Source: Candidatus Hydrogenedentota bacterium (lineage in GTDB: Bacteria; Hydrogenedentota; Hydrogenedentia; Hydrogenedentales; SLHB01). From it: DNA of 64,000 bases. The DNA lies in NCBI GenBank assembly GCA_963745075.1, contig CAVUWV010000001.1:320001-384000 (forward strand). The letters run 5' to 3'. The notes under the pieces are model-generated. The model was given only the letters and a program-made list of their open reading frames with translations. It searched no databases and was not told the DNA's origin. This document shows positions 1 through 64,000 of this stretch, piece after piece; the first letter of the stretch is position 1, and the number at the start of each line of letters is the position of its first letter. The translations under genes were made by a program, and so were the position numbers.

Positions 1-1
1 C

Positions 2-205
2 GCGATTCCCACGAAGCGGTTCAAAGTGGCCGAATGTCTACCCGCGTATTTTATGGGTACCGCCGACGTCATACGCGTCGAGCCGCGTGATGACTCCACG
101 ATTCGTGCCGCGATCCGGTTCGGCGATTCCTTCACCCAGAACATGGATTTCTCGGTGTTTATCCGTGAGCTGTACGCCGTGCGGCATACCCTCGCCGTCG
201 ACTGA
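2..205 (+). CDS. 3' end of a hypothetical protein running in from the window edge
   Basis: Open frame AIPTKRFKVAECLPAYFMG...YAVRHTLAVD* ends at TGA 203-205 and is followed by a terminator-like hairpin. Confidence 0.6.
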   Translation, partial: AIPTKRFKVAECLPAYFMGTADVIRVEPRDDSTIRAAIRFGDSFTQNMDFSVFIRELYAVRHTLAVD

Positions 206-228
206 CGAGAAGCCCTAGCAAACCTTGG

Positions 229-267
229 ACCGCGTATCGAAGTATCTTCGATGCGTGGTTTTCTTTT
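229..267 (+). terminator. Intrinsic terminator
   Basis: cgcgtatcgaag-tat-cttcgatgcgtg stem followed by gttttctttt. Confidence 0.7.
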
Positions 268-581
268 GTGCCGGCGCGCTTACACCCTGCCACAACACTC
301 TCGAATACGATTACGAGTCGTCATGAAAGGCCTTTCACCGAGAAATGATGTAAATAGGACCTTCTTCTCCAACGGCCCGTGCGCGGATGGAAACAAAGTA
401 GGATGAATGATTCCCGTCCTACAAGATCGTCTCGACTCGCTGCATTCGACTCCCGGGCACCGGATTCGGCATAATCCTGCCTTATTTGCGCAGCACTCGA
501 TTTGCGCGTGGTGCATTTCCCCCTTGCGCCGCGGTCTCATCACCGCTGCATCTCCCTCGAAGCCAACACAGGAGGAATCCC

Positions 582-1925
582 GTGGAAGGAAGACTGAATC
601 ACGACCAACGAATCTGGCGCTGGAAGATCCTGTTCTCCACCTACATCGCGTACGGCGGATACTACCTCACACGCAAAGTCTTCACCATCTGCAAGACATC
701 CATTGCGGGCGATTTCGGCTGGCAATTGGAAAGCACCGCCCACATCTGGGCGGCGTTCCTCCTCGCGTACATGATTGGCCAGTTCATCAACAGCTTTATC
801 GGGCGCAAGTGGGGCCCGCGCGTGCTGCTGCTGGGGGGGCTGGGGATATCCATCTGTATTAACGTCGTTTTCGGTTTCGCCAATTCGTTCGCCACCTTCC
901 TGGTCTTCATGTTCTTTAACGGACTCGTTCAGGCCAGTGGGTGGCCCGGGGTCGTGGGAGGTATCTCCCATTGGCTGCGCAACAAAGAGCGCGGAACGAT
1001 CATGGGGTTCTGGTCGACGAACTACGTCGTCGGGAACATGGTCGTGAAATCGGCCGGCGCCATGCTGCTCGCGGCCTACGGCTGGCGCTACGCCTTCTGG
1101 GGAATGACACTTCTTACCGTCGGCGTATGGCTGGTCATATACTTCTGGCAAAGAAACAAGCCGGAAGACGTTGGCCTGGACCCGATCGTGGAAAAACGCG
1201 AGGAAGACGGCCGCGCCGTGCGCGCCTCGGAAGAAGAGCACATCAGCACCGCGCACTACTTCCAATTGGCGTTTCACCCGGTGGTCTTGACCATGGGGGT
1301 TAGTTATTTCTGCATCAAGTTTCTGCGGTATGCCTTGGACTCCTGGCTGCCCGCATTTCTGAACATTCAAGGACTCGACGTGGGCCGCGCCGGCTTGTAT
1401 TCGTCAATCTTCGACTGGACCGGCCTTGGCGGCGCTATCGTCGCCGGCTGGGCGCTGGATCGCATCTTTCGCGGCAACTGGGCGATGCTCTGTTTCACCA
1501 TGAGTCTCGGGATGATCTTTGGGTACATGGCCGTCATCTATGTCGGGTCTAACCCGGTGTTGATCGCCCTCTGCTTCGGGATTGTCGGGTTCATGATTTA
1601 CGGGCCTGACACCATCCTTTGTGGGGCGGCATCGGTGACCGTGGCCGGCGAGGCGAACGGCGTCGCGGTCGCGGGACTGGTCAACGGGATAGCCAGCTTT
1701 GGTCCCGTGATCCAGGAGGAAGTCATTGGATGGCTGGTCAGCGGCGATCAGATGGCGGGCATTCGCAACACCAACCGCCTGGCCCTCGGAATGAGCGTTG
1801 CCTTTTCGCTATTGATGATCGTAATGATGTGGCGGCTGCATATCACGCACAAAGGCCATCGCGAGCGTGACGAGTTGGCCCAACTCAAGTCCGAAGTCGC
1901 GGAGGCAAATGAGGGTGAGCAGTAA
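582..1925 (+). CDS. MFS transporter, organophosphate:Pi antiporter (GlpT/UhpC) family; probable 2-aminoethylphosphonate transporter (AepP-like)
   Basis: GTG start after GGAGG; Yxx[27 protein letters not shown] and MIYGPD motifs of the OPA family; overlaps the phnW start. Confidence 0.85.
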
Positions 1926-3065
1926 CATCCCCAATTGGAAAGACAAGATCCTCTTCACCCCCGGCCCATTGACCACCAGCCGGACGGTGAAACAGGCCAT
2001 GCTGCGCGACCTGGGTTCGCGGGACTTCGCGTTTATCGAATTGGTCAAAGATATCGCGACGCCGGTTGGTCGCGTTAGGCGAATGTACGGACGGGACCTA
2101 CGAAGCGGTCCTGATGCAGGGAAGCGGCACGTTCTCAATCGAGGCGGTGTTGTCCTCCGCAGTCGCGCCGGACGGGAAAGTCCTGGTCATCGTCAACGGC
2201 GCGTACGGGAAGCGCATGATCCAGATGCTCAAGACCTTGAAGATCGACCACGCCGTGCTGGAATGTTCCGAAGACGAGACGCCCGATGTGCGATGCGGTC
2301 GATAAGGCGTTGAAAAACGATCCCTCCATTTCGTTTGTCGCCGTGGTGCATTGCGAGACCACGACGGGCATCATCAATCCCATCCGCGAAATCGGGGGAC
2401 TCGCGCAACGCCGCCGGTGCCACCTATTTCGTCGATGCCATGAGCAGTTTCGGCGCCGTCCCGCTCAACGTTGCCGAGTCAATATCGACTACCTGGTTTC
2501 GTCCGCGAACAAGTGCATCGAAGGGGTCCCCGGATTCGGGTTCGTGCTCGCGCGGCGGGAAACGCTGCGCGCAACCGAGGGGTTCGCACGCAGTCTCAGC
2601 CTGGACCTTCTGTCCCAATGGCGCGGACTGGAAGGCAACGGCCAGTTCCGGTTCACGCCGCCGACCCACGCGCTGCTGGCCTTCCATCAGGCCCTTCTCG
2701 AGTTGGAGGCGGAGGGTGGAGTCGCTGGCCGCGCGGACCGCTACCGCACCAACTACGATGCGCTGCTCCACGGCATGCGCGAAATGGGCTTCGACGAATA
2801 CCTGGCGCCAGAGCGCCAAGGATACATCATCACCTCGTTCCGCTACCCGTCGCATTCGAATTTCACCTTCGACGAATTCTACGCGCGGCTCAATGACAAG
2901 GGCTACGTGATCTATCCCGGCAAAGTCAGCAACGCCGATTGCTTCCGCATCGGAAACATCGGAAGAATCTTCGAACAGGACGTCCGCGATTTGCTCCGGG
3001 CAATTCGCGAGACGTTGTCAGAAATGGGTATCGAACTGCAAGCGCAATACACGAGTGTGCACTGA
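1915..3065 (+). CDS. phnW: 2-aminoethylphosphonate-pyruvate transaminase, interrupted by about 4 frameshifts (~2058, ~2290, ~2405, ~2478)
   Basis: [49 protein letters not shown] (PLP lysine), RFTPPTH and IYPGK...FRIGNIG are spread over three frames; next to phnX. Confidence 0.9.
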
Positions 3066-3101
3066 CGCCGTGTTATCGGAATAAACTGGAGTAGCTGCTT
3101 C

Positions 3102-3932
3102 ATGAGTTTTACCTTTGGCCGTTCCTACCGTGGACCCGTCAAAGCCGCCGTATTCGACTGGGCCGGCACCACCGTCGACTACGGGTGCTGCGCACCAGCC
3201 GCCGTGTTTATCGACGTTTTCTCCAAGCGCGGCATCTCCGTTACCCAGGGACAGGCCCGCGAACCCATGGGGATGCACAAGCGCGACCACATCCGCGTCA
3301 TGTCGGAAATGGAGCCGATCGCGCAGCAGTGGGAGGAGGCACATGGCCACCGTCCCACCGAGGAAGACGTCGAGTCCATGTTCACGGAATTCGTGCCCAT
3401 GCAGGTCGCCTGCATCGCCGACCACGCGGATATCATCCCCGGCACCCTCGAAACCATGGCCGAATTTCGCACGCAAGGGCTGGGTATCGGCAGTACCACC
3501 GGCTACAACAACGAGATGATGGACATCCTCGTCCCGAAAGCCGCCGAAGGAGGCTACAAGCCCGACGTGATCGTGTGCGTTACCGATGTTCCCGCCGGTC
3601 GTCCCGCCCCGTGGATGGCCCTGGAGGCGGCGAAGCAACTCGGCGTCTATCCGATGGAATCCGTGGTGAAAGTGGGGGACACCATCGCCGACATCGAAGA
3701 GGGTCTCAACGCCGGCATGTGGACGGTCGCTGTCGTCGAGCACGGGAACGAGGTCGGCTTGTCGGAATCGGACCTGGCCCTGCTCTCCCATGACGACCGC
3801 ATGGCCAAGTTCGCAAAGGCGCGCCAGCGCTTGCAGAAAGCCTGCGCCCACTACGTCGTGGATACCATTGCCGAAGTGCCGTCCGTGGTCAAGGCGATCA
3901 ACGAACGATTGGCGCGCGGCGAACAACCCTGA
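3102..3932 (+). CDS. phnX: Phosphonoacetaldehyde hydrolase (phosphonatase)
   Basis: FDWAGTTVDYG, PMGMHKRDHI, GRPAPWM and VKVGDT...EGLNAGMW HAD motifs. Confidence 0.95.
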   Translation: MSFTFGRSYRGPVKAAVFDWAGTTVDYGCCAPAAVFIDVFSKRGISVTQGQAREPMGMHKRDHIRVMSEMEPIAQQWEEAHGHRPTEEDVESMFTEFVPMQVACIADHADIIPGTLETMAEFRTQGLGIGSTTGYNNEMMDILVPKAAEGGYKPDVIVCVTDVPAGRPAPWMALEAAKQLGVYPMESVVKVGDTIADIEEGLNAGMWTVAVVEHGNEVGLSESDLALLSHDDRMAKFAKARQRLQKACAHYVVDTIAEVPSVVKAINERLARGEQP

Positions 3933-3963
3933 CCCGAAGCTATAGCCCTCGTTCCCCACATGC

Positions 3964-4110
3964 ATCGTACTCGTGCTCGTAATCGTACTCGTGCTCGTAC
4001 TCGTACTCGTAATCGTACTCGTAATCGTAATCGACCCCAATTCCGCCTCGCCCCACGAAACCTCACCAGCAAATCTCCCTGTAGTCCGTGAGCGTCCGTG
4101 TCCGTCCGTG
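3964..4110 (+). repeat. Hexamer simple-sequence repeat (atcgta/ctcgta/ctcgtg) followed by gtccgtg repeats
   Basis: atcgtactcgtgctcgtaatcgtactcgtgctcg...; gtccgtgagcgtccgtgtccgtccgtg. Confidence 0.85.
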
Positions 4111-4213
4111 TCATTTTCCGGTTCTTCTCTCCTGGAACAGTCTGACCTCCGCACGTGTTCATTCCCTATGAGCGGGTTATCGGCCGCCACGACCGAATTC
4201 CTGGAGGTACATC

Positions 4214-4564
4214 ATGTCCATTGTCCTCAAACGCGCGTACGATCCCCCAGCGAAAAACGACGGCACGCGCGTGCTCGTGGACCGGCTCTGGCCCCGCGGC
4301 GTGTCGAAAGAAGACGCGAGAATCGACCGGTGGCTGAAGGAAATCGCGCCAAGCAATGAATTGCGCAAATGGTTCGGGCATGACCCCGGCCGCTGGAAAG
4401 AATTCAAGACGCGGTACCGGAAGGAACTTGACGACCGGTCCCAGCAAGTCGAGGAGTTGCGAGCATTGGTGAAAAAAGGCCGGGTGACGCTGGTCTATTC
4501 CGCCAAGGATACGGAACGTAACAACGCGGTAGTATTGCGAGAGTATCTGGAAGAGCGGCGCTAA
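4214..4564 (+). CDS. DUF488 (YeaO-like) protein
   Basis: KRAYDP...[15 protein letters not shown]...[19 protein letters not shown]...NNAVVL; GGAGG RBS. Confidence 0.9.
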
Positions 4565-4607
4565 CCGCGTCTGTTAAATCGCGTGACGCCCACTCTTGAA
4601 ATACGCG

Positions 4608-5156
4608 CTAACCGCCCTCCACTTCCGTATCCATATACGCGCGCGACCCCGTCGTTTCCCGTTGTCCCTGGTACTTGCCCTTATACGGAGTTTCCACAGG
4701 TCCGTCGGACAACGCGATCACGAGTTGGCAGATGCGCCTTCCCGCTTCGATACGCATGGGAGCATGGTTCGCGTTGAAGAGTTCGAGCGTAATCGCCCCT
4801 TCAAACCCCGGATCGACCCACCCCGCATTCTGAATGAACAAGCCGAGACGCCCAATCGAACTACGGCCCTCCACAAACGCCGTCAAATAATCCGGCAGCG
4901 TGATCACCTCGCGGGTTGTTGCCAGCACGAAGCCATGCGCGGGGATCACAAAGGACGTGTCTTCCACCCGCTCGTACTCGATGGGTGACGACATGGAGTA
5001 CATCCCGTCCGTTGTGCGGGGCGTGAGAAAACTGGTCCCCAAACGAAGATCGACCGAAGCCGGTCCGATTTGGATCGGCTCCAGTGGCTCGATGCCCAAA
5101 TCGCCGCTCTTCAGCAATTCCTTGATTCTGCGGTCCGGAAGGATCACCCCGTGCAT
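4608..5156 (-). CDS. dcd: dCTP deaminase
   Basis: PASVDLRLG, EGRSSIGRLGL, AGWVDPGFEGAITLEL and Y.GKYQGQ motifs. Confidence 0.93.
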   Translation of the reverse strand: MHGVILPDRRIKELLKSGDLGIEPLEPIQIGPASVDLRLGTSFLTPRTTDGMYSMSSPIEYERVEDTSFVIPAHGFVLATTREVITLPDYLTAFVEGRSSIGRLGLFIQNAGWVDPGFEGAITLELFNANHAPMRIEAGRRICQLVIALSDGPVETPYKGKYQGQRETTGSRAYMDTEVEGG

Positions 5157-5257
5157 TCCTTGATGGTATTTGCCGCGCCCGCAGGCGTAGCATCCCGGGT
5201 GGCGCTATTCTACAAATGCAGGCCTACGAAGGCAAGAATCTTGGACTCTCAGCCCGT

Positions 5258-5716
5258 TTAGCGATCGGGGAAAATCTGTGCGATCACCTCGGATCGGTAC
5301 TCGAAAATGCGTTCCAGATCGCGCCGGACGTAGAGGCCATGGGCGACGCGTCCCAATGGGCCGAAGGGCAACGCGTAACGGACCTCGTCGCCGATGACCG
5401 TACCTCCGTCGTCTTCCCGGAAGGTGTGGGTGTGATGCCAGAACCGATACGGTCCCTTAAGCTGCTCGTCCACGAAGCGGCGGGGCGGCTCGTACGCCGT
5501 AATCAGCGTGCGCCAGTGAAGAGAGATCCCCAAGACCTTTAAGGTGTAATCGATTAGCCGGCCTTCTTTCATGGCGATGGGGGAGGGGGTCAGAATTCGG
5601 AACCCCAGCGACGGCGGCGTGATTCGTTGGAGATTCTCCGGTTTCGCGAAGAACACGAACACCTCTTCCGAGGAATACGGTACGTGCTGTTCCCGCACAA
5701 GCGAGTAGACCTTCAT
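5258..5716 (-). CDS. SRPBCC (START-like) family protein
   Basis: FF..PENLQRITPP, FVDEQLKGPYRFWHHTHTF, IFEYR. Confidence 0.85.
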   Translation of the reverse strand: MKVYSLVREQHVPYSSEEVFVFFAKPENLQRITPPSLGFRILTPSPIAMKEGRLIDYTLKVLGISLHWRTLITAYEPPRRFVDEQLKGPYRFWHHTHTFREDDGGTVIGDEVRYALPFGPLGRVAHGLYVRRDLERIFEYRSEVIAQIFPDR

Positions 5717-6363
5717 TGGCTATCCGAATCGCCGCGTGACTGCGCGGCTGGCTCGCCGGCGAGTGGCGAATTTGGCAACGATCGCTTCTCGACGGGATGC
5801 ACGGCGCGATCGACTGCGAGGCAAACCGCTTCAATCGACTTCGGGTCCGCGCCACCCGCGTACCGAAATGAGACGATCCCCTCGGTGTCCACGACAAATA
5901 CATTCGCTCGTCCTGCAGTGCATGCGAAATTGGATGTGACGGTCCCGTCCCAGTCCAGCATGATTGGGCGTTTCGCATTTCGTTTGAAGAAGAAGCGTAC
6001 CACCCCACGCATAAGAGACGGCACCGCGCTCAGGTCCGCTACGCCATCGATGTCGATACGGTTCTGGTAACGATCGTACAACGGAAGCACCCATCCCTCG
6101 ACCTGTTCCGATCCGGCCTTATCGGCGAAGAGCAGCACGCTCACTCTCGCCTTTGGAAACGTATAGTTGTGAGCGTCTCCGAACTGGTCCTCCAGCGCGA
6201 AGGGTTCTACACGCACGGGCGCCGGATGGTCGGCGCGAATCTCCAGGCGAAGCTCCGGCGCGGCGAACTCCTCGGCCAGGCCGGCCTCGTGAGAATCTGC
6301 GCCTGAGAAAACGTAGGCGCAAAGCGAAGCGAGGGCGAGTGACAAAATTCTTTCGTGCGACAT
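5713..6363 (-). CDS. Exported thioredoxin-fold hypothetical protein without CxxC
   Basis: Signal peptide; FALEDQFG, IMLDWDG and NVFVVDTEG redoxin-like elements; stop overlaps the next start. Confidence 0.55.
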   Translation of the reverse strand: MSHERILSLALASLCAYVFSGADSHEAGLAEEFAAPELRLEIRADHPAPVRVEPFALEDQFGDAHNYTFPKARVSVLLFADKAGSEQVEGWVLPLYDRYQNRIDIDGVADLSAVPSLMRGVVRFFFKRNAKRPIMLDWDGTVTSNFACTAGRANVFVVDTEGIVSFRYAGGADPKSIEAVCLAVDRAVHPVEKRSLPNSPLAGEPAAQSRGDSDSQ

Positions 6364-6385
6364 TGGCGTTCCGACGCGGGCGGAA

Positions 6386-6556
6386 TCAGAGGCCCGCAAT
6401 CAGCGACAACAGGTCGGTGATGAAGTAGAAGAACCGGTAAAACTCGTCGCGAAAGTATGCGCCCAGTTCAAAGAGATAGCTCAAGGTTATATTGCTGAAA
6501 AAGCCGCTTGATGCCTGTCGCGGAAGCCGGTTCGCAGGAATGGTGGTTCGCCGCAT
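6386..6556 (-). CDS. Small hypothetical protein (56 aa)
   Basis: ATG preceded by AGGAG; sits co-oriented between hemB and the next gene. Confidence 0.4.
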   Translation of the reverse strand: MRRTTIPANRLPRQASSGFFSNITLSYLFELGAYFRDEFYRFFYFITDLLSLIAGL

Positions 6557-6594
6557 AGTCTCAAGTCTCCTCGCGATTGTGGGCAGGGTCGCAC

Positions 6595-7584
6595 TTATTC
6601 GCTGAGCCACCCCGCCGCGTCCTTTGCCCAATACGTCAGGATTATCGATGCGCCCGCCCGCCGTATCGCGGTCAGGACTTCCAGCGCGGCGCGCTTCTCT
6701 TCGAGCCAACCGGCCGCGGCCGCCGCTTTAACCATCGAAAACTCGCCCGACACGTGATACGCCGCGACCGGCACGTCGAAACTTTCCGCCGCCATCTTGA
6801 TGATATCCAGATAGGCCAACGCGGGCTTCACCATGACGATATCCGCGCCCTCCTCGATGTCCAGCGCAATCTCCCGTTCGGCTTCCCGCGCGTTCGGCGG
6901 GTCCATTTGATAGGTCGTGCGATCGCCGAATTGAGGCGGGGATTCCGCAGCATCGCGAAACGGACCATAGAACGCCGACGCATACTTGGCGCTGTACGCC
7001 ATGATGGGGATATCCTCGAATCCACACTCATCCAGTCCGTCGCGAATGGCCGCCACACGCCCGTCCATCATATCCGACGGGGCCACCATGTCCGCCCCCG
7101 CACGGGCATGCGCCACGGCTTCCTTCACGAGCAACGGCAGCGTCGCGTCGTTATTCACGTCCTCGGCGCCGTCCGGCCGCGTGTGGACGATCCCGCAGTG
7201 GCCGTGATCGGTGTATTCGCACAAGCATACATCGGTGATGACGCAGACGTCCGGGCACGCTTTCTTGATGCCCTCGATTGCCTGACAGACAATCGCATCA
7301 TCGCTGTAGGCTTGCGTGCCGGTGGCGTCCTTGGATTCCGGAATACCAAACAAGATCACCGCCGGGACTCCGGCCTGTTCGATGTCCTTGACCTCTTCGA
7401 CCAGCGTATCCACCGAGAACTGATAGTTTCCCGGCATCGACTTAATCTCGTGTTTCACGCCGGACCCGGGCCGAACGAACAGCGGCATGATCAGGTTATT
7501 CGCCGACACGGTGGTTTCGCGTACCATACGGCGAAGCGGGGCCGTCCGCCGAAGGCGTCGCATGCGCACAATCGGATACGTCAC
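6595..7584 (-). CDS. hemB: Porphobilinogen synthase
   Basis: RMRRLR, DVCLCEYTDHGHCG, APSDMMDGR, SAKYASAFYGPFRDA, MVKPAL. Confidence 0.97.
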   Translation of the reverse strand: MTYPIVRMRRLRRTAPLRRMVRETTVSANNLIMPLFVRPGSGVKHEIKSMPGNYQFSVDTLVEEVKDIEQAGVPAVILFGIPESKDATGTQAYSDDAIVCQAIEGIKKACPDVCVITDVCLCEYTDHGHCGIVHTRPDGAEDVNNDATLPLLVKEAVAHARAGADMVAPSDMMDGRVAAIRDGLDECGFEDIPIMAYSAKYASAFYGPFRDAAESPPQFGDRTTYQMDPPNAREAEREIALDIEEGADIVMVKPALAYLDIIKMAAESFDVPVAAYHVSGEFSMVKAAAAAGWLEEKRAALEVLTAIRRAGASIILTYWAKDAAGWLSE

Positions 7585-7618
7585 AATCTGCTCCTTACTT
7601 GAATGCCTCGCCGATAGT

Positions 7619-9133
7619 TTACCGGCGCCGCATACCTTCTACAATGGCGTCGACAAAGCTGGGAATGTCGTGGGTGGCCGGTTCAATCGTCACGGGCATG
7701 GCAAGGCTGTTTGCAGTTTCGGCGGTAATGGGGCCGATCGCGCCAAAGGTCGCCGTCCCTTTCAATTGTTCCACCCGCGCGGGACCCAGAATCTCGTGGA
7801 AGTTCCGGGCGGTCGAGGAACTGGTAAAGGTGACCAATGCGGGCCGATAGGCCATCAACCGTTCCGACAGAGTCTCCGAGGTCCGTGGAACGACCGTACG
7901 ATAGGCCACCAATTCCGTCACTTCCGCGCCACGTTTCCGCAGTTCGTTCGGAAGAAAGCTCCGCGCGATGTCCGCGCGCGGCAGGAGAAACCGTTTGCCC
8001 TCCAAGTCCGGCTCGTGTTCGTGTAACGCCGCCATCAGCTCTTCGGCCACGTACTTCTCCGGCATTAGATCCACGCGCAGGAAACGCTTCTTGACCGCCT
8101 CCGCGGTCGCCGATCCAATCACGCACAGCCGAACGCCCGCCAAATCCCGTGCATCCTGTCCCAGTTCGTCGAGACGCTCGAACAGCATCTCGACGCCATT
8201 CACACTGGTCAACACGATCCAGTCGTAGTTTCCCACGTAGTCGAAGGACTCCACCTGCGTCGGCGGCTCAATGGCGATGGTGGGGAATTCAAATATGTCG
8301 GCGCCGAGTTCCTGCAACTGACGCACGAGGTCGCTGGCTTGCGCACGCGCCCGCGTTACCACGATGCGCCGTCCAAACAACGGCCGGCTCTCAAACCACG
8401 CCAATGAGTCGTGCAACGAAACAACGTTTCCGACCACGATCACCGCGGGTGGCTGTAATCCCTCTTCGGACGCTTTGGCTGCAATATCTTCTAACGTTCC
8501 ACGGACGGTCCGTTGTTTGGGATCGGTTCCCCATTGGATGACCGCAGCCGGCGTGTTTGACGGGCGACCGAGCGCGACGAGTTGCTGTACGATCCGGGAA
8601 AGATTGCGGACGCCCATATAGAACACGAGCGTTCCCTGCACGAGAATATCCGTCAGGCTTTCATCGTCCGATTCCAGGATTTCCGCGTCATGCCCGGTGA
8701 TCAGCGTGTAGGACGTTGAGAGGCCGCGATGCGTCACCGGTATGCCGGCGTAGGCAGGCGCCGCGATCCCCGCCGTAATTCCCGGCACGATTTCAAAGGA
8801 AATCCCCGCCTCGGCCAGCGCCAGCGCTTCTTCACCGCCCCGGCCGAAAACAAAGGGGTCGCCGCCCTTGAGTCGCACAACCCGCATGCCCTGCGCAGCC
8901 TGCTCCCGCATGACCCGGTTGATCTCATCCTGCAACAGCGTGTGGCGGTCCGTCGCCTTGCCCGCGAAGATGTGTTCGGCGTTCGGCGCGTGTTCGAGGA
9001 GAGCCTCATTGGCCAGCGAATCGTAGATCACCACGTCCGCGTGTTCGAGACACTCGCGTCCCCGCACCGTCAGCAGGCCCGGATCGCCGGGGCCTGCGCC
9101 TACCAGCCATACCTTGCCGTGCCGTGCATTCAT
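7619..9133 (-). CDS. cobA/hemD: Fused uroporphyrinogen-III C-methyltransferase / uroporphyrinogen-III synthase
   Basis: VWLVGAGPGDPGLLT and RLKGGDPFVFGRGGEE, then HemD part (VVTRARAQA, LTSVNGV, FTSSST, IGPITA); ATGA overlap with hemC. Confidence 0.93.
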   Translation of the reverse strand: MNARHGKVWLVGAGPGDPGLLTVRGRECLEHADVVIYDSLANEALLEHAPNAEHIFAGKATDRHTLLQDEINRVMREQAAQGMRVVRLKGGDPFVFGRGGEEALALAEAGISFEIVPGITAGIAAPAYAGIPVTHRGLSTSYTLITGHDAEILESDDESLTDILVQGTLVFYMGVRNLSRIVQQLVALGRPSNTPAAVIQWGTDPKQRTVRGTLEDIAAKASEEGLQPPAVIVVGNVVSLHDSLAWFESRPLFGRRIVVTRARAQASDLVRQLQELGADIFEFPTIAIEPPTQVESFDYVGNYDWIVLTSVNGVEMLFERLDELGQDARDLAGVRLCVIGSATAEAVKKRFLRVDLMPEKYVAEELMAALHEHEPDLEGKRFLLPRADIARSFLPNELRKRGAEVTELVAYRTVVPRTSETLSERLMAYRPALVTFTSSSTARNFHEILGPARVEQLKGTATFGAIGPITAETANSLAMPVTIEPATHDIPSFVDAIVEGMRRR

Positions 9134-10050
9134 CGCGTTGCCGCAATCAGTTCCGAAGCGCCTTGTTCGAGGAGACGATTTGCCGCGGCACGCCCTAGCT
9201 CTTCCGCATCCGCCGCCTGTCCGTCGCACTCCGCGCGCAGGGCGGTCGTGCCGTCCAAGCTGCACACGCATGCCGTGAGGTGAAGTTTGGTTCCGGTCAA
9301 CCGCGCGAGCGCCCCGATCGGCACCTGGCATCCGCCCTCCAACGCCGCCAGACAGGACCGCTCAGCCGTCGTTTCGATCGTCGCCGTCGGGTCCGCGACC
9401 GATTCGAGGATCGTACGGGTGTCGTCATCGTCGCTCCGGATCTCGATGCCCAATGCGCCCTGTGCCGGTGCGGGCACCATGATATCTTCGGTGAGACGCG
9501 AGCGAATCGCATCGAAAAGCCCCAGACGTTCCAGCCCAGCGCAAGCGAGAATGGCGGCATCGACAACACCTTCCTGGACCTTGCGCAGGCGCGTCTCCAC
9601 GTTACCGCGCAGATCTTTGACCTGCAAGTCCGGTCTGCGCGCCAGCACCTGGGCCTGCCGCCGCAAGCTCGACGTGCCTACCTTGGCGCCCGCCGGCATG
9701 TCGTCGAGATCGTTCCACTTCGCGCACACAAAAGCATCGTAGGGAATCTCGCGCGCGGGTACCGCCGCCAGCATCAAGCCATCCGGAAACTCGGTGGGCA
9801 AATCCTTGAGACTGTGCACGGCGAGGTCCACCTGCTTCTCGATCAACGCAACTTCGAGTTCCTTCGTGAAAAGCCCCTTGCCGCCAATCTTGGCCAGCGG
9901 CACGTCGAGAATCTTGTCGCCCTTCGTGTGAATGATTTCGACGTCGATGGTTAACCCGGGGTTCGCATCCCGGAGCGCGTCCGCTATCGCGTGCGACTGC
10001 ACCAAGGCCAATTGACTGCCACGGGAACCGATGATCAAGCTGGACTTCAC
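9130..10050 (-). CDS. hemC: Hydroxymethylbilane synthase
   Basis: IGSRGSQLAL, GKGLFTKELE, AVHSLKDLP, GTSSLRR, LEGGCQVP. Confidence 0.97.
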   Translation of the reverse strand: MKSSLIIGSRGSQLALVQSHAIADALRDANPGLTIDVEIIHTKGDKILDVPLAKIGGKGLFTKELEVALIEKQVDLAVHSLKDLPTEFPDGLMLAAVPAREIPYDAFVCAKWNDLDDMPAGAKVGTSSLRRQAQVLARRPDLQVKDLRGNVETRLRKVQEGVVDAAILACAGLERLGLFDAIRSRLTEDIMVPAPAQGALGIEIRSDDDDTRTILESVADPTATIETTAERSCLAALEGGCQVPIGALARLTGTKLHLTACVCSLDGTTALRAECDGQAADAEELGRAAANRLLEQGASELIAATR

Positions 10051-11318
10051 GGGGACTCCTTCAAACCAAATAACCGTTTCACCAGATGCAGCACCTTGTG
10101 CGGATCTTCATCCGTCACTTCGCGCTTCAGTTGCCGCATCGGGCGCTGCAGGATGGTGTTTACGATGCGTTTCGTCAGATACGCAATTTCATCGCGTTGC
10201 ATATCGGTCAACTCCGGCAGGGAAGCGAGCGTCTTCTGCAACTCGCGTTCACGGATGCCGTTCAGTTCTTCCGCCATGGAAACAATCGTCGGCTCCGCCA
10301 CTAATCCCTGGAGCCACGCCCAGAATTGATCGACGCCGGCATCGACGATTTGGATGCACCGGTCGATCTCCTGGCGCCGCGCCTCCATATTGGCATCGGC
10401 CACTTGCTGGAGATCGTCCACGTCGTACAAATACACGTTGTCCATCTTCTTCACCGCGGGATCGATGTTGCGCGGAACCGCGATGTCGATGGCGAACATG
10501 GGCGCCTGCGACCGTTTCTTCAATGCTCCCAAAAATTCGTCAGGACCCAGAATGTACGACGGTGCGGCCGTAGACGCGATCACGATATCGGCCCGGGGCA
10601 GGTTCTCGTGAAACGCCTCGAAGGGTACCGGCTCGCCCCGGACCGCCTCCGCCAGCTTGACCGCCTTCTCATGACTGCGGTTGACCAGCAGCACGTTTTC
10701 AACCCCACGCGACACCAGGTTCTTCAAGGTCAGCTCGCCCATTTTCCCAGACCCGACCACCATGACGGTCTTTCCAGCCAGGTCCATGAAAATGGATACC
10801 GCAAGGTCGACCGCCACGCTCCCGATGGATACCTTGCCTTCATTGATACTGCTCTTAGAACGGACATTCTTCGCGACGGAAAACGCTTTCTGAAAGAGGG
10901 CGCTGGTCACCTTGTCCGTCGCTTGTTCGGCCTGCGCCGCCAGGTACGCGTCATGCACCTGACCGAGAATCTGGCCCTCCCCTACGACGAGGCTGTCGAG
11001 GCTGGATGCGACGCGAAAAAGATGCCCCGCGGCCTCCCGGCCCTGGTACTCGTAGAGATTGGATTTGAACTCGGTCTCAGCGACGCGATGCCACTCGGCC
11101 AGGAATTGGCGGATACGAACGGCGAGATCCGCCGTGTCCGCGGCGTGGGCGTAAACCTCCACGCGATTGCACGTGCTCAAAATCACAACACCCGCATCGT
11201 CGAGCGCCTTGCGCAAGGCCAGCAGCGCGTTGGGCAACTCCTTCTCGGGGAAATGCAAACGCTCCCGCAGTTCCACCGGGCTTGAGTGATGACTCAATCC
11301 GACGACCACCACGTTCAT
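10047..11318 (-). CDS. hemA: Glutamyl-tRNA reductase
   Basis: STCNRVEVY, SLDSLVVGEGQILGQV, GSGKMG, IDIAVPRNID. Confidence 0.96.
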   Translation of the reverse strand: MNVVVVGLSHHSSPVELRERLHFPEKELPNALLALRKALDDAGVVILSTCNRVEVYAHAADTADLAVRIRQFLAEWHRVAETEFKSNLYEYQGREAAGHLFRVASSLDSLVVGEGQILGQVHDAYLAAQAEQATDKVTSALFQKAFSVAKNVRSKSSINEGKVSIGSVAVDLAVSIFMDLAGKTVMVVGSGKMGELTLKNLVSRGVENVLLVNRSHEKAVKLAEAVRGEPVPFEAFHENLPRADIVIASTAAPSYILGPDEFLGALKKRSQAPMFAIDIAVPRNIDPAVKKMDNVYLYDVDDLQQVADANMEARRQEIDRCIQIVDAGVDQFWAWLQGLVAEPTIVSMAEELNGIRERELQKTLASLPELTDMQRDEIAYLTKRIVNTILQRPMRQLKREVTDEDPHKVLHLVKRLFGLKESP

Positions 11319-12163
11319 TGCGTCCCTCTCCAGAAGTTGGCGTCCTGGAGATGAACGAGTCCCAGGACCATGTAGGACGCGAGCAATGCGCCAAACCCGA
11401 TAAACACAAGGTACGCGAGCTTCTGCCCACGCAGCCGCCCCATCCGGCGCGTATGAAAAGCGACCGAATACAGGATGACCATGAAGAATGCACGAACAAT
11501 TTTGGCAGACAGCCACCATCGTGCGCCCAGTTCGTCGTGATCGAAGTAGGCCCAGATGAACCCCAGCACAAACGTGATGGCAAAGAAAACGTATCCATAC
11601 GTAATCAGTTTGAGCAGGGAGCGATCCAGTTGCTCCAGCGAGGGAAGCTTATGGAAGAGCCGGGTCGTGTGCAGCCGTTTGAGGTTGCGCGCCTGGAACA
11701 CGTAGGCAACGCTCGTCAGGCTGGCCACGAAAAACAACGAATACGCCAGGAACGCGAGTCCCACGTGCACCGCCAGAAACACCCCGTTGAGTGCCTTCGG
11801 CTCCTCATGCAAAAACGAGTGATCGGAAACCGCATTGTAGAAATACAGCGCCGCCAAAGCCGGAACGTAAAACGACAACAGGGGCCGAACATTGTTGCTG
11901 TGCACGATATACAGGGCGATCACCGTGCCTAACAGCACGAACAAATTGAGCGAATCCCCCATCGTCGTCAGCGGCAACAGGCCGAACATGCTCCAGCGGA
12001 TAATGAACAGGACGAGCAACAACGCGCATCCCGCCGCCATCAGCCCGCTCAGCGTGGACAAGGTCCGCGTACTACCAGCCCGCAAATACACGAGTGCGAG
12101 AATTCCGGCGCTCAGATACAAGGCCAGTCCCGCGAAGAATAAGATGTCTACCGTAAGTGTCAT
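11315..12163 (-). CDS. ccsA: Cytochrome c assembly CcsA/HemX-type membrane protein
   Basis: About 8 TM helices, LPSLEQLD motif, first gene of the hem operon. Confidence 0.8.
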   Translation of the reverse strand: MTLTVDILFFAGLALYLSAGILALVYLRAGSTRTLSTLSGLMAAGCALLLVLFIIRWSMFGLLPLTTMGDSLNLFVLLGTVIALYIVHSNNVRPLLSFYVPALAALYFYNAVSDHSFLHEEPKALNGVFLAVHVGLAFLAYSLFFVASLTSVAYVFQARNLKRLHTTRLFHKLPSLEQLDRSLLKLITYGYVFFAITFVLGFIWAYFDHDELGARWWLSAKIVRAFFMVILYSVAFHTRRMGRLRGQKLAYLVFIGFGALLASYMVLGLVHLQDANFWRGTQ

Positions 12164-12419
12164 GGCTCCGTGCTCGAATCATGCTCCGGTTGGTTCCGTC
12201 TCGCTGCCTGGAGGTTCTGGAAACTGCGGTTAGTTGCAGGTTTGCGGACCTCCCGGAACTTCTCGCGAACGAATCGGAATTGCAGCCCACATTTCGCCCC
12301 TAGGATACCACATCTTACGACAGCGACACGACTTGCCCAAAGATGAAACGTGCCGGTCGCGATGACCGTATTTACGGCAGGTGAGCACCCGTCTCACATT
12401 CATCACACCCACACTCCTA

Positions 12420-12625
12420 CTCGCAATCGCAATCGTACAATCGTACTCGTACTCGTACTCGTACTCGTACTCGCAATCGCAATCGCAATCGCAATCGCAA
12501 TCGTACTCGTACTCGCAATCGTACTCGTACTCGCAATCGTACTCGTAATCGATCGTAATCGTAATCGTAATCGTAATCGTAATCGTAATCGTAATCGTAA
12601 TCGTCCGTGTAGGTCCGGCAAATCC
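12420..12625 (+). repeat. About 30 hexamer repeats (aatcgc/actcgt/aatcgt) followed by gtccgtgtag
   Basis: Direct reading; source of the low-complexity ORFs (ITIT, YEYE, RNRN). Confidence 0.9.
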
Positions 12626-12764
12626 ACCCAATCGCTATCGCAATGTGTAATCTCCGTAAGCCTAATCGGGCCGCAGTGGGTTGACCGGGGCACGCGTCAC
12701 CCGTACCGTCGGTACCCGGCCATCACCCTGCTTCGTCACCGATTACTCGGGAAGGATAATCATA

Positions 12765-13121
12765 ATGCTCCGTTCGTTGTCCCTATGTTCCGTCGTTCTC
12801 TCCACGCGTGCGGTTGCGGTCAGCCCTCCGTCGAATGGACGTATGACCTGGAAAAACCAGCCGCGGCGCCGCGCCCTGTACCTGCTCCAGGCCGAGATTG
12901 ACCGGGCCCGCCACGAGGGCCGTGACGGTGATGCCGAATCTGCGCAAGCGCTTTTGAATGAGGCGGTTATGAATGTTGCGTGCTGGCAGGTGGGCACCAT
13001 CGATGAGATTACGCGCTTCACCCGCGACGACGAAATCGATTTCGACCAACTACGCGATTACCGGACGCGTATCGCTCTCGAAATCATGCGCTTACGCGGT
13101 ATTACCCCCCCAGCGGAATGA
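12765..13121 (+). CDS. Hypothetical protein, possibly a lipoprotein with two compensating indels near the N-terminus
   Basis: The alternate frame gives ...LHACGCGQPSVEWTYDLEKP, rejoining RRALYLLQAEID... Confidence 0.45.
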   Translation: MLRSLSLCSVVLSTRAVAVSPPSNGRMTWKNQPRRRALYLLQAEIDRARHEGRDGDAESAQALLNEAVMNVACWQVGTIDEITRFTRDDEIDFDQLRDYRTRIALEIMRLRGITPPAE

Positions 13122-13283
13122 GCGTCTCTGTTCGCCTGCGTGACGCGTCCCAAAAACAGCGGGCCAAGTCGTTATTCCAGTGCATTAAACCACTTGCGGA
13201 TGTAATGGCGCCTCTTCGCCATTGTACGTATAATAGAGGATTGCGGGAGGGACCCCAGTGCTTGACGTTTTTGGTTCAGTGAG

Positions 13284-15005
13284 GTGCATGCTGTGACGAC
13301 GCTCCGCTCGCTCAGTCCGCGTGGGTCCGTTCTTCTCCTGGCAGCGGGTATCATGCTCATGGCCGGTCCGTCGCCGTGTGCCTGGGCTGACGCCGCCATC
13401 AACATCCGAAACGCCTCCGGGTTTCCCGTCAGTACCACCGTGGTGGGCGTGAATTTCAGCTCGACGGACGACGCCGTGGCCGTTAATTTCCGGGTGAATT
13501 ACGATCCTACCAAGCTGAAATACGTCTCTGCCGAGGCCGGTTCTGCAACCGAAGCCGCTGATAAGGAAGTCGCGGACGAAGAACCATCGAACGGCGTCGT
13601 GTCCATCGTCATATTCGGGTTGAACGATAATGTCATTCCCAGCGGCCGGATCGTGAACCTGCTTTTCATCATCAAGAGCACCGCCACCGTCGGTCAAAAC
13701 CTCGCGCTCGTGGGATCGAATCAGGCTTCAACGGACACCAACGCGCAGCCGATTGCCACGACCATATCGGATGGCGCCATTTCCGTGACGCAGTGCACCG
13801 CTCCCGACGCGCCCACCGCATTCCACGCCAGCGACGGCGATTATGGGGACCACGTCGAGCTTTCGTGGAACGCCGCAAACGGCGCCGCTACCTACACGGT
13901 GTATCGAAACAGCAGCAATAATTTCGCCACTGCAACGCTGCTTGCGGTTACTACGGAAACGGAATACAACGACTACGGCGCTGCCGCTGCGACATTGCAA
14001 TCGTCCGGGGGGTGTGGCTCTAGCTCCACACTGTCGTTTACCAGCCATTACTACTGGGTTGTGGCCAATAACCTATGCGATAAGAGCGACCCCGTCGGCG
14101 CCGATTCGGGGTTCCGCGGCGGCTCCAAGTCAATCGCCTCGGCTATCACGTATGAAACGGTGCTTCCCCAAGGAGATATCGCACCGGAGGACACACTCGC
14201 GATCCGGCTCCGCGCCGATGCGCCCATCGTTTCGGTCTGGGGGTACGTTACCGCCACAAACTTCGAAGATTCGGCAGTGGATTGGGTCCCGGTTCCCGGG
14301 ACCGAAACCGGTGATGGCTGGGTCACGTATCGGCCCTCCGGCGTCTGGTTCCCCGGGGAACTGGTCACCATGATCGTCGGCGGCGAGACCACCGCCGGTG
14401 ATTCCGTGGGTCCATTGTCGTATGCATTCACGGTTCAAGAAGACGTGGCGGCAAAGGCCGCCGCTTCGGTCCAGCAGCCCCAGTACTCCGCATTCGACGG
14501 CAAAGGGCTGCTTTCGGCCAATGAAGACCAAAGCGCTTCGAGTTTGACCGAAGCGACCGAAACCCTGCTTGACTTGCCGGGCGCCGTTACCGGCACGTAC
14601 CGCATTGTCCCCGACGGTCCTTACACCGTTCCGCAACGCGTATGGATTCCGGTGCCGGGCGATGTTTCCGCCGATGCGCTGTCCCCCTATTACTTCCACG
14701 GGAATGGCGCACATGGCGCCTGGTATCCGGGGCAAAACGTGGAAGGCTGGCTGGCGCCGGGCAGTTCGTTGGTGCTGGACCTCAACGGCACGACCTACTA
14801 CGGTATTCTGGTCAATCACGGCGGTACCGTTGCCCTGGGGTTGCGCGATGCCCCTACACTTCCCGCAAACGCCTCCATGTCTCCATCCGACCAACTCTTC
14901 GCCGGATTCCCCGAAAATGTGCTCCTGCTGGCCCTCGTGCTCGCGATTCTTGGGCTGTCCCAGATCCGTTCCAACCGCCGCCGCCGCACCCTTCCCACGA
15001 ACTAA
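13284..15005 (+). CDS. Secreted/surface protein: cohesin domain, Fn3-like domain and C-terminal membrane anchor
   Basis: Signal peptide; NFRVNYDPTKLKYVS...IPSGRIVNLLF...DGAISV cohesin-like; VELSWNAANGAATYTVYR Fn3-like; hydrophobic tail plus RRRR. Confidence 0.75.
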   Translation: MHAVTTLRSLSPRGSVLLLAAGIMLMAGPSPCAWADAAINIRNASGFPVSTTVVGVNFSSTDDAVAVNFRVNYDPTKLKYVSAEAGSATEAADKEVADEEPSNGVVSIVIFGLNDNVIPSGRIVNLLFIIKSTATVGQNLALVGSNQASTDTNAQPIATTISDGAISVTQCTAPDAPTAFHASDGDYGDHVELSWNAANGAATYTVYRNSSNNFATATLLAVTTETEYNDYGAAAATLQSSGGCGSSSTLSFTSHYYWVVANNLCDKSDPVGADSGFRGGSKSIASAITYETVLPQGDIAPEDTLAIRLRADAPIVSVWGYVTATNFEDSAVDWVPVPGTETGDGWVTYRPSGVWFPGELVTMIVGGETTAGDSVGPLSYAFTVQEDVAAKAAASVQQPQYSAFDGKGLLSANEDQSASSLTEATETLLDLPGAVTGTYRIVPDGPYTVPQRVWIPVPGDVSADALSPYYFHGNGAHGAWYPGQNVEGWLAPGSSLVLDLNGTTYYGILVNHGGTVALGLRDAPTLPANASMSPSDQLFAGFPENVLLLALVLAILGLSQIRSNRRRRTLPTN

Positions 15006-15479
15006 CCAAAAACCACAGTCGAAGTGATGGTCCCGTTCAGCTCCGCCTTTTCGTGTCACACGCGCGGCGTGGCAGTGATCTTCCGGCTAAAACCGCCATG
15101 GTCTCGTTCAACTCCCGTCTCCAAGTTGAGTGCCCCTGCCCCACAACCCCCCCCTCACGGTCCTTTGGACAAAGTCTCTGCAAGTTGCTGTTTTTGAATG
15201 CCCTTGTCCGGTAGCGCCCGCAACACCTGCATCCCGTTTCAAATCTCAAATTTGAAAATTCTTTCTCCCCTCTTAAATCGGTGCAAATCCGTGTAATCTG
15301 TGGACCACCACTCTTGTGTTTATCTGCGAGCATCTGCGCCATCTGCGGTCAAGCTCTTTCTCCTTCGTTGCGCCGATGCTGCGATAAGTCGTTCAAATTA
15401 CGTCGCGGTGATCCCGTGCGGGGCCACAATTCACCTTCCTGCGGCTTCGTCATAACCCAATTTGTGGGCATATTTTGCG

Positions 15480-15508
15480 TTGACAACCGCTATATGTTGT
15501 GGTATCGT
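15480..15508 (+). promoter_or_regulatory. Sigma70-type promoter upstream of fliQ, with an NrdR-box-like palindrome in the spacer
   Basis: TTGACA-17 nt-TATCGT; spacer contains ccgctatatgttgtgg. Confidence 0.55.
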
Positions 15509-15607
15509 GCCCATTAGCGGATTTAGGCCTCTATGGGTTGGATGGGATCTCCAAGTAATCGCCTAAATCATTGGGGTGGAATAGTTTCGCGTAAAAGGGC
15601 TCGCACG

Positions 15608-15877
15608 ATGAACGCGGATACCGTATTGGATTTGGGCCGCAACGCCATGTACATCACGCTACTGGTGTCCGCGCCCATGCTGCTCTCCGGCATGATCGTC
15701 GGATTGCTGATCAGCGTCTTTCAGTCCGTCACGCAAATCCAGGAAATCACCCTCACCTTTGTCCCCAAGATTATCGTCGTCATGGTGGCGTTTGCGATCT
15801 TCATGCCCTGGATGCTTTCGCTATTGTTGACCTTCGTACGTCCCTTGTTTGGTGATTTTCATGTGCTCGTGCTGTAA
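15608..15877 (+). CDS. fliQ: Flagellar export protein FliQ
   Basis: GLLISVFQSVTQIQEITLTFVPK. Confidence 0.95.
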   Translation: MNADTVLDLGRNAMYITLLVSAPMLLSGMIVGLLISVFQSVTQIQEITLTFVPKIIVVMVAFAIFMPWMLSLLLTFVRPLFGDFHVLVL

Positions 15878-15906
15878 CACAGCCCTAGCTGCGCGCGGAT
15901 TCCTGT

Positions 15907-16677
15907 ATGGTTTTTGAGGTCGAGGTATTCAAAGTCTTCTTGCTCGTACTGGCCCGTTTCAGCGGTCTCATGGTGTCGGCGCCGGTGCTGAGTTCCCGCA
16001 ACTTCCCGGTCATGGTCAAGGCCGGTCTTGCCGCACTGTCCGCCATTCTCATTACCCCCACGATCCCGCAATTCGGAACGACGCTGCCGGACGATCCCGT
16101 CGCGTTCGCGCTGATGGGAGCCGGAGAGTTCTCGATCGGATTGCTGATGGGATTCACGATGACCCTCGTCTTCGCCGCCATTCAGGTGGCCGGTCAATTG
16201 TTGGATATGTTGACGGGCTTTGCCCTGATGAACGTGTTCAATCCGGCCCTCGAGACGCAAGTGCCCATCTTCGGCTTCTTCCTGTTCATCATGGCCGCGC
16301 TGTACCTCCTGCTCTTGAACGGACACCACGTCATGATCCGCGCCATGGCCATGTCGTTCCAGCGCGTCCCGTTGGGCGGCTTTGTCCTCGATCCAGCGCT
16401 CCTGCGGGAAGTCAGCACCTGGGGTCGCCTCATGTTCTACGACGGCCTCATGATCGCCGCCCCCGTGGCCGGCGCGCTGTTGTTGGCCTACGTCACCATG
16501 GGGCTCCTGGGACGCCTCGTGCCCCAGATTCACCTGTTTGTGGTCGGCTTTCCGTTAACCATCGCGATGGGGCTGCTCTTGGTGGCCTTCTCTTTGTCGA
16601 TGTACTTCCATTATCTCGACAACATGTTTGTCCAAATGTTCCGTAACGTCAACACCGTAATGCGGGCAATGAGTTAG
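15907..16677 (+). CDS. fliR: Flagellar export protein FliR
   Basis: LARFSGL..SAPV, AGQLLD..GF, LNGHH, LGRLVPQIHLFVVGFP. Confidence 0.95.
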   Translation: MVFEVEVFKVFLLVLARFSGLMVSAPVLSSRNFPVMVKAGLAALSAILITPTIPQFGTTLPDDPVAFALMGAGEFSIGLLMGFTMTLVFAAIQVAGQLLDMLTGFALMNVFNPALETQVPIFGFFLFIMAALYLLLLNGHHVMIRAMAMSFQRVPLGGFVLDPALLREVSTWGRLMFYDGLMIAAPVAGALLLAYVTMGLLGRLVPQIHLFVVGFPLTIAMGLLLVAFSLSMYFHYLDNMFVQMFRNVNTVMRAMS

Positions 16678-16684
16678 CGATACC

Positions 16685-17797
16685 ATGGCAGAAGATTCCG
16701 GCGGCGAAAAAAGCTTACCAGCTTCCCAAACGAAGATTCAGAAAGCCCGGGAAGATGGAAACGTCCCCAAAAGCCAGGACTTGGGATCCGCCTGGTCGTT
16801 GCTGGTTGCGCTCATCGCCTTGTGGTACCTGGGTCCCGACCTCTTTCAAAACATGCTCGACGCAACGCGCCACTACTTCGCCAACTTCGCCCACGTAGAG
16901 ATGGGGCCCGACACTTTCCACTTGCTTGGGTTGGATGCCATGCAGCGCATGGCAATTATCTTGTTGCCCTTCGCCATTGCCGTGACCGTGGCGGGTCTTG
17001 CCTTGAACGTAATTCAGGTCGGCTTTCTCTTTTCGCCGAAAGCGATACAACCAAAGTTGGAGCGGCTCAATCCGCTCGCCGGATTCAAAAAGTTCTTCAG
17101 CGGGCGCAGCGCTTTTGAACTGCTCAAGTCCGTCCTCAAACTGACCGTCGTGTCGATCATCGTCTACTACACCATCCGCGACCGTTGGGGCGAGCTGGTT
17201 TCCACCATGCACCTGTTTCCCGCTGCGATGACGGTCGTCGTGGCCAAGCTGGTGGGCTTGGTCTGGTTCCGGTCGGTACTGGCTATGCTCGTCCTCGGTA
17301 TCCTGGATTACGGCTTTCAGCGGTGGCAATACGGCCGGGATCTCATGATGACGGTCCAGGAAGCCAAGGAAGAGATGAAGCAACTGGAAGGCGATCCGCG
17401 TATCAAGCAGCGCATTCGCCAAATCCAGCGTCAGATGGCCATGAAACGAATGATGGCCGAGGTGCCCGAAGCGGACGTTGTCATCACCAACCCGATTCGC
17501 TTCGCCGTGGCGCTTCGCTACGACGTGAATACGATGGAAGCGCCCGTCGTGGTCGCCAAGGGCGCACGCTTACTGGCAAAGCGCATCCGCGAAATCGCCG
17601 AAGAGCACGACGTGCCCATCGTGGAAAAACCAGAACTGGCGCGCGCGCTCTTCAAAAACATCGACGTCGGCCAATCCGTGCCGGAACACCTCTTCCGCGC
17701 CGTGGCCGAAGTGCTGGCCTTCGTGTACAAGATCGACCGGCGCGAAGAGAAGCGCCGTGAACGGGCCGCGACGGCGACCGCGCCGGCCCATGGGTAA
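16685..17797 (+). CDS. flhB: Flagellar export switch protein FlhB
   Basis: KAREDGNVPKSQD, EGDPRIKQR, VITNPIRFAVALRY (NPTH-equivalent is NPIR), APVVVAKG. Confidence 0.95.
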   Translation: MAEDSGGEKSLPASQTKIQKAREDGNVPKSQDLGSAWSLLVALIALWYLGPDLFQNMLDATRHYFANFAHVEMGPDTFHLLGLDAMQRMAIILLPFAIAVTVAGLALNVIQVGFLFSPKAIQPKLERLNPLAGFKKFFSGRSAFELLKSVLKLTVVSIIVYYTIRDRWGELVSTMHLFPAAMTVVVAKLVGLVWFRSVLAMLVLGILDYGFQRWQYGRDLMMTVQEAKEEMKQLEGDPRIKQRIRQIQRQMAMKRMMAEVPEADVVITNPIRFAVALRYDVNTMEAPVVVAKGARLLAKRIREIAEEHDVPIVEKPELARALFKNIDVGQSVPEHLFRAVAEVLAFVYKIDRREEKRRERAATATAPAHG

Positions 17798-17819
17798 TCG
17801 GGCAGAGGAATAGGAAGAA

Positions 17820-19901
17820 GTGGCAGCGACACAACCAGAACTCGCCGCACCGCGATGGAACCTGATGCGCAATCAGGATATCGCGTTGGCGCTCTGCGTG
17901 GTCGTGATCCTGCTGGTGCTGGTTATTCCAATTCCCACGTGGACGCTCGATATCCTCCTCACGTTGAATATCTCCCTCGCGGTCGTCGTGTTGATGGCGA
18001 CCATCTACCTCCAGCGTCCCGTCGAGTTCGCCGTGTTTCCCTCCATGTTGCTCATGCTGACCCTGTTCCGGCTGAGTCTGAACGTGGCCTCGACCCGTCT
18101 CATTCTCGCCAATGCCAACGCGGGCCAGGTAATCAGCGCTTTCGGCGGGTTCGTCACCAGCGGCAGCTACGTCGTCGGTATTGTGATCTTCTCCATCCTG
18201 GTCGTAATCCAATTCGTGGTCATTACCCGAGGCGCGACGCGCATTTCCGAAGTGGCCGCCCGCTTCACCTTGGATGCCATGCCGGGCAAGCAGATGGGCG
18301 TGGATGCCGATCTGAACGCGGGGCTTATCACCGAAGATCAGGCCCGCGAACGCCGCCGGTCCATCGAAAAGGAAGCCGACTTCTACGGCGCCATGGACGG
18401 TGCCACCAAGTTCGTTCGAGGCGACGCCATTGCCGGGATCATCATCACGCTGGTGAACATCATCGGAGGATTGATCATCGGAACCGTCTTGCAGGGGCGT
18501 CCCGTCGTTGAATCGCTTCAGGTGTACACCAACCTCACCATCGGCGACGGCCTCGTGTCCCAGGTTCCCGCGCTGGTCATCTCCACCGCGGCCGGTCTCA
18601 TCGTTACGCGGACGGTTTCGGAGGACCACCTCGGATTTGACCTTTCTCGCCAGCTCATGCGGTATCCGCGCGCCCTCGGACTCAGCGCGATTCTCCTGGG
18701 CTTCATGGGAATCGTCCCAGGGATGCCGACGGTGCCCTTCCTGGGCGTTGCAATGCTCCTGGGTATCTTGGCGTTCCAATCGGGACAGACCATACAGCGC
18801 GAGCGGGAAACCATGCAGGCCCGTGAAGCGGCGACGGAAGAAGCGGCCGCGACCGAAGAACCCGCGCGCACGGAGGACCTGCTGACTATCGATCCACTCA
18901 AAATCGAACTCGGATACGGCCTCATTGCACTGGCCGACCCAAAACAGGGCGGCGACCTTCTCACGCGCATCCAGGTGATTCGACAGCAGATGGCTACCAA
19001 GATGGGCTTCATCGTGCCCGTCGTCCGTATCGTCGACAATATGCGGCTGCGCCCAAACGAATACCGAATCAAGTTGCGCGAAGCCGAGATCGCGCGCTTC
19101 GAACTCATGCCCGAACATTACCTCGCCATGAGTTCGGGTCTGGTCGACGAGGAAATCGACGGCATCGACACACAAGAGCCGGCGTTCGGCTTGAAGGCGA
19201 CATGGGTATCACAAGCCCAACGCGACCGCGCCGAGCGGTTGGGCTACACCATCGTCGAACCTTCGGCGGTGTTGGCCACACACCTCACCGAAATCCTCAT
19301 GACCTACGCGCCCGACCTGCTGACGCGCCAGGACACGCAGAACCTCATCGAACACATCAAGGAATCCGCCAAGAGCGTCGTCGAAGAACTCCTGCCCAAC
19401 GTGCTGTCGCTGGGCGAAGTGCAGAAGGTCCTGCAAAACCTCCTGCGCGAACGGGTCTCCGTACGAAACCTCGAATCTATTCTCGAAGTATTGGCGGACT
19501 TCGGACCCCGCACACGCGACATCGAAGTGCTCACGGAATATGCCCGCCACGCGCTGGCCCGCCAGATCTGTGTCGAGTATGCGGACGAAGAAGCCGTCCT
19601 CCGCGTGGTCACCCTGTCGCCGGAGATCGAGCGGGAAATCCTCGAAGCCGTCCGCAAAGCCGAAACGGGCGAGTACATCCCCATCGAGCCCGGCCGTGCC
19701 GACGATTTGGCCCGCAAGACCGTGCAGGCGGTGCAACCGCTCGTGCTCGGTGGGCAGGACCCGATCGTCCTCACGTCGGCTCAGGTGCGCCGCTATTTCA
19801 AACGCGTGGTTGAACGGCAGATGCCGAAAATTGTCGTGCTTTCCTACAACGAAATCGATCCCGCCGTGCGGCTCGAGAGCGAAGGGCAGGTGAGCGACTA
19901 G
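17820..19901 (+). CDS. flhA: Flagellar export ATPase gate protein FlhA
   Basis: RLSLNVASTR, EVAARFTLDAMPGKQM, FYGAMDGATKFVRGDA, TIGDGLVSQVP. Confidence 0.97.
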   Translation: MAATQPELAAPRWNLMRNQDIALALCVVVILLVLVIPIPTWTLDILLTLNISLAVVVLMATIYLQRPVEFAVFPSMLLMLTLFRLSLNVASTRLILANANAGQVISAFGGFVTSGSYVVGIVIFSILVVIQFVVITRGATRISEVAARFTLDAMPGKQMGVDADLNAGLITEDQARERRRSIEKEADFYGAMDGATKFVRGDAIAGIIITLVNIIGGLIIGTVLQGRPVVESLQVYTNLTIGDGLVSQVPALVISTAAGLIVTRTVSEDHLGFDLSRQLMRYPRALGLSAILLGFMGIVPGMPTVPFLGVAMLLGILAFQSGQTIQRERETMQAREAATEEAAATEEPARTEDLLTIDPLKIELGYGLIALADPKQGGDLLTRIQVIRQQMATKMGFIVPVVRIVDNMRLRPNEYRIKLREAEIARFELMPEHYLAMSSGLVDEEIDGIDTQEPAFGLKATWVSQAQRDRAERLGYTIVEPSAVLATHLTEILMTYAPDLLTRQDTQNLIEHIKESAKSVVEELLPNVLSLGEVQKVLQNLLRERVSVRNLESILEVLADFGPRTRDIEVLTEYARHALARQICVEYADEEAVLRVVTLSPEIEREILEAVRKAETGEYIPIEPGRADDLARKTVQAVQPLVLGGQDPIVLTSAQVRRYFKRVVERQMPKIVVLSYNEIDPAVRLESEGQVSD

Positions 19902-19902
19902 T

Positions 19903-21249
19903 ATGGGGCAGGAATTCCATCGGTTCAGAGCGGCCTCACTCGATGAAGCCTACCAGCTCATGCGCGCGCGCCTGGGTGCGGAAGCCATCGTTGTTCGCAC
20001 GACCCAAGTGAAGGAGGGAGGCGTGCTCGGATTGTTTGGGAAGCGCCTTGTGGAACTGACCGCCACGGCGCCCGTTCCCGTTGCGAATGCCAACCGCAAA
20101 CGCAGCGCGGTCGAGAAACGGTACGCGAGCGCATCGTGGCAGAAGAAGGAAAAGGCCATGGAAGTGCCGCGCAGCGCCGTCATGGGTTCGGATCGCGCGG
20201 TAGAAGACTCCGTCGCCTACTTCCAGCAACTCGTTAGCGACGCACAAAAACGAATCGGTGTCCGCCAGCCGGTAGACGCGGCCGCCGGTCAGGGGAATGA
20301 AGCCGTTGCGCCGGTGATTCCGTTCCGACGTCCGGCCAAAGAGCCGCAATCGAACGACGGGGTCCGGCGCGAGTTGCGCGAGTTGCGCGAACTGGTCGAG
20401 GTGCTCGTCGCGGAAGCCCCGGGAACCGGAGTTCCCGCCGAGTGCGCGCCGTGGTACAAGGCCCTCATCGATTCCGGTGTGTCGCGTAAGGCCGCCGCGG
20501 GGCTCGTTGCGGCCGCGGTGCGCGACAGCGATTTGGAATTGATGCGCGACCCCAAAATCCTCGCCCAGCGGATTGCCTTCGAGATCCGCAAGCAGATCCA
20601 AGTAACCGGCGGCATCGGCCTCAACGCCGGCGCCTGCCACAAGGTGGCCCTTGTGGGCGCGACCGGCGTGGGCAAGACGACCAGCCTTGCAAAACTGGCC
20701 GCCCAGTTCGCCGTTCGCGAGCGCGCCAAAGTCGCCCTCGTCACCGCCGACACCTACCGCGTGGCCGCGCCCGAGCAGTTGCGCGTCTATGCAAATATCA
20801 TCGGGATCCCCCTCCACGTGGTGAACGACGCGGCGGAAATGCGGGATACCCTGCGCAAACTCCGCGACTACGACCTTGTCCTGATCGACACGGCGGGGGG
20901 GAGCCAGTTCAACAAAGGACAACTCCGCGAACTTCGTGATATGCTGGAGGCCGCGCAACCCAACGAGACGATGCTCGTTCTGGGCGCCAATACGCAGCTC
21001 GATGACCTGCGCCAGATCGTGCAGAATTTCGCGCCGCTCCGGCCAACCTCGTTGTTCTTCTCGAAGCTCGACGAGACGCGCCGCTACGGCGGCGTCTATA
21101 CCGTGCTAGCGGAAACGGGGTTGCCGCTCGGGTATTTCAGTGTGGGACAAAACGTGCCCGACGACCTGATCCTGGCCCAGCCGGGGATGGTCGCGGATGT
21201 CGTACTCAATGGCAAGGCAACGCAACTGGGTTCGGGAACAAAACGCTAA
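19903..21249 (+). CDS. flhF: SRP-family GTPase FlhF
   Basis: GATGVGKTT, DTYRVAA, DTAG, SKLDET, GQNVPDD. Confidence 0.93.
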   Translation: MGQEFHRFRAASLDEAYQLMRARLGAEAIVVRTTQVKEGGVLGLFGKRLVELTATAPVPVANANRKRSAVEKRYASASWQKKEKAMEVPRSAVMGSDRAVEDSVAYFQQLVSDAQKRIGVRQPVDAAAGQGNEAVAPVIPFRRPAKEPQSNDGVRRELRELRELVEVLVAEAPGTGVPAECAPWYKALIDSGVSRKAAAGLVAAAVRDSDLELMRDPKILAQRIAFEIRKQIQVTGGIGLNAGACHKVALVGATGVGKTTSLAKLAAQFAVRERAKVALVTADTYRVAAPEQLRVYANIIGIPLHVVNDAAEMRDTLRKLRDYDLVLIDTAGGSQFNKGQLRELRDMLEAAQPNETMLVLGANTQLDDLRQIVQNFAPLRPTSLFFSKLDETRRYGGVYTVLAETGLPLGYFSVGQNVPDDLILAQPGMVADVVLNGKATQLGSGTKR

Positions 21250-21276
21250 CTTCGGCGCAGCGCGTCGCAACATAGG

Positions 21277-22155
21277 GTGATTCCAATCGTGGCAGATCAG
21301 GCGCAAAACCTACGGGAATTCGTTCGGCAACAACAGCGCGGCGCCCGCGTGCTCGCGGTCACCAGCGGGAAAGGCGGGGTCGGCAAAACCAACACCAGCA
21401 TCAACCTCGCCATCGCGCTGGCGGCCAAAGGTAAAGCCGTCTCCGTGATCGACGCCGACCTGGGGTTGGCCAACGTCGAGGTCCTGCTGGGCCTCAACTC
21501 GCTCTACAACCTCCAGCACGTCATCACCGGCGAGCGCTCCATGCTCGACGTCTTGACCCAGGGTCCCGGTGGCATCAACGTTGTGCCCGGCAGCTCCGGC
21601 ATCGCCCGCCTCGCGGACATGGGACCCAACGCGCGCCAGAATGTCCTCGATGGCCTCGAACAGCTCCAGGACAGCAGCGATTTCATCGTCATCGACACCA
21701 TGGCCGGTATCGGGCAAAACGCCGTTGCTTTCGCGGCCGCCGCGGACGAAATCCTCCTCGTGACCACGCCCGAGCCGTCGTCCATCGTCGACGCCTACGC
21801 CATGATCAAGACCGTCTACCAGACCCGCGACGATGCCGTGTTCCGCCTCATCGTGAACATGGCCCTGAACGAAGCCCAGGCCCGTGCCGTCGCCACCAAG
21901 ATGTCCCACGTCGCCCAGCAGTTCCTGGGCCGCAAGATTTCCTACCTCGGCTACCTCCCCCGCGACCCCCACGTCGCCCAAGCCGTCATGCAATCCACCC
22001 CCTTCAGCCTCCGCTACCCCAGCTGCTCCGCCGCGAAAAACATGAAAGACCTCGCTACCCGCATCGAACAACAGCGCCTCGACCAGCCCGGCCAATCCCG
22101 CGCCGGCTTCTTCCGCCGCATCGCCGAAAACCTCGGCCTCGCCAGCAACGGCTAG
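21277..22155 (+). CDS. flhG: MinD-like ATPase FlhG/FleN (start may be GTG 21289)
   Basis: ADQA..LR N-terminus, SGKGGVGKT, DADLGLAN, TTPEPSSIVDAY. Confidence 0.92.
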   Translation: MIPIVADQAQNLREFVRQQQRGARVLAVTSGKGGVGKTNTSINLAIALAAKGKAVSVIDADLGLANVEVLLGLNSLYNLQHVITGERSMLDVLTQGPGGINVVPGSSGIARLADMGPNARQNVLDGLEQLQDSSDFIVIDTMAGIGQNAVAFAAAADEILLVTTPEPSSIVDAYAMIKTVYQTRDDAVFRLIVNMALNEAQARAVATKMSHVAQQFLGRKISYLGYLPRDPHVAQAVMQSTPFSLRYPSCSAAKNMKDLATRIEQQRLDQPGQSRAGFFRRIAENLGLASNG

Positions 22156-22288
22156 GCAGCAAACACATTCGTCCACGCCATGGTGAAGAAAGCACTGCCA
22201 GATCCACGCCCTCGTCAGACAAGGTCATTTGCAGCCTTAGCGACCGGCAAGAATCCGTTAACGAAGCTCGAATACGAGATGTTGTTCT

Positions 22289-22371
22289 GCCCTTTCAGGG
22301 CGGTCCACTTGGGGGATGCGTTTGTCCCAGGGCGTTGCCCTGGGCTGCCATGTCACGGCCCTTCGGGCCTG
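22289..22371. repeat. Solo copy of the three-hairpin REP / IS200-end module
   Basis: gccctttcagggc ... cccagggcgttgccctggg ... gcccttcgggc. Confidence 0.8.
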
Positions 22372-22560
22372 AAGAATACCGCCGGGAAGCGCTTCTTCAG
22401 ATAGGTCGTGCTTTATTCGGGTGCTACTTGGCCACTTTCAAAGCCTGCTCGTGTGGCGATGATTTTGGCTCGTTGAAGGACGAAGCCCAATGGACGGCAG
22501 ATCCCGCGGACGTCACGCGTTATCACTACGCTATGGTGAAGCACGACTAGAGCGGCTAAA

Positions 22561-22739
22561 GTTCTCTCGTAGCCGTTTCTGACCTCTCGTACTCGTTCTC
22601 GCACTTCGTACTCATACCGGGGTCGCCGAGCGGGTAGAGAATGCAATTTGGATAACCCAACACGCCATTTCTCCATCCTGCCAAGACTATGCGCTTCGTT
22701 GAAAACGAGTACGAAGTGCGATTGAGAGGTCACAAGAAG
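22561..22739. repeat. About 170-bp long stem-loop element, copy 1
   Basis: tcgcacttcgtactc (22599-22613) is the perfect inverse of gagtacgaagtgcga (22707-22721); diverged copy at 23993-24150. Confidence 0.65.
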
Positions 22740-22846
22740 ACGTAAAACGCACTACCTGCAATTGAATTAATGTCGAGAATGCCGACTCCGCCGACCAAGT
22801 CGAGAATGTCGTCCCAACGACGCGGGAACTACTTCGTATGGAATTC

Positions 22847-23498
22847 GCCCCGAAGGGGCTTTAACATGACAGCCTAGGGCAACGCCCTGGGATCCGAATC
22901 GTCTCTCTTTGTAAGCCCTGAAAGGGCGAAACAGGAGCAATCAGATGGCGCAATCCCTGTCAATGAACCTACTCCATCTCATCTACAGCACCAAAAACCG
23001 CGAAGCCTGCCTCACCGACGAAATCCGCCCAAAACTCTTCGCATACCAATCGGGTATTCTCAAAGAATTGGACAGCGCCGCTATCGTTATTGGTGGCACA
23101 GAAGACCATCTTCATGCGCTGTTCACGTTGTCGAAGACCCGCGCCTTGTGCGATGTCGTCGAGGAGGTGAAAAAGGGATCGTCCAAATGGCTCAAAACCC
23201 AGGGCTCGGAATTCGCCGGCTTCCATTGGCAAAACGGCTATGGTGCATTCTCCTTGAGCGAGTCTCACGTGGCCAAGGCCCGCCGTTACATTGAAAGGCA
23301 AGAAGAACACCACCGCACGCTGACGTTCCAGGAAGGATTCCGTTTGTTTCTGAAACGGTATCGCATTGAATATGACGAACGTTACGTCTGGGACTGACGC
23401 CCTGTCCTGCCCTTTCAGGGCGATCACCATGGGGGTGCCGTTATCCCAGGGCGTTGCCCTGGGCTGCCATGACTTGGCCCTTCGGGCCTGAAAGGCCC
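22847..23498 (+). mobile_element. IS200-type / REP-associated HUH transposase element with about 80-bp inverted three-hairpin ends
   Basis: Left end gccccgaaggggc..cctagggcaacgccctggg..gccctgaaagggc (22847-22927) is inverted at 23409-23498. Confidence 0.8.
22945..23397 (+). CDS. tnpA: IS200/IS605-family Y1 HUH transposase TnpA
   Basis: HLIYSTKNR, DHLH (HUH), KKGSSKW, FHWQNGYGAFS, catalytic YIERQEEHH, DERYVWD. Confidence 0.93.
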   Translation: MAQSLSMNLLHLIYSTKNREACLTDEIRPKLFAYQSGILKELDSAAIVIGGTEDHLHALFTLSKTRALCDVVEEVKKGSSKWLKTQGSEFAGFHWQNGYGAFSLSESHVAKARRYIERQEEHHRTLTFQEGFRLFLKRYRIEYDERYVWD

Positions 23499-23845
23499 CA
23501 AACATGATAGCCCGGGACTCATATGACTTGGCCTTTGGGCCTGCGAAAAGGCCCCAAACATGATAGCCCGGGGCTCATATGACTTGGCCTTTCGGGCCTG
23601 AAAGGCCCTAAACATGATAGCCCGGGGCTCATTATGACTTGGCCTTTCGGGCCTGAAAGGCCCCAAACATGATAGCCCGGGGCTCATATGACTTGGCCTT
23701 TCGGGCCTGAAAGGCCCCAAACATGATAGCCCGGGACTCATATGACTTGGCCTTTCGGGCCTGAAAGGCCCCAAACATGATAGCCCGGGGCTCATATGAC
23801 TTGGCCTTTCGGGCCTGAAAGGCCCCAAACATGATAGCCCGGGGC
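23469..23845 (+). repeat. Tandem array of about 7 x 54-bp palindromic units
   Basis: aaacatgatagcccgggRctcatatgacttggcctttcgggcctgaaaggcccc; aaacatg recurs at 23500, 23556, 23610, 23665, 23719, 23773, 23827. Confidence 0.92.
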
Positions 23846-23992
23846 AGAGCGAAGCGTCGCCCCGGGTACTTGGTATTCCCAAGAACATGAGCGCTGAAAG
23901 TGCGATACAAAGGGCGCGCTCGCAGCGATCGGACGGCCGACATTTATGGTCGCAAATCGCGAGAGTGATCGCGGGGTTTTCGAGCAGTTTGA

Positions 23993-24150
23993 GTCTTCTC
24001 GTAGCCGCCGCTGCCCTTACGTACTCGTTCTCGTACTCGAATCGTCGAGCGGGTAGGGTTGCGGTTTGGCCAACCCAACACGTCGTTCCTCCGCTGTGTC
24101 AAAACTTTGCATCTCGTCGAGTACGAAGTACGATTAAGAGGACACGGAAG
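23993..24150. repeat. About 160-bp stem-loop element, copy 2
   Basis: ctcgtagccg...cgtactcgttctcg...gagcgggtag...aacccaacacg...gagtacgaagt.cgatt.agagg shared with 22561-22739. Confidence 0.65.
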
Positions 24151-24176
24151 CAGTTAAGATGCCCGAGCCTCGTCCT

Positions 24177-24255
24177 GCCCTTTCAGGGCGATCGACATGG
24201 GGTGCCGTTATCCCAGGGCGTTGCACCGGGCTACCATGTCTTGACCCTTCGGGCC
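24177..24255. repeat. Solo copy of the IS200-end / REP module
   Basis: gccctttcagggcgatc..catggggtgccgttatcccagggcgttgc is nearly identical to 23409-23460. Confidence 0.8.
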
Positions 24256-24399
24256 GGAAGCGCGGAGAGTAACATCGTCGGGGTGCCGAGTGATATCGGG
24301 CGGCTTGTGGAGTGGCATTCGTTTACGCGGCACATAGCGTCCATCACGTCTATTCAGTCCATATTGTCCATTTTGTGGCCAGGCGCGCAGCTGCTCCGC

Positions 24400-25137
24400 C
24401 TACATCCTGAACCGCTCGCCCAAATACGCCCGTCGCACCGTCTCATTCGCGACGATCTCCTCCGGCGTCCCCGCGCAGATGATCTTCCCTTCTTCGATGA
24501 TGTAAGCGCGATCGGTGATTTCGAGCGTGTCGCGCACGTTGTGGTCGGTGATGAGAACGCCGATCTCGATCTTCTTCAGCGCCTGCACGATGTCCTGCAA
24601 ATCCGCGACCGCGATGGGGTCGATCCCCGCGAAAGGTTCGTCGAGCAGAAACACCTTCGGCGCAGTGACGAGCGCGCGGCATATTTCCGTGCGTCGCCGT
24701 TCGCCGCCCGACAGGGTATACGCCAGGTTATCCGCGCGGTCCGCGATGTTGAGATCCTGCATGAGTTGATCGGCCCGTTCCCGGCGTTGGGACCGGCTCA
24801 TGGACTTGTGCTCGAGGACGGCCATGAGGTTCTGGCGCACCGTGAGCTTGCGAAACACAGACGGTTCCTGGGGCAGGTAGGCCATGCCCGCCCGCGCCCG
24901 GCGGTACATGGGATACTTGGTCACGTCCTGGCCGGAAAACCAGATGCTGCCCTTCGTGGGACGCAGCATGCCGACCGCCATGCGGAACGTAGTCGTCTTG
25001 CCCGCGCCGTTGGGTCCCAGCAGGCCGACCACCTCGCCGGGGTTCACCTCGATCGACACGTCGTTCACCACGACACGCCGTTTGAACCGTTTGACCAACC
25101 CGTCCGCTCTTAAAAGGGGCGCTCCATTACCCGCCAC
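24400..25137 (-). CDS. lptB: LPS export ABC ATPase
   Basis: GLLGPNGAGKTT, YLPQEPSVFRKLTV, LSGGERRR, LDEPFAGIDP, ITDHNVR, YLGE.F. Confidence 0.96.
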   Translation of the reverse strand: MAGNGAPLLRADGLVKRFKRRVVVNDVSIEVNPGEVVGLLGPNGAGKTTTFRMAVGMLRPTKGSIWFSGQDVTKYPMYRRARAGMAYLPQEPSVFRKLTVRQNLMAVLEHKSMSRSQRRERADQLMQDLNIADRADNLAYTLSGGERRRTEICRALVTAPKVFLLDEPFAGIDPIAVADLQDIVQALKKIEIGVLITDHNVRDTLEITDRAYIIEEGKIICAGTPEEIVANETVRRAYLGERFRM

Positions 25138-25241
25138 GAATCTCGTTCTCCTTCAGTAAGCCGTAATTTGCATAGACGTACAGGCGCGCTCGCGACATGG
25201 ACTATAGAGACAAGTCGCACGGACAATTGCCGCGCCCTTTT

Positions 25242-25393
25242 CGTCCATAGTGTCCATAGTGTCCATTTCGTCCAACGCGCTGTCTCAACTGTCCTTCTCC
25301 GTCGGCTTCCCCTGGCGTCCCTGTCGTCCCTGAAACCTCCGCTTCGGCTTCTGCCCCCTCCCCCTTTGAAGGGGGATCAAGGGGGATGTTCTT
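25242..25393 (+). repeat. gtccat/gtccct 9-mers plus CCCCCTTTGAAGGGGG REP hairpin
   Basis: ctccccctttgaagggggatcaagggggatgttctt is identical at 38032-38067. Confidence 0.75.
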
Positions 25394-25403
25394 TCCGTTC
25401 CGT

Positions 25404-26819
25404 CTATTGCTGCGCAGGCGTCTCGCCTTCGTCCGGTTTGCCGAGTCTGCGTTGGTCCATTTCTTCGATTGACGTGCCCTGCATGCTCATGTTGCCCGTG
25501 ACGAGATCATAGACCACCCGTTTCGCGGTCGCGCCAGTGAGCCCGGGTTGGCTGCCTTTCACGTTACCCGTAAACGTCAGCGTGTTACTCGCCATGTCCA
25601 AATCCGCCGAGTCGGATTCGATATCGGTCGTCGGCCCGTCGACTTTCACGTCGCCCGTCATGACGATGCGGTCGGGCGTCGGCTTGTCCGCGGAATACGC
25701 GAAGGTCAGTTCCCTCGCATCGAGCGCCAGTGGCGGCGCGTCTTCTTCTTTCCCGTGCATGAGGAGCTGCACCCCGCCACGCATCCAGTTCAGCTTTCCC
25801 GCTGTCATGGATACTTCCGGCGCCTTTTCGATGTCCATCTTCGAGAAGGGACTCGTGGACTCCTCGTTCGCCCCTTCGTCCGCTCCCTCGGCCGGTGCGG
25901 GTTCACCGATATCGAGCCCTTGCGCGCGGAGGTTCGTCATTTCCGCATCACCCGTATCGAGGTTATAGGTCAGTTTGTCCGTATCAAAGGTCTCGATCTG
26001 TTCGGTCTTTCCCTTCACGTTCCCGGTAAACTCGAGGCGCTTCTTCCCGAGGTCGAGGTCCGCCTTTTCGGAACGGATGTCCCCCTGGGGGCCGTCCACC
26101 CGCACGTTGCTGCGCATCTGAATCGCGGCCGGCTGCCCGGACGGAGACCATGCAATCCCCACGTTCGCAGCACTGAGTTTGAGTCGCTGCGCGCCGGACG
26201 TGGCCGGTTGCAGCGTGATCGACACGCCGCCCGACATCCGATCGACCTGCCCGTCGTTGAAACTCACCGCGCCCGCGCGGTCGATATCCATCTGCGAATA
26301 GTCCGTCTCGCCTGACGCGCCCTCTCCGCCGCCGATTTCGATGCCCGTCGCGCGAAGGTTGACCATCTGCGAATCGCCGGAATTCAGGTCGTACACGATC
26401 TCGTCCGCCTCAAACGAAGCGATCTGTTCGGAACTCCCGCTCACGTTTCCGGTAAACGTCAGCAGGCCCGCCTTCATATCGAGTACCGCCTGGCTGGATT
26501 GGATGTCGCCCTGTGGGCTGTCGACGCGGACTTGATCCTTGAGATTGATGCGCGTGGGTGAGTTGCCTCCGTCCTCGGGCCACACAAAAGAAATCTCCTG
26601 CGCGCCGAGCCGCATGGGCCGTACCGAATCGTCCGCGCCGCGCAATACGATCTCCACGCCGCCCGAGATGGTTTCCAGGCGCGAATCCTTGAATTCGACC
26701 CGCGGCGCCGGTTTCTGGATGTCGATATAGGTGTAGTTCGTCGAACCAACCTGTGCGGCCGCGAGCGGCAGCATGGCAAGTGCGGCGACATAGATAGCCG
26801 ATCGGGTTCGGACACTCAT
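25404..26819 (-). CDS. lptA: LptA/OstA-like periplasmic protein with three tandem repeats
   Basis: Signal peptide; three units each with GGV.I.L, V.VD.P..DI.S..A.LD, L.FTGNV.G and YD/NL..G; located between lptC-like and lptB. Confidence 0.7.
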   Translation of the reverse strand: MSVRTRSAIYVAALAMLPLAAAQVGSTNYTYIDIQKPAPRVEFKDSRLETISGGVEIVLRGADDSVRPMRLGAQEISFVWPEDGGNSPTRINLKDQVRVDSPQGDIQSSQAVLDMKAGLLTFTGNVSGSSEQIASFEADEIVYDLNSGDSQMVNLRATGIEIGGGEGASGETDYSQMDIDRAGAVSFNDGQVDRMSGGVSITLQPATSGAQRLKLSAANVGIAWSPSGQPAAIQMRSNVRVDGPQGDIRSEKADLDLGKKRLEFTGNVKGKTEQIETFDTDKLTYNLDTGDAEMTNLRAQGLDIGEPAPAEGADEGANEESTSPFSKMDIEKAPEVSMTAGKLNWMRGGVQLLMHGKEEDAPPLALDARELTFAYSADKPTPDRIVMTGDVKVDGPTTDIESDSADLDMASNTLTFTGNVKGSQPGLTGATAKRVVYDLVTGNMSMQGTSIEEMDQRRLGKPDEGETPAQQ

Positions 26820-27415
26820 GGCGACGTCTCCCGTTGCTCAAGGCTCACCGTGCCGGTCACGCCGTCGAGAAGCAGCGTTTTCGAATCCGCATGGTACTCC
26901 ATGCCCTGCGCGGATAGTTTCGTTTCGCCGTCGGTCACGGTGAGAGGGCTCCCCGAACGGGCCGTGCCGTCCTTGTTCGTCCACTCCATGTCTTGCAGTT
27001 CCACATGCTGAGGTCCGAGATCCACCGTGACCCCGTCCCGCAACGAGGCCGTATCGGCTTTCTCGTCAAACTCGGCGCTGCCGGCTTCAAACTTCGTTGG
27101 CTGGCCGTCCAAATCGTAAATGATCGCTGTCGCGGGCGTCAGCGCCCACCGCCCATCTTCCATCAGAGAACACTGGGGCGACGATATCTCGAAACTGGCG
27201 CCCCGCGATTCACCGCCTGCCATGTCGGGGCGAAACGCGCGTAACGTCATGCTCCCGCTCATACTGACTTGCGCATCCTCTTTCGGCCTCGTTGTCCCGG
27301 CAGGCGTAGAAGCGCTCGAAGACTCGGGCGTTTCCACCGGCGCCGTACTGGACTTGTTACAGGCGGAAGTCGCAAGCAGGAACGCGCACGCCGCGAGTGC
27401 GTTTGCCGTCCTCAT
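26816..27415 (-). CDS. lptC: LptC-like lipoprotein
   Basis: Lipobox TSAC; C-terminal LSAQGMEY...LLLDGVTG beta-jellyroll; operon position. Confidence 0.65.
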   Translation of the reverse strand: MRTANALAACAFLLATSACNKSSTAPVETPESSSASTPAGTTRPKEDAQVSMSGSMTLRAFRPDMAGGESRGASFEISSPQCSLMEDGRWALTPATAIIYDLDGQPTKFEAGSAEFDEKADTASLRDGVTVDLGPQHVELQDMEWTNKDGTARSGSPLTVTDGETKLSAQGMEYHADSKTLLLDGVTGTVSLEQRETSP

Positions 27416-28185
27416 GGCTGCACCTTTTCATTCTTGCGAAACACCGCTTTTAGTCCCTTCAGAGTCAGCAAGGGGTCGACATGATCGATCTTTCCACTGA
27501 TCTTGGCGATCAATCCGGCAAAACCGCCAGTCGCCACCACCGTCGGTTTTGCGTTCATTTCCTCCGCTATTCGACCGATGAGCCCGTCCACGAGATCCGT
27601 GTATCCATACGTGAGACCCGCCCGGATATGGGAGATCGTGTCTTTGCCAATGACCGTGTCCGGCCGCGCAATCTCCACACGGGGCAGCTTCGCGCACTTC
27701 TCGAAAAGCGCGTCCGCCGAAATCTGTAACCCCGGGACGATCACGCCGCCGCGATACTCCCGATCCGCAGACAGCGCGTCGAACGTAGTGGCAGTCCCGA
27801 AATCCACAACAATCAGCGGTCCCTCATATTCTTCGACAGCGGCGACGGCATTGACGATGCGGTCCGCGCCCACCTCTTTCGGATTGTCGACCTGGATCAC
27901 GATCCCGGTCCGGATGCCGGGCCCCACGAAAAGCGGCTTCACGTCGAAGGCGTTCTTGCACACCACTTCCAACTCGTGGTTGAACTGCGGCACCACGCTG
28001 GATATGCAGCAGCCGTTCACCGCCTTCGGGTCGATCCCGCGCTCCCTAAATAACATGGTATAGAGTACGAGCAACTCGTCGGCGGTTCGGTACGAAGTGA
28101 CCAGCCGCCAATCCGCCTGGAGCGTGTCGCCCTGGTACAGACCAAGGACGGTGTGGGAGTTGCCCACGTCAATGACCAGCAACAT
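27412..28185 (-). CDS. coaX: Type III pantothenate kinase
   Basis: LVIDVGNSHT, GADRIVN, VDFGTATTFD, ATGG, LTLKGL. Confidence 0.96.
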   Translation of the reverse strand: MLLVIDVGNSHTVLGLYQGDTLQADWRLVTSYRTADELLVLYTMLFRERGIDPKAVNGCCISSVVPQFNHELEVVCKNAFDVKPLFVGPGIRTGIVIQVDNPKEVGADRIVNAVAAVEEYEGPLIVVDFGTATTFDALSADREYRGGVIVPGLQISADALFEKCAKLPRVEIARPDTVIGKDTISHIRAGLTYGYTDLVDGLIGRIAEEMNAKPTVVATGGFAGLIAKISGKIDHVDPLLTLKGLKAVFRKNEKVQP

Positions 28186-28190
28186 GGCGG

Positions 28191-28931
28191 TTATGCTCCG
28201 TCCAACTCGATGATTTCTCCGAGCAGAATGCGTTCCCGTCCCAGTGGCGTCTCAACCACCAAGGCCCCGTCGCGTTCCACCGATTGCACCACACCCTCGC
28301 GGCCTTCATGCCGAATCCGGCGGCCCACGATGCCGCACGCCTCCGCCCACTCGGTGTGCACGCGATCCAATTGCCCTGCTCGCAATACTAAAATTCGTTC
28401 GTCGAGCCGCGTCAAAACGTCCCGCAGCAGCGTGCTCCGTTCGCAATCGCGGCCCGAAGCCAGTTCCACCGAGGTGGCCTTCTCGCGCAACTCGATGGGG
28501 AAGTCGTCTTCCGTGTGGTGCACGTTGATGCCGATACCCAGCGCGGTCCGGCCACGCCGGCCTTCAACGAGCACCCCGGAGACTTTGCGTCCATTCAAGA
28601 GTACGTCGTTCGGCCATTTGACGATGGCGTGACCCCATCCCTTCAAAACATCCCGGATAGCCAGCGGCGCCACAAACGCCAAGCCTTCCTGGGGTTTCTC
28701 GAACACGACGCTGAACCACAACCCCAAACCGGGTTCGCTGTGCCACGAGCGCCCGTGCCGCCCGCGCCCTGCCCATTGCATGTCTGCCACCACGACGAGC
28801 CCGTCGCCGCCCAACGTCAAGGCGCGGTCGTTGGTTGACGTGATTTCCTCATACACGAGCACCCGAGAGCCGACAAAGGTCGTATTCAAGGGAGTCGCCA
28901 GGGTGAGCGGCTTTCTAATGGTCTTAGACAT
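28191..28931 (-). CDS. birA: Biotin-protein ligase (no HTH)
   Basis: STND, QWAGRGRHGRSW, KWPND, KVSGVLVE, GIGINV. Confidence 0.93.
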   Translation of the reverse strand: MSKTIRKPLTLATPLNTTFVGSRVLVYEEITSTNDRALTLGGDGLVVVADMQWAGRGRHGRSWHSEPGLGLWFSVVFEKPQEGLAFVAPLAIRDVLKGWGHAIVKWPNDVLLNGRKVSGVLVEGRRGRTALGIGINVHHTEDDFPIELREKATSVELASGRDCERSTLLRDVLTRLDERILVLRAGQLDRVHTEWAEACGIVGRRIRHEGREGVVQSVERDGALVVETPLGRERILLGEIIELDGA

Positions 28932-29757
28932 TCGAGATTTCGAGCGAGAAGTCCACCGCCGGCGCGGAATGGGTCAGTGCGCCAATGGAAATCACGTGGA
29001 CTCCCGTCTCGGCAATCGCACGCAAACGTTCTACATTAACGTTTCCGCTCGCTTCGAGGACGACTTTGTGGCCGTTCGACCGTTGCGCCGCTTCGCGCAT
29101 ATCGTCAAGGCCCATGTTGTCCAGCAGAATCGCATCCGCACCGCACTTCAGGGCTTCGTCAAACTCGTCGAGGCTTCGTACTTCGACACCCACTTTCATA
29201 AGATGATGGGTGCCCTTAATCGCGCGCGTCACCGCCTCGGTTACGCCCCCCGCCGCCGTGATGTGGTTCTCCTTGATCAGGACGCCGTCAAACAGGGCAA
29301 ATCGATGGTTCGCCCCTCCCCCGTGGATGACCGCCCGCTTTTCGAGGTTTCGCATCAGGGGAGTCGTCTTACGCGTATCGCAGACCCGCACGCCCAAATC
29401 CTGCACCTCACGGACGAATTTGGCCGTAAAGGTCGCGACGCCGGAGAGGCGCTGTACGAAATTCAGTGCCACCCGCTCGCCGGCCAGCACACCACGCGTG
29501 ATTCCGGAAAACAACGCAACATCCTGCCCCGCAGCGAATTGGGTGCCGTCCTCCAGGGAATACCAGTCCGCGATCTCGGCCCCGGACTCCTCGAATACCG
29601 TGCGAAGAATCGTGATCCCGCTGAGCACGCCTTCCTGCTTGGCGAACAGGCGCGCCTTGCACCGCACATTCGGGGGTACGGTGGCGTTTGTCGTGATATC
29701 GCCCTGACCGATGTCCTCCACGAGGGCATCGCGGACCAATGTTCGGAAACCAAGCAT
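28924..29757 (-). CDS. nadC: Quinolinate phosphoribosyltransferase
   Basis: EDIG.GDIT, ERVALN, DTRKTTP, NHRFALFD, IKENH, LLDNM, EASG. Confidence 0.96.
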   Translation of the reverse strand: MLGFRTLVRDALVEDIGQGDITTNATVPPNVRCKARLFAKQEGVLSGITILRTVFEESGAEIADWYSLEDGTQFAAGQDVALFSGITRGVLAGERVALNFVQRLSGVATFTAKFVREVQDLGVRVCDTRKTTPLMRNLEKRAVIHGGGANHRFALFDGVLIKENHITAAGGVTEAVTRAIKGTHHLMKVGVEVRSLDEFDEALKCGADAILLDNMGLDDMREAAQRSNGHKVVLEASGNVNVERLRAIAETGVHVISIGALTHSAPAVDFSLEISNV

Positions 29758-29893
29758 TCCAGCAACTCCAAGATCCAAGCGCGCAAGTGTAGCATGAAAC
29801 GGGCAAAAATTTCGATATCTTCGCCGCCGTCAGGTGCAATCCTCCCCGCAACCATCACCCTGAAAAACGGCTGTTGACCGCCAATCTCACATT

Positions 29894-29958
29894 CGTCGTG
29901 CTCGTGCTCGTGTAGGTCCGTGCTCGTGTAGGTCCGTGCTCGTCCGTGAAGGTCCGGG
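29894..29958 (+). repeat. ctcgtg / gtccgtg simple repeats
   Basis: tcgtgctcgtgctcgtgtgtaggtccgtgctcgtgtaggtccgtg. Confidence 0.7.
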
Positions 29959-31401
29959 TCAGTCCGGGTCCGCCAAAAAACTTCTCACAGTCTCAATCAT
30001 CTCCGCCCGGGGCACGGTCACCTGCCCGGTCTTGCCCGCCTGCCGGTAAGCCTCCCGATCCGTGATTTCCTCACGCTCGCGCTTGCCCGCGAAAAGGTCC
30101 TTCACCGAGACGACGCCCGCCGCCAGTTCGTCCCCACCGACAATCACGGCCACCGGAATTTCGTAGTGGTCCGCATGCGAGAGCTGCGCCTTCATGTTCT
30201 TCTTCTTGCCGAAATAGGCTTCCGCGCGGATTCCAGCCGCGCGCAATTCCGACGCGATCTTCAAGGATTCCGCCTCCGGTACGCCGCCCAAGCTGACCAC
30301 CAGGGCCTGAACGGTGCTTCGTTCTGTCGGCACCAGCCCGAGATGCTTGAGCGCCGCCAGGAGCCGATCCAACCCGACCGACATACCCGTGCTGGGAATT
30401 GCGCGGTCCATGAATCGCGATACAAGCCCGTCGTACCGCCCGCCGCCCATCACCGAGCCAAACTCCGGCGCGCTGGGCAGCACCGTCTCGAAAACGGGGC
30501 CCGTGTAGTAGTCCAGACCGCGCGCGAGGCTGGGGTCGAACACGGCATGTTCTTCGCGGACCCCCAGGGCCTCAAGCCCCTCAGCCAGCGCCTTCATTTC
30601 TGTGACCGCCTCGGCCGACGCTTCGGTCTCGGGGAGAGCGGCCGCCAGTCGGTCGACGACTTCCAGACGTGTCCCGCCCTTCAGGCCGACGAAGGTGACC
30701 ACCTTCTCGATGGTTTCGGCGTCCAACCCGGCACCGGGAATCGGATCGCCTGAATCGTCGATACGTCCCGGTCCCAGTTCAAGACGAACGTTGTCCATTC
30801 CGACCTTGGCCAGCTTGTCGATGACGCGCAGCACGTGCTTCTGCCGATCGAGATCGTCAATGCCGCAACTCGCCAAAAGCGCGTCAATTACCTTGCGGTT
30901 GTTAATCACCACGCGATACTCACGCACGCCCAGCGCGTCCATCACCTCGCACATGATCGAGACGATCTCCGCATCCACCGCCACCGACTGCGAACCCGCC
31001 GCGTCAATGTCGAACTGGGTGAACTGCCGGAACCGTCCGGGCCCGGGCTTGTCCGCGCGCCAGACCGGGCCGATGGCGTAGCGCCGAAACGGCGCTTTCA
31101 ACTTATCCGGATACTGTGCCAGCAACCGCGCGAATGGCACCGTCAGGTCGAACCGCATGGCGATGGGTTCGCCTTCCGGACTTTCCTGCCGGAACAGTTC
31201 CTTGTTCGTCTCCTCGCCGCCCGTTCCCAGCAACACATCCAGATGCTCCAACGCCGGCGTCTCCAACGGCGCGAACCCGTATTTCTGAAACACCCCTTCG
31301 ATGGCAGCGATCACCGCCTTGCGCGGAAGTAAGTCCTCCGGCAGGAGGTCCTGAAACCCTTTTAACGTGCGCGGTTCTACCCACTGATTCGTCTCGGACA
31401 T
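29959..31401 (-). CDS. hisS: Histidine-tRNA ligase
   Basis: RFDLTVP, GRFRQFTQFDID, ARGLDYYTG, GGGRYDGL, GLDR. Confidence 0.96.
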   Translation of the reverse strand: MSETNQWVEPRTLKGFQDLLPEDLLPRKAVIAAIEGVFQKYGFAPLETPALEHLDVLLGTGGEETNKELFRQESPEGEPIAMRFDLTVPFARLLAQYPDKLKAPFRRYAIGPVWRADKPGPGRFRQFTQFDIDAAGSQSVAVDAEIVSIMCEVMDALGVREYRVVINNRKVIDALLASCGIDDLDRQKHVLRVIDKLAKVGMDNVRLELGPGRIDDSGDPIPGAGLDAETIEKVVTFVGLKGGTRLEVVDRLAAALPETEASAEAVTEMKALAEGLEALGVREEHAVFDPSLARGLDYYTGPVFETVLPSAPEFGSVMGGGRYDGLVSRFMDRAIPSTGMSVGLDRLLAALKHLGLVPTERSTVQALVVSLGGVPEAESLKIASELRAAGIRAEAYFGKKKNMKAQLSHADHYEIPVAVIVGGDELAAGVVSVKDLFAGKREREEITDREAYRQAGKTGQVTVPRAEMIETVRSFLADPD

Positions 31402-31662
31402 GGAACGATTCTCTTTCTCAGACGTAGGAGTTTGCCAAGAAACAACGCGGTCGGAACTATCGCCCGCGCGATCATGCGGAACATACCGCCCCCGCAACCA
31501 TCATGCAGGGAACCAAGACCCAAGTATACCGCGTCCCATGCACACAGGCCAAACGTGGCAGAGGTGCCGTTTGAATCGTTAGAATATCTCACTCGATACC
31601 AATGTTGATCTTCTCATCCCTCGACCAGCGCAGGTAAACAACGCGAAAGGAGAATTCTTCTG

Positions 31663-32166
31663 ATGGCTAAGGCGAAAGCCGGCGCCCCTCGGGTGGCCGT
31701 GATTATGGGGAGCAAAAGCGACTGGGGCTGCATGCAAAAGACCAGCGACATGCTGAAAGAACTGGCGATCGCACACGAGTGTCGCGTGTTGTCCGCGCAC
31801 CGGACGCCCGACGAACTGTTCGCCTATGTGGCGGATGCCGAGCAACGCGGCGTGCAGGTGTTTATCGCGGCGGCAGGCGGTGCGGCGCACTTGGCCGGCG
31901 TGATCGCCGCGAAGACCACGAAACCCGTGCTGGGCGTCCCCATGCAGTCCAAATCGCTTCAGGGGCTGGACTCCCTGTTGTCCATGGTGCAGATGCCGAA
32001 GGGGATTCCCGTGGCGACCCTGGCCATCGGCGACGCGGGCGCCGGCAACGCGGCGCTCTTCGCGGCGGCCATTCTCGCCCTACAGGATCCGGCGGTCGGC
32101 GAGCGCATTCAGCAATTTCGTGAAACCCAGGCGGAAAAGATCCGCAAGGAAACGTTGGACTATTGA
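31663..32166 (+). CDS. purE: N5-CAIR mutase
   Basis: IMGSKSD, SAHRTP, AGGAAHLAGV, SMVQMPKGIPVAT. Confidence 0.97.
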   Translation: MAKAKAGAPRVAVIMGSKSDWGCMQKTSDMLKELAIAHECRVLSAHRTPDELFAYVADAEQRGVQVFIAAAGGAAHLAGVIAAKTTKPVLGVPMQSKSLQGLDSLLSMVQMPKGIPVATLAIGDAGAGNAALFAAAILALQDPAVGERIQQFRETQAEKIRKETLDY

Positions 32167-32175
32167 CTGCTAAAG

Positions 32176-32211
32176 CAAGGCCCGGCCGGTTCGTTCATTC
32201 GGCCGGGCTTG
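32176..32211. terminator. Hairpin between convergent genes
   Basis: gcccggccg...cggccgggc. Confidence 0.55.
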
Positions 32212-32217
32212 GTGTCT

Positions 32218-32658
32218 TTATTCGCCTGAATGCTCCGCCAATCGCGCGTTCATATCCCGAAGGCGCTTGCTCAACGTGCCGATGATGTTCAGCAGAATGC
32301 GGATCGCGGCCCGTTTCGTCATCAGCCGCTGAAAGATCGTTTCGCTGAGAACAAACAGCCGGCAATCTTCCGCAGCGACCGTCGTGGCGCTGCGCGGTTC
32401 ACTGTTGATGAGCGCCATTTCCCCGAACATGTCCCCGGGCCGCAAGGTCGTCAGGTGCTTCTTCCCGTCAAAGACGCCCACCGTGCCCCCCAACACCACG
32501 TACATCTGGTTGCCGGTCGTGCCCTGGTAGAAAACAGTTTCCCCTTTCTTCACGTCCATGGTCATGCCCTTGGCGAAGATCTTGGCGACTTCCTCCGGGC
32601 TCAACCCGCGAAACAGGGGCACCCGCTTCGCCATCTCTGCGTATTTGGCCATCAACAT
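32218..32658 (-). CDS. Stand-alone cyclic nucleotide-binding domain protein
   Basis: VPLFRGL, FGEMALI..PRSAT motif; no HTH. Confidence 0.85.
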   Translation of the reverse strand: MLMAKYAEMAKRVPLFRGLSPEEVAKIFAKGMTMDVKKGETVFYQGTTGNQMYVVLGGTVGVFDGKKHLTTLRPGDMFGEMALINSEPRSATTVAAEDCRLFVLSETIFQRLMTKRAAIRILLNIIGTLSKRLRDMNARLAEHSGE

Positions 32659-32719
32659 CCGAGTACCCCTCCCGGCGGAATGGTCTTACTGCACGACACC
32701 GCGAACGTTCGTTAATTGG

Positions 32720-33550
32720 TTAGACGACGTAGATGAATCGGCTGCAATTCGAGCACGTGTGAATGTGGCTCGTGTCCTGACGAACCTGCTGCACGAATTT
32801 CGACGGAAGGCGCATGAAACACCCTTGACAGGTATCGCCCTCGACCGGAACCAGCGCCGGCGCCCGGCTCTTGGACAAGCGGTCGTAATGCTTCAACACC
32901 CGCGGTTCGACGAGCGACCGAATCGCCTCCATGCGCTGACTGATCTGGGTCTTGCCGCTGCGCGCCGACTGAAGCATCTCCTGGCACAACTGCAAGCGCG
33001 CCAGTAGAATCAAGTCGGCGTGACCGTCGGTGACCTTCGAGAGTTCCGGATCCGCCTTCAGCTTGCGCAGATCCTGCTCGTGAGTTTCCGCAAAGGATTC
33101 CGACGTCGCCTCCAGCAAGTCGTACATTTCGTCCGCGGTCTTCGCTTCCAGCATCGCCTTGAGGTGTTGCTTGTCGCTCAAGAGCTTCGCCACCGTTGCC
33201 ACGAAATTCAGGTACGACGTTTGTTCCGTCGGCGGATAACAAATGAGGAAAATCAGGTGCACCGGTTTGCGGTCCACGGCCATGAAATCGAGCCCTTCGG
33301 AAACCCGTCCGACGGCGCACGCCAGCGTCTTCATGCCGGTCACACGCGCGTGGGGCACCGCGATGCCGCGTCCAATGCCCGTGCTCTCCGTAACCTCACG
33401 GGCCATGATTTGGTCGAGGGCGGGTCCGTGACCCTCCATTTTCCGTTTCTCAAAAAGGAGATGTGTAAGTTCTTTGAGGGCGTCCGCTTTTGTAGATGCG
33501 GTCATCTCCGGCAGGATGCACGGCTTCGTAATAAACTTCGTCAGAATCAT
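32720..33550 (-). CDS. PTS EIIA (PtsN/Fru-type) domain fused to a C4 zinc ribbon (DUF164/zf-RING_7-like)
   Basis: RE..ESTGIGRGIAVPHAR with the phospho-His; C-terminal CQGCFMRLP...CSNCSRFIY. Confidence 0.85.
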   Translation of the reverse strand: MILTKFITKPCILPEMTASTKADALKELTHLLFEKRKMEGHGPALDQIMAREVTESTGIGRGIAVPHARVTGMKTLACAVGRVSEGLDFMAVDRKPVHLIFLICYPPTEQTSYLNFVATVAKLLSDKQHLKAMLEAKTADEMYDLLEATSESFAETHEQDLRKLKADPELSKVTDGHADLILLARLQLCQEMLQSARSGKTQISQRMEAIRSLVEPRVLKHYDRLSKSRAPALVPVEGDTCQGCFMRLPSKFVQQVRQDTSHIHTCSNCSRFIYVV

Positions 33551-33828
33551 ACCTTGCGTTTCCCTTAGCACTAGAGCCCCCTCCATCGGCGCACTTATAC
33601 GGGTACTGCCGTGCACGGGCCCGATTCGTAATATCTGCCCCACAACCAACTTCTGCAAGACAGTTCCTAAGCGCGTAACGCGCTGGATTGCTTAACCCTA
33701 GTGTAGCATCGCCGTCCCCGACACTCAACCGCAGTCGCCGCGCGGTCCCACGCCAACACCCCCATTTAGAATCCCGGAATTGCCTCGGAACGCTGCGCGC
33801 TCGTGGCATGCCTTGGTCGGATATTGGC

Positions 33829-33979
33829 TTACAAGTGCGTAAATGAACGGCGCCACCACGCCGGCCTGACCGGCGAACCACATGAGTAGCCCCAGGAGCA
33901 TCAGGGCCAGGACGATGGGCGCGAGCCAGAATTTCTTCCGCACGCGTAAAAACAACCAGATTTCTCGAACGGTTTCCAT
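33829..33979 (-). CDS. DUF5989 (SxtK-like) small membrane protein; stop probably lost to a 1-nt indel
   Basis: RKKFWLAPI...APFIYAL signature; read-through to 33725 looks non-native. Confidence 0.75.
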
Positions 33980-34039
33980 GACGACAGTCTACTCCGCGGC
34001 CGACCGGAAGAAAAGCGCGCGCCGCCATACGAGCGAAGG

Positions 34040-34444
34040 TCAGAACTGATTTCGGTACCGTTCCCGGTCGGAGGGCTGCTCTTCCGGCGTTTCCCAATAG
34101 GACGCCGCATCCGGCATCCAGTCGCGCTTCAGGGGATCGGATCCGAATACCTGGTTCAACAACCGCGCTGGCGTGATCAGGCCGTAGAAGGCGACCGTCA
34201 GCAACACGCGAGTCATCACCCAATTCAGTGCTTCGGAGAACTTAAGCCACACGGAGAACAATGGTCGCAAGGCAAATGGCGCGAAGACCGCTGCGATCAG
34301 CAATACCAGGGCTGCCGTGAAAATTGCCGGCGACGGCGCGCCTTTCAGCCACCACCGAATTCCCCCCAAAATCGCCAGCGCCGCCGCCATCACGAGGCCG
34401 AAGTTGCGCTGTTCCCGGGGGTCCGATACGTTCACGTCAGTCAT
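34040..34444 (-). CDS. SxtJ-family membrane protein
   Basis: RNFG, W.KF...L.WV.TR..L...FY..ITP, DPL, SYW, NQF end. Confidence 0.85.
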   Translation of the reverse strand: MTDVNVSDPREQRNFGLVMAAALAILGGIRWWLKGAPSPAIFTAALVLLIAAVFAPFALRPLFSVWLKFSEALNWVMTRVLLTVAFYGLITPARLLNQVFGSDPLKRDWMPDAASYWETPEEQPSDRERYRNQF

Positions 34445-34460
34445 CACGAACGGGATCCTT

Positions 34461-36272
34461 TCAGTCCAACTCGAAACGGTTCTGCCAATTCTCATCCTCG
34501 TGCCACAACGGTTGCTGCTTCTTATCCAAGAGAAACGATCCCAGCACAAGGTAGTCCATGTGCGTGCGCATGAAACACCGGTACGCCTCCCGCGGCGTGC
34601 AAACGATGGGTTCGCCGCGGACGTTGAACGACGTGTTGATCAGCACCGGACATCCCGTGCGCGCGTAGAAACTGGATATCAACTCGTGAAACAGCGGATT
34701 GTCCTCCCGCGACACGGTTTGGATGCGCGCGGAGTTGTCCACGTGGGTGACCGCCGGGATCTCCGAACGCGCGACCCGCAGTTTGTCGAAACCCGCGGCG
34801 TTGCGATCGTCTTCCGACAATCCCGTCAGCCGGCTTTCTTTTACGTCGGCCACAAGCAACATGTAGGGACTCTCACCGTCGAGATCGAAGTACTCCGACA
34901 CGTGCTCGCGTAGGACGGACGGCGCAAAGGGCCGGAACGACTCGCGAAACTTGATCTTCAAGTTCAACGTCGACTGCATGTCGCGCGACCGTGGGTCCGC
35001 CAGAATGCTGCGTGCACCCAGCGCGCGCGGCCCGAATTCCATGCGTCCCTGGAACCATCCCACGACCTTTCCTTCGGCCAGGAAACCGGCGATCTTGTCG
35101 CAGAGCGTATCCGCAGCGAGCCGTTGGTGCGGAATCTTTTCCTCAATGACATACGACTCCAGCGTCGCGTCCGTGAAAGAAGGTCCCAGGTAGCTCGCCT
35201 TCTGGCGTCGCCGGTCCGGTACCCGCTCGTTCCCCATGATTTGATGCCAGGCGAACAGCGCGCAACCCAACGCATTGCCTGCATCGCTCGCAGCCGGTTG
35301 AATCCAAATATCGTCGAATGGCCCTTCGCGAAGAAGGCGTCCGTTCGCAACACAATTCAAGGCCACACCACCCGCCAGCGCCAAGTTCTTCAGCCCCGTC
35401 TCCTGATGCACCGTGTTTGCCATAGCCAGCAGCACATCCTCAACGACGACCTGGACCGACCGCGCCATGTCCATTTCCCGCTGCGTGATTCTCGATTCCG
35501 GTTCGCGACGCGGCCCGCCAAACAGTTCGGCAAACCGCGCATTCGTCATGCGCAACCCCGCGCAGTAGTCGAAGTACTCCATATTCAAACGGAAGGATCC
35601 GTCGTCCTTGATGTCGATCAGGTCGCGGCGGATGAGATCCACATAGGTCGGCTTCCCATAGGGTGCGAGTCCCATGAGTTTGTATTCGCCGCTGTTCACT
35701 TTGAACCCCGTGAAGTACGTGAACGCCGAGTAGAGCAATCCCAGCGAGTGGGGAAAATTGATCTGTTTCAGGATCTCGACGCGGTTGCCCCGTCCAACGC
35801 CGTAGGTCGAGGTCGCCCACTCGCCCACGCCGTCCACGGTGACGATCGCCGCCTCCTCGAATGGGCTGGGAAAAAACGCCGCCGCGGCATGGGCCTGGTG
35901 GTGAGAGGTGAACAGAATCTCCCCCTTATACCCCAACCGGCGCCGTATCGTGCCCCGCGTAAACAACTTCTCCTTCAGCCAAAACGGCATCTGGCTGATG
36001 AAGGAACGAAGCCCCTTCGGCGCCGTCGCGATATAGGTCATCAGCAGCCGCTCGAATTTCACGAAAGGCTTGTCGTAGAACACGATACAATCGATGTCAT
36101 CGATATCCAGCGCGGCCCGCTCCAGGCAATAGGCGACCGCGTTTTCGGGGAAGCGCGGATCGTGCTTCTGACGGCTGAAGCGTTCTTCCTGGACCGCCGC
36201 CGTTATGTCGCCGTCCTGAACCACACACGCCGCACTATCGTGGTAAAAGGCCGATATTCCCAGAAGATTCAT
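34461..36272 (-). CDS. NodU/CmcH-family O-carbamoyltransferase
   Basis: LGISAFYHDSAA, QEERF, HHQAHAA, DGVGE, GEYKLMGLAPYG, GRMEFGPRALG, RESFRPFAP, NTSFN. Confidence 0.93.
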   Translation of the reverse strand: MNLLGISAFYHDSAACVVQDGDITAAVQEERFSRQKHDPRFPENAVAYCLERAALDIDDIDCIVFYDKPFVKFERLLMTYIATAPKGLRSFISQMPFWLKEKLFTRGTIRRRLGYKGEILFTSHHQAHAAAAFFPSPFEEAAIVTVDGVGEWATSTYGVGRGNRVEILKQINFPHSLGLLYSAFTYFTGFKVNSGEYKLMGLAPYGKPTYVDLIRRDLIDIKDDGSFRLNMEYFDYCAGLRMTNARFAELFGGPRREPESRITQREMDMARSVQVVVEDVLLAMANTVHQETGLKNLALAGGVALNCVANGRLLREGPFDDIWIQPAASDAGNALGCALFAWHQIMGNERVPDRRRQKASYLGPSFTDATLESYVIEEKIPHQRLAADTLCDKIAGFLAEGKVVGWFQGRMEFGPRALGARSILADPRSRDMQSTLNLKIKFRESFRPFAPSVLREHVSEYFDLDGESPYMLLVADVKESRLTGLSEDDRNAAGFDKLRVARSEIPAVTHVDNSARIQTVSREDNPLFHELISSFYARTGCPVLINTSFNVRGEPIVCTPREAYRCFMRTHMDYLVLGSFLLDKKQQPLWHEDENWQNRFELD

Positions 36273-36592
36273 TTCAGATGCCACTCTTGACGATCGGTAA
36301 CCCCGCGAACGCGCATTGTACGCATGCCTTGAAATACGATCAATTGCCCCTGAACTGCTTGGCAGAATGAAACGCAATGTGGTAAAAATTGTACGTAGGG
36401 TGAGGTAATTGCTGTACATGCCATGACGGGTCTCGGCAGCCATGTGGGGGCGGCCGATTCCACCGAAACACCGATCCGCGTTCGCAAAGTAAGATCGATC
36501 AGGGGGGTATCGCCGTTTTGGGTCTCCCAGTACCAGGACGGCGGCGTGTGGGATTTTGTCAATTGCAACACCAGGAGAGGAGGAGTCTGAAA

Positions 36593-37691
<1,099 letters not shown>

Positions 37692-37734
37692 AAAGTCGAA
37701 CGTCCCGCAATCGCTCGAAAACCTGACAGTTTAC

Positions 37735-37760
37735 CGGCCCGGCGAGGAATCGCCGGGCCG
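37735..37760 (+). terminator. GC-rich hairpin after ompA
   Basis: cggcccggcga-ggaa-tcgccgggccg. Confidence 0.55.
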
Positions 37761-37796
37761 CTTCTCTGTCCTTCGGCGACGGGAGCATTTGCGTTC

Positions 37797-38067
37797 GTCG
37801 TCCTTGCTGTCCTTGCTGTCCTTGTTGTCCTTGCTCGTCCCTGCTGTCCCTGCTGTCTCTGCCGTCCCTGCCGTCCCTGCCGTCCCTGCCGTCCCTGCCG
37901 TCCCTGCCGTCCCTGCTGTCCGTGACTGTCCGTGACTGTCCGTGACTGTCCGTGTGTGTCCGTGTGTGTCCGTGTACTGTCCGTGTGTGTCCGTGTGTGT
38001 CTCCAGACACTTCCACTTCGACTTCTGCCCACTCCCCCTTTGAAGGGGGATCAAGGGGGATGTTCTT
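37797..38067 (+). repeat. 9-mer (gtccctgcc) and 10-mer (gtccgtgact/gtccgtgtgt) arrays plus CCCCCTTTGAAGGGGG REP
   Basis: Direct reading. Confidence 0.9.
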
Positions 38068-38127
38068 CCCTGAAGGGCTTGGATTAGATCTCGAAAGAAG
38101 CTCGATTTCCCGAGAAAGTCTCCGGCC

Positions 38128-39492
38128 CTACGCCGCCTCCTCCGCCACCCGCCCCGCTGGTTCGGGCAGTGCGCGAGCGAGCACGACGGGCATCACCACC
38201 AACGCCGCGGCGACGTAGTAGGCCAGGGCCCCGCCCAAACGCCAATAGAGGACACACGCGACAAGCGGTCCGATGGCCCGGGCAAGCGATTCGAGGGATC
38301 GAAATACGCCCAGAATGCGCCCCTGCTCCCGGACGGGCGTGTACAGAGAAACGAGGGCCGACAGGCACGGTCGCACCTGCGCCGATGCCAGCGCCATAAT
38401 GAGCAGTCCCACATAGAAGACTGCGGTGTTCGGTGCAAACCCAACGACCGCGAGGCCGGGCACGGCCAGCATGAGTCCATGGAGCCCCATGCGTTTGGGA
38501 CCGATCACGCCGCTGCGCGTTCGCACATAGGAACCCTGCATCAGGGCCAGAATGATTCCGATGAACAGGAACATATACATGATCTGCTTCGGCCCGTAGT
38601 TGAAACGGTCGGCTGCCAGGAAGGTCAGCGAAAACTCCATTCCGGAAAACGCCAGCAGATACACAAAGTAGATGATGTTGGTCCGGGTCACGCCGGGGTA
38701 TCCCGTGCGGAACAGCGCGACCGGGTTGATGGGACGCCGCGCCGCGAGGCTCGGGCCGGCGTGCTCGAACCGGGTCTCGTGCAGGCGGGTCGCGACGGCG
38801 AACCAGTTGATCGTTGCCAGGACGAAGGCCGCAAAGGCCGCCATGCTGTAGGGATTCACGCCGTAGGTCGCCAAGGACGGCCACGTTTTGGAAAGGTCGA
38901 AGCCGGAGAGGATCCCGCCGAGGGCCGGACCGAACATGAACCCGATTCCAACCGCCAGCCCCAGCACCGCCATCCCGCGCGACCGGCGCTCATCCGGCGT
39001 CACGTCCGCGATAACGGCGCTGGCCGTCGAGATATTGCCGCTCATCAGTCCCCCGATAAACCGCGCCACGACGAGGACGGTGAAACTGCCGGCTACGAAC
39101 CAAAGAGCGTAAGAGAGGGCGAGTCCCGCGATGGAAACCAAAAGCACCGGGCGGCGTCCGTAGCGGTCGGAAAGACTGCCCATGATCGGCGCACAAAAAA
39201 ACTGCAAGATAGCGTAGAGCGAGCCCAGAAACCCGCCGAAAAGCACCACCAACCCCGTGTCCGCGTCCGCGCCGACGGCGTGGCTGAAAGCTTCCAGTGC
39301 GTTGACCACCCCACCCAAAAGGCCCACTGTTCCTTCGTGGGCCAGATAGTACTTCAGCATGCTCGGATACAGCGGAAAGATGATGGAAAACCCGGCCATG
39401 TCCAGAGCGACGATGAGAAAGACGATGCGCAGGACGTGTTTCGCGTCCTGTTCCTTCATGTGACCGGGTGCATGTGTAGCCTTGCGTGACAT
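38128..39492 (-). CDS. MFS transporter, TetA/DHA1-like
   Basis: GSLSDRYGRRPVL, ARFIGG..SGNISTA, GF.FGPALGG. Confidence 0.88.
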   Translation of the reverse strand: MSRKATHAPGHMKEQDAKHVLRIVFLIVALDMAGFSIIFPLYPSMLKYYLAHEGTVGLLGGVVNALEAFSHAVGADADTGLVVLFGGFLGSLYAILQFFCAPIMGSLSDRYGRRPVLLVSIAGLALSYALWFVAGSFTVLVVARFIGGLMSGNISTASAVIADVTPDERRSRGMAVLGLAVGIGFMFGPALGGILSGFDLSKTWPSLATYGVNPYSMAAFAAFVLATINWFAVATRLHETRFEHAGPSLAARRPINPVALFRTGYPGVTRTNIIYFVYLLAFSGMEFSLTFLAADRFNYGPKQIMYMFLFIGIILALMQGSYVRTRSGVIGPKRMGLHGLMLAVPGLAVVGFAPNTAVFYVGLLIMALASAQVRPCLSALVSLYTPVREQGRILGVFRSLESLARAIGPLVACVLYWRLGGALAYYVAAALVVMPVVLARALPEPAGRVAEEAA

Positions 39493-39634
39493 GGATTCTC
39501 TTTACAGCGACAGTTAAGGCGAGTAAGGCCATAACAGTATCGAATCGGTACCTCAAAGATCAAACACGCAATACGCCGAGCTGGGATTCGAATACTAAGA
39601 GCGCGTTCCAAAAGTGGGATATCGGCAAAACGTC

Positions 39635-39719
39635 GCGGATGTAGCGCAGGCGTCCCCGCCTGCATCCTTTGGGGCGCTGTCACAGGATTTGTAGGCGGGT
39701 ACGCCTGCGCTACATCCGC
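39635..39719. repeat. GTAG-type REP doublet (REPIN)
   Basis: gtagcgcaggcgtccccgcctgca ... taggcgggtacgcctgcgctac; second copy at 51748. Confidence 0.8.
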
Positions 39720-39837
39720 CGCACTTCTCTTTAGGACCGGTAACGATCCCGTTTGAAAACCGCTCTTAGTACACCGCGCACGCGATACTCAGGATCGGCC
39801 TGAGCCCTTTCCTGTCGGAGCCGTACGTCGCCGAAAT

Positions 39838-40075
39838 GGCCCGAAGGGCCTACATACTCATAGCCCCGGGTTGGCCGCCGCGCAGCAAGGCCTACCCGGG
39901 GTATCAATGCCCCAAACACGACTACCCCGAAGGGGTTCAATAACCACCCGATCTAATCCCACCCATACCGTTCATCAAATGCGACTCCATGCCGTCGCAA
40001 TAACATCCGGAATTCGTCCTGAAACGAAAACCCAATGTGATACTCCTCCTGCTCTCGAATGTATTTGGAGACGCG
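39838..40075 (-). pseudogene. tnpA: 3' remnant of an IS200-type tnpA with its palindromic end
   Basis: Minus-strand frame VSKYIREQEEYHIGFSFQDEFRMLLRRHGVAFDERYGWD* (stop 39953-39955) matches the C-terminus of 22945-23397; adjacent gcccgaagggc, ccccggg..cccgggg and accccgaaggggt hairpins. Confidence 0.75.
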
Positions 40076-40091
40076 CCACGCGCATTCCGGG

Positions 40092-42383
40092 CTAAAGGCG
40101 ATTCGGCGTGATGGCGATGCTATACGGTTCCAACTCGATCGGTTTCATCCCGGGGATCGTCACGATGGCGGGATCGTCGCCGTAGTTCAGCACGGCATAG
40201 GACCCATTCCGAAGCGCGCTGACATACGCCTCGCTCGGTTTCTCGGTCTGCACCATGCGGATCGTGCGCGAATCCAGGACGTCGAGCGTTAGCAGTTCCT
40301 CGGCCATGGCATCGGCCACGCGGTGCGGCGGCTCCCGGTCGTCCGGCACAAAGACGACCCTGCCATGGCCGGTATCGCCGCGCTGCCAACGGTTGAATAC
40401 CGATCGGTCGCCTTCGACGGTGGTAATTGGCTGGGAACGCCATTGCGCGACCAACACGATGCCGCCGCCGCGAACCCACTCGTCGAGTTTGTTCAGCGGC
40501 GCCTCTTCGATCGTTTGGTTCCACAGGAGCAGCAGCACCTTGTACCGCGCCAACGCGCCGTCGAGCACCATCCGTTCGCTGCAAAAGTCGAAGTCGAGTT
40601 TTGGACGCAGCACCGCCACCCGCGCATTGAAGGTGAACGCGTAGAGGTTGCGAAACACCGCGTCGTCGAGTTTGCCCATGGTGTCCGGATACAGCGCAGC
40701 CACTTCGATGAACGGTTCGTCCCGCTGGTCCAGCAGCGGAGCGTATTTCAACCATTTGCCAACCGCCTGGTCGTTGTCCAAGAGATTCGAGTGGTAGTAG
40801 AAGAGATGTTGCCCGTTGTTCACGATGATATTGTATAACCGCGCCACGAGCCCTCGTGCGCTTCCGTAACCCGCTGGCTCCGATCCGAAGGGAACGCCGT
40901 AGAAGCGGGCCGCCGAAGTCATCATGCGGGTCGCGTAAAAATTCTGCGCGTAACTGTCGGTCTCGTTCGTGGCGCGGATGCCACCGTGCACCTTGGCCAT
41001 ACTACGGGTCTGGTCCGTGAAATCCGTGCCGGATTCGACAAAGCCCCAGCCTCCGGAAGATTGGTATATCGCCGTATCCGGCATGGCGTCCCGCGCCCAA
41101 ACCGCCCAATCCTCGCACCAATCGGTCATAGCATCCATGTACCAGTCCACAAAGTCCTTGCGTTTTCGGGGATTCTCCGCGAACTGCGCGATGAAAGGTT
41201 GAATGTCATCGAAGCTGTCGTAGGTTTCATCCCACGCCTTGTCCAGCGCCGCGATGTCCGCGTATCGGGCGCGCAGGTAATCCTGTAAACGTCGTGCCGC
41301 GTAGTCGTCACCGGCCCACCAGCCGATGTGGATGTGTTCCCGTTCGCCCCGGAAGCCCCAATTACCGCCGGCCGGATACTGGGACTCGCCGAAGTTCCCG
41401 CTGGGACCCAGCCGAACGCCGAGCAGTGCGTCCGGCGAACCGTAGTGTTGACCGAAGGCGTTCAGGAATCGGCGGACGTGAGGCGGTTGGAAATCCGTGA
41501 AAATACTCTGAATGTTGTTGCGCTTGCCATGTTCAAGACAAACGAACCCGACATTCTCATCCGATGCGTAAAACCAATTTGGCAGGGCGTACGCGGATCC
41601 CACGATGAGCAATGGAAACCATTTCAAATCGTGCCGTTGCGCTTCCGCTACGATCGCGTCGTAGTAACTCCAGTCGAATGTCCCTTTCTGAGGTTCTACT
41701 GTATTCCATTTGACGTAGCTCTCGACCGCCGTAAAGCCGAGCGCATGCACGACGGGGGACAACTCCCGCATCGCGGCCAGCGTCTCGTCAACATCCCGGT
41801 CGCGCTTCGAATCGACGCCGGCCGTGGTGACGAGTTGCAGCGGACGCTGCAACGCCAAGTGCGGTTGAACCGTTTCAGGAATCTCATTCTCGACCGCGTC
41901 GACCAGTGACGAATCGTCGCCCGGCACGATGGCGATCCCCGTCAGCGCATGGACGCCAAAGACCTCGATCCGGGTGCCCGGGCGTGGGGGAGAGGGCATG
42001 GCGAACAGGGCCCGGCGCGGCGTGCCGGTGTCGAGCGCCGTGTATCCCGCCACCGGCGTGATCGCCGCCGCTTCTCCATTAAACGTGGCGGTCGCATCGA
42101 TCAACGCAATGCCCGCGTCTTGATGATTGATTACCAGGAAGACGCCGTCACTCGGTTCCGACGGCGCGCGGTCCACCCGAAACACAATGCCCCGCCGCGA
42201 AAAGTAGTCCGGATTCGCGCCCGGCCGCAAAACGTCCACGCCGGAAACTGTGTCGCGCTCGACCGGCCGGTCTGCTGCGTTCACCAGGGAGATGCCATCT
42301 TCATGAGTTTCGCCTTCGCGAATGTCAAAGGTTTGCCCGTAGGCGGTCGCACATCCAACGACAACAACCAACAACGAAAGCAC
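40092..42383 (-). CDS. Secreted clan-A-like glycoside hydrolase (GH42/GH14-like TIM barrel); start uncertain
   Basis: ESYVKWNTVEP..G.FDWSYYD, LGPSGNFGESQYP, YLRARY.DIAAL..AW, trimerisation-like C-terminus. Confidence 0.7.
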   Translation of the reverse strand: MLSLLVVVVGCATAYGQTFDIREGETHEDGISLVNAADRPVERDTVSGVDVLRPGANPDYFSRRGIVFRVDRAPSEPSDGVFLVINHQDAGIALIDATATFNGEAAAITPVAGYTALDTGTPRRALFAMPSPPRPGTRIEVFGVHALTGIAIVPGDDSSLVDAVENEIPETVQPHLALQRPLQLVTTAGVDSKRDRDVDETLAAMRELSPVVHALGFTAVESYVKWNTVEPQKGTFDWSYYDAIVAEAQRHDLKWFPLLIVGSAYALPNWFYASDENVGFVCLEHGKRNNIQSIFTDFQPPHVRRFLNAFGQHYGSPDALLGVRLGPSGNFGESQYPAGGNWGFRGEREHIHIGWWAGDDYAARRLQDYLRARYADIAALDKAWDETYDSFDDIQPFIAQFAENPRKRKDFVDWYMDAMTDWCEDWAVWARDAMPDTAIYQSSGGWGFVESGTDFTDQTRSMAKVHGGIRATNETDSYAQNFYATRMMTSAARFYGVPFGSEPAGYGSARGLVARLYNIIVNNGQHLFYYHSNLLDNDQAVGKWLKYAPLLDQRDEPFIEVAALYPDTMGKLDDAVFRNLYAFTFNARVAVLRPKLDFDFCSERMVLDGALARYKVLLLLWNQTIEEAPLNKLDEWVRGGGIVLVAQWRSQPITTVEGDRSVFNRWQRGDTGHGRVVFVPDDREPPHRVADAMAEELLTLDVLDSRTIRMVQTEKPSEAYVSALRNGSYAVLNYGDDPAIVTIPGMKPIELEPYSIAITPNRL

Positions 42384-42710
42384 AATTCTGATCCCAAAGA
42401 AGACAGTTGAACGAGACCGTCGCGGTCCTTGTCGGAAGACCAAAGCCGGAGCCGGTGGAGTTAGACGTGTGGCACAGCCGCCCCCGGCTGTGGTCTTTCT
42501 GGGTATACGGCGTTCACCCGGATGATGACCAGCACGTCTTGTGGCAACCCTTGAAACAATGGCCTTTCGCGACGATAACATCGCTGTGACTGTCGACTTT
42601 CGGCTGATAGACGTACCGGAAACTATTGGTGCACTCTTCATCCGTACCTTAATAATTCTTGAAGCCGTTCACGGGTGTTAGATTTCGCGGGGTTGCCTTG
42701 ATGGAATCAC

Positions 42711-43442
42711 TCACTCCTCAGCAATTCCTTCGATGTCGCAGGTGTAAGTCTGATCGCCGTCGCGCGGGCATTGCGCCATCCACTTGCCTTGCGGCGACAT
42801 CACACCGGTCGGGCAATTGACCGGTCCTTCGTTGGTGGCCGCGTTGGCCGTGCAGATATAGGCTTTGCTTTCGATGGCGCGCAGCACAAGGTTGGACTCG
42901 TGATAAGGGGCATGGATCGAGCTGGCGCCGGAATTCACGCTGAGGAAGATAACCTGCGCGCCTTTCTTCGCCAGTTGGTAGGAAAGTCGCGGGTCGGGGT
43001 ACGGTCCGCAACCCGGCGTCACCCAGAGGTCGTTGCAGATGAGGCACCCGAAGTTGACCCCCGCATGACGGAACACGCGCAGCTCGCCGCCGGGCCGGCA
43101 AAACTCGCGGTCCTTCGCCGTCGCCATGATCTTCTCGTGGGTGCCCATAAGTTCCCCCTGAGCACCGTACACGCGGGTTTGGATGTAGGCGCCGTCGTCC
43201 GTCTTCCACCCGGTGCCGACGAGCGCGGTGGTATACGTATGCCGGCATGCCTCCGCAATCTGTTTGCACGCGCGTTCGACGGCTTTCTGGCTGAAATCGC
43301 CGTAATAGCCGGTCAGGGCCATTTCCGGAAACAGCACGAAATCCGCATCCGTCGGCTTCAAGTGGGACAGGATTCGCTCGAGGTTGTCGTCAAGCTTCTT
43401 GGAAACGGGCATCTGAACACCCAGTACGCGAATTGTTTTCAT
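42711..43442 (-). CDS. Carbon-nitrogen hydrolase (nitrilase superfamily)
   Basis: LFPEMALTGY, HEK, LICND triad. Confidence 0.88.
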   Translation of the reverse strand: MKTIRVLGVQMPVSKKLDDNLERILSHLKPTDADFVLFPEMALTGYYGDFSQKAVERACKQIAEACRHTYTTALVGTGWKTDDGAYIQTRVYGAQGELMGTHEKIMATAKDREFCRPGGELRVFRHAGVNFGCLICNDLWVTPGCGPYPDPRLSYQLAKKGAQVIFLSVNSGASSIHAPYHESNLVLRAIESKAYICTANAATNEGPVNCPTGVMSPQGKWMAQCPRDGDQTYTCDIEGIAEE

Positions 43443-43491
43443 GGTCGCTCCTCTCTCTCCCGATCATCATAATCGATTGCGTCATCGCCGA

Positions 43492-45495
43492 TCACGCTTC
43501 GATCGTGGGAGTCTTCGCGTAGCAGCGGACTTCATAGAGACGCGCCAGGTTCGATCCGTTGGTGGCCTGTATCGCGATGCGAATGCTTCGCGCCCGAACC
43601 GGATCGAAGGCGTGTCGGCGAAGCCGCTGGTAATTCCCGGTCACCCGCACCAGTTCCCGGTACCCATCAGAATCCTCGGGCTGGTATTCGATGGCGTAGT
43701 CCTTGATTGTTTCGGGTTGAGGGCCTTTTAAGACGCGCGCGATCGCACTTTTCTGCTCGGAAAGCGTGAGCTCCCGTTCAAAGCCGGTATCGAATGTGAT
43801 TTGAACGAAGCCGATCGCTTGCGGCGTGTCCCAGGCCAACGCGATCCACGCGCCCTTGTCCGTCATCGCCCCGGCCCACCGGTTGCGCCAACTCTTCGGC
43901 ACGTCGCGTGCCACGCCGGTCAGGATATTGGCGGGTTTGCTCTCTTCCAGTAGGCCGGACGCGGTTACCGTAGCGGTGCGCGCCACGTCATACGGATCCT
44001 CGTTGACGCAATCGCGAATGGCCTGGTCGTCGCGCAGCAGGATCTGTCGAAGGTCTGCGATCTGCCCGCTGTCGTTTACAACCTGATCCGGCGTCAGATT
44101 CCGCGTAATGCAGACTGCCGCGGCCGTTCCCACCGCCTGCCCGATGGCCGAACAGGTCCCCATCACGCGCGTGGACGTGAAGGCCACGTGGGTCGCGCTG
44201 ATGTTGCGGCCCGCCATAAACAGGTTCTGCAGATCCTTCGAATACAGCGACCGAAGTGGGATGTTGTACGGCTCAGGAATCTTCTCCTGCCGCGCAGGTC
44301 GCTCCTTCGGTTCATCGAATCCGCCGGAAGGGTGATCGTCGAAGGGCCACCCGCCGATGGTCACCCCGTCCGGGAAGTCGCGCCACCCCCCCTGACAATC
44401 GCCCTGCGTGAGCATGTGCGGCCCTTCAATGCGCCGGCTACCGCGCTTGCCCGGAATCATGCCAATCCAGTCCATGCCCCAGTTGGCGCTCGTGGGGTGT
44501 TCCCCCGAATTCTTGATGTAGTCCCATATCCCCATCACAATGGACAGGAGTTCAAAGCGAATCAGCTCGTTGTCGCGAATGGGATCGCGGTTGCCGCCCC
44601 ACTCGATCCACCAATACCCATACTCCCAGGAACGGATGCCCCGGAATTCCAGTTGGTCCTTCGTGACCTTACGCGCCCACGCCGGCGGAACGAAGGGGAT
44701 CGGTTCACCGTAGTCCTTCGACGTGAACAGGATGCTGCTGCCCAGTGTTTCCGGTCCCGCCGCTTCCGGGGCCAGGGATTCGTTGAACTCGGATTGCGCT
44801 TCGTGCCCCAGACGCATGGTCGCGCCCGCTTCCAGGCCCAAGCGGCAATCTCCGGTGCAGTCGGCGAAGTAGGGCGCGCGGATGCGATAGAGGTGTTCCG
44901 TCTTGTCGCAACGGACGAGTACTTCTTTGATTTGTCCATCCTCAACCTGCGCGCCGTAGAGGATGCTGTCCAGCAGCAGGGTGATGTTCGGCTCCGAAAT
45001 CACTTTGTCGTACAGCATCAGGTCCCACAGCTCCCACGCGAACTGCGGATTATGGACCACGTTTTCCAGGCGCAACTCTTCAAGGATTCCGCTTTCCCGC
45101 CAGCCCGGGTGCCCGCCGTGGACGTCCGCACCGACGATGTGCATCCGCACCTCGCTGCTCGCGTTGCCCCCCAGCCGCGAGCGGTCCTGCGCCAGTACGA
45201 CGCGCACGCCGTGGCGCGCCGCCGCGAGTGCCGCGCACACCCCCGCCATGCCCCCACCGGCCACCATGAAGTCGCAGTCGAGATCCACCGCCAGCATGTT
45301 TGGTTCGGCCTGGACCCGCTGCAACGAATCCGGCGGGGGAGCGATTTCCTCAAAGCGCGCATCCCGATCGATTGGCGCTGCCGCTGCCGCTTGTGCGGGG
45401 TCGGCGCGCAACAGCAGGGAGTACGTTCCCAACGCCCCGGCGCCGGCAACATCTTGAAAAAATCGCCGCCGTTCAATCCGTCTCTTGCTCGTCAT
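43492..45495 (-). CDS. TAT-exported FAD-dependent oxidoreductase with a C-terminal discoidin-like domain
   Basis: RRRFF twin-arginine; GGGMAGVCAA, LGGNASSE, DCTGD, AGRNISATH..STRVM. Confidence 0.85.
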   Translation of the reverse strand: MTSKRRIERRRFFQDVAGAGALGTYSLLLRADPAQAAAAAPIDRDARFEEIAPPPDSLQRVQAEPNMLAVDLDCDFMVAGGGMAGVCAALAAARHGVRVVLAQDRSRLGGNASSEVRMHIVGADVHGGHPGWRESGILEELRLENVVHNPQFAWELWDLMLYDKVISEPNITLLLDSILYGAQVEDGQIKEVLVRCDKTEHLYRIRAPYFADCTGDCRLGLEAGATMRLGHEAQSEFNESLAPEAAGPETLGSSILFTSKDYGEPIPFVPPAWARKVTKDQLEFRGIRSWEYGYWWIEWGGNRDPIRDNELIRFELLSIVMGIWDYIKNSGEHPTSANWGMDWIGMIPGKRGSRRIEGPHMLTQGDCQGGWRDFPDGVTIGGWPFDDHPSGGFDEPKERPARQEKIPEPYNIPLRSLYSKDLQNLFMAGRNISATHVAFTSTRVMGTCSAIGQAVGTAAAVCITRNLTPDQVVNDSGQIADLRQILLRDDQAIRDCVNEDPYDVARTATVTASGLLEESKPANILTGVARDVPKSWRNRWAGAMTDKGAWIALAWDTPQAIGFVQITFDTGFERELTLSEQKSAIARVLKGPQPETIKDYAIEYQPEDSDGYRELVRVTGNYQRLRRHAFDPVRARSIRIAIQATNGSNLARLYEVRCYAKTPTIEA

Positions 45496-45668
45496 AAGGC
45501 TTTCCCGTATCTTTTCGTTTGGAACTCGGAATCCGTCCGTTGCATCGTTGCGTAAACGAGGAATGGGATGCAAGAAAGGCGGGCATCAGCAGGGACATAC
45601 CGAAGTGGAGCCACGCTGGTGCGTGGCGATCCCAGTAAAGACAGACGTGCGATACAACGATCCAAAAG

Positions 45669-46559
45669 TCACGGGAAATTCGGAACCCCGTCCGTAGCGG
45701 CGGATTTCGACACCATGAAGAATTTCGAACCGTCGGGTTGCGGATAATTTGCGTACTCCACGTGGCCGTCCATGAACAGCACGTTCGCGCCGAGCGGCGA
45801 ATGATTGATCTCGCGAAACATCGGCTGTCCGTAGTCGGTTCGCACGGTGTCCCACCAAACGGCGATCTCCGACTCACCGCGCGCGGTGGCGGCCGGATTG
45901 TTGATATCCGAAACCGTAAACCGGTTGATGCCGTCGCGCAGGTAGTAGATGGTGATCGCTTCGCCGGTGCTCGGCAGGGTGACGTGCTGATCGTCGTAGC
46001 GGGTATCCAGGTTCACGCTGTCCGTGGTCAGGTTGTCGAGCAGCAATCCATGCAGCGCCATATCCAGCGGCTCCTTGACGAAGCGCGGTTCAATCATGAA
46101 ACCCCAATAGACATACGAGTAATCCGCCAGCGCGGGATATTGATCCATGGTCTTGACCGGATTGTCATAGATATCCTCGTGCCAACCGGGGCCAACGGGG
46201 CGAAACATCAGCCAGTAATCATATAACCGGCTGTATTCTGGGTCCGACGGGCAAACGATGAGGTGGTAGTCCGTGAGATATTCGGGGTACAGGATCGCCC
46301 CGTCAAAGCTCGACCAACATTCCTTCACCGGACTGAACGGCAAGTGATACGGGATCATTCGCGGCACCCACTCGCCGTGGTGTTCGTCGGCAAACATGCG
46401 AAAGATTTGCCCCATCTGCCGTTCGTTATTGGCGCACGAAGCCCGCCGCGCCGTTTCGCGGGCTCGGCCCAGTGCCGGCAGCAGCAGCGCCGCGAGGATC
46501 GAAATGATCGCGATCACCACCAGCACTTCGACCAGCGTGAATCCCCGATTGGTCCGCAT
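45669..46559 (-). CDS. Prepilin-type N-terminal methylation / DUF1559 / H-X9-DG protein
   Basis: [39 protein letters not shown]...[11 protein letters not shown]. Confidence 0.9.
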
Positions 46560-46756
46560 CGTTCTTCTCCCTCATCAATACAATGGCGCAAGTCCGTGAA
46601 ACGGATCAGGAGCTTCGAACTTCGATGGGGGCGCTGCGCGATCATCTTCCTAATCCCCCCTACTTACTAAGACGTATTTGAGCCGGTTTGGGTGACCTCT
46701 CAACGCAATTTCTTCGTCTGGGACCGCCCCGCTACGTGGCCGGCGAATTGGAGAAC

Positions 46757-46772
46757 GCATATGACGTGCCAG
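46757..46772 (-). promoter_or_regulatory. Possible sigma54 (-24/-12) promoter for the DUF1559 gene
   Basis: Minus strand CTGGCACGtcatATGC (GG-N10-GC), about 200 nt upstream of the ATG. Confidence 0.45.
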
Positions 46773-46953
46773 GATGCATGATTCGTCGTAAGGTACTTGC
46801 CTGAAATGGATTATGATGCGGCCGGACGATGCCGTGGCGACGTTCGTGTGGCGTGGACAACCACTCTTTGGTGGCGCGCGGGAATCCATGGGGTCTGACC
46901 GGGACCCCCGCCGGACCAGTTCCCGCGGCCGGTTGGTTTCGTGATGATGCGGG

Positions 46954-47709
46954 TTACTCCGCTTCGGCCACGTTCCCTTTCAGGAAAGCCTTCACCAGCT
47001 CGGGATGGAAATGCTTCCCGGACTCGCTCTTGAGGTGGTCCAGCGCCTCGTCGATGGAGAAGGTGCCCTGCCGGTAGTGACGCGCGCTCGTCATGGCGCA
47101 GAACACGTCCAGGATGCGCATGGCCTGCGCGAGGTAGGGGATGGCGTCGCCTTCCATGCCGTCCGGATACCCGGTACCGTCGAAGCATTCGTGATGGCGG
47201 CGGACGATGTCCTCGATATCCCGCAATCCTTCCGTTCGTTTCACGAGGTCGGCGCCGATATGGGTATGGCGTTGCAGCGTATCCCATTCTTCGTGGTTCA
47301 GCAGGGTGTATTTCAGCAGCACCTCATTCCGAATCTTCAATTTGCCGATATCGCGCAAGAGGGCGCCCCGTTCCAGCGTCAATTGATCCGATGCGGACAA
47401 GCCGAGCGCTTCTGCAAAACGCGTCGCATGGTTCTTGACCCGGAGCGACGTGCCCTGCACCAAATCTTCCCGCGAGTCGATCGCGTGAGCAATGAGTTCC
47501 AGCAGCTCCTCCTGCCGCTTGCCCAAGGAATCGGCAAAAACACCGATGGCGTCAACGTCCTCTGCACCCCCCACGACGGTCGCCGTTCCCGCCGGCAACG
47601 ATTCGTCTTTGGCGACGCGCACGACTTCCATGTTGCCGTCGCCCGCATTCTCCGTCAAAAATCCGAATAGCGGCTCATTCTCGCCCACCACCACGATCCG
47701 TTTAAGCAT
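46954..47709 (-). CDS. HD-GYP domain protein with a degenerate HD (RDIGK)
   Basis: LLRDIGK, HHECFDGTGYPDG, D.F.AMTS.R.YR, SG.HF.P. Confidence 0.85.
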   Translation of the reverse strand: MLKRIVVVGENEPLFGFLTENAGDGNMEVVRVAKDESLPAGTATVVGGAEDVDAIGVFADSLGKRQEELLELIAHAIDSREDLVQGTSLRVKNHATRFAEALGLSASDQLTLERGALLRDIGKLKIRNEVLLKYTLLNHEEWDTLQRHTHIGADLVKRTEGLRDIEDIVRRHHECFDGTGYPDGMEGDAIPYLAQAMRILDVFCAMTSARHYRQGTFSIDEALDHLKSESGKHFHPELVKAFLKGNVAEAE

Positions 47710-47918
47710 GAAACGCTCCTCGCATTCTGTGAATCGACCCCTCAACCGATTACGCAATCGCATCGCCATAGTAGCAACACCGTCGTCTTGCGGCAAGCGA
47801 CTCGTCATTCGCAGCCGATTGGTGCGCGTGCACAAGACGCGGTGCCAGGCTGACTTGCCTCTTGTCTCGCACGCGGAATCTGGTATACTCGTTCGGGGAC
47901 CGGGAAAAGGAGCATGCC

Positions 47919-48878
47919 ATGAAACGAGTCGGAATCTGCTTAGCCGTTCTAGGATGCATGATTATGATGGGTTGTCAGCGGTACCAGTCCGGCGCCCCCC
48001 ATGGCGCCATCGACGTCATCGCCCACCGGGGCGCCAGCGCCTACGCCCCCGAAAACACACTCGCGGCCTTCAAGCTGGCCAAGGAAATGAGTGCGGACTG
48101 GTTCGAGCTGGACTGCACGCTGACCCATGACGGTGAAGTGGTGGTCATGCATGATGAAACCGTCGATCGCACGACGAACGGCAAAGGGTACGTCCGCGAC
48201 CTGACCCTTTACGACATCAAACAGCTTGACGCCGGTTCGTGGTTCTCGCCGGAGTTCGCCGGAGAACGCGTTCCCACCCTGGGTCAGGCGCTCGATTTCG
48301 CCAAGTGGAACATCGGCGTCTACATCGAGATCAAGGACAGCGCGGACGACACCGCCCTCTTGGCGGCTATCCTCGACAAGGCCAAGGGCGACAAAGATGC
48401 CGGTCATCGGTTTAAGAATGAGATGATCGACATGATCGAGAAGAGCGAGTCGCGCAACCTCGAACTCACGCGCAAGGTGATCGAAGAAGTGCGGGTCCGC
48501 AAGATGCACCGGTACGTCGTCATCCAGTCCTTCTCGCCGATCGTGTGTGCCATCGTCATGAAAGAGGCGCCCGAGATGCGCGTCGAATTCCTCGGCGGGT
48601 TCAAAGAAGGCGACACCGAGGGCTGGGAGCAGTATCTCCGGCTCGGCTACTTCTTCGACTTTGACGGTTTCAACATGAATGCCGACGCATTGACCATCGG
48701 CCGCCTCGCCGCCTTCCAGGACGCGGACAAGACGGTCGCAGTCTATACCGTCGACGATTTGGAAACCATGAAACGCTTCGTCGAATGGGGTGTCGACGGC
48801 ATCATCACCAACAAGCCTGACCTTGCCCGCACCGTGACCGGCACGGTCAACCGCGCCGGCGGTCCGGCGGACCAATAG
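47919..48878 (+). CDS. Glycerophosphodiester phosphodiesterase lipoprotein
   Basis: Lipobox MMGC; IAHRGAS..APENTLAAF, ELD, HD.TVDRTT, EIK, GVDGIITN. Confidence 0.92.
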   Translation: MKRVGICLAVLGCMIMMGCQRYQSGAPHGAIDVIAHRGASAYAPENTLAAFKLAKEMSADWFELDCTLTHDGEVVVMHDETVDRTTNGKGYVRDLTLYDIKQLDAGSWFSPEFAGERVPTLGQALDFAKWNIGVYIEIKDSADDTALLAAILDKAKGDKDAGHRFKNEMIDMIEKSESRNLELTRKVIEEVRVRKMHRYVVIQSFSPIVCAIVMKEAPEMRVEFLGGFKEGDTEGWEQYLRLGYFFDFDGFNMNADALTIGRLAAFQDADKTVAVYTVDDLETMKRFVEWGVDGIITNKPDLARTVTGTVNRAGGPADQ

Positions 48879-48907
48879 ACGGCGGTTCAGAAAGCAAATA
48901 TCGCAGC

Positions 48908-48931
48908 AGGGCGGGTTCTAGAACCCGCCCT
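48908..48931. terminator. Perfect palindrome between convergent genes (terminator or REP)
   Basis: agggcgggttc-ta-gaacccgccct. Confidence 0.55.
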
Positions 48932-49021
48932 TCTTGTTGATGCGGCTTGGACACGGCAGTCTGCTCCGCTGGTCTTGCTGGGCCGGAACACACCGTGCAC
49001 GGCTCCTCCGCAGGCTTCCGT

Positions 49022-49804
49022 TCAACTGAGCAGATATTTGGTCAGGTGGTCCCACGCGTTCGTCTGCGCCACACGCATGATGAGGAAACTCCAGACGACA
49101 AGTACGGCGTATCCCGTGGCGTAGTATCGGTCCCAGGACCGCGTCAGCAACCGCTTGACGACAAGGAACACCAATCCCAAAACCAGCACGCCAAAGAACG
49201 GACCGAACAGGGCGCCGCACAGGGTGCCCGCGTAGAGGTTTCTAATCGCTTCGACGCGGTCCGTGGCGGCGGGGATGGCAGCCATGGTGGCCAACAGCAT
49301 CATGGGGCGATGGATCTTCACCCGCTTTCGGTTCCACACGCCGACGAAGACGAAAGCGCCGAAAAGCAGGATGCTGAAGAGCGGGACCGCCAGAAAACGG
49401 TTGGGTTCGAGATTCCACAGTTTGAGGTCCGGCGGGTTGACGCTCGCCGCCGCAAAGGCCACTTTGAGGCCCGCCAGCACGATGCCGGCCGCGAGCACCG
49501 CCCCAACACGGCCGGCCATCATATGAACGCGCCGGTTCCCGGTGACCACCAGGAGCGGCTGGGCCAGGAACAACAGCATCCAAGCCGTCATCGCGATCCC
49601 GTGGAGGATCAGCCAGATTCGAATGGGCGGAGTGAGTTCCCGATGGGGGAATGCCTTGCCGTGCAGATAAAACTGCTGGAAACCCAGGAACATGATCGTC
49701 AGGAGCAGCAAGGCCGCTCCCGTGTAAAAGTAACGTCCGAAATCGATCTTTGCATGCGTCTTCGGTTGGGGTTCGTCCAATGATAAGGTCTGGCTCGTGC
49801 CCAT
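49022..49804 (-). CDS. Hypothetical multi-pass membrane protein with conserved His residues
   Basis: HG...AW..L...Q..L, R.H...G and HR..MLLA motifs; 7 TM segments. Confidence 0.7.
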   Translation of the reverse strand: MGTSQTLSLDEPQPKTHAKIDFGRYFYTGAALLLLTIMFLGFQQFYLHGKAFPHRELTPPIRIWLILHGIAMTAWMLLFLAQPLLVVTGNRRVHMMAGRVGAVLAAGIVLAGLKVAFAAASVNPPDLKLWNLEPNRFLAVPLFSILLFGAFVFVGVWNRKRVKIHRPMMLLATMAAIPAATDRVEAIRNLYAGTLCGALFGPFFGVLVLGLVFLVVKRLLTRSWDRYYATGYAVLVVWSFLIMRVAQTNAWDHLTKYLLS

Positions 49805-49939
49805 GATTTGACAGTTCCTCTTTGTTTGAATGTGGCGCTCAACGCGCTCGATCCCCGGACCGGATCGGGGATCGATTCACCAGAAGCGCAGATAGTACTC
49901 CAAGTCATTTGAGAAAAGGTAGCGGAATCTCAAGCGTTT

Positions 49940-50015
49940 CGTCCGTCTCGTCCCTGCCATCCCCGTCCCTGCTGCCCCTGCTGTCCGTGTAGGTCCGTGT
50001 AGGTCCGTGTAGGTC
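49940..50015 (+). repeat. gtccct / gtccgtgtag simple repeats
   Basis: gtccgtgtaggtccgtgtaggtccgtgtaggtc. Confidence 0.75.
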
Positions 50016-50089
50016 AAGTCCGCGTTCCATTGTTTCATTTCCCTCCGCACTGCAACGCCCCGGCCTATCTTTATAAGGAGATTTCCGCC

Positions 50090-51672
50090 ATGACAAACCA
50101 CCCCAAACGCCCCCGCCCTCAAAAACGAACGAATCTCGGCACCCCCTGCGCCCGCACCTGGACCAACGACTGGATCGCCACCGTCAACGCCAAAGAAGCC
50201 GGAACTCAACCACCGAATCTGCGGCGCCCGCCTCCCCGACGCCACGCCCGTTGCACCAATGCTTCCGACCACCCCTCCGGCCGCTGCCCATTCCACGGCG
50301 GATTCGACCTCACCGGCGCACCCCCCGGCAACCGCAACCACGTAATCCACGGCCTCTACTCCCGCCGCCTGAGACCCTGCACCCCCAACTGCCCCCACTG
50401 GGAAAATTGCCCCCTCGCCAACCGTCATCCTCATCCTCTCGAACGCGGGGAACACGGGGACCCATCTTCTCTCCAGCCTTCTACAAATCCACAATCGGAA
50501 GACCCATCTTCGCAATCCCAAACGTCCGATCCGACCGATCGGTGCGATCCGTCCCATTCTTCCCAACCCCCAAACCCCACACCCCCGCAACAGGATCGTC
50601 ATCCTCGCGACAGCGGGGACCCATCTTCCCAATCCGATCCGTCCAATTCTTCCGATCCGTCCTATAGGTCCCATACGTCCTATAGGTCCTATCCCCCCAA
50701 CGCCACGCCGACGCAATCACCGCCCACCTGCCCCTACCAACTCGCCGAATACAACACCGTCCTCACCGACGCCCTTGCCGTCGTCGAATCCCAGCCCCAC
50801 CCCAACCCCATGGGCATCCACGCCGCCCACAACGTCGCCATGCTCCAAGTCCTCGTCAACGCCGCCACCGCCCACTTAGCGCAAGCCCCAAACCTCGGGT
50901 CTTCCTCTGAAGCATGGCCTTCCCCCCCTGGGCACGGGCGTCCCGCCCGTGTTCTTCCTCTTCATCCGCGACATGGGCTTCAAGCCCATGTCCTCCCGAA
51001 AACCTTAACCCCAACACCATCCTCGCCTTCACCCGCCTCATGCGCGAGTACCGCCACACACTAAAACTTCTCCAAACACCGGGGTACACCCCCTTGAACC
51101 GTCACAATTCCGCGGGTGCACCCCCCTCCCCCGACGGCATCCTCCGCCACGTCCAACGCACCCAACACGACACCGGTCTCGACCCCGATTCCATCGCCGC
51201 CGCTCAACTCGAGCCCCAAACCCCCGAGACCCACGCCAAAGCCTACATCCAACGCGCCGCCCTCGCCGGAGGACAAGGTCGCGACGTGGAAATGTGCGAA
51301 GCCTTCGATAACGCCGCCCTCATCGACGAACCCTACGCCGAATCCGAACGCGATCACGTCCTGGCCAGCTACCGCCCCGCAAAACAATCCGTCTCCCAAG
51401 AACTCGCCGAACTCATCCTCGGCAACCTTCATCTGCCGCCCCGACCCACAACCCACGAACAGAACCCCGACACAACCAAGCCCAACACCGACCACCCAAC
51501 AAACGAAGAATCCGACGATGTGCTCCAACACTTCCTCGACCTCATAAGAGAAGGGAAAATGCCCCCCGAAGCCTTCCCCATCGGCTCCCCCCTCCGAGCC
51601 CACGTTGAAGCCATCTACACCGGCCCACCCACCACCACAACCAAGCCCACCGGCGAAGCCGGCTCCGAGTAG
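50090..51672 (+). CDS. HGGxSTG-like zinc-finger protein, terminase small subunit-like; frameshifted and REP-interrupted
   Basis: AAGGAG RBS; correcting two local indels gives ICGARLPDATPC...GRCPFHGG; then GAPPGNRNHVIHGLYS, a TerS-type motif; frame change at about 50900-51000 inside a REP-like insert. Confidence 0.6.
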
Positions 51673-51679
51673 TCCTTAT

Positions 51680-51826
51680 CCGTCCATATCGTCCGTGTAA
51701 GTCCGTGTAAGTCCGTGTAAGTCCGTGTAAGTCCGTGTAGCCCAGTTGTAGCGCAGGCGTCCCCGCCTGCAATTCCTGAGACAGAACCCCAAAGAATGCA
51801 GGCGGGGACGCCTGCGCTACATCCGC
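51680..51826. repeat. gtccgtgtaa x5 followed by a GTAG REP doublet
   Basis: gtagcgcaggcgtccccgcctgca ... tgcaggcggggacgcctgcgctac. Confidence 0.8.
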
Positions 51827-51959
51827 CGCTCAACCCCGGAGTGAACCCCCAAAAATGCTGCGCACCCCCAACCACCTATCGTCCTCCCCCTACTACCCAC
51901 CAAAGCTCAATAACGCAAGCAGGCTTGCCTCGCCGAAGCTGACAAGCGAAGGCGGGTCC

Positions 51960-53490
51960 ATGTGTCCGTCCATCCCATCCCGCACCCGCTTCGCCCGCCA
52001 CTACCTCCGCGACCGCCACGGTTCCCCCTGGGCGCCTTGGCCGTATCAGTCTTTGTCCTTGGAATCCCTCGCACCTCGGAAGGTGCATTGCGATGGGCGG
52101 GATGTGGGGAAAACGTCGGAGATCGAGATCGTGGCGGCGTGGGCGTCGGTGATGCGGCCGAATTCGCAGATGTTGATTGCGACGCAGTGTGAGAATCATT
52201 TGTTTCCGTTGATGGACCGGATCGTGCGGGTGTTTGAAAGCGATTCATGGAAAGAGGGACAGACCGGTCTCGACGGAATGAAAGAGGGCAATGAAAGAGG
52301 GACATGGGCGTGGAAAAGAGGGACAGACACGTCTCGCTTCGCTCGCTTGCGTCAGTCCCTCTTTTCCGGTCGCTGGGGTCAGTCCCTTGGTGGAGGTGAA
52401 GCGGACGCCGTCGTGGTGTTTGCGGTTTGCGAACGGGTTTGTGTTGTGGGGGCGGATTGCGGGGCCGCACGGGATGAATTTCCAGGGGCTGCACGTGGAT
52501 TGGCAGATTGTCGACGAGGCGCAGGAGATGACGGATGCGGCGTGGGAGGAGATGTTTCAGGCGTTGAACGCCGGCGGGTGGCGCTGGGTGTATGGGGTGC
52601 CGAACGGGTTGCGGAACACGTTTCACCGGATGACGACGGACCCGGACGCGGAGCAGTACAACTGGCCGTCGTCGTCGAATCCGGCGTGGTCGGCGGAGAA
52701 GGAGGCGGAGTTGGCGCGGCTGTATGGCGGCAAGGATTCGCCGGGGTACATCCATCGGGTGCTGGGGCAACACGGTTCGCCGGCGTATGCGGTGTTCGAT
52801 CTGAATGCGTATCTCGCGTGTGTGGACGGGGGGCTGGAGTGGTTCGAGGCGTCGCTGGGGGAGGACGATCCCTTCGAGGCACCGTCGGGCGTGGCGAAGG
52901 GCACCCATTATCTGGGCTGCGACCTGGGGTACGTGCGCGATCCGTCGGAGTTTGTGATCTACCGGAGTGCGCCGCCGGATTTGGTGAACGTGGGGCGGGT
53001 ACACTTGCACGGGGTCAATTATCATCGGCAGCAGGGCATCATCGAGGAGTTGGATCGCGCGTATGACTTCCGGGCGATCGGCATCGATGCGGGGAACAAC
53101 GGGAGCGCGGTGGCGCATAACCTGAAGAACATCGACGTGGACTGGCATGAGAAGGTCATGGCGTTCGAGTTCGGGGGCGTATGCGAAGCGGGGTCGTTTC
53201 CGGACGGGTCGCCGGACCGGCGTCCGACGAAGCTGTTCATGACGGAGCTGTTGCAGCGGCGGATGGCGGACCGGACGATTGTGTTTCCGCCGCCGGCGGA
53301 TCGGGAGTCGCAGTACGCGGGGCACACGTATACCGCCGGGATGCGGGGGCAGGTCCTGTTCGACAAGGGGAACGACCACATTATCGACGCGGATCGGTGC
53401 GCGGTGCTGGCGCATTACCTCGACACGCAGGAGGTGGGGGCGCAGAACGTCGGTGGGTACTATCCCCGTCTCCGGTTGGAGGCGTTTTAG
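51960..53490 (+). CDS. Phage terminase large subunit-like protein (ATPase plus RNase H nuclease); 1-nt frameshift near 52385 and a palindromic insert
   Basis: PWPYQ (adenine-binding Q), GRDVGKT (Walker A), QIVDEAQ (Walker B), GVPNG (motif III-like), YLGCDLG, GIDA and NDHIIDA nuclease aspartates. Confidence 0.8.
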
Positions 53491-53633
53491 TGTTGCAAGT
53501 TGGCGAATCCCTTACAATTCAATCGAAATCGAAATCGAAATCGAATTGCAAAGGCAACGTGTCTGCGATTTCGATCCCGATTTCGGCAGCGGCGAGACTG
53601 GCATGCTGCGCAGTCAGGAGCGCGCGGCGCAAC

Positions 53634-53879
53634 TTACGTATCGGACGTGACATTTTCGCGCCAGCGCGCTTCAATCGTGTCAGCGGAAAGATCGGCCCCG
53701 CACCGCCACTCGACATAGTAGCTCCCGTTGCGAACCTGGGAAAACTCGACCCAGTTTCGCAACGGCACAAAGGCCGGCGATTCGAAATACGGGCGAACAT
53801 CGAAGATGCCGGAGCGGCCGTCTTCGGCGACCACATGCAGCGTGCCGTTTTCCTGTGGAGTGACCGTTGCGATTCTCAC
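53634..53879 (-). CDS. DUF2442 putative antitoxin
   Basis: DG.SG.FD..PY...F.PL...F..V...VEW..GADL..DTI; GTGA overlap with DUF4160. Confidence 0.8.
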   Translation of the reverse strand: MRIATVTPQENGTLHVVAEDGRSGIFDVRPYFESPAFVPLRNWVEFSQVRNGSYYVEWRCGADLSADTIEARWRENVTSDT

Positions 53880-54148
53880 TGATCCAATCCTCGAATAGGC
53901 AAGGGATTCTGGCCGTTTACAGCCAGTTCCCAATCCGCCATCAAGTCTTCCTGATGAATCTCGATCCAGGCGACCACCAGTTTATGCTTCTTCGGCGGCA
54001 GACTACCTGCCAACACGCTTCCGTCCGCAATCGAATACACGGCGACCTCGCCCTGATAGTCCGCATGAATGTGTGGCAAGTGATGTCTGTCTGTGTCGTG
54101 AAAGAACATTCGGATCAAAATGCCGTAGAACATCGATATCGTAGGCAT
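53876..54148 (-). CDS. DUF4160 putative toxin
   Basis: MPTISMFYGILIRM...HHLPHIHA.Y...WIEIH..DLMADW. Confidence 0.88.
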   Translation of the reverse strand: MPTISMFYGILIRMFFHDTDRHHLPHIHADYQGEVAVYSIADGSVLAGSLPPKKHKLVVAWIEIHQEDLMADWELAVNGQNPLPIRGLDQ

Positions 54149-54325
54149 GCGACCTGCTCCTGTTTCTCACGGCGCCCAGAGATGACCGATGTATCCAGTT
54201 TTCTCGGAGCAACGGCCATCCATAGCTTACGCAGTCATTATTCCACGTCAATCGCGCCCCGGTCTACCTCGTCCGTGGTAGTTTCCACGGGGGCCGCCTC
54301 CCCTACTTGCGCCGCCGTCTCGCCG

Positions 54326-55252
54326 CTACCCTTTCAGCGCGCCGACGGTGATGCCGCGGGTGAGTTGCCGCTGCAAGAGGATGTACACGAAGAGCGTGGG
54401 GAGCAACACGATGACCAGTCCCGCGAACATCAACCCGAAATCGGTCTTGTACTGGGCCTGAATGCTGACCGCGGCCAGACCGAGCGGCAGGGTCTTGTGG
54501 GAGTCCGAGTTCACGAAGACGAGGGCGAAGAGGTATTCGTTCCAGATGCCGAGGAAGTTGAAGATGGCGGCGGTAACCAAACCGGGTTTTGCGAGCGGGA
54601 GCATGATGTGGCGGAACACGCTGTACTCCGAGCAGCCGTCGATGATGCCCGCTTCGCGCAGGGTGCCGGGGAGGGATTTGAAGAAGCCGGTCAACACGAG
54701 AATCGTAAACGGAAGACTGAGGGCGACGTAGATCGTGATGAGCCCCGTGAAGGTATCGTGCAGGTGCATCTCGTATCCCAGGGGCGACAACAGCGCGGTG
54801 CCCCATCGCGATAACGCGGTGAATTGAAAAAAGAGGGGGATGAGCACGAGTTGCGCGGGGATCATCAGGCCGCTGACGAAGTAGAGGAAGAGCAGCCGGC
54901 TTCCGCGGAATGGGAATTTGGCGAGTACGTAGGCCGCCATCGCGGACACGCCGAGGATCCCCAACAAGGAGATCGATGTGACCAGGATGCTGTTGAAGAA
55001 GAACCGGCTGAACTTCGATTTCACCCAGGCCTTCTGGTAGTTGGACACCACGGCCTGCGCCGGCGTTTCCACATCCGGGTTGTCGGCATAAGGGGAACCG
55101 GTAACCAACCAGGGAATGCCAAAGGGGTCTTCGACGAACTCTTTGGAACTGCGGGCCGAACTTGCAACGACCCACAGCAAGGGCATCACCACGGCCAGCA
55201 ACCAGACGACCAGGATGAAATAGAGCGCTATGCGTCCCAATGCCGAAATCAT
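54326..55252 (-). CDS. Carbohydrate ABC transporter permease (MalG-like)
   Basis: F.NS, AAY.LAKF.F.G, EAGIIDGCS EAA loop, WNEYL. Confidence 0.9.
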   Translation of the reverse strand: MISALGRIALYFILVVWLLAVVMPLLWVVASSARSSKEFVEDPFGIPWLVTGSPYADNPDVETPAQAVVSNYQKAWVKSKFSRFFFNSILVTSISLLGILGVSAMAAYVLAKFPFRGSRLLFLYFVSGLMIPAQLVLIPLFFQFTALSRWGTALLSPLGYEMHLHDTFTGLITIYVALSLPFTILVLTGFFKSLPGTLREAGIIDGCSEYSVFRHIMLPLAKPGLVTAAIFNFLGIWNEYLFALVFVNSDSHKTLPLGLAAVSIQAQYKTDFGLMFAGLVIVLLPTLFVYILLQRQLTRGITVGALKG

Positions 55253-56154
55253 CAGTATTCCAAGGCCTCCCTCCGGGAAAACCGCAACGTTACCAGTGTT
55301 GCCAGAAACACGAGGACAAACAGCATGACCGCCACGGCGGACCCGTAGCCGACGTTGTATTCGCTGAACACCTTTTGGTAGAGCAGCGTCGCCATGACGT
55401 GGGTCTCGCGCGAGGGCCATTCGTTGTCCATGATCCACACGGCCTCGAACAGTTTGAGACTCGTGATAACGAGAAAGACGATGCCGACGACGAGCACTTC
55501 GCGGATCAGGGGCAGGGTGATATGCCAAAACTGACGAAACGGGGAGGCGCCTTCCAATTCCGCGACTTCGTAGAAGGACTCCGGGATTCCTTCCATGGCG
55601 GCCAGAAACAACACCATGTAGAAGCCGGTCATGGTCCATACCAACATCGGCACGATGGAATAGATGAGGTACTGCTTGCCCGTGAAGGGGAAGGGGAGAT
55701 CGAGGGTGGGCCAGTGAAAATGGGCCTGCAACCACGCGAGAAATCCGTTCACGACGCCGAATTCCGTGGTGCTGTACAGGAGGACCCAAAGCAGCGCGAT
55801 GGCAACCGATGCAATGACGTTGGGGAAGAAAAACGCGACGCGGAAGATGGCAGCCCCGCGAACGCGCCGATGCAGGACCGATGCGAAGAACAGCGAAAGC
55901 ACCAGGACCATGCTGCCGGCGGTGACGGTCAAAAACACGTTGTGCCCGAGAGCCAGCCGGAACAACCCGTCATCCGTGAACAATGCGCGGAAATTCGCCA
56001 ATCCGACCCATTTGGGCGTCGAGAGGCCGTCCCATTTTTCGAGGCTGTACAGCAGCGCCCGCACGCCGGGGATCGCCACGAATCCAGTGAACAGCAGAAA
56101 CGCCGGTGTCAGAAACGTGAGGATGAAGACCGTCTGTTCCCGCGTGCGTTTCAC
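55252..56154 (-). CDS. Carbohydrate ABC transporter permease (MalF-like)
   Basis: VGLANF, FFFPNV, YEVAELEGAS..RQFWHITLP, GYGSA. Confidence 0.9.
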   Translation of the reverse strand: MKRTREQTVFILTFLTPAFLLFTGFVAIPGVRALLYSLEKWDGLSTPKWVGLANFRALFTDDGLFRLALGHNVFLTVTAGSMVLVLSLFFASVLHRRVRGAAIFRVAFFFPNVIASVAIALLWVLLYSTTEFGVVNGFLAWLQAHFHWPTLDLPFPFTGKQYLIYSIVPMLVWTMTGFYMVLFLAAMEGIPESFYEVAELEGASPFRQFWHITLPLIREVLVVGIVFLVITSLKLFEAVWIMDNEWPSRETHVMATLLYQKVFSEYNVGYGSAVAVMLFVLVFLATLVTLRFSRREALEY

Positions 56155-57548
56155 GGTTTTTCTCCGAAGGCCGTGGGGTCGTAGGGGGAGAAGTTTGGAA
56201 TGATGGTGTCAGGATTGGCACGGGCGCGCGTGATGCCGTCGTCCATCCGTTTGCCGAATTCTTCGGGCGTAATGGATCCCTCGAGCAACGCGCCCAGCGC
56301 GGGAGTCATGACTTGCTGCGTCCATTCCAGAAGCAAGGTATCGAGCCGCACATTGAAAATGCCGGGCGCGCCATGGATGCGCGATGCGTCCATCATGTCG
56401 AGAACCGATTGCAGCGCCGGGGTGACGGCCGACCGGGGCGTTCCCTCTTGGATGGGGGAAATGACGCCGATACTCGCGCCCATGTCCGGCGCGTTCCGCG
56501 GCGACACCATGAAGCGCGTGAAGTCTGCGGCGATATCCGTGTACCGGCCGTCCGACGGCATGTAGACACACTCGGCGCCCAGTCCGTTGAATAGTTTGGG
56601 ATTGCCGTTGCCGCCGTCGACCGCGGGGACGTTGAAACAACGCAATTCGAAGCCCGGGGGGATGATGTCCTTTTGCTCGTTCTCGAGCCAGACCCCGCAA
56701 AAGATCATCGCCGCGCGATTGTTGCAGAACTGAAGCTGGCTCTCGGTGTGGGTCATGGCCATGGCGCCCCGTTGAAAGTAGTGGGTCGCCATCTCCTGGA
56801 GCAAGCGCGCGGCCCACAACGCGTCCGGTTCGCTGAAGGCGCCGGGTTCCAATGCGTTCATGCGATTGATTAGCGAGAGCCCGCCGCATCGTTGCGCGAG
56901 CGAGATGTAGGTGAACCACGAGTAATACGGATATTTCCCCTGAAACGCGATGGGGGCGATTCCTTCGGATTGGATTTGCTCGCACAAGGTCTCGAACGCG
57001 GACCACGTGGTGGGGATGTTCCACCCGTGCTCGCGGAACTGGCGGGCGTCGTACCAGCAGCCCCAGGCGCCGAAGCTCGTTGGGATGGCGTAGACGTGGC
57101 CGTCGCTTTTGTACGCGTCGAGCGTACCGGGAATAAAGAGGTCTCTCCAAGGTCTGTCGCTGCCGTACGCCGGTTTGTCGAGTTCGTCGTCGAATGGTTT
57201 CAACTTCCCGGTACTGATCATCAGCCAGAGGGGCAAGCGGTTATCCAGAACCAGCGCCGGCGGGTCACCGCGCAAGACCCGCGGTTTAATCTTTTCGGCA
57301 ATGCGGGGTTCTCCCCAGAGGTCGATTTCGATGCCATCGTCGCGATGGGCGGCCGTGTATTCGGCCGCGATCTTTTGATGCCAGTAGATGCCGTAGCCCC
57401 CTTCAAAAACGGCTACCTCGACGTGGCGGATAGCACCTTCCCCGACCTGGGCCGGCCGGATGACGCCGTCCCAGAACAAGAAACCGATGCAGCACACAAT
57501 CGCGACGAAGACGCCTGCGAGACCGGATATGCGAAGGAGCAGATTCAC
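56151..57548 (-). CDS. Carbohydrate ABC transporter solute-binding protein (NgcE-like)
   Basis: VAVFEGGYG, YAIP, PTTW..F, QGKYPYY, HTESQ..F, G.WLENE. Confidence 0.85.
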   Translation of the reverse strand: MNLLLRISGLAGVFVAIVCCIGFLFWDGVIRPAQVGEGAIRHVEVAVFEGGYGIYWHQKIAAEYTAAHRDDGIEIDLWGEPRIAEKIKPRVLRGDPPALVLDNRLPLWLMISTGKLKPFDDELDKPAYGSDRPWRDLFIPGTLDAYKSDGHVYAIPTSFGAWGCWYDARQFREHGWNIPTTWSAFETLCEQIQSEGIAPIAFQGKYPYYSWFTYISLAQRCGGLSLINRMNALEPGAFSEPDALWAARLLQEMATHYFQRGAMAMTHTESQLQFCNNRAAMIFCGVWLENEQKDIIPPGFELRCFNVPAVDGGNGNPKLFNGLGAECVYMPSDGRYTDIAADFTRFMVSPRNAPDMGASIGVISPIQEGTPRSAVTPALQSVLDMMDASRIHGAPGIFNVRLDTLLLEWTQQVMTPALGALLEGSITPEEFGKRMDDGITRARANPDTIIPNFSPYDPTAFGEKP

Positions 57549-57678
57549 GCAGCGATTGTAGTGACTCGTCGTGGAGGAGGCAAGACAGCAACGAGGCGCG
57601 GGGAGTCGTCGTGCAGCCTGCCTCCGACCCTGCTATAATGCGAAGACAGCGATGTCAACGGGGTACAGAGGGGGCTTC

Positions 57679-58728
57679 ATGTCAAGTGTCGATGAGGTTG
57701 AACGGTATTTTGAGGTTGGCCGCGCCGTCGTCCTGCAATCGAAGCGGATCCAGGGGGAAGAGGGACGCGTGCGCACGTTCGTGCGCGGTTGGCAGCGGGG
57801 CGCCTACCTGTTGTTGGATGTCCCGCGCAAAGAAGTGGGAAATGCGTCGCTTCGCGTGAACGACCCCTGCGTGCTCCGGTTTCTTGCGGAGGGAGACGCG
57901 TGCGGATGCAACGCGGAGGTGGAGGATCTCGGCACGGGATCCCACTTCTCGTATATCCGGGTCACCTGGCCCCGCGACGTATCCTGCGTTCGGGTACGAA
58001 AGTACGAGCGCGTTCACGTGCACACTTCTTGTTCCGTACGTTTGGACAACGACAAAACGATTGAAGGAGAACTGGTCGACCTGAGCGCGGGCGGCTGCAA
58101 AGTCCGAGTGCCGCATATCCTGCCAAAGGGGGACCGAATCGTAATGTCTTTTTGCCTGCCGGACGGTTCCGCGGTTGATGAGATCGTGGCGGTCGTTTGC
58201 GCGTCGGCCGAGGATTCAGAGGGCGCCTGGGTCGGGTGCGAATACCACGACCCGGAGGAAGGGGCCATCTACGATATCGAGTTTTTTGTCGCGGCCACGC
58301 TTGCCCGTCTGCGCGCGGAACCCCCGGAGAGTCCGCATGTACTTGTCATTGAACCGGACTTGAGCAAGGTGAACGACCTTCGCATCGGGCTCAAATCTGC
58401 CGGATACGAAGTAATCCTGGCGCCCGGTCCTGTGGATGGTTTCTTCTGGTTGCGTTTGTCGACGCCGTCCGTCCTGGTGGCTTCGGCCGAGCAGCAGGTC
58501 ATCAGCGGAGCGGACATTGTCGGAATCATAAAGACAACCCGTCAATTCAAAAATCTGCCCGTTATCGTATACGGCGGCGACGCCACCATCGGGAAACGGG
58601 CGATGGAAGCGGGCGCGGCATTTCACGTGCCATCAGCGGCCGACGTGCAGAAGATTACCGGCGCGGTAAAAGAGTTAATCGAAAAGAATGCGCGCAAACC
58701 CGAGGAAACCGCCGGCACCGGCCTCTGA
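57679..58728 (+). CDS. YcgR-like flagellar brake (PilZN plus PilZ) fused to a pseudo-receiver domain
   Basis: RKYER (RxxxR) and DLSAGG (DxSxGG); C-terminal REC-like fold lacking the phospho-Asp. Confidence 0.8.
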   Translation: MSSVDEVERYFEVGRAVVLQSKRIQGEEGRVRTFVRGWQRGAYLLLDVPRKEVGNASLRVNDPCVLRFLAEGDACGCNAEVEDLGTGSHFSYIRVTWPRDVSCVRVRKYERVHVHTSCSVRLDNDKTIEGELVDLSAGGCKVRVPHILPKGDRIVMSFCLPDGSAVDEIVAVVCASAEDSEGAWVGCEYHDPEEGAIYDIEFFVAATLARLRAEPPESPHVLVIEPDLSKVNDLRIGLKSAGYEVILAPGPVDGFFWLRLSTPSVLVASAEQQVISGADIVGIIKTTRQFKNLPVIVYGGDATIGKRAMEAGAAFHVPSAADVQKITGAVKELIEKNARKPEETAGTGL

Positions 58729-58732
58729 ATGC

Positions 58733-59860
58733 TCAAAACACCCGCAGAACGATGCAGTTCAAGTAGGCGGTTTCGGGCATGGTCAAGAGGACCGGATGAT
58801 CCCGAGCGGCCCCACGTTCTTCCAGGACCCACACGTCGCGCTGCGCGGCCCGTGCAGCCCGCTTCAAGACTTCGACAAACGCCGGTCCGTCCATGAAATG
58901 GGAACAGGTGCTCGTGACCAGATACCCGCCCGGTTCGACCGCCTCCATGGCATCCCGGTTCAACGCCTGATACAACCCCGCGGCTTTGCGGCTCTGGCCG
59001 CGTGACTTTGCGAAGGCCGGGGGATCCAGTATCACGAGGTCGTACCGTTGGCCCCGTTGGAGCGCGGTGCGCACGTCCACGCATTCGAAAATGCACCGAT
59101 CGCTGAGCGCGTTCCGTTCCGCATTGCGCCTGGCGTGCGCGATGGCCGTCTCCGAAGAATCGACCGCCAATACCGACGCGGCGCCGGCCGCCGCCATATG
59201 GCAAGCCCATTGCCCCGAATAACAATGCCCGTCGAAGACTCGGGCGCCGCGGGCCAATGAACGTGCCGCGAGTACGTTCTCCCGCTGATCCAGAAATGCA
59301 CCGGTCTTTTGTCCGCGCTCAAGATCAACTACGAATTGCAATCCACCGTGGCTCACTTCAACGGAACCCGGCGCCTCGCCCGCGTTGCGCCGGCCGCCCG
59401 GCAGGTTCAGTTGTACGCCTTCGACGCCATCGTGGCGCGTGAGGATCGAGGCGAGGGCGTCCCCGTACGCCGCGTAAAACGCGCATCCGGACTGAACGAC
59501 CGCAACCGGCCCGTACCGGTCGATCACCATGCCCGGCAACCGGTCGCTCTCGCCATGAACCCAGCGATAGAAAGTTTCCCCCGGATACAAGCGGTCGCGA
59601 AACTGCTTCGCCTGCGCGATACGACGCTCGAGCAAATCTGTATCGACCGTCTCCGTCTCGCGTTTTGTGATCAACCGAATCGCGATTCCGCCGGTTGCCT
59701 GGTAAAAACCCCTGCCGACGAACCGGCCCCGGTCCGACACGATGTCGACCACCGTTCCGTCTTCCACCCGAGGCAATCGCGCGAACTCATTCCGGTAGGC
59801 CCACAAATGCCCGCGCAACAGGCGGCGGTCTTCTTTTGCTTTTAAGATTGCTGTATCCAT
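58733..59860 (-). CDS. rlmI: RlmI-like rRNA m5C SAM methyltransferase with PUA domain
   Basis: GHLW, HGESDRLPG..IDRY, GQKTG.FLDQREN, ILDPPAF, DHP...PET.YL. Confidence 0.85.
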   Translation of the reverse strand: MDTAILKAKEDRRLLRGHLWAYRNEFARLPRVEDGTVVDIVSDRGRFVGRGFYQATGGIAIRLITKRETETVDTDLLERRIAQAKQFRDRLYPGETFYRWVHGESDRLPGMVIDRYGPVAVVQSGCAFYAAYGDALASILTRHDGVEGVQLNLPGGRRNAGEAPGSVEVSHGGLQFVVDLERGQKTGAFLDQRENVLAARSLARGARVFDGHCYSGQWACHMAAAGAASVLAVDSSETAIAHARRNAERNALSDRCIFECVDVRTALQRGQRYDLVILDPPAFAKSRGQSRKAAGLYQALNRDAMEAVEPGGYLVTSTCSHFMDGPAFVEVLKRAARAAQRDVWVLEERGAARDHPVLLTMPETAYLNCIVLRVF

Positions 59861-59982
59861 AAGCGGAAGAGTGTACCGCAAACCGGCGTGTACTTGCGAG
59901 GAAATTGTTGTCAGGAATTTGTTGTCGTTCGGGCCGATTCGCCCACCGCCGCCGAACCGTGGACATCCGGACAGCCAAAAGA

Positions 59983-60011
59983 TTGATCCGTTCCCCGTCG
60001 TTCGCTATACT
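59983..60011 (+). promoter_or_regulatory. Sigma70 promoter of tRNA-Ala
   Basis: TTGATC-17 nt-TATACT, 20 nt upstream of the tRNA. Confidence 0.6.
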
Positions 60012-60031
60012 ATCGCCTCGTCTGAACCCAT

Positions 60032-60107
60032 GGGGATGTAGCTCAGTTGGGAGAGCGCTTGTCTGGCAGACAAGAGGTCAGGGGTTCGATTCCCCTCATC
60101 TCCACCA
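60032..60107 (+). tRNA. tRNA-Ala(GGC)
   Basis: GGGGATG...CATCTCC-ACCA acceptor with G3:U70; anticodon stem cttgt/acaag, loop ctGGCag; GGTTCGA T-loop; 76 nt. Confidence 0.97.
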
Positions 60108-60347
60108 TCTAACACATTAATGACCGCTGGGTTACAAGAATGGCTCGGCGGTCTTTGTTTTTGCCTGCCCGGTTTGTAAGTCCGCCCTGATGCCGAGGCA
60201 TCAACAATTCGAGCGTCACGCCAAAACGGTCCACGCGTGCGCGTAGTGTCCAATCGGTGTGCGTTCCTGCACTTTCGTTTCCCATGTCGCTCGTTGTGTA
60301 TCGTTGTTGGCTGACGTTCGCTTCGGGGATTACACGAGGTACGTGCC

Positions 60348-60885
60348 GTGTCGCGATGGAACCTTCTCGCCGGGGATTTCGGTCCGTCCGGCTTTTCTGA
60401 GTTCGTCGCCAAACTCGTCGATGGTGCGATTACCGGGAGCATCGGTGACCATTACGTACTATGGGAAACCGCTGACATCGGGCAATTGACCGGCGCACTA
60501 CGCATTGGTTGCCACGTTCTCTTGGTGAGCAACTTGTGGTATGTGGGCAGCGGGGATGCCGGGTTTGACCTTACGGTTGCGTCACTCGACTTCATGAGCC
60601 GACTTCGAGTGGCGACGGATGCACCGATTACTCGCGGTCTTCGGATATGCCGAGGAAGCGAACTACGCCGGCATGCTGATTCATGCAGGCGCCGACTTCG
60701 CGACTCGTGTTCCGTTTGATCCGAAGCTGTTTCAGGAAGGGTGTTGCGCTTTCTTACTCCCCTCCCGTGAAGATGCTGTAGTCGCGCATTACCTGCTAAT
60801 CGTATTGCGTGATTTGGTTAGGGCAGTGTATTATGGCGGGTGTACCGGGACGATGCAATATTACAACGCCACGGCACAAGTGTGA
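60348..60885 (+). pseudogene. Fragmented hypothetical gene
   Basis: Two overlapping + frames (60348-60719, 60619-60885) after GAGG; no recognisable family. Confidence 0.3.
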
Positions 60886-61057
60886 ACACGGTATCACTCG
60901 TCAAGCTGGTTTGAATGACGAATAGCCTAAGACGATTAGGATGAGAAGTAGAGATAAGAGCTAAGCGAACAAGTCGCTGGACATGTATCGCCTGGAGCAA
61001 CACCGGCTGCGCCGTCAGATGAACTGTCGGCGTGAGTGTTACCCAAGGAGAAGGCAA

Positions 61058-61332
61058 TGACCAAAAAGTATTGGCCAACGGAACGGCAGAAGCGAAGGCA
61101 ATGTCTGGCAGCAGTGATACTAACAATATGTGCTGTGCTCGACGCATACGTACTTCTTAGGAACTTCGATGCTTCGTATGTGTTGGTCGAGATTCTCCTG
61201 GTAGCGTGCGCGGTTTTGCAGTGGAGCATCTACCTCAGCATTCAGACACAACTCGACATTAAGGCAATCCTGACGAGTCAAGAACCAGATGACGATGGGG
61301 CGCATAACAAGCCGAATGCAGGAGACGCTTGA
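61058..61332 (+). CDS. Small 2-TM hypothetical protein, gene-cassette-like
   Basis: AAGGAG RBS; two hydrophobic segments; C-terminus HNKPNAGDA reads into an attC-like site. Confidence 0.55.
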
Positions 61333-61358
61333 CAGCGCTCTTAGTCCGTGACGTACCG
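61302..61358 (+). other. Degenerate attC-like site
   Basis: GCATAAC-aagcc-gaatgcaggagacgct-tgac-agcgctcttagtcc-gtga-CGTaccg. Confidence 0.45.
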
Positions 61359-61487
61359 CACCGATTGAGAATATACGCAAACAAGCTCCGCCGAATGGCA
61401 GGCCAAACACGATGAGGTGCTGCACGAAAAGTGGAGAGTTGACGAGGGTATCATGCGGCGAATTGACCAAGGGAAATGGGGGAACGT

Positions 61488-61950
61488 ATGGAGTACGACA
61501 CGTCGGTTGCGTTCCACGGGCCGGCCGGGGGAGCCATTGAAAAGGCGCGTTTGAGCGTCACGTCGAACGGCTTCAAACTGGGCCACGTCAGCGAGACGCA
61601 ACTGGTGGCGACCGGCCCGGGGATGCACAGCACGAAGCAGAGTCCGATACTGGGCGCAACGCGCATTACGATCACTGTTTCCGGAGGCTTTATCGACGTG
61701 CAGGCTGCACTTGGGGCGTCACGTTCATGCAACTGTTTGTGTTTCTCTTTCCTCCGGCTCTTGTGGGGATTCTGACCTTCAGCTTTTGCTTCAGGCCAGA
61801 AGTTCCGAAGCATATCTTACTCCTACCGCTTGCGCGACTTTTGCCATGGGCGGTTATATCGCCCTGATGGCCCGGGGCATCAAGAACCGGACGAGGGAGG
61901 CACTGGATGATTTCGCCCAGTACATTGCATTCGTTGGGTTGACGGATTAA
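61488..61950 (+). pseudogene. Frameshifted hypothetical membrane protein, cassette-like
   Basis: MEYDTSV...GPGMHSTKQSPILGA..., hydrophobic middle in another frame, ...MARGIKNRTREALDD..., stop TAA inside an attC-like R'' box. Confidence 0.45.
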
Positions 61951-61991
61951 CCAGCGCATGCGGCAGTCCGCGGATACGCCGAACGTCAGGC
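61945..61991 (+). other. Degenerate attC-like site
   Basis: GATTAAC-ca-gcgcatgcgg-cagt-ccgcggatacgc-cgaac-GTCAGGC. Confidence 0.45.
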
Positions 61992-62432
61992 AGCGGCCAA
62001 TGCGCTCTCCTTAGTGAAGTACCCCAGCGCCGGTTGAAAAGGGCCTTAGGCGTTAGCCTACTTGGCGGATTGGGTTGCGAGGAGATGGGGCTGACCTGGC
62101 CCTGAGTTTCTGCGAAAGGCGTCGATGTGCGGAAGGCTACCTCAGGAGGGTTGAGAATTCCAGACTAAACTTTCTTCCGCGGCCCATCCATGGTCAACCC
62201 AGAACCGTTGGGCGCCGTTTCGGAAGATTTCGGCTGGGATGGCGGTGCGTTGACATTTGGTCACACCGGACTATAGCCTTCGCTGCGCAACTCTTCGGTC
62301 AGGGTAGCAATCGTCGTATGACAGTGGATCGACTCTTTGGCGATTCATGATGGGAACACCGCATTCCGTCGCGGGAGAAGCAGGGGCGCCGCAGCGAGTG
62401 GGCGCGACCGTTACCGACGGGGAGGTTATGGG

Positions 62433-63458
62433 ATGTCGCGATATCTGGCCGGTTCTTGGCGGTCCGGAATCCGAGTGGCGTTGGTATCCGGCGTACTCGT
62501 TTTCATCGTCTGTGTCACGACGGGATGTCCAACCAGCCCACCTTATATCGAGATCAGCGAATCGCAGCACGTGTTCGGGCAGGATGAAAACCAGTGGGTG
62601 TTTCACGTTCGGAACAGTGGTGGGAGGGGGGCTATGTTCTTCCAGGTCGCCGCAACTGTTTCGTGGCTGGAGGTGCGGCCGGAGCGAGCGTTCAGCCTGG
62701 GTCCGAATGACCTGGTACCGGTTTGGGTTCACGTTCGCCGGTCTTCCATTCCGAAGGCTTCGGTACAAGCGCGGGTCGTCGTGTCATCTACGCAGGCGCC
62801 CTATGACAGCGCTGCAGCAGTTTATCTGGATACCGGAAGCTCGGACGAAGTCTTTGTGCGGGATTACTTCCCGTTGCGTAAGGGGGCTACGTGGCGGTAT
62901 TCGCCTTCGGGGCTGAAAGGATCGCCCGGCGAACCGTGGAGTGAGCTGCAAATACAACGGGTCTTCTACCGGGGCGGCATTCGTGTCGCGGAGGCGACCT
63001 ATCGTATTGCCGGCGAGGCCAAGGTTGCCGTCGTGTACATCGCGTTGATTTCTGAGATACCGGTGGTGGTGAGGAGTAACACGCGAGCAATTCAGTCGCT
63101 GCCAAATACCGAGCGATTTTGGGATCTTGCATTTGACGACGTTGTTCCGTCGTGGTTATTTACCGGCGTATATGAACCGGGGGTCGATCAACTGAACTCC
63201 AACACGACTCGGTACAGCACGGCGCCTTTGAACGATCTGACCCCCATTCATGTTGAAAGCGGCGACCTTGGACCCTACGAGTCCGGCGCGTTCGGGGTAG
63301 ACGGCGATACGCCCTGCCTCGCGACGCATACGCCGACGGGGCCTCCGTGGTCGGATGTGCGCTACTACGTCGATCTGTTAGGGCGTGGTATTGGCCCGTT
63401 GCTTGATCCTTTTGGCAATGGCGCGTTGATTTTCTTCGATCCGGGCGAAACACCGTAA
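62433..63458 (+). CDS. Hypothetical lipoprotein with a BACON/Ig-like N-terminal domain
   Basis: Lipobox TTGC-P; F.VRNSGG...SWLEV.P; DYFPL..GATWRY. Confidence 0.6.
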   Translation: MSRYLAGSWRSGIRVALVSGVLVFIVCVTTGCPTSPPYIEISESQHVFGQDENQWVFHVRNSGGRGAMFFQVAATVSWLEVRPERAFSLGPNDLVPVWVHVRRSSIPKASVQARVVVSSTQAPYDSAAAVYLDTGSSDEVFVRDYFPLRKGATWRYSPSGLKGSPGEPWSELQIQRVFYRGGIRVAEATYRIAGEAKVAVVYIALISEIPVVVRSNTRAIQSLPNTERFWDLAFDDVVPSWLFTGVYEPGVDQLNSNTTRYSTAPLNDLTPIHVESGDLGPYESGAFGVDGDTPCLATHTPTGPPWSDVRYYVDLLGRGIGPLLDPFGNGALIFFDPGETP

Positions 63459-63736
63459 CCACGTTCTACGCGGGTGTGGGCTATCGGCATCTGCTGGAGC
63501 GGCGGAAACCACGGAATCTGGATCGTTCGCTCTCGGCGAAACCTTCACGACGATGTGAGAAGAATCTCGCGCAGCAAAGAGCCGGTTGGGCTGGTTCGCG
63601 TGCTCTTCCGGAATTCTTGCCCGGTTTTTGGAATCATTTCGTACATTGCGCGTTTTCGTGCACGTCCCTATAATCAGCGCCGGATCGGTTTTTCATTGAA
63701 CGATAGTGCTTCGGAACCATTGGATGTGTGCGTGCC

Positions 63737-64000
63737 ATGGGCAGATGGCTTCTTCATAGTCTTCAGGGTAGGGTGCTGCTGACGCTGTTGGTGCTTGCGA
63801 TGGCGCCGTTGGGAATAGCGGCGTTTCAGGGGTACCACTGCGCCCGGCAAGCGGTAAACGATCTGGTGCAGAAACACTTGCTGTCGGTTGTGCGGACGCG
63901 GGAAGCCATGATCGAGGCGTGGTATGGTGAGCGGGTGAAGGACATCAAGACCGTGGCATCGTTGCCGGATGTGGTCAAGAAGGTTCTGAAGGCGGATTCG
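63737..64000 (+). CDS. N-terminus of a membrane sensor (dCache-type histidine kinase or chemoreceptor), truncated by the window edge
   Basis: MGRWLLHSLQGRVLLTLLVLAMAPLGIAAF...LLSVVRTREAMIEAWYGERVKDI, open to the window end. Confidence 0.65.
   Translation, partial: MGRWLLHSLQGRVLLTLLVLAMAPLGIAAFQGYHCARQAVNDLVQKHLLSVVRTREAMIEAWYGERVKDIKTVASLPDVVKKVLKADS

Follow-up and report, generated by a model that had tools for sequence, protein, structure and literature searches.

What are two terminase-like genes doing in a bacterial chromosome where nothing else of a phage can be seen around them? The question is raised by a window of 64,000 nucleotides, positions 320001-384000 of contig C1 in a 6.8-Mb genome of 36 contigs (here G000), whose named homologues all come from Candidatus Hydrogenedentes/Hydrogenedentota. 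An earlier note on this DNA had described an orphan pair of co-oriented genes, one like a small terminase subunit (TerS) and one a large subunit (TerL), and had proposed either a prophage relic or a domesticated packaging module. Here, the pair is compared across 54 genomes of the same family, 135 of the phylum and three congeners (G105, G106 and G107).

Inside the window the pair does stand alone. Among the 48 window ORFs scanned, TerL is the only match to a head or packaging family, and there is no portal, capsid or integrase gene. A tail-fibre family is matched by one host GDPD, through its phosphodiesterase domain. The neighbours are those originally named, a membrane protein, a DUF2442/DUF4160 pair and sugar ABC genes; an IS200-type transposase lies at 22945-23394, and Rfam gave no match above chance. 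At the scale of the genome the word "orphan" no longer fits: there are three TerL genes, four TerS-like genes, and portal and major capsid genes on contig C8. The window pair therefore has company in its own genome, and its reading as a prophage relic is not supported.

The two genes and the host's own packaging genes

The downstream gene (51855..53490, plus strand) encodes a large terminase with the full ATPase and nuclease motif set, and every motif previously listed was found again: WPYQ (52038-52049), GRDVGKT (52095-52115), IVDEAQ (52507-52524), GCDLG (52915-52929) and DHIIDA (53374-53391). Walker A, Walker B, the coupling motif and the acidic nuclease residues are present, split across two frames in the window copy, and the catalytic motifs are kept in every copy of this clade, called TerL-B, that covers them. 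The C-terminal frame matches PHROG 2, the family of large terminase subunits (E 2.8e-15; 1.9e-20 for the intact G106 copy), and the best solved structural match is PDB 4zni (E 3.6e-7), which we take to be the TerL of Thermus phage P74-26. The Pfam families suggested at the outset, HGGxSTG and Terminase_6/6C, did not appear in the four frames tested, and Pfam has no family for TerL-B or for its upstream partner. The TerL-B coding strand is G-rich, except for its C-rich first 100 nt.

The three TerL genes of G000 are an intact TerL-A on C8, the window's TerL-B and another TerL-B on C24. In quick trees of 43 and 39 rows, the latter two fall in a clade apart from TerL-A (11 rows, SH-aLRT 100). Full-length TerL-B, usually in one copy, occurs in 10 of the 54 family genomes at 78-96% identity to the window copy, with fragments in G109 and G110, and each of these 10 genomes also retains TerL-A. 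TerL-B is about 70% identical to TerL-A, 34-45% to the other TerLs of these genomes and 37% to its best viral relatives. Both quick trees nest TerL-B within TerL-A, beside genus g18; this nesting is not established, as an AU test does not reject TerL-A as one clade (p 0.52). TerL-A itself is matched in 124 of 135 phylum genomes, and the portal gene exactly once in each of 117, all TerL-B carriers included; the recommended scan for head genes elsewhere located the portal and major capsid genes of G000 at C8:467-472 kb. The idea of a domesticated GTA-like module thus suits TerL-A and not the window pair, which is patchy, multicopy and site-variable, and so behaves like a mobile accessory.

That selection acts on the pair, hinted at earlier, is borne out by the dN/dS check. 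TerL-B gives 0.065-0.32 over 14 pairs, values that are upper bounds because the skew saturates dS, and TerL-A gives 0.03-0.14; HGG-B, the upstream gene, gives 0.31-0.72 with dS saturated. The branch to the window TerL-B carries 8 nonsynonymous and 14 synonymous changes, four of the former called in one badly aligned patch, and the matched part of TerL-B is free of stop codons in the nine other genomes that carry it. Between G000 and G106, dN is lower for TerL-B (0.036) than for TerL-A (0.129), which suggests exchange.

The upstream gene, HGG-B (50090..51672, plus strand), has an extremely C-rich coding strand and, as assembled, three small indels. Its motifs CPFHGG (50285-50302), GAPPGNRN (50315-50338) and HGLYS (50348-50362) are in place; of the zinc finger first described, CPFHGG is present while the first Cys is out of frame as assembled. 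The HGG family was found in 33 of the 135 phylum genomes, often in many copies each (the best 12 candidates per genome were scored), with subfamily HGG-B at 420-580 aa and a four-fold skew of -0.57 to -0.77, and HGG-A at 300-450 aa and mostly unskewed. HGG-B also occurs alone, without TerL-B beside it. G000 has four copies, three of them broken; those of congeners are mostly open, with repeats sitting in frame in linkers.

Is HGG-B then a TerS? Its intact relatives match PHROG TerS families weakly (1889 and 9231, E about 1e-3). All 11 viral proteins with the HGG motif that were scanned match TerS families; at 28 viral loci sharing the HGG-B N-terminal motif, 21 have a long downstream ORF, which is TerL in 19 of the 20 scanned. 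Single-protein searches of viral contigs gave no match. A first AlphaFold model was poor (pLDDT 44), and a second (pLDDT 78.7) has a helical hairpin core for which Foldseek found no match; the nearest named Atlas cluster, Terminase_4 at 0.79, is a lead only. Judged from the 50-residue motif, the position upstream of TerL and one fusion, and with direct HMM scores weak, HGG-B is likely a TerS. The gene upstream of TerL-A was considered as an HGG relative and rejected (HGG profile probability 2.8%).

Both genes lie on the plus strand, as first described, but they are not two intact ORFs as assembled. Relative to its paralogues, HGG-B has indels of +1 near 50201, +2 near 50246-50250 and -1 near 50930, and TerL-B is split by an out-of-frame hairpin insert of 151 nt in a loop (52236..52386, plus strand). 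Elsewhere this loop insert measures 146 nt, out of frame, in the C24 copy, and 66 in G107 and 108 in G109, both in frame, with 27 without insert. The assembly is indel-prone: set against congener ORFs in a loose protein test, 20 of 103 orthologue-like genes look broken, and a stricter comparison with G106 at the DNA level finds 8 broken genes among 57 (16 clustered events over 69 kb; 0.23 frameshifts/kb). The window pair nevertheless has 4 indels in 3.1 kb, against fewer than one predicted from this background. Source reads were not found among the 12 sequencing runs listed (every share <0.1; no RNA run among them), and the contigs of four runs come from relatives, so that they do not settle the frameshifts. 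The window copy would have been under selection until recently, and may now be either intact, with assembly indels, or freshly broken.

A variable island and its DNA signals

The pair sits in a variable island with approximate ends at 48950..54325, absent from the orthologous GDPD-ABC junction in all three congeners. At the empty site only 0.6 kb separates the flanks in both G105 and G107; in G106 the distance is 1.6 kb, with other REP/IS200 content. Besides the terminase cassette, the island holds a membrane-protein gene (49022..49804, minus strand), cargo that travels with the cassette and has an 83% DNA match in G106 and G107, and a DUF4160/DUF2442 toxin-antitoxin-like pair (53634..54148, minus strand; PF13711 at E 1.8e-24, PF10387 at E 4.8e-10). 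Positions 51691..51821 carry a 10-nt microrepeat and a 25-bp perfect hairpin, presumably REP-like of the GTAG type, repeated genome-wide (about 40 blastn matches; 36 loci).

The reverse case exists as well: where G000 has an empty site, G106 and G107 carry HGG-B with the same membrane-protein gene. The membrane-protein match adjoins HGG-B on C1 of G106 and TerL-B on C475 of G107, at a host site other than the window's. Further HGG-B sites of these two congeners are empty or hold a relic in G000, including a 3′-end relic on C12/C35. At four filled/empty junctions read by eye no target-site duplication was evident, the ends being obscured by REP-like repeats. Among 135 ORFs at 11 loci there is no integrase/att and no Rep/primase module, the sole primase/helicase gene lying 4.7 kb beyond TerL-B in G106 only; 87 ORFs from 10 TerL-B loci include no portal, capsid or integrase, and the cargo there is toxin-antitoxin and defence-like. 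The proposed synteny search showed that the pair does recur, co-oriented in the window and on C42 of G106, fused into one 947-aa ORF on C5 of G095, and divergent on C24 of G000 and in G096, G082 and G099, at host sites that vary.

Two short motifs accompany these genes. Motif P (TGCAAC, about 12 nt, an AT-rich box and an RBS) is a putative promoter upstream of HGG-B copies, at 50049..50082 on the plus strand in the window. Scored with a matrix built from 16 copies in other genomes, and with 21 or more counted as strong, G000 has 31 strong matches: 4 before HGG-B genes, 21 in miniatures with the second motif, M, within 400 nt, and 6 others. One of these 6 lies inside the capsid cluster (score 23.1), and the score upstream of the portal gene is 15.8. 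In family f1, the P-like site before the gene fronting TerL-A exceeds the 99th percentile of random windows in 16 of 26 cases, and weaker P-like sites lie before the divergent TerL-B copies. A strict form of the P pattern, at 8/54, proved too restrictive for counting across the phylum. From these positions, we infer that P is a promoter common to the cassette and the host particle genes.

Motif M is a 19-bp sequence, CCCCCTTGWHYCGTCAMAA, at 51089..51107 on the plus strand, inside the HGG-B ORF. At M, the Leu codon is TTG in 13 of 14 copies, against 23/472 elsewhere in HGG-B genes, and the Arg codon is CGT in 13 of 13, against 44/367. Since these codons are avoided elsewhere in the gene, M is conserved at the DNA level. 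There are 37 copies in G000, often in tandem, and 21 miniatures in which P and M occur without genes, some of them occupying a site shared by G000 and G106. Across the phylum, M is found in 14 of 135 genomes, with 1-80 copies each (reversed control, 0). The carriers all belong to genera g1, g2, g14 and g18, four lineages at most since kin are not independent, and include every TerL-B carrier; G098 (95% complete, congeneric with four carriers) has neither M, HGG nor TerL-B. No M was seen in the 8 HGG-A genes checked, and viral contigs gave a single match in an unrelated context. A fixed hairpin was set aside, the structure being inconsistent over the 37 copies although the sequence is conserved. 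M is a candidate pac-like site.

Strand composition around the elements

In G000, skew runs longest and is strongest in the four copies of HGG-B and the two of TerL-B, and the effect reaches into host genes. At four-fold sites of genes in both orientations, 17 M loci together give a step of 0.124, compared with 0.001 +/- 0.03. Host-gene four-fold sites 3-100 kb downstream are G-rich on the element's sense strand, by +0.11 to +0.15 where the null has an sd of 0.03 (p<=0.001); 20 of 23 loci are positive, and in G000 the skew is flat within 70 kb upstream. REP-hairpin control loci show a jump of 0.025 and no skew step. In G095, G096 and G106 the step is upward at 8 of 8 evaluable M sites, at one by 0.003 only; three more lacked flank.

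Other observations count the opposite way. The -100 to -70 kb bin of G000 is also positive (p 0.04), against a downstream-only effect; outside G000 the flank effect looks two-sided, against a reading as downstream packaging; and several strong skew steps have neither M nor P, against the best explanation. When filled and empty orthologous sites are compared, the predicted flip is seen on both flanks at 3 of 5 and no effect at 2; control stretches on C24 show one-way biases of similar size (up to 168:279), and two further G082 sites show gradual shifts only. The skew pivots at the 3′ end of HGG-B, which lies 0.6-1 kb beyond M, and within the gene it runs the opposite way; a simple pac model does not explain these two features.

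A possible mechanism, its rivals and known systems

Mobility between sites, the multicopy state, purifying selection, the shared motif P, the conservation of M, the 21 miniatures, the one portal per genome and the downstream strand bias are what the comparison shows. The reading we favour, with confidence slightly short of even, is that of a mobile and selfish pac-type terminase cassette, devoid of integrase, which parasitises the host's domesticated particle by directional packaging from M into host capsids. Particle genes and cassette would be switched on together through P; HGG-B would bind M within its own gene, and TerL-B would cut there and fill host capsids from that point, favouring the cassette's neighbourhood. 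The miniatures, served in trans, could be non-autonomous packaging starts. Cycles of cutting, packaging and recombination that begin at M, or cut-primed replication, may expose one strand and produce the skew, and new sites may be gained by illegitimate or REP/IS200-assisted insertion. PMC11260489 describes the P22 pac inside terS, and host pac-like sites that direct downstream packaging; SaPIs are described as packaged in situ from their own pac (PMC12829572); and GTA genes are placed in regions of extreme GC skew in PMC9836097. A wider and more doubtful proposal is GTA drive, in which a selfish, sequence-specific terminase with MITE-like signals, present in four genera, would have turned a random-packaging particle into one with 1-80 fixed starts. 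It would also have altered strand composition over about 100 kb on the downstream side of every site, leaving the chromosome with a saw-tooth skew like that of many origins.

Could M instead be a local replication start, with the zinc-finger protein as initiator or nicking factor, run-off downstream, and TerL-B either packaging the amplified DNA or being a passenger? The polarity of the skew is origin-like and reaches 100 kb, M is no more than 3 kb away from 3 of the 10 largest upward steps (4% expected within 6 kb) and often tandem as iterons are, dnaA (C36:54 kb) has no skew step, and run-off replication coupled to a GTA is described for Bartonella in PMC2697382. We nevertheless think it unlikely, as similarity to Rep, helicase or primase does not rise above noise (one PHROG replication match, E 0.08), the viral relatives of the HGG motif are TerS, and TerL-B is conserved and tracks the element. 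A host-kept accessory, in which these lineages aim their particle at chosen regions with a site-specific second terminase and dispersed M sites, to the host's benefit and not selfishly, would fit purifying selection, the shared P, the usual single TerL-B per genome and the miniatures kept in place between G000 and G106, and host pac-like sites may be selected (PMC11260489). The patchiness over four genera, with gain and loss between congeners, the range of M copies from 1 to 80, the toxin-antitoxin and defence-like cargo between genes, and the exchange suggested by TerL-B's lower G000-G106 dN (0.036, against 0.129 for TerL-A) make it rather unlikely, a step below the replication start.

Passengers of REP/IS200-family (RAYT) elements, copied round REP-rich hot spots without any packaging role and skewed by transcription or single-strand exposure, are improbable. 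The loci are indeed full of REP-like repeats, some in frame in protein linkers, in G106 an IS200-type gene stands between the pair, and 16 Y1_Tnp matches occur in G000; but REP-hairpin loci have no skew step, M is conserved at synonymous sites, and all TerL-B catalytic motifs are kept under selection. Decay from related prophages, the relic of the earlier note, is very improbable and already largely refuted by dN/dS and context. It would account for the frameshifts in both window genes and the C24 copy, the three broken HGG-B copies out of four in G000 and the C12/C35 relic, and the AU test, which keeps TerL-B as a possible sister to all TerL-A (p 0.52), allows a separate phage origin. Yet the 11 loci hold no head, tail or integrase genes, and no phage structural genes lie near the scanned TerL-B loci; TerL-B has no stop in its matched part in the nine other genomes and a dN/dS well below 1; no viral-contig relative is close, the nearest viral TerL being 37% identical; and 8 of 57 ordinary genes of this assembly are frameshifted too. 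Hardly credible, finally, is the suggested anti-phage interference by a decoy terminase. Satellites do interfere with helper packaging, and defence-like genes are among the cargo, but PADLOC gave no match for HGG-B or TerL-B, the catalytic motifs are intact, and a decoy predicts neither the cis motif nor the flank skew.

The favoured reading, a cassette exploiting the host's particle, invites comparison with several known systems, and no published description of this one was found in the open-access literature. With headful (pac-type) phage terminases the window pair shares the TerL motif set and the N-terminal HGG/GAPxGN TerS module, and the DNA-conserved M inside HGG-B recalls the P22 pac inside terS. 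It differs in having no surrounding phage and several copies per chromosome, and in the size of HGG-B (420-580 aa), whose long helical tail has no match. The miniatures resemble MITE/REPIN-type elements, short, internally deleted derivatives that keep the cis signals of a larger element; however, they keep a promoter-like and an internal motif rather than ends, and their parent encodes a terminase, not a transposase. As in GTA hosts, the portal/capsid cluster of a putative particle is kept across the phylum in single copy, together with a TerL-A detached from it. Vertical, single-copy retention of particle genes, the criterion for a GTA, is seen in the portal (117/135) and TerL-A (124/135) and not in the window pair. 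GTAs are considered vulnerable to cheats, genes that tilt packaging in their own favour. The present system offers a candidate of this sort for which the protein, the site of 19 bp and a footprint in the genome can all be named, so that it is directly testable; it would also be a case of a small element shifting strand composition over long distances, one that would mislead GC-skew origin prediction. PMC6854486 gives the RcGTA TerS as having no specific DNA-binding domain, and GTA packaging start sites as not known in 2019, whereas here a TerS-like gene with a zinc finger, and a candidate site, occur in scattered copies. PICIs and SaPIs, as set out in PMC12829572, use their own TerS to redirect borrowed capsids and package in situ downstream of pac, as the cassette would, and carry defence-like cargo, as it does; of the earlier suggestions, the lateral-transduction-like one would come closest to the favoured reading. 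Unlike them, the cassette showed neither integrase nor excisionase, att sites, Rep or primase. Its presumed helper is a single-copy host cluster and not a phage, and it brings a TerL of its own as well as miniatures that lack genes. It would act as a satellite that redirects packaging, stands outside the PICIs, whose integrase and replication module it lacks, and is not itself a GTA.

GC skew along the chromosome and in the HGG-A subfamily

GC skew across the whole genome of the Candidatus Hydrogenedentota bacterium (G000) is saw-toothed, with many upward steps spaced about 200 kb apart and no step at dnaA (contig C36, 54 kb). Motif M, the 19-bp candidate pac-like signal of HGG-B, which is the TerS-like zinc-finger subfamily of the window's cassette, is absent from four of these upward steps (C10:389 kb, C18:24 kb, C1:58 kb and C8:454 kb). 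The wider HGG-A subfamily is multicopy in many more genomes (loci L073-L078, L017 and L018); the eight genes checked lack motif M, and upward steps also occur at some copies (L074, L076, L078).

Strand bias in large terminases and particle genes

Four-fold skew is -0.8 in the phylum-wide large terminase (TerL-A) of the related genomes G109 (L036) and G110 (L058), +0.85 in that of G034 (L046), and -0.76 in a distant TerL of G078 (L055); the skewed stretch of both G110 and G078 stops directly after TerL. Within the host's domesticated cluster, the coding strand is strongly C-rich (-0.6 to -0.7) in the portal and scaffold-position genes (L079:13962-17355; G000:C8:469-472 kb), and the protease-position gene is apparently split over two frames in the G000 assembly (L079).

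Cargo, tRNA and IS200-type genes

Upstream of HGG-B copies (L003:10700-14600, L001:10200-14300, L066:6700-8950) lie polarised repeat arrays and AT-richer cargo genes, namely FRG/PDC-S15 and others that we take to be HEPN-like and RES-like. No link was found between the island and tRNA-Ala(GGC) (window 60032-60107), 5.7 kb away. Two near-identical sites resembling motif P, the inferred HGG-B promoter, precede a duplicated ORF (MPAVVERKPG...; G000:C20:222844 and C24:16096), which IS200-type genes adjoin. The window carries an IS200-family (Y1) transposase followed by seven copies of a 54-bp tandem repeat (22945-23845), and in the congener G106 a gene 69-76% similar to this transposase separates the two terminase genes.

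Follow-up and report, generated by a model that had tools for sequence, protein, structure and literature searches.

The window analysed here is a stretch of 64,000 nucleotides from a Candidatus Hydrogenedentota bacterium, whose genome is referred to as G000. Its terminase locus consists of a small-terminase-like gene (HGG gene) followed by a paralogous large terminase gene (TerL2), both on the plus strand, and comprises the following features.

49022..49804, minus strand: gene for a 260-aa membrane protein that accompanies the module (weak Pfam rows only)
49925..52077: C/A-rich arm, its minus strand G/T-rich (base composition)
50051..50092, plus strand: motif P, promoter-like TGCAAC...TAT, ribosome-binding site and ATG (39 nhmmer hits in G000)
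50090..51672, plus strand: HGG-motif small-terminase-like gene with a C-rich coding strand (PHROG 9231 match)
51081..51126, plus strand: motif M, a C-run, TTGWHYCGTCAA core, A-tract and GGGTGCACCC palindrome, inside the HGG gene
51691..51821: 10-bp microrepeats and a REP-like 25-bp inverted repeat (repeat analysis)
51960..53490, plus strand: TerL2, paralogous large terminase (PHROG terminase large subunit, E 2.8e-15), with Walker A-like (52092-52115) and Walker B-like (52501-52518) motifs
52050..52080: skew switch point, candidate cut or initiation zone (cumulative minimum at 52,077)
52078..53627: G/T-rich arm (base composition)
53634..54148, minus strand: DUF2442/DUF4160 small gene pair in the inserted block (Pfam)

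On sequence grounds the HGG family appears to be TerS-like: 57 of its 63 members match phrog_9231 (terminase small subunit) and 48 of 63 match phrog_1889, in the N-terminal HGG region only, and its matches fall under the NCBIfam cut-offs. No similarity was found between the HGG protein and the core TerS. The monomer model (pLDDT 80) comprises a helical hairpin and a TPR-like tail, and a PDB sequence search returned TPR-like matches to the C-terminal part; Foldseek searches of the model against PDB and BFVD gave nothing significant at E<=0.001. The best ESM Atlas match (0.89) was a Hydrogenedentota cluster, and a Terminase_4 cluster at 0.78 is taken as a lead only. Among 30 viral loci with an HGG domain, a long ORF came next in 14, with a Walker A-like motif in 11 of these. 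The HGG gene lies directly upstream of terL in tandem in the window and in G003:C42, and is fused in frame to TerL2 in G015, a member of another genus (947 aa), while of the four HGG copies of G000 two lie away from any terL and one is arranged divergently. The copy in the window is frameshifted in the assembly near 50,890-51,020; an intact 474-aa paralogue is found at C36 of the same genome.

TerL2 is about 70% identical to the core TerL and 81-84% identical to the TerL2 of relatives, with no PDB sequence match and no match in IMG/VR viral contigs. The window's copy is frameshifted in this assembly near 52,240-52,340, at a small repeat insertion, and an independent TerL2 protein is 94% identical to it. 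The HGG-TerL2 module has a patchy and mobile distribution, the HGG gene being found in 19 of 61 genomes. An empty counterpart of the locus was located at G003:C9:79.5-81.1k, with further counterparts in G004 and G005. The 260-aa membrane-protein gene is missing at the empty site of these three genomes and elsewhere adjoins the HGG gene (G003:C1) or TerL2 (G005:C475); the DUF2442/DUF4160 pair also falls within the stretch missing from empty sites. No integrase, initiator/helicase or attachment repeats were found that would mark a prophage, or an integrative element carrying an origin: none of the 28 proteins scanned at four HGG loci, some of them without a Pfam match, was an integrase, transposase, initiator, helicase or primase, and long flanking repeats were absent within 49,700-53,800.

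Over this locus the strand composition changes abruptly. The first-pass annotation had counted by hand 34 C and 9 G at 51121-51180, and 28 G and 11 C at 52441-52500, and these counts proved exact; the skew is -0.398 across 50090-52030 and +0.280 across 52080-53490 (Fisher p = 2e-54). Cumulative G-C reaches its minimum at 52,077, directly 5' of the Walker A codons, which places the switch inside the TerL frame just before Walker A, as that annotation had read it. Among 27,102 1-kb windows of the genome the lowest skew is that at 50,251 (-0.456; sd 0.070), and the 1.4-kb flip, at +0.64 or about 10 sd, exceeds every other C-to-G flip of the genome. Most of the flip is carried by third codon positions, whose skew is -0.63/-0.74 in the HGG gene and +0.76/+0.41 in TerL after the switch, against a genome mean of -0.08. 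Four-fold sites agree (C 0.72 and G 0.11 upstream; G 0.87 and C 0.10 in TerL codons 60-460), bearing out the earlier impression that synonymous positions carry the change. The G-rich strands point 5'->3' away from the site, with T > C and G > A enrichment.

The switch recurs in relatives: in G003:C42 and G015:C5 it lies about 15 bp or less from the codons at which it falls in the window; G004 has the same pattern, and tandem TerL copies of two genera switch skew at identical codons. Orthologous loci do, then, flip at the same codon, a point the first-pass annotation had raised, and because they do so the junction is not an assembly chimera. The assembly does carry indel-type breaks in the two genes, which would suit an artefact, but given the agreement of G003, G004 and G015, the independent 94%-identical protein and the Fisher p-value, we regard chimera or chance as practically impossible. 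The local strand-asymmetric process that had been proposed near 52,050 is thus supported, at 52,050-52,080, by synonymous sites, by the shared codons and by a skew jump that weakens with distance from the site. Four-fold skew reaches 0.7-0.8 in the module's own DNA and 0.15-0.3 in the flanks, fading over 60-130 kb.

Motifs P and M recur outside the window. P, a putative promoter judged from its sequence, has P-like counterparts ahead of the portal gene, an internal head-cluster site and the core terS, the last in 9/19 testable relatives versus 141/4726 genes. M, a candidate pac-like recognition site, gave 42 hits in G000, of which 40 were kept, at 27 loci. Nine of 61 genomes contain its exact pattern, against none for the reversed control. 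Across GTDB genomes M was found in 34 stretches, all Hydrogenedentota records except one labelled Nitrospiraceae; IMG/VR yielded 0. M lies within close HGG genes at 10/11 loci, and its exact pattern is absent from genomes carrying only distant HGG genes. P and M also stand free as about 23 mini-elements in G000, in which M is likewise conserved. The local switch falls at M in the mini-elements and 0.6-2.4 kb downstream of M in whole genes. A stable hairpin at M was not convincing (z -0.25 on the plus strand, -1.84 on the minus strand).

At the scale of the genome, the skew of G000 is a sawtooth that leaps upward abruptly and then decays slowly (skewness 1.7). The first-pass annotation had allowed that similar flips might be common; the window's flip is indeed the largest, and the next three are three other copies of its HGG gene, so that the four HGG copies make the four largest local flips of G000, but it is not unique, being one of about 27 such sites. 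M loci in G000 show a mean four-fold jump of +0.110 at 20 kb (15/22 positive; permutation p 5e-5), and mini-elements alone one of +0.091 (12/18 positive, p 0.001). M lies within 10 kb of 6 of the 16 largest upward jumps, versus 6.8% of positions, and of none of the 16 largest downward ones. The jump in G000 is mostly downstream of M (21/26 positive) and absent upstream (12/23 negative); in G015 it is two-sided. Upward jumps were found at 6/6 two-sided and 2/4 one-sided M sites of G015, at 5/10 two-sided M sites from other assemblies, and, with origin polarity, at 10/13 HGG loci in six other genomes (8/10 and 2/3). For paired orthologous genes the jump was larger with the element in 9/9 comparisons, the empty sites in G000 having the smaller one; a syntenic counterpart in G000 existed for only 11 of the 52 loci. 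Many mini-elements lack a jump, and three of the six strongest broad jumps of G000 (C8:452k, C18:22k and C10:391k) have no M within 15 kb in an assembly that is 89.7% complete; a search there for degenerate M found none convincing. Irregular skew is also seen in G051 and G047, where the HGG gene was not found. The window's site does not resemble a bacterial oriC, as it is one jump of many and genes are not co-oriented (47.6-52.1% on the G-rich strand). No flip occurs at dnaA in 9/9 fully testable relatives; dnaA is kept in 56/61 genomes and was not found in the G000 assembly.

Other local causes were considered and rejected. Twenty-four copies of the REP-like hairpin away from M gave 9/24 positive jumps with a mean of -0.014; inverted repeats that could allow fold-back between the arms are only short and non-concentric; the skew sign differs among P-driven genes, which speaks against transcription from P; and contig ends as jump sites gave a by-eye trend with no shared repeat.

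The chromosome also carries genes like those of gene transfer agents (GTAs). In G000, portal, capsid, Dit-like and holin-like genes lie at C8:462-472k and the core TerS/TerL at C8:332-334k; core TerL is present in 56/61 genomes and a single-copy capsid gene in 55/61, near-universal in the order. G000 further encodes homologues of ComEC and DprA, which are common in bacteria and are weakly consistent with uptake of GTA DNA by competence proteins. RcGTA DNA is described as entering recipients through such proteins in the available text of PMC7296036. Under the class definition of viriforms (PMC9662315), the GTA feature of Caudoviricete-derived proteins endogenised over several loci is present.

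As in RcGTA and DsGTA, phage-derived terminase, portal, capsid and tail-tip genes are fixed over several loci and single-copy across the order. RcGTA and DsGTA have a single TerS, whereas Hydrogenedentota possess in addition a TerS-like/TerL2 module in several copies and a conserved motif, spread over about 27 sites. GTA particles package mostly random host DNA and deliver it; the defined start sites predicted for the putative Hydrogenedentota particles would differ from such random packaging. The accessible parts of PMC6854486 and PMC5786225 give no packaging start motif for RcGTA or DsGTA, nor a defined start sequence for any other GTA, and the latter proposes seven packaging peaks of DsGTA as discrete two-way initiation sites. 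Headful phages are described, in the available portions of PMC5000459 and PMC12946183, as having a pac or pseudo-pac recognition site in or near terS and a cut at or near it. The resemblance to pac sites and lateral transduction would lie in a candidate recognition site associated with the small terminase gene and in predicted in situ packaging of flanking chromosome; the Hydrogenedentota sites, unlike phage pac sites, are host-chromosomal and multi-copy, each with its own promoter motif and often a two-sided signal, and no prophage, integrase or phage origin was found there. Bartonella run-off replication with BaGTA likewise pairs an extra phage-derived origin-like centre with a GTA, but the main text of PMC2697382, in which the word 'skew' does not occur, describes one origin beside a helicase gene, whereas here there are many sites with no helicase or primase found beside them. 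Cyanobacteria, Wolbachia and Wigglesworthia similarly lack a two-replichore pattern and have multiple polarity changes, in the available text of PMC3269012 and PMC7198777; those of Hydrogenedentota differ in that they are jumps in one direction only, linked to a gene and a motif that can be named. Outside subscription papers and supplements, the literature held nothing joining 'Hydrogenedent' and 'GC skew' ('gene transfer agent' occurred only in unrelated papers) and no link of pac or GTA packaging to strand skew; such a compositional footprint was not found described. Among sequencing runs the best share of the stretch's words was 0.08, and no RNA run was listed.

We consider it an even call that the window's site is a pac-like terminase cut zone of a predicted GTA-like system, at which repeated cutting, transfer and repair leave the skew. 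On induction, P would drive the HGG small terminase, which would bind M and direct TerL to a cut about 0.6-1 kb further downstream, with packaging then proceeding outward in both directions. Since producer cells are lost to lysis, the heritable step is assigned to recipients, or to survivors of the cut. Imported fragments would have a fixed polarity relative to the cut, so that the same strand is exposed every time, and may enter as single strands and/or prime outward-moving repair forks. The module's DNA, always beside its own cut site, would be near saturation and the flanks only partly converted, and the mini P-M elements may be non-autonomous sites spread through preferential packaging. 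Several observations count against this reading: the observed amplitude of the skew demands very frequent transfer or cutting, half of the six strongest broad jumps of G000 lie away from M, many mini-elements lack a jump, the effect is one-sided in G000 but two-sided in G015, the local switch sits differently relative to M in mini-elements and whole genes, irregular skew occurs in G051 and G047 where no HGG gene was found, and the fold model matched nothing significantly.

Polarity alone cannot tell such a cut from a replication origin, and the first-pass annotation had offered both. The small-terminase-like gene and the putative capsid-type promoter at the marked sites, with no initiator, integrase or transposase among the neighbours scanned, make the pac-like site the better fit and the bidirectional origin the poorer one. 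We think it rather unlikely that the sites are auxiliary origins. Such origins would serve either to amplify DNA by run-off ahead of packaging, as Bartonella does, or to replicate the chromosome routinely from several points, and their initiator would be the HGG protein or a terminase cut. Several origins with dispersed termination would be expected to give a sawtooth with slow decay, and the 27 M loci in 6.8 Mb, the lack of a flip at dnaA and a base spectrum resembling the leading strand (as given in the available text of PMC3269012) suit them. Against them stand, besides the marker and its promoter, the absence of initiator, helicase and primase genes among those scanned beside four HGG copies, the lack of gene co-orientation, the retention of dnaA in 56/61 genomes, and the finding of HGG in only 19/61.

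It is improbable that no ongoing local process is at work and that HGG is C-rich and TerL2 G-rich through inheritance, transcription or selection, the flip being a junction left by recombination or gene conversion within the 5' end of TerL2. In its favour, the TerL2 coding strand is G-rich whichever the arrangement, and every copy of the close HGG genes is C-rich; the 5' codons of TerL2 resemble a mosaic of the window, C24 and G003 copies, and the switch is tied to TerL2 codons and not to a fixed distance from M. This would leave unexplained, however, the jumps over 20-60 kb in ordinary flanking genes of both strands and the paired result; moreover, transcription does not fix the sign, as distant HGG genes are G-rich in several genomes and capsid gene skew spans -0.46 to +0.78, and G-richness declines along TerL2 in G015. 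We also hold it improbable that elements insert into, or survive at, pre-existing jumps such as rearrangement breakpoints or fragile or stable-replication sites. REP-like repeats and small gene pairs do cluster at these loci, strong jumps without M occur, and the few syntenic counterparts indicate that flanks are often rearranged, but breakpoints would give both polarities, whereas that near M is near-uniform; the empty G000 sites have the smaller jumps, and REP hairpins alone give none.

Returning to the pac-like cut, a broader and distinctly doubtful extension is that a selfish terminase module has seeded Hydrogenedentota chromosomes with dozens of promoter-plus-pac sites, and that terminase cuts there trigger enough DNA synthesis and transfer for these sites to dictate genomic strand asymmetry in place of dnaA/oriC, the chromosome being replicated or rewritten from many break-initiated, phage-derived sites. 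P-M offers a concrete candidate for a GTA packaging start sequence. If the packaging-cut reading is true, origin calls, completeness checks and estimates of replication rate that use skew would fail in this phylum, and a selfish driver would be riding on a domesticated packaging system. GC skew would then preserve, as a kind of fossil record, the places at which a GTA-like system cuts and mobilises host DNA and the frequency with which it does so, and this record could be read from assemblies of uncultured bacteria.

The assembly that contains the window (G000; the window is C1:320001-384000) comprises 6.8 Mb in 36 contigs, and the homologues of the window terminase that bear names are from Candidatus Hydrogenedentes/Hydrogenedentota. 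The base counts reported at the strand-skew flip by the first-pass annotation were exact on recount, and the flip is real: cumulative G-C reaches its minimum at window position 52,077, the C-rich arm includes the lowest-skew 1-kb window of G000 (n = 27,102 windows), and the change over 1.4 kb (+0.64; genome sd 0.061) is the genome maximum. The locus contains the following features, in window positions:

50090-51672, HGG gene, small-terminase-like
51960-53490, TerL2, large terminase
52250-52367 (L001:14820-14960), small palindromic repeat insertion within TerL2, encoding a KEGQTRL-like repeat
53634-54148, DUF4160/DUF2442 small gene pair, toxin-antitoxin-like, within the inserted block described below

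Third positions account for most of the flip, bearing out the earlier proposal that synonymous positions carry it. At four-fold sites the HGG gene has C 0.72 and G 0.11, and TerL2 codons 60-460 have G 0.87 and C 0.10 (genome 0.405/0.389). Two-fold sites (G 38 vs A 4 and T 43 vs C 43 in TerL2; A 35 vs G 3 and C 57 vs T 14 in the HGG gene) show that the G-rich strand is additionally shifted C-to-T and A-to-G, a shift ascribed to deamination on exposed single strands (PMC3269012). The sink at four-fold sites, however, is G rather than T.

The HGG family has 85 matches, every named member being from Hydrogenedentota, and 57 of 63 aligned members match PHROG 9231 (terminase small subunit) through an N-terminal Cys/His 'HGG' region. 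Fourteen of 30 viral loci with this region have an ORF of >300 aa next in line, 11 of these with a Walker A-like motif. TerL2, the second gene of the locus, is a large terminase, ~70% identical to core TerL of the separate chromosomal terminase pair (G000:C8:332-333k), 81-84% to the TerL2 copies of relatives G003, G004, G005 and G015, and 77% to that of G021. In G015 the two genes form a single in-frame natural fusion of 947 aa (C5:266-3109, L084), with an internal ribosome-site-like signal ahead of the TerL2 part. Both window copies are frameshifted; as G000 gene calls are also split in what we take to be rpoB, rpoC and tuf, assembly indels are plausible and we do not term either gene a pseudogene. 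The KEGQTRL-like repeat is in frame in relatives' proteins (P0001, P0003) and varies in copy number. Because the window flanks are joined in G003, G004 and G005 (spacing 0.6-1.6 kb, vs 5.4 kb in the window), the block between them is an insertion. The 28 proteins scanned in the surroundings of the four G000 copies of the HGG gene (C1, C24, C27, C36) included no integrase, initiator or transposase. Short remnants of the HGG gene 3' end lie at C12:1-190 and C35:16150-16340.

The four HGG copies give the four biggest local C-to-G flips in G000 (0.64, 0.61, 0.57, 0.48; next 0.34). A big jump (upward change of skew) without an HGG gene, at C1:149-151k, holds two short remnants in which the upstream motif is fused to the internal one. 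The former, P, is promoter-like (TGCAAC...TAT, ribosome site, ATG; 39 profile matches in G000), and the latter, M, lies within the HGG gene (42 profile matches). The 40 M matches kept at E<=0.01 form 27 loci, namely 4 whole genes and 23 stand-alone P-M pairs (mini-elements). Of 61 genomes, 9 have the exact M pattern (reversed control, 0) and 19 have HGG genes, 2 of these being marginal cases. Among GTDB genomes, 34 stretches carry the exact pattern, their source records being Hydrogenedentota and one that bears the label Nitrospiraceae; IMG/VR gave no match for M or TerL2.

Four-fold skew across G000 is a sawtooth of sudden upward jumps and gradual decay (skewness 1.7 at 20-40 kb), and M sites are associated with the jumps. 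Comparing 20 kb on either side and excluding the 2 kb adjoining M, the mean jump was +0.110 at the 22 of 27 loci with sufficient flank (15 positive; p 5e-5 vs random positions) and +0.091 at mini-elements alone (12/18 positive, p 0.001; two adjacent minis share a single jump). M lies within 10 kb of 6 of the 16 largest upward jumps (vs 6.8% of positions; p 4e-4) and of 0 of the 16 largest downward ones. In G000 the signal resides downstream of M (21/26 positive, mean +0.099) and is absent upstream (12/23 negative, mean -0.015), which tells against the link. In G015, 10 sites from 16 M matches gave 6/6 upward when two-sided and 2/4 positive when one-sided. HGG loci of five other genomes jump in 8 of 10 cases (total skew +0.04 to +0.30; the other two 0.00 and -0.03), and those of G019 in 2 of 3. 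As controls, REP-like hairpins away from M were positive in 9/24, gene strand and local skew were independent (47.6-52.1%), and dnaA loci from ten relatives (L165-L184) showed a sign change in 0 of the 9 fully covered (jumps -0.042 to +0.045), the tenth being interrupted by a contig end.

Against the link, however, 3 of the 6 strongest G000 jumps have no M within 15 kb, M loci of other assemblies (34, flanks <=8.5 kb) were positive in only 5 of 10 two-sided cases, and skew is also irregular in two closed genomes in which no HGG gene was detected (sampled at 20 kb), one of which, G047, has its flips away from dnaA. Strong broad jumps without M occur at C10:391-409k and C18:19-21k, one presumably near dnaN without adjoining dnaA and the other between what we take to be zapA-like genes, a tRNA and recA. 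At C22:14000-20500, some 6 kb of DNA is low in GC and strongly C-rich (-0.2 to -0.38); few genes are called there, and it has neither an HGG nor an M match.

In tandem loci, with TerL2 after the HGG gene, the switch falls at a fixed place in TerL2. In all three (window, G003:C42, G015:C5), roughly the initial 30-40 codons of the alignment are C-ending (G/C 2/12, 1/8, 0/5), later ones end in G, and the cumulative minimum lies at the same codons to ~15 bp; G004 TerL2 is alike (G/C 1/8), but its upstream is missing from the sequence. The same-codon flip in orthologous loci that the first-pass annotation had proposed as a check is thus found, which rules out an assembly chimera. Where TerL2 and the HGG gene are divergent (C24, G021), these codons are G-ending (9/0, 9/0), and 25 core TerL loci show no comparable switch. 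In the tandem loci the minimum keeps to its codons although its distance to M is 0.97 kb, 2.4 kb and <1 kb (M-like only). Among ten whole-gene loci with an M match the switch is 620-972 bp downstream in 7 and 1.9-2.4 kb in 3, and in mini-elements it is at M itself. Folded skew over four M/HGG jumps declines from 0.63 (<1 kb) to 0.38 (1-2 kb), ~0.15 (to 60 kb) and 0.04 (90-130 kb). Transcription from P was rejected as the source of the sign, since coding-strand skew of capsid genes ranges from -0.46 to +0.78 and G-rich examples occur among distant HGG genes.

P-like sites are also found ahead of core terS, the C24 TerL2 and the portal gene, and at one position inside the head cluster. For core terS this holds in 9 of the 19 relatives testable among 25 loci, vs 141 of 4726 genes. 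The products of the head/tail-tip cluster (C8:462484-472324, L104) are portal, capsid and Dit-like proteins, with a weak holin-like match besides; its P-like sites are at 472376 and 468954. The strongest skew jump (C8:452k), itself without M, is 10-20 kb to the left of this cluster. The core TerS/TerL pair (C8:332009-334043, L004:9007-11044) stands amid housekeeping genes with a P-like site; it has no marked skew and is near-universal in the order. Its presence on the contig of the head cluster contradicts a terminase-less reading of that cluster. Among 61 genomes, core TerL is present in 56 and capsid in 55, the two adjoining in G047, G022 and G057. P-like sites at C20:222846 (+) and C24:16094 (-) precede near-identical genes of unknown function, possibly members of the same regulon, and a solitary TerL2-type P site (C12:141175) lies 4 kb off an M locus.

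Relatives have 52 element-bearing loci, 46 with orthologues in G000 and 11 with a syntenic pair; two were set aside as M is also in G000. In the nine compared, the same genes had the bigger jump with the element in 9/9 (sign test p 0.004), and as synteny was loose in 3 and most had few sites on one side, this is only suggestive of the element as cause. Insertion of the element at jumps already existing is the least probable of the four mechanisms weighed, barely below the improbable one that the flip is inherited composition with a junction. A more serious contender, though still unlikely, is that M/HGG sites are auxiliary origins, in routine multi-origin replication or in run-off replication like that of Bartonella (PMC2697382).

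That M/HGG sites are terminase cut sites has, in our judgement, an even chance of being right. P would switch on the HGG module jointly with the genes for capsid and terminase, M would be bound by the HGG protein, and TerL would cut close to M, headful terminases cutting at or close by the packaging start site, pac (PMC5000459). Packaging would then proceed in both directions from the cut, as proposed for the gene transfer agent (GTA) DsGTA, for which no motif was identified (PMC5786225). GTA-producing cells lyse (PMC11841831), so a heritable imprint must come from recipients or survivors; RcGTA DNA is taken up via competence proteins (PMC7296036). Homologues of ComEC and DprA are present in G000. 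The observed polarity is given by last-packaged-first ejection with 3'-first single-strand uptake, by recombination-primed forks running outward from fragment ends, by repair of the cut from the sister chromosome and by a true origin as well, and sequence alone fits all these routes equally.

In the main texts of the published literature we found nothing on skew in Hydrogenedentota or on packaging sites shaping strand skew, and one account knew of no discrete start site for GTA packaging as of 2019 (PMC6854486). The system may represent a new form of packaging of the pac/GTA type, leaving an unusual skew footprint across the genome, for which terminase cutting is a candidate mechanism.
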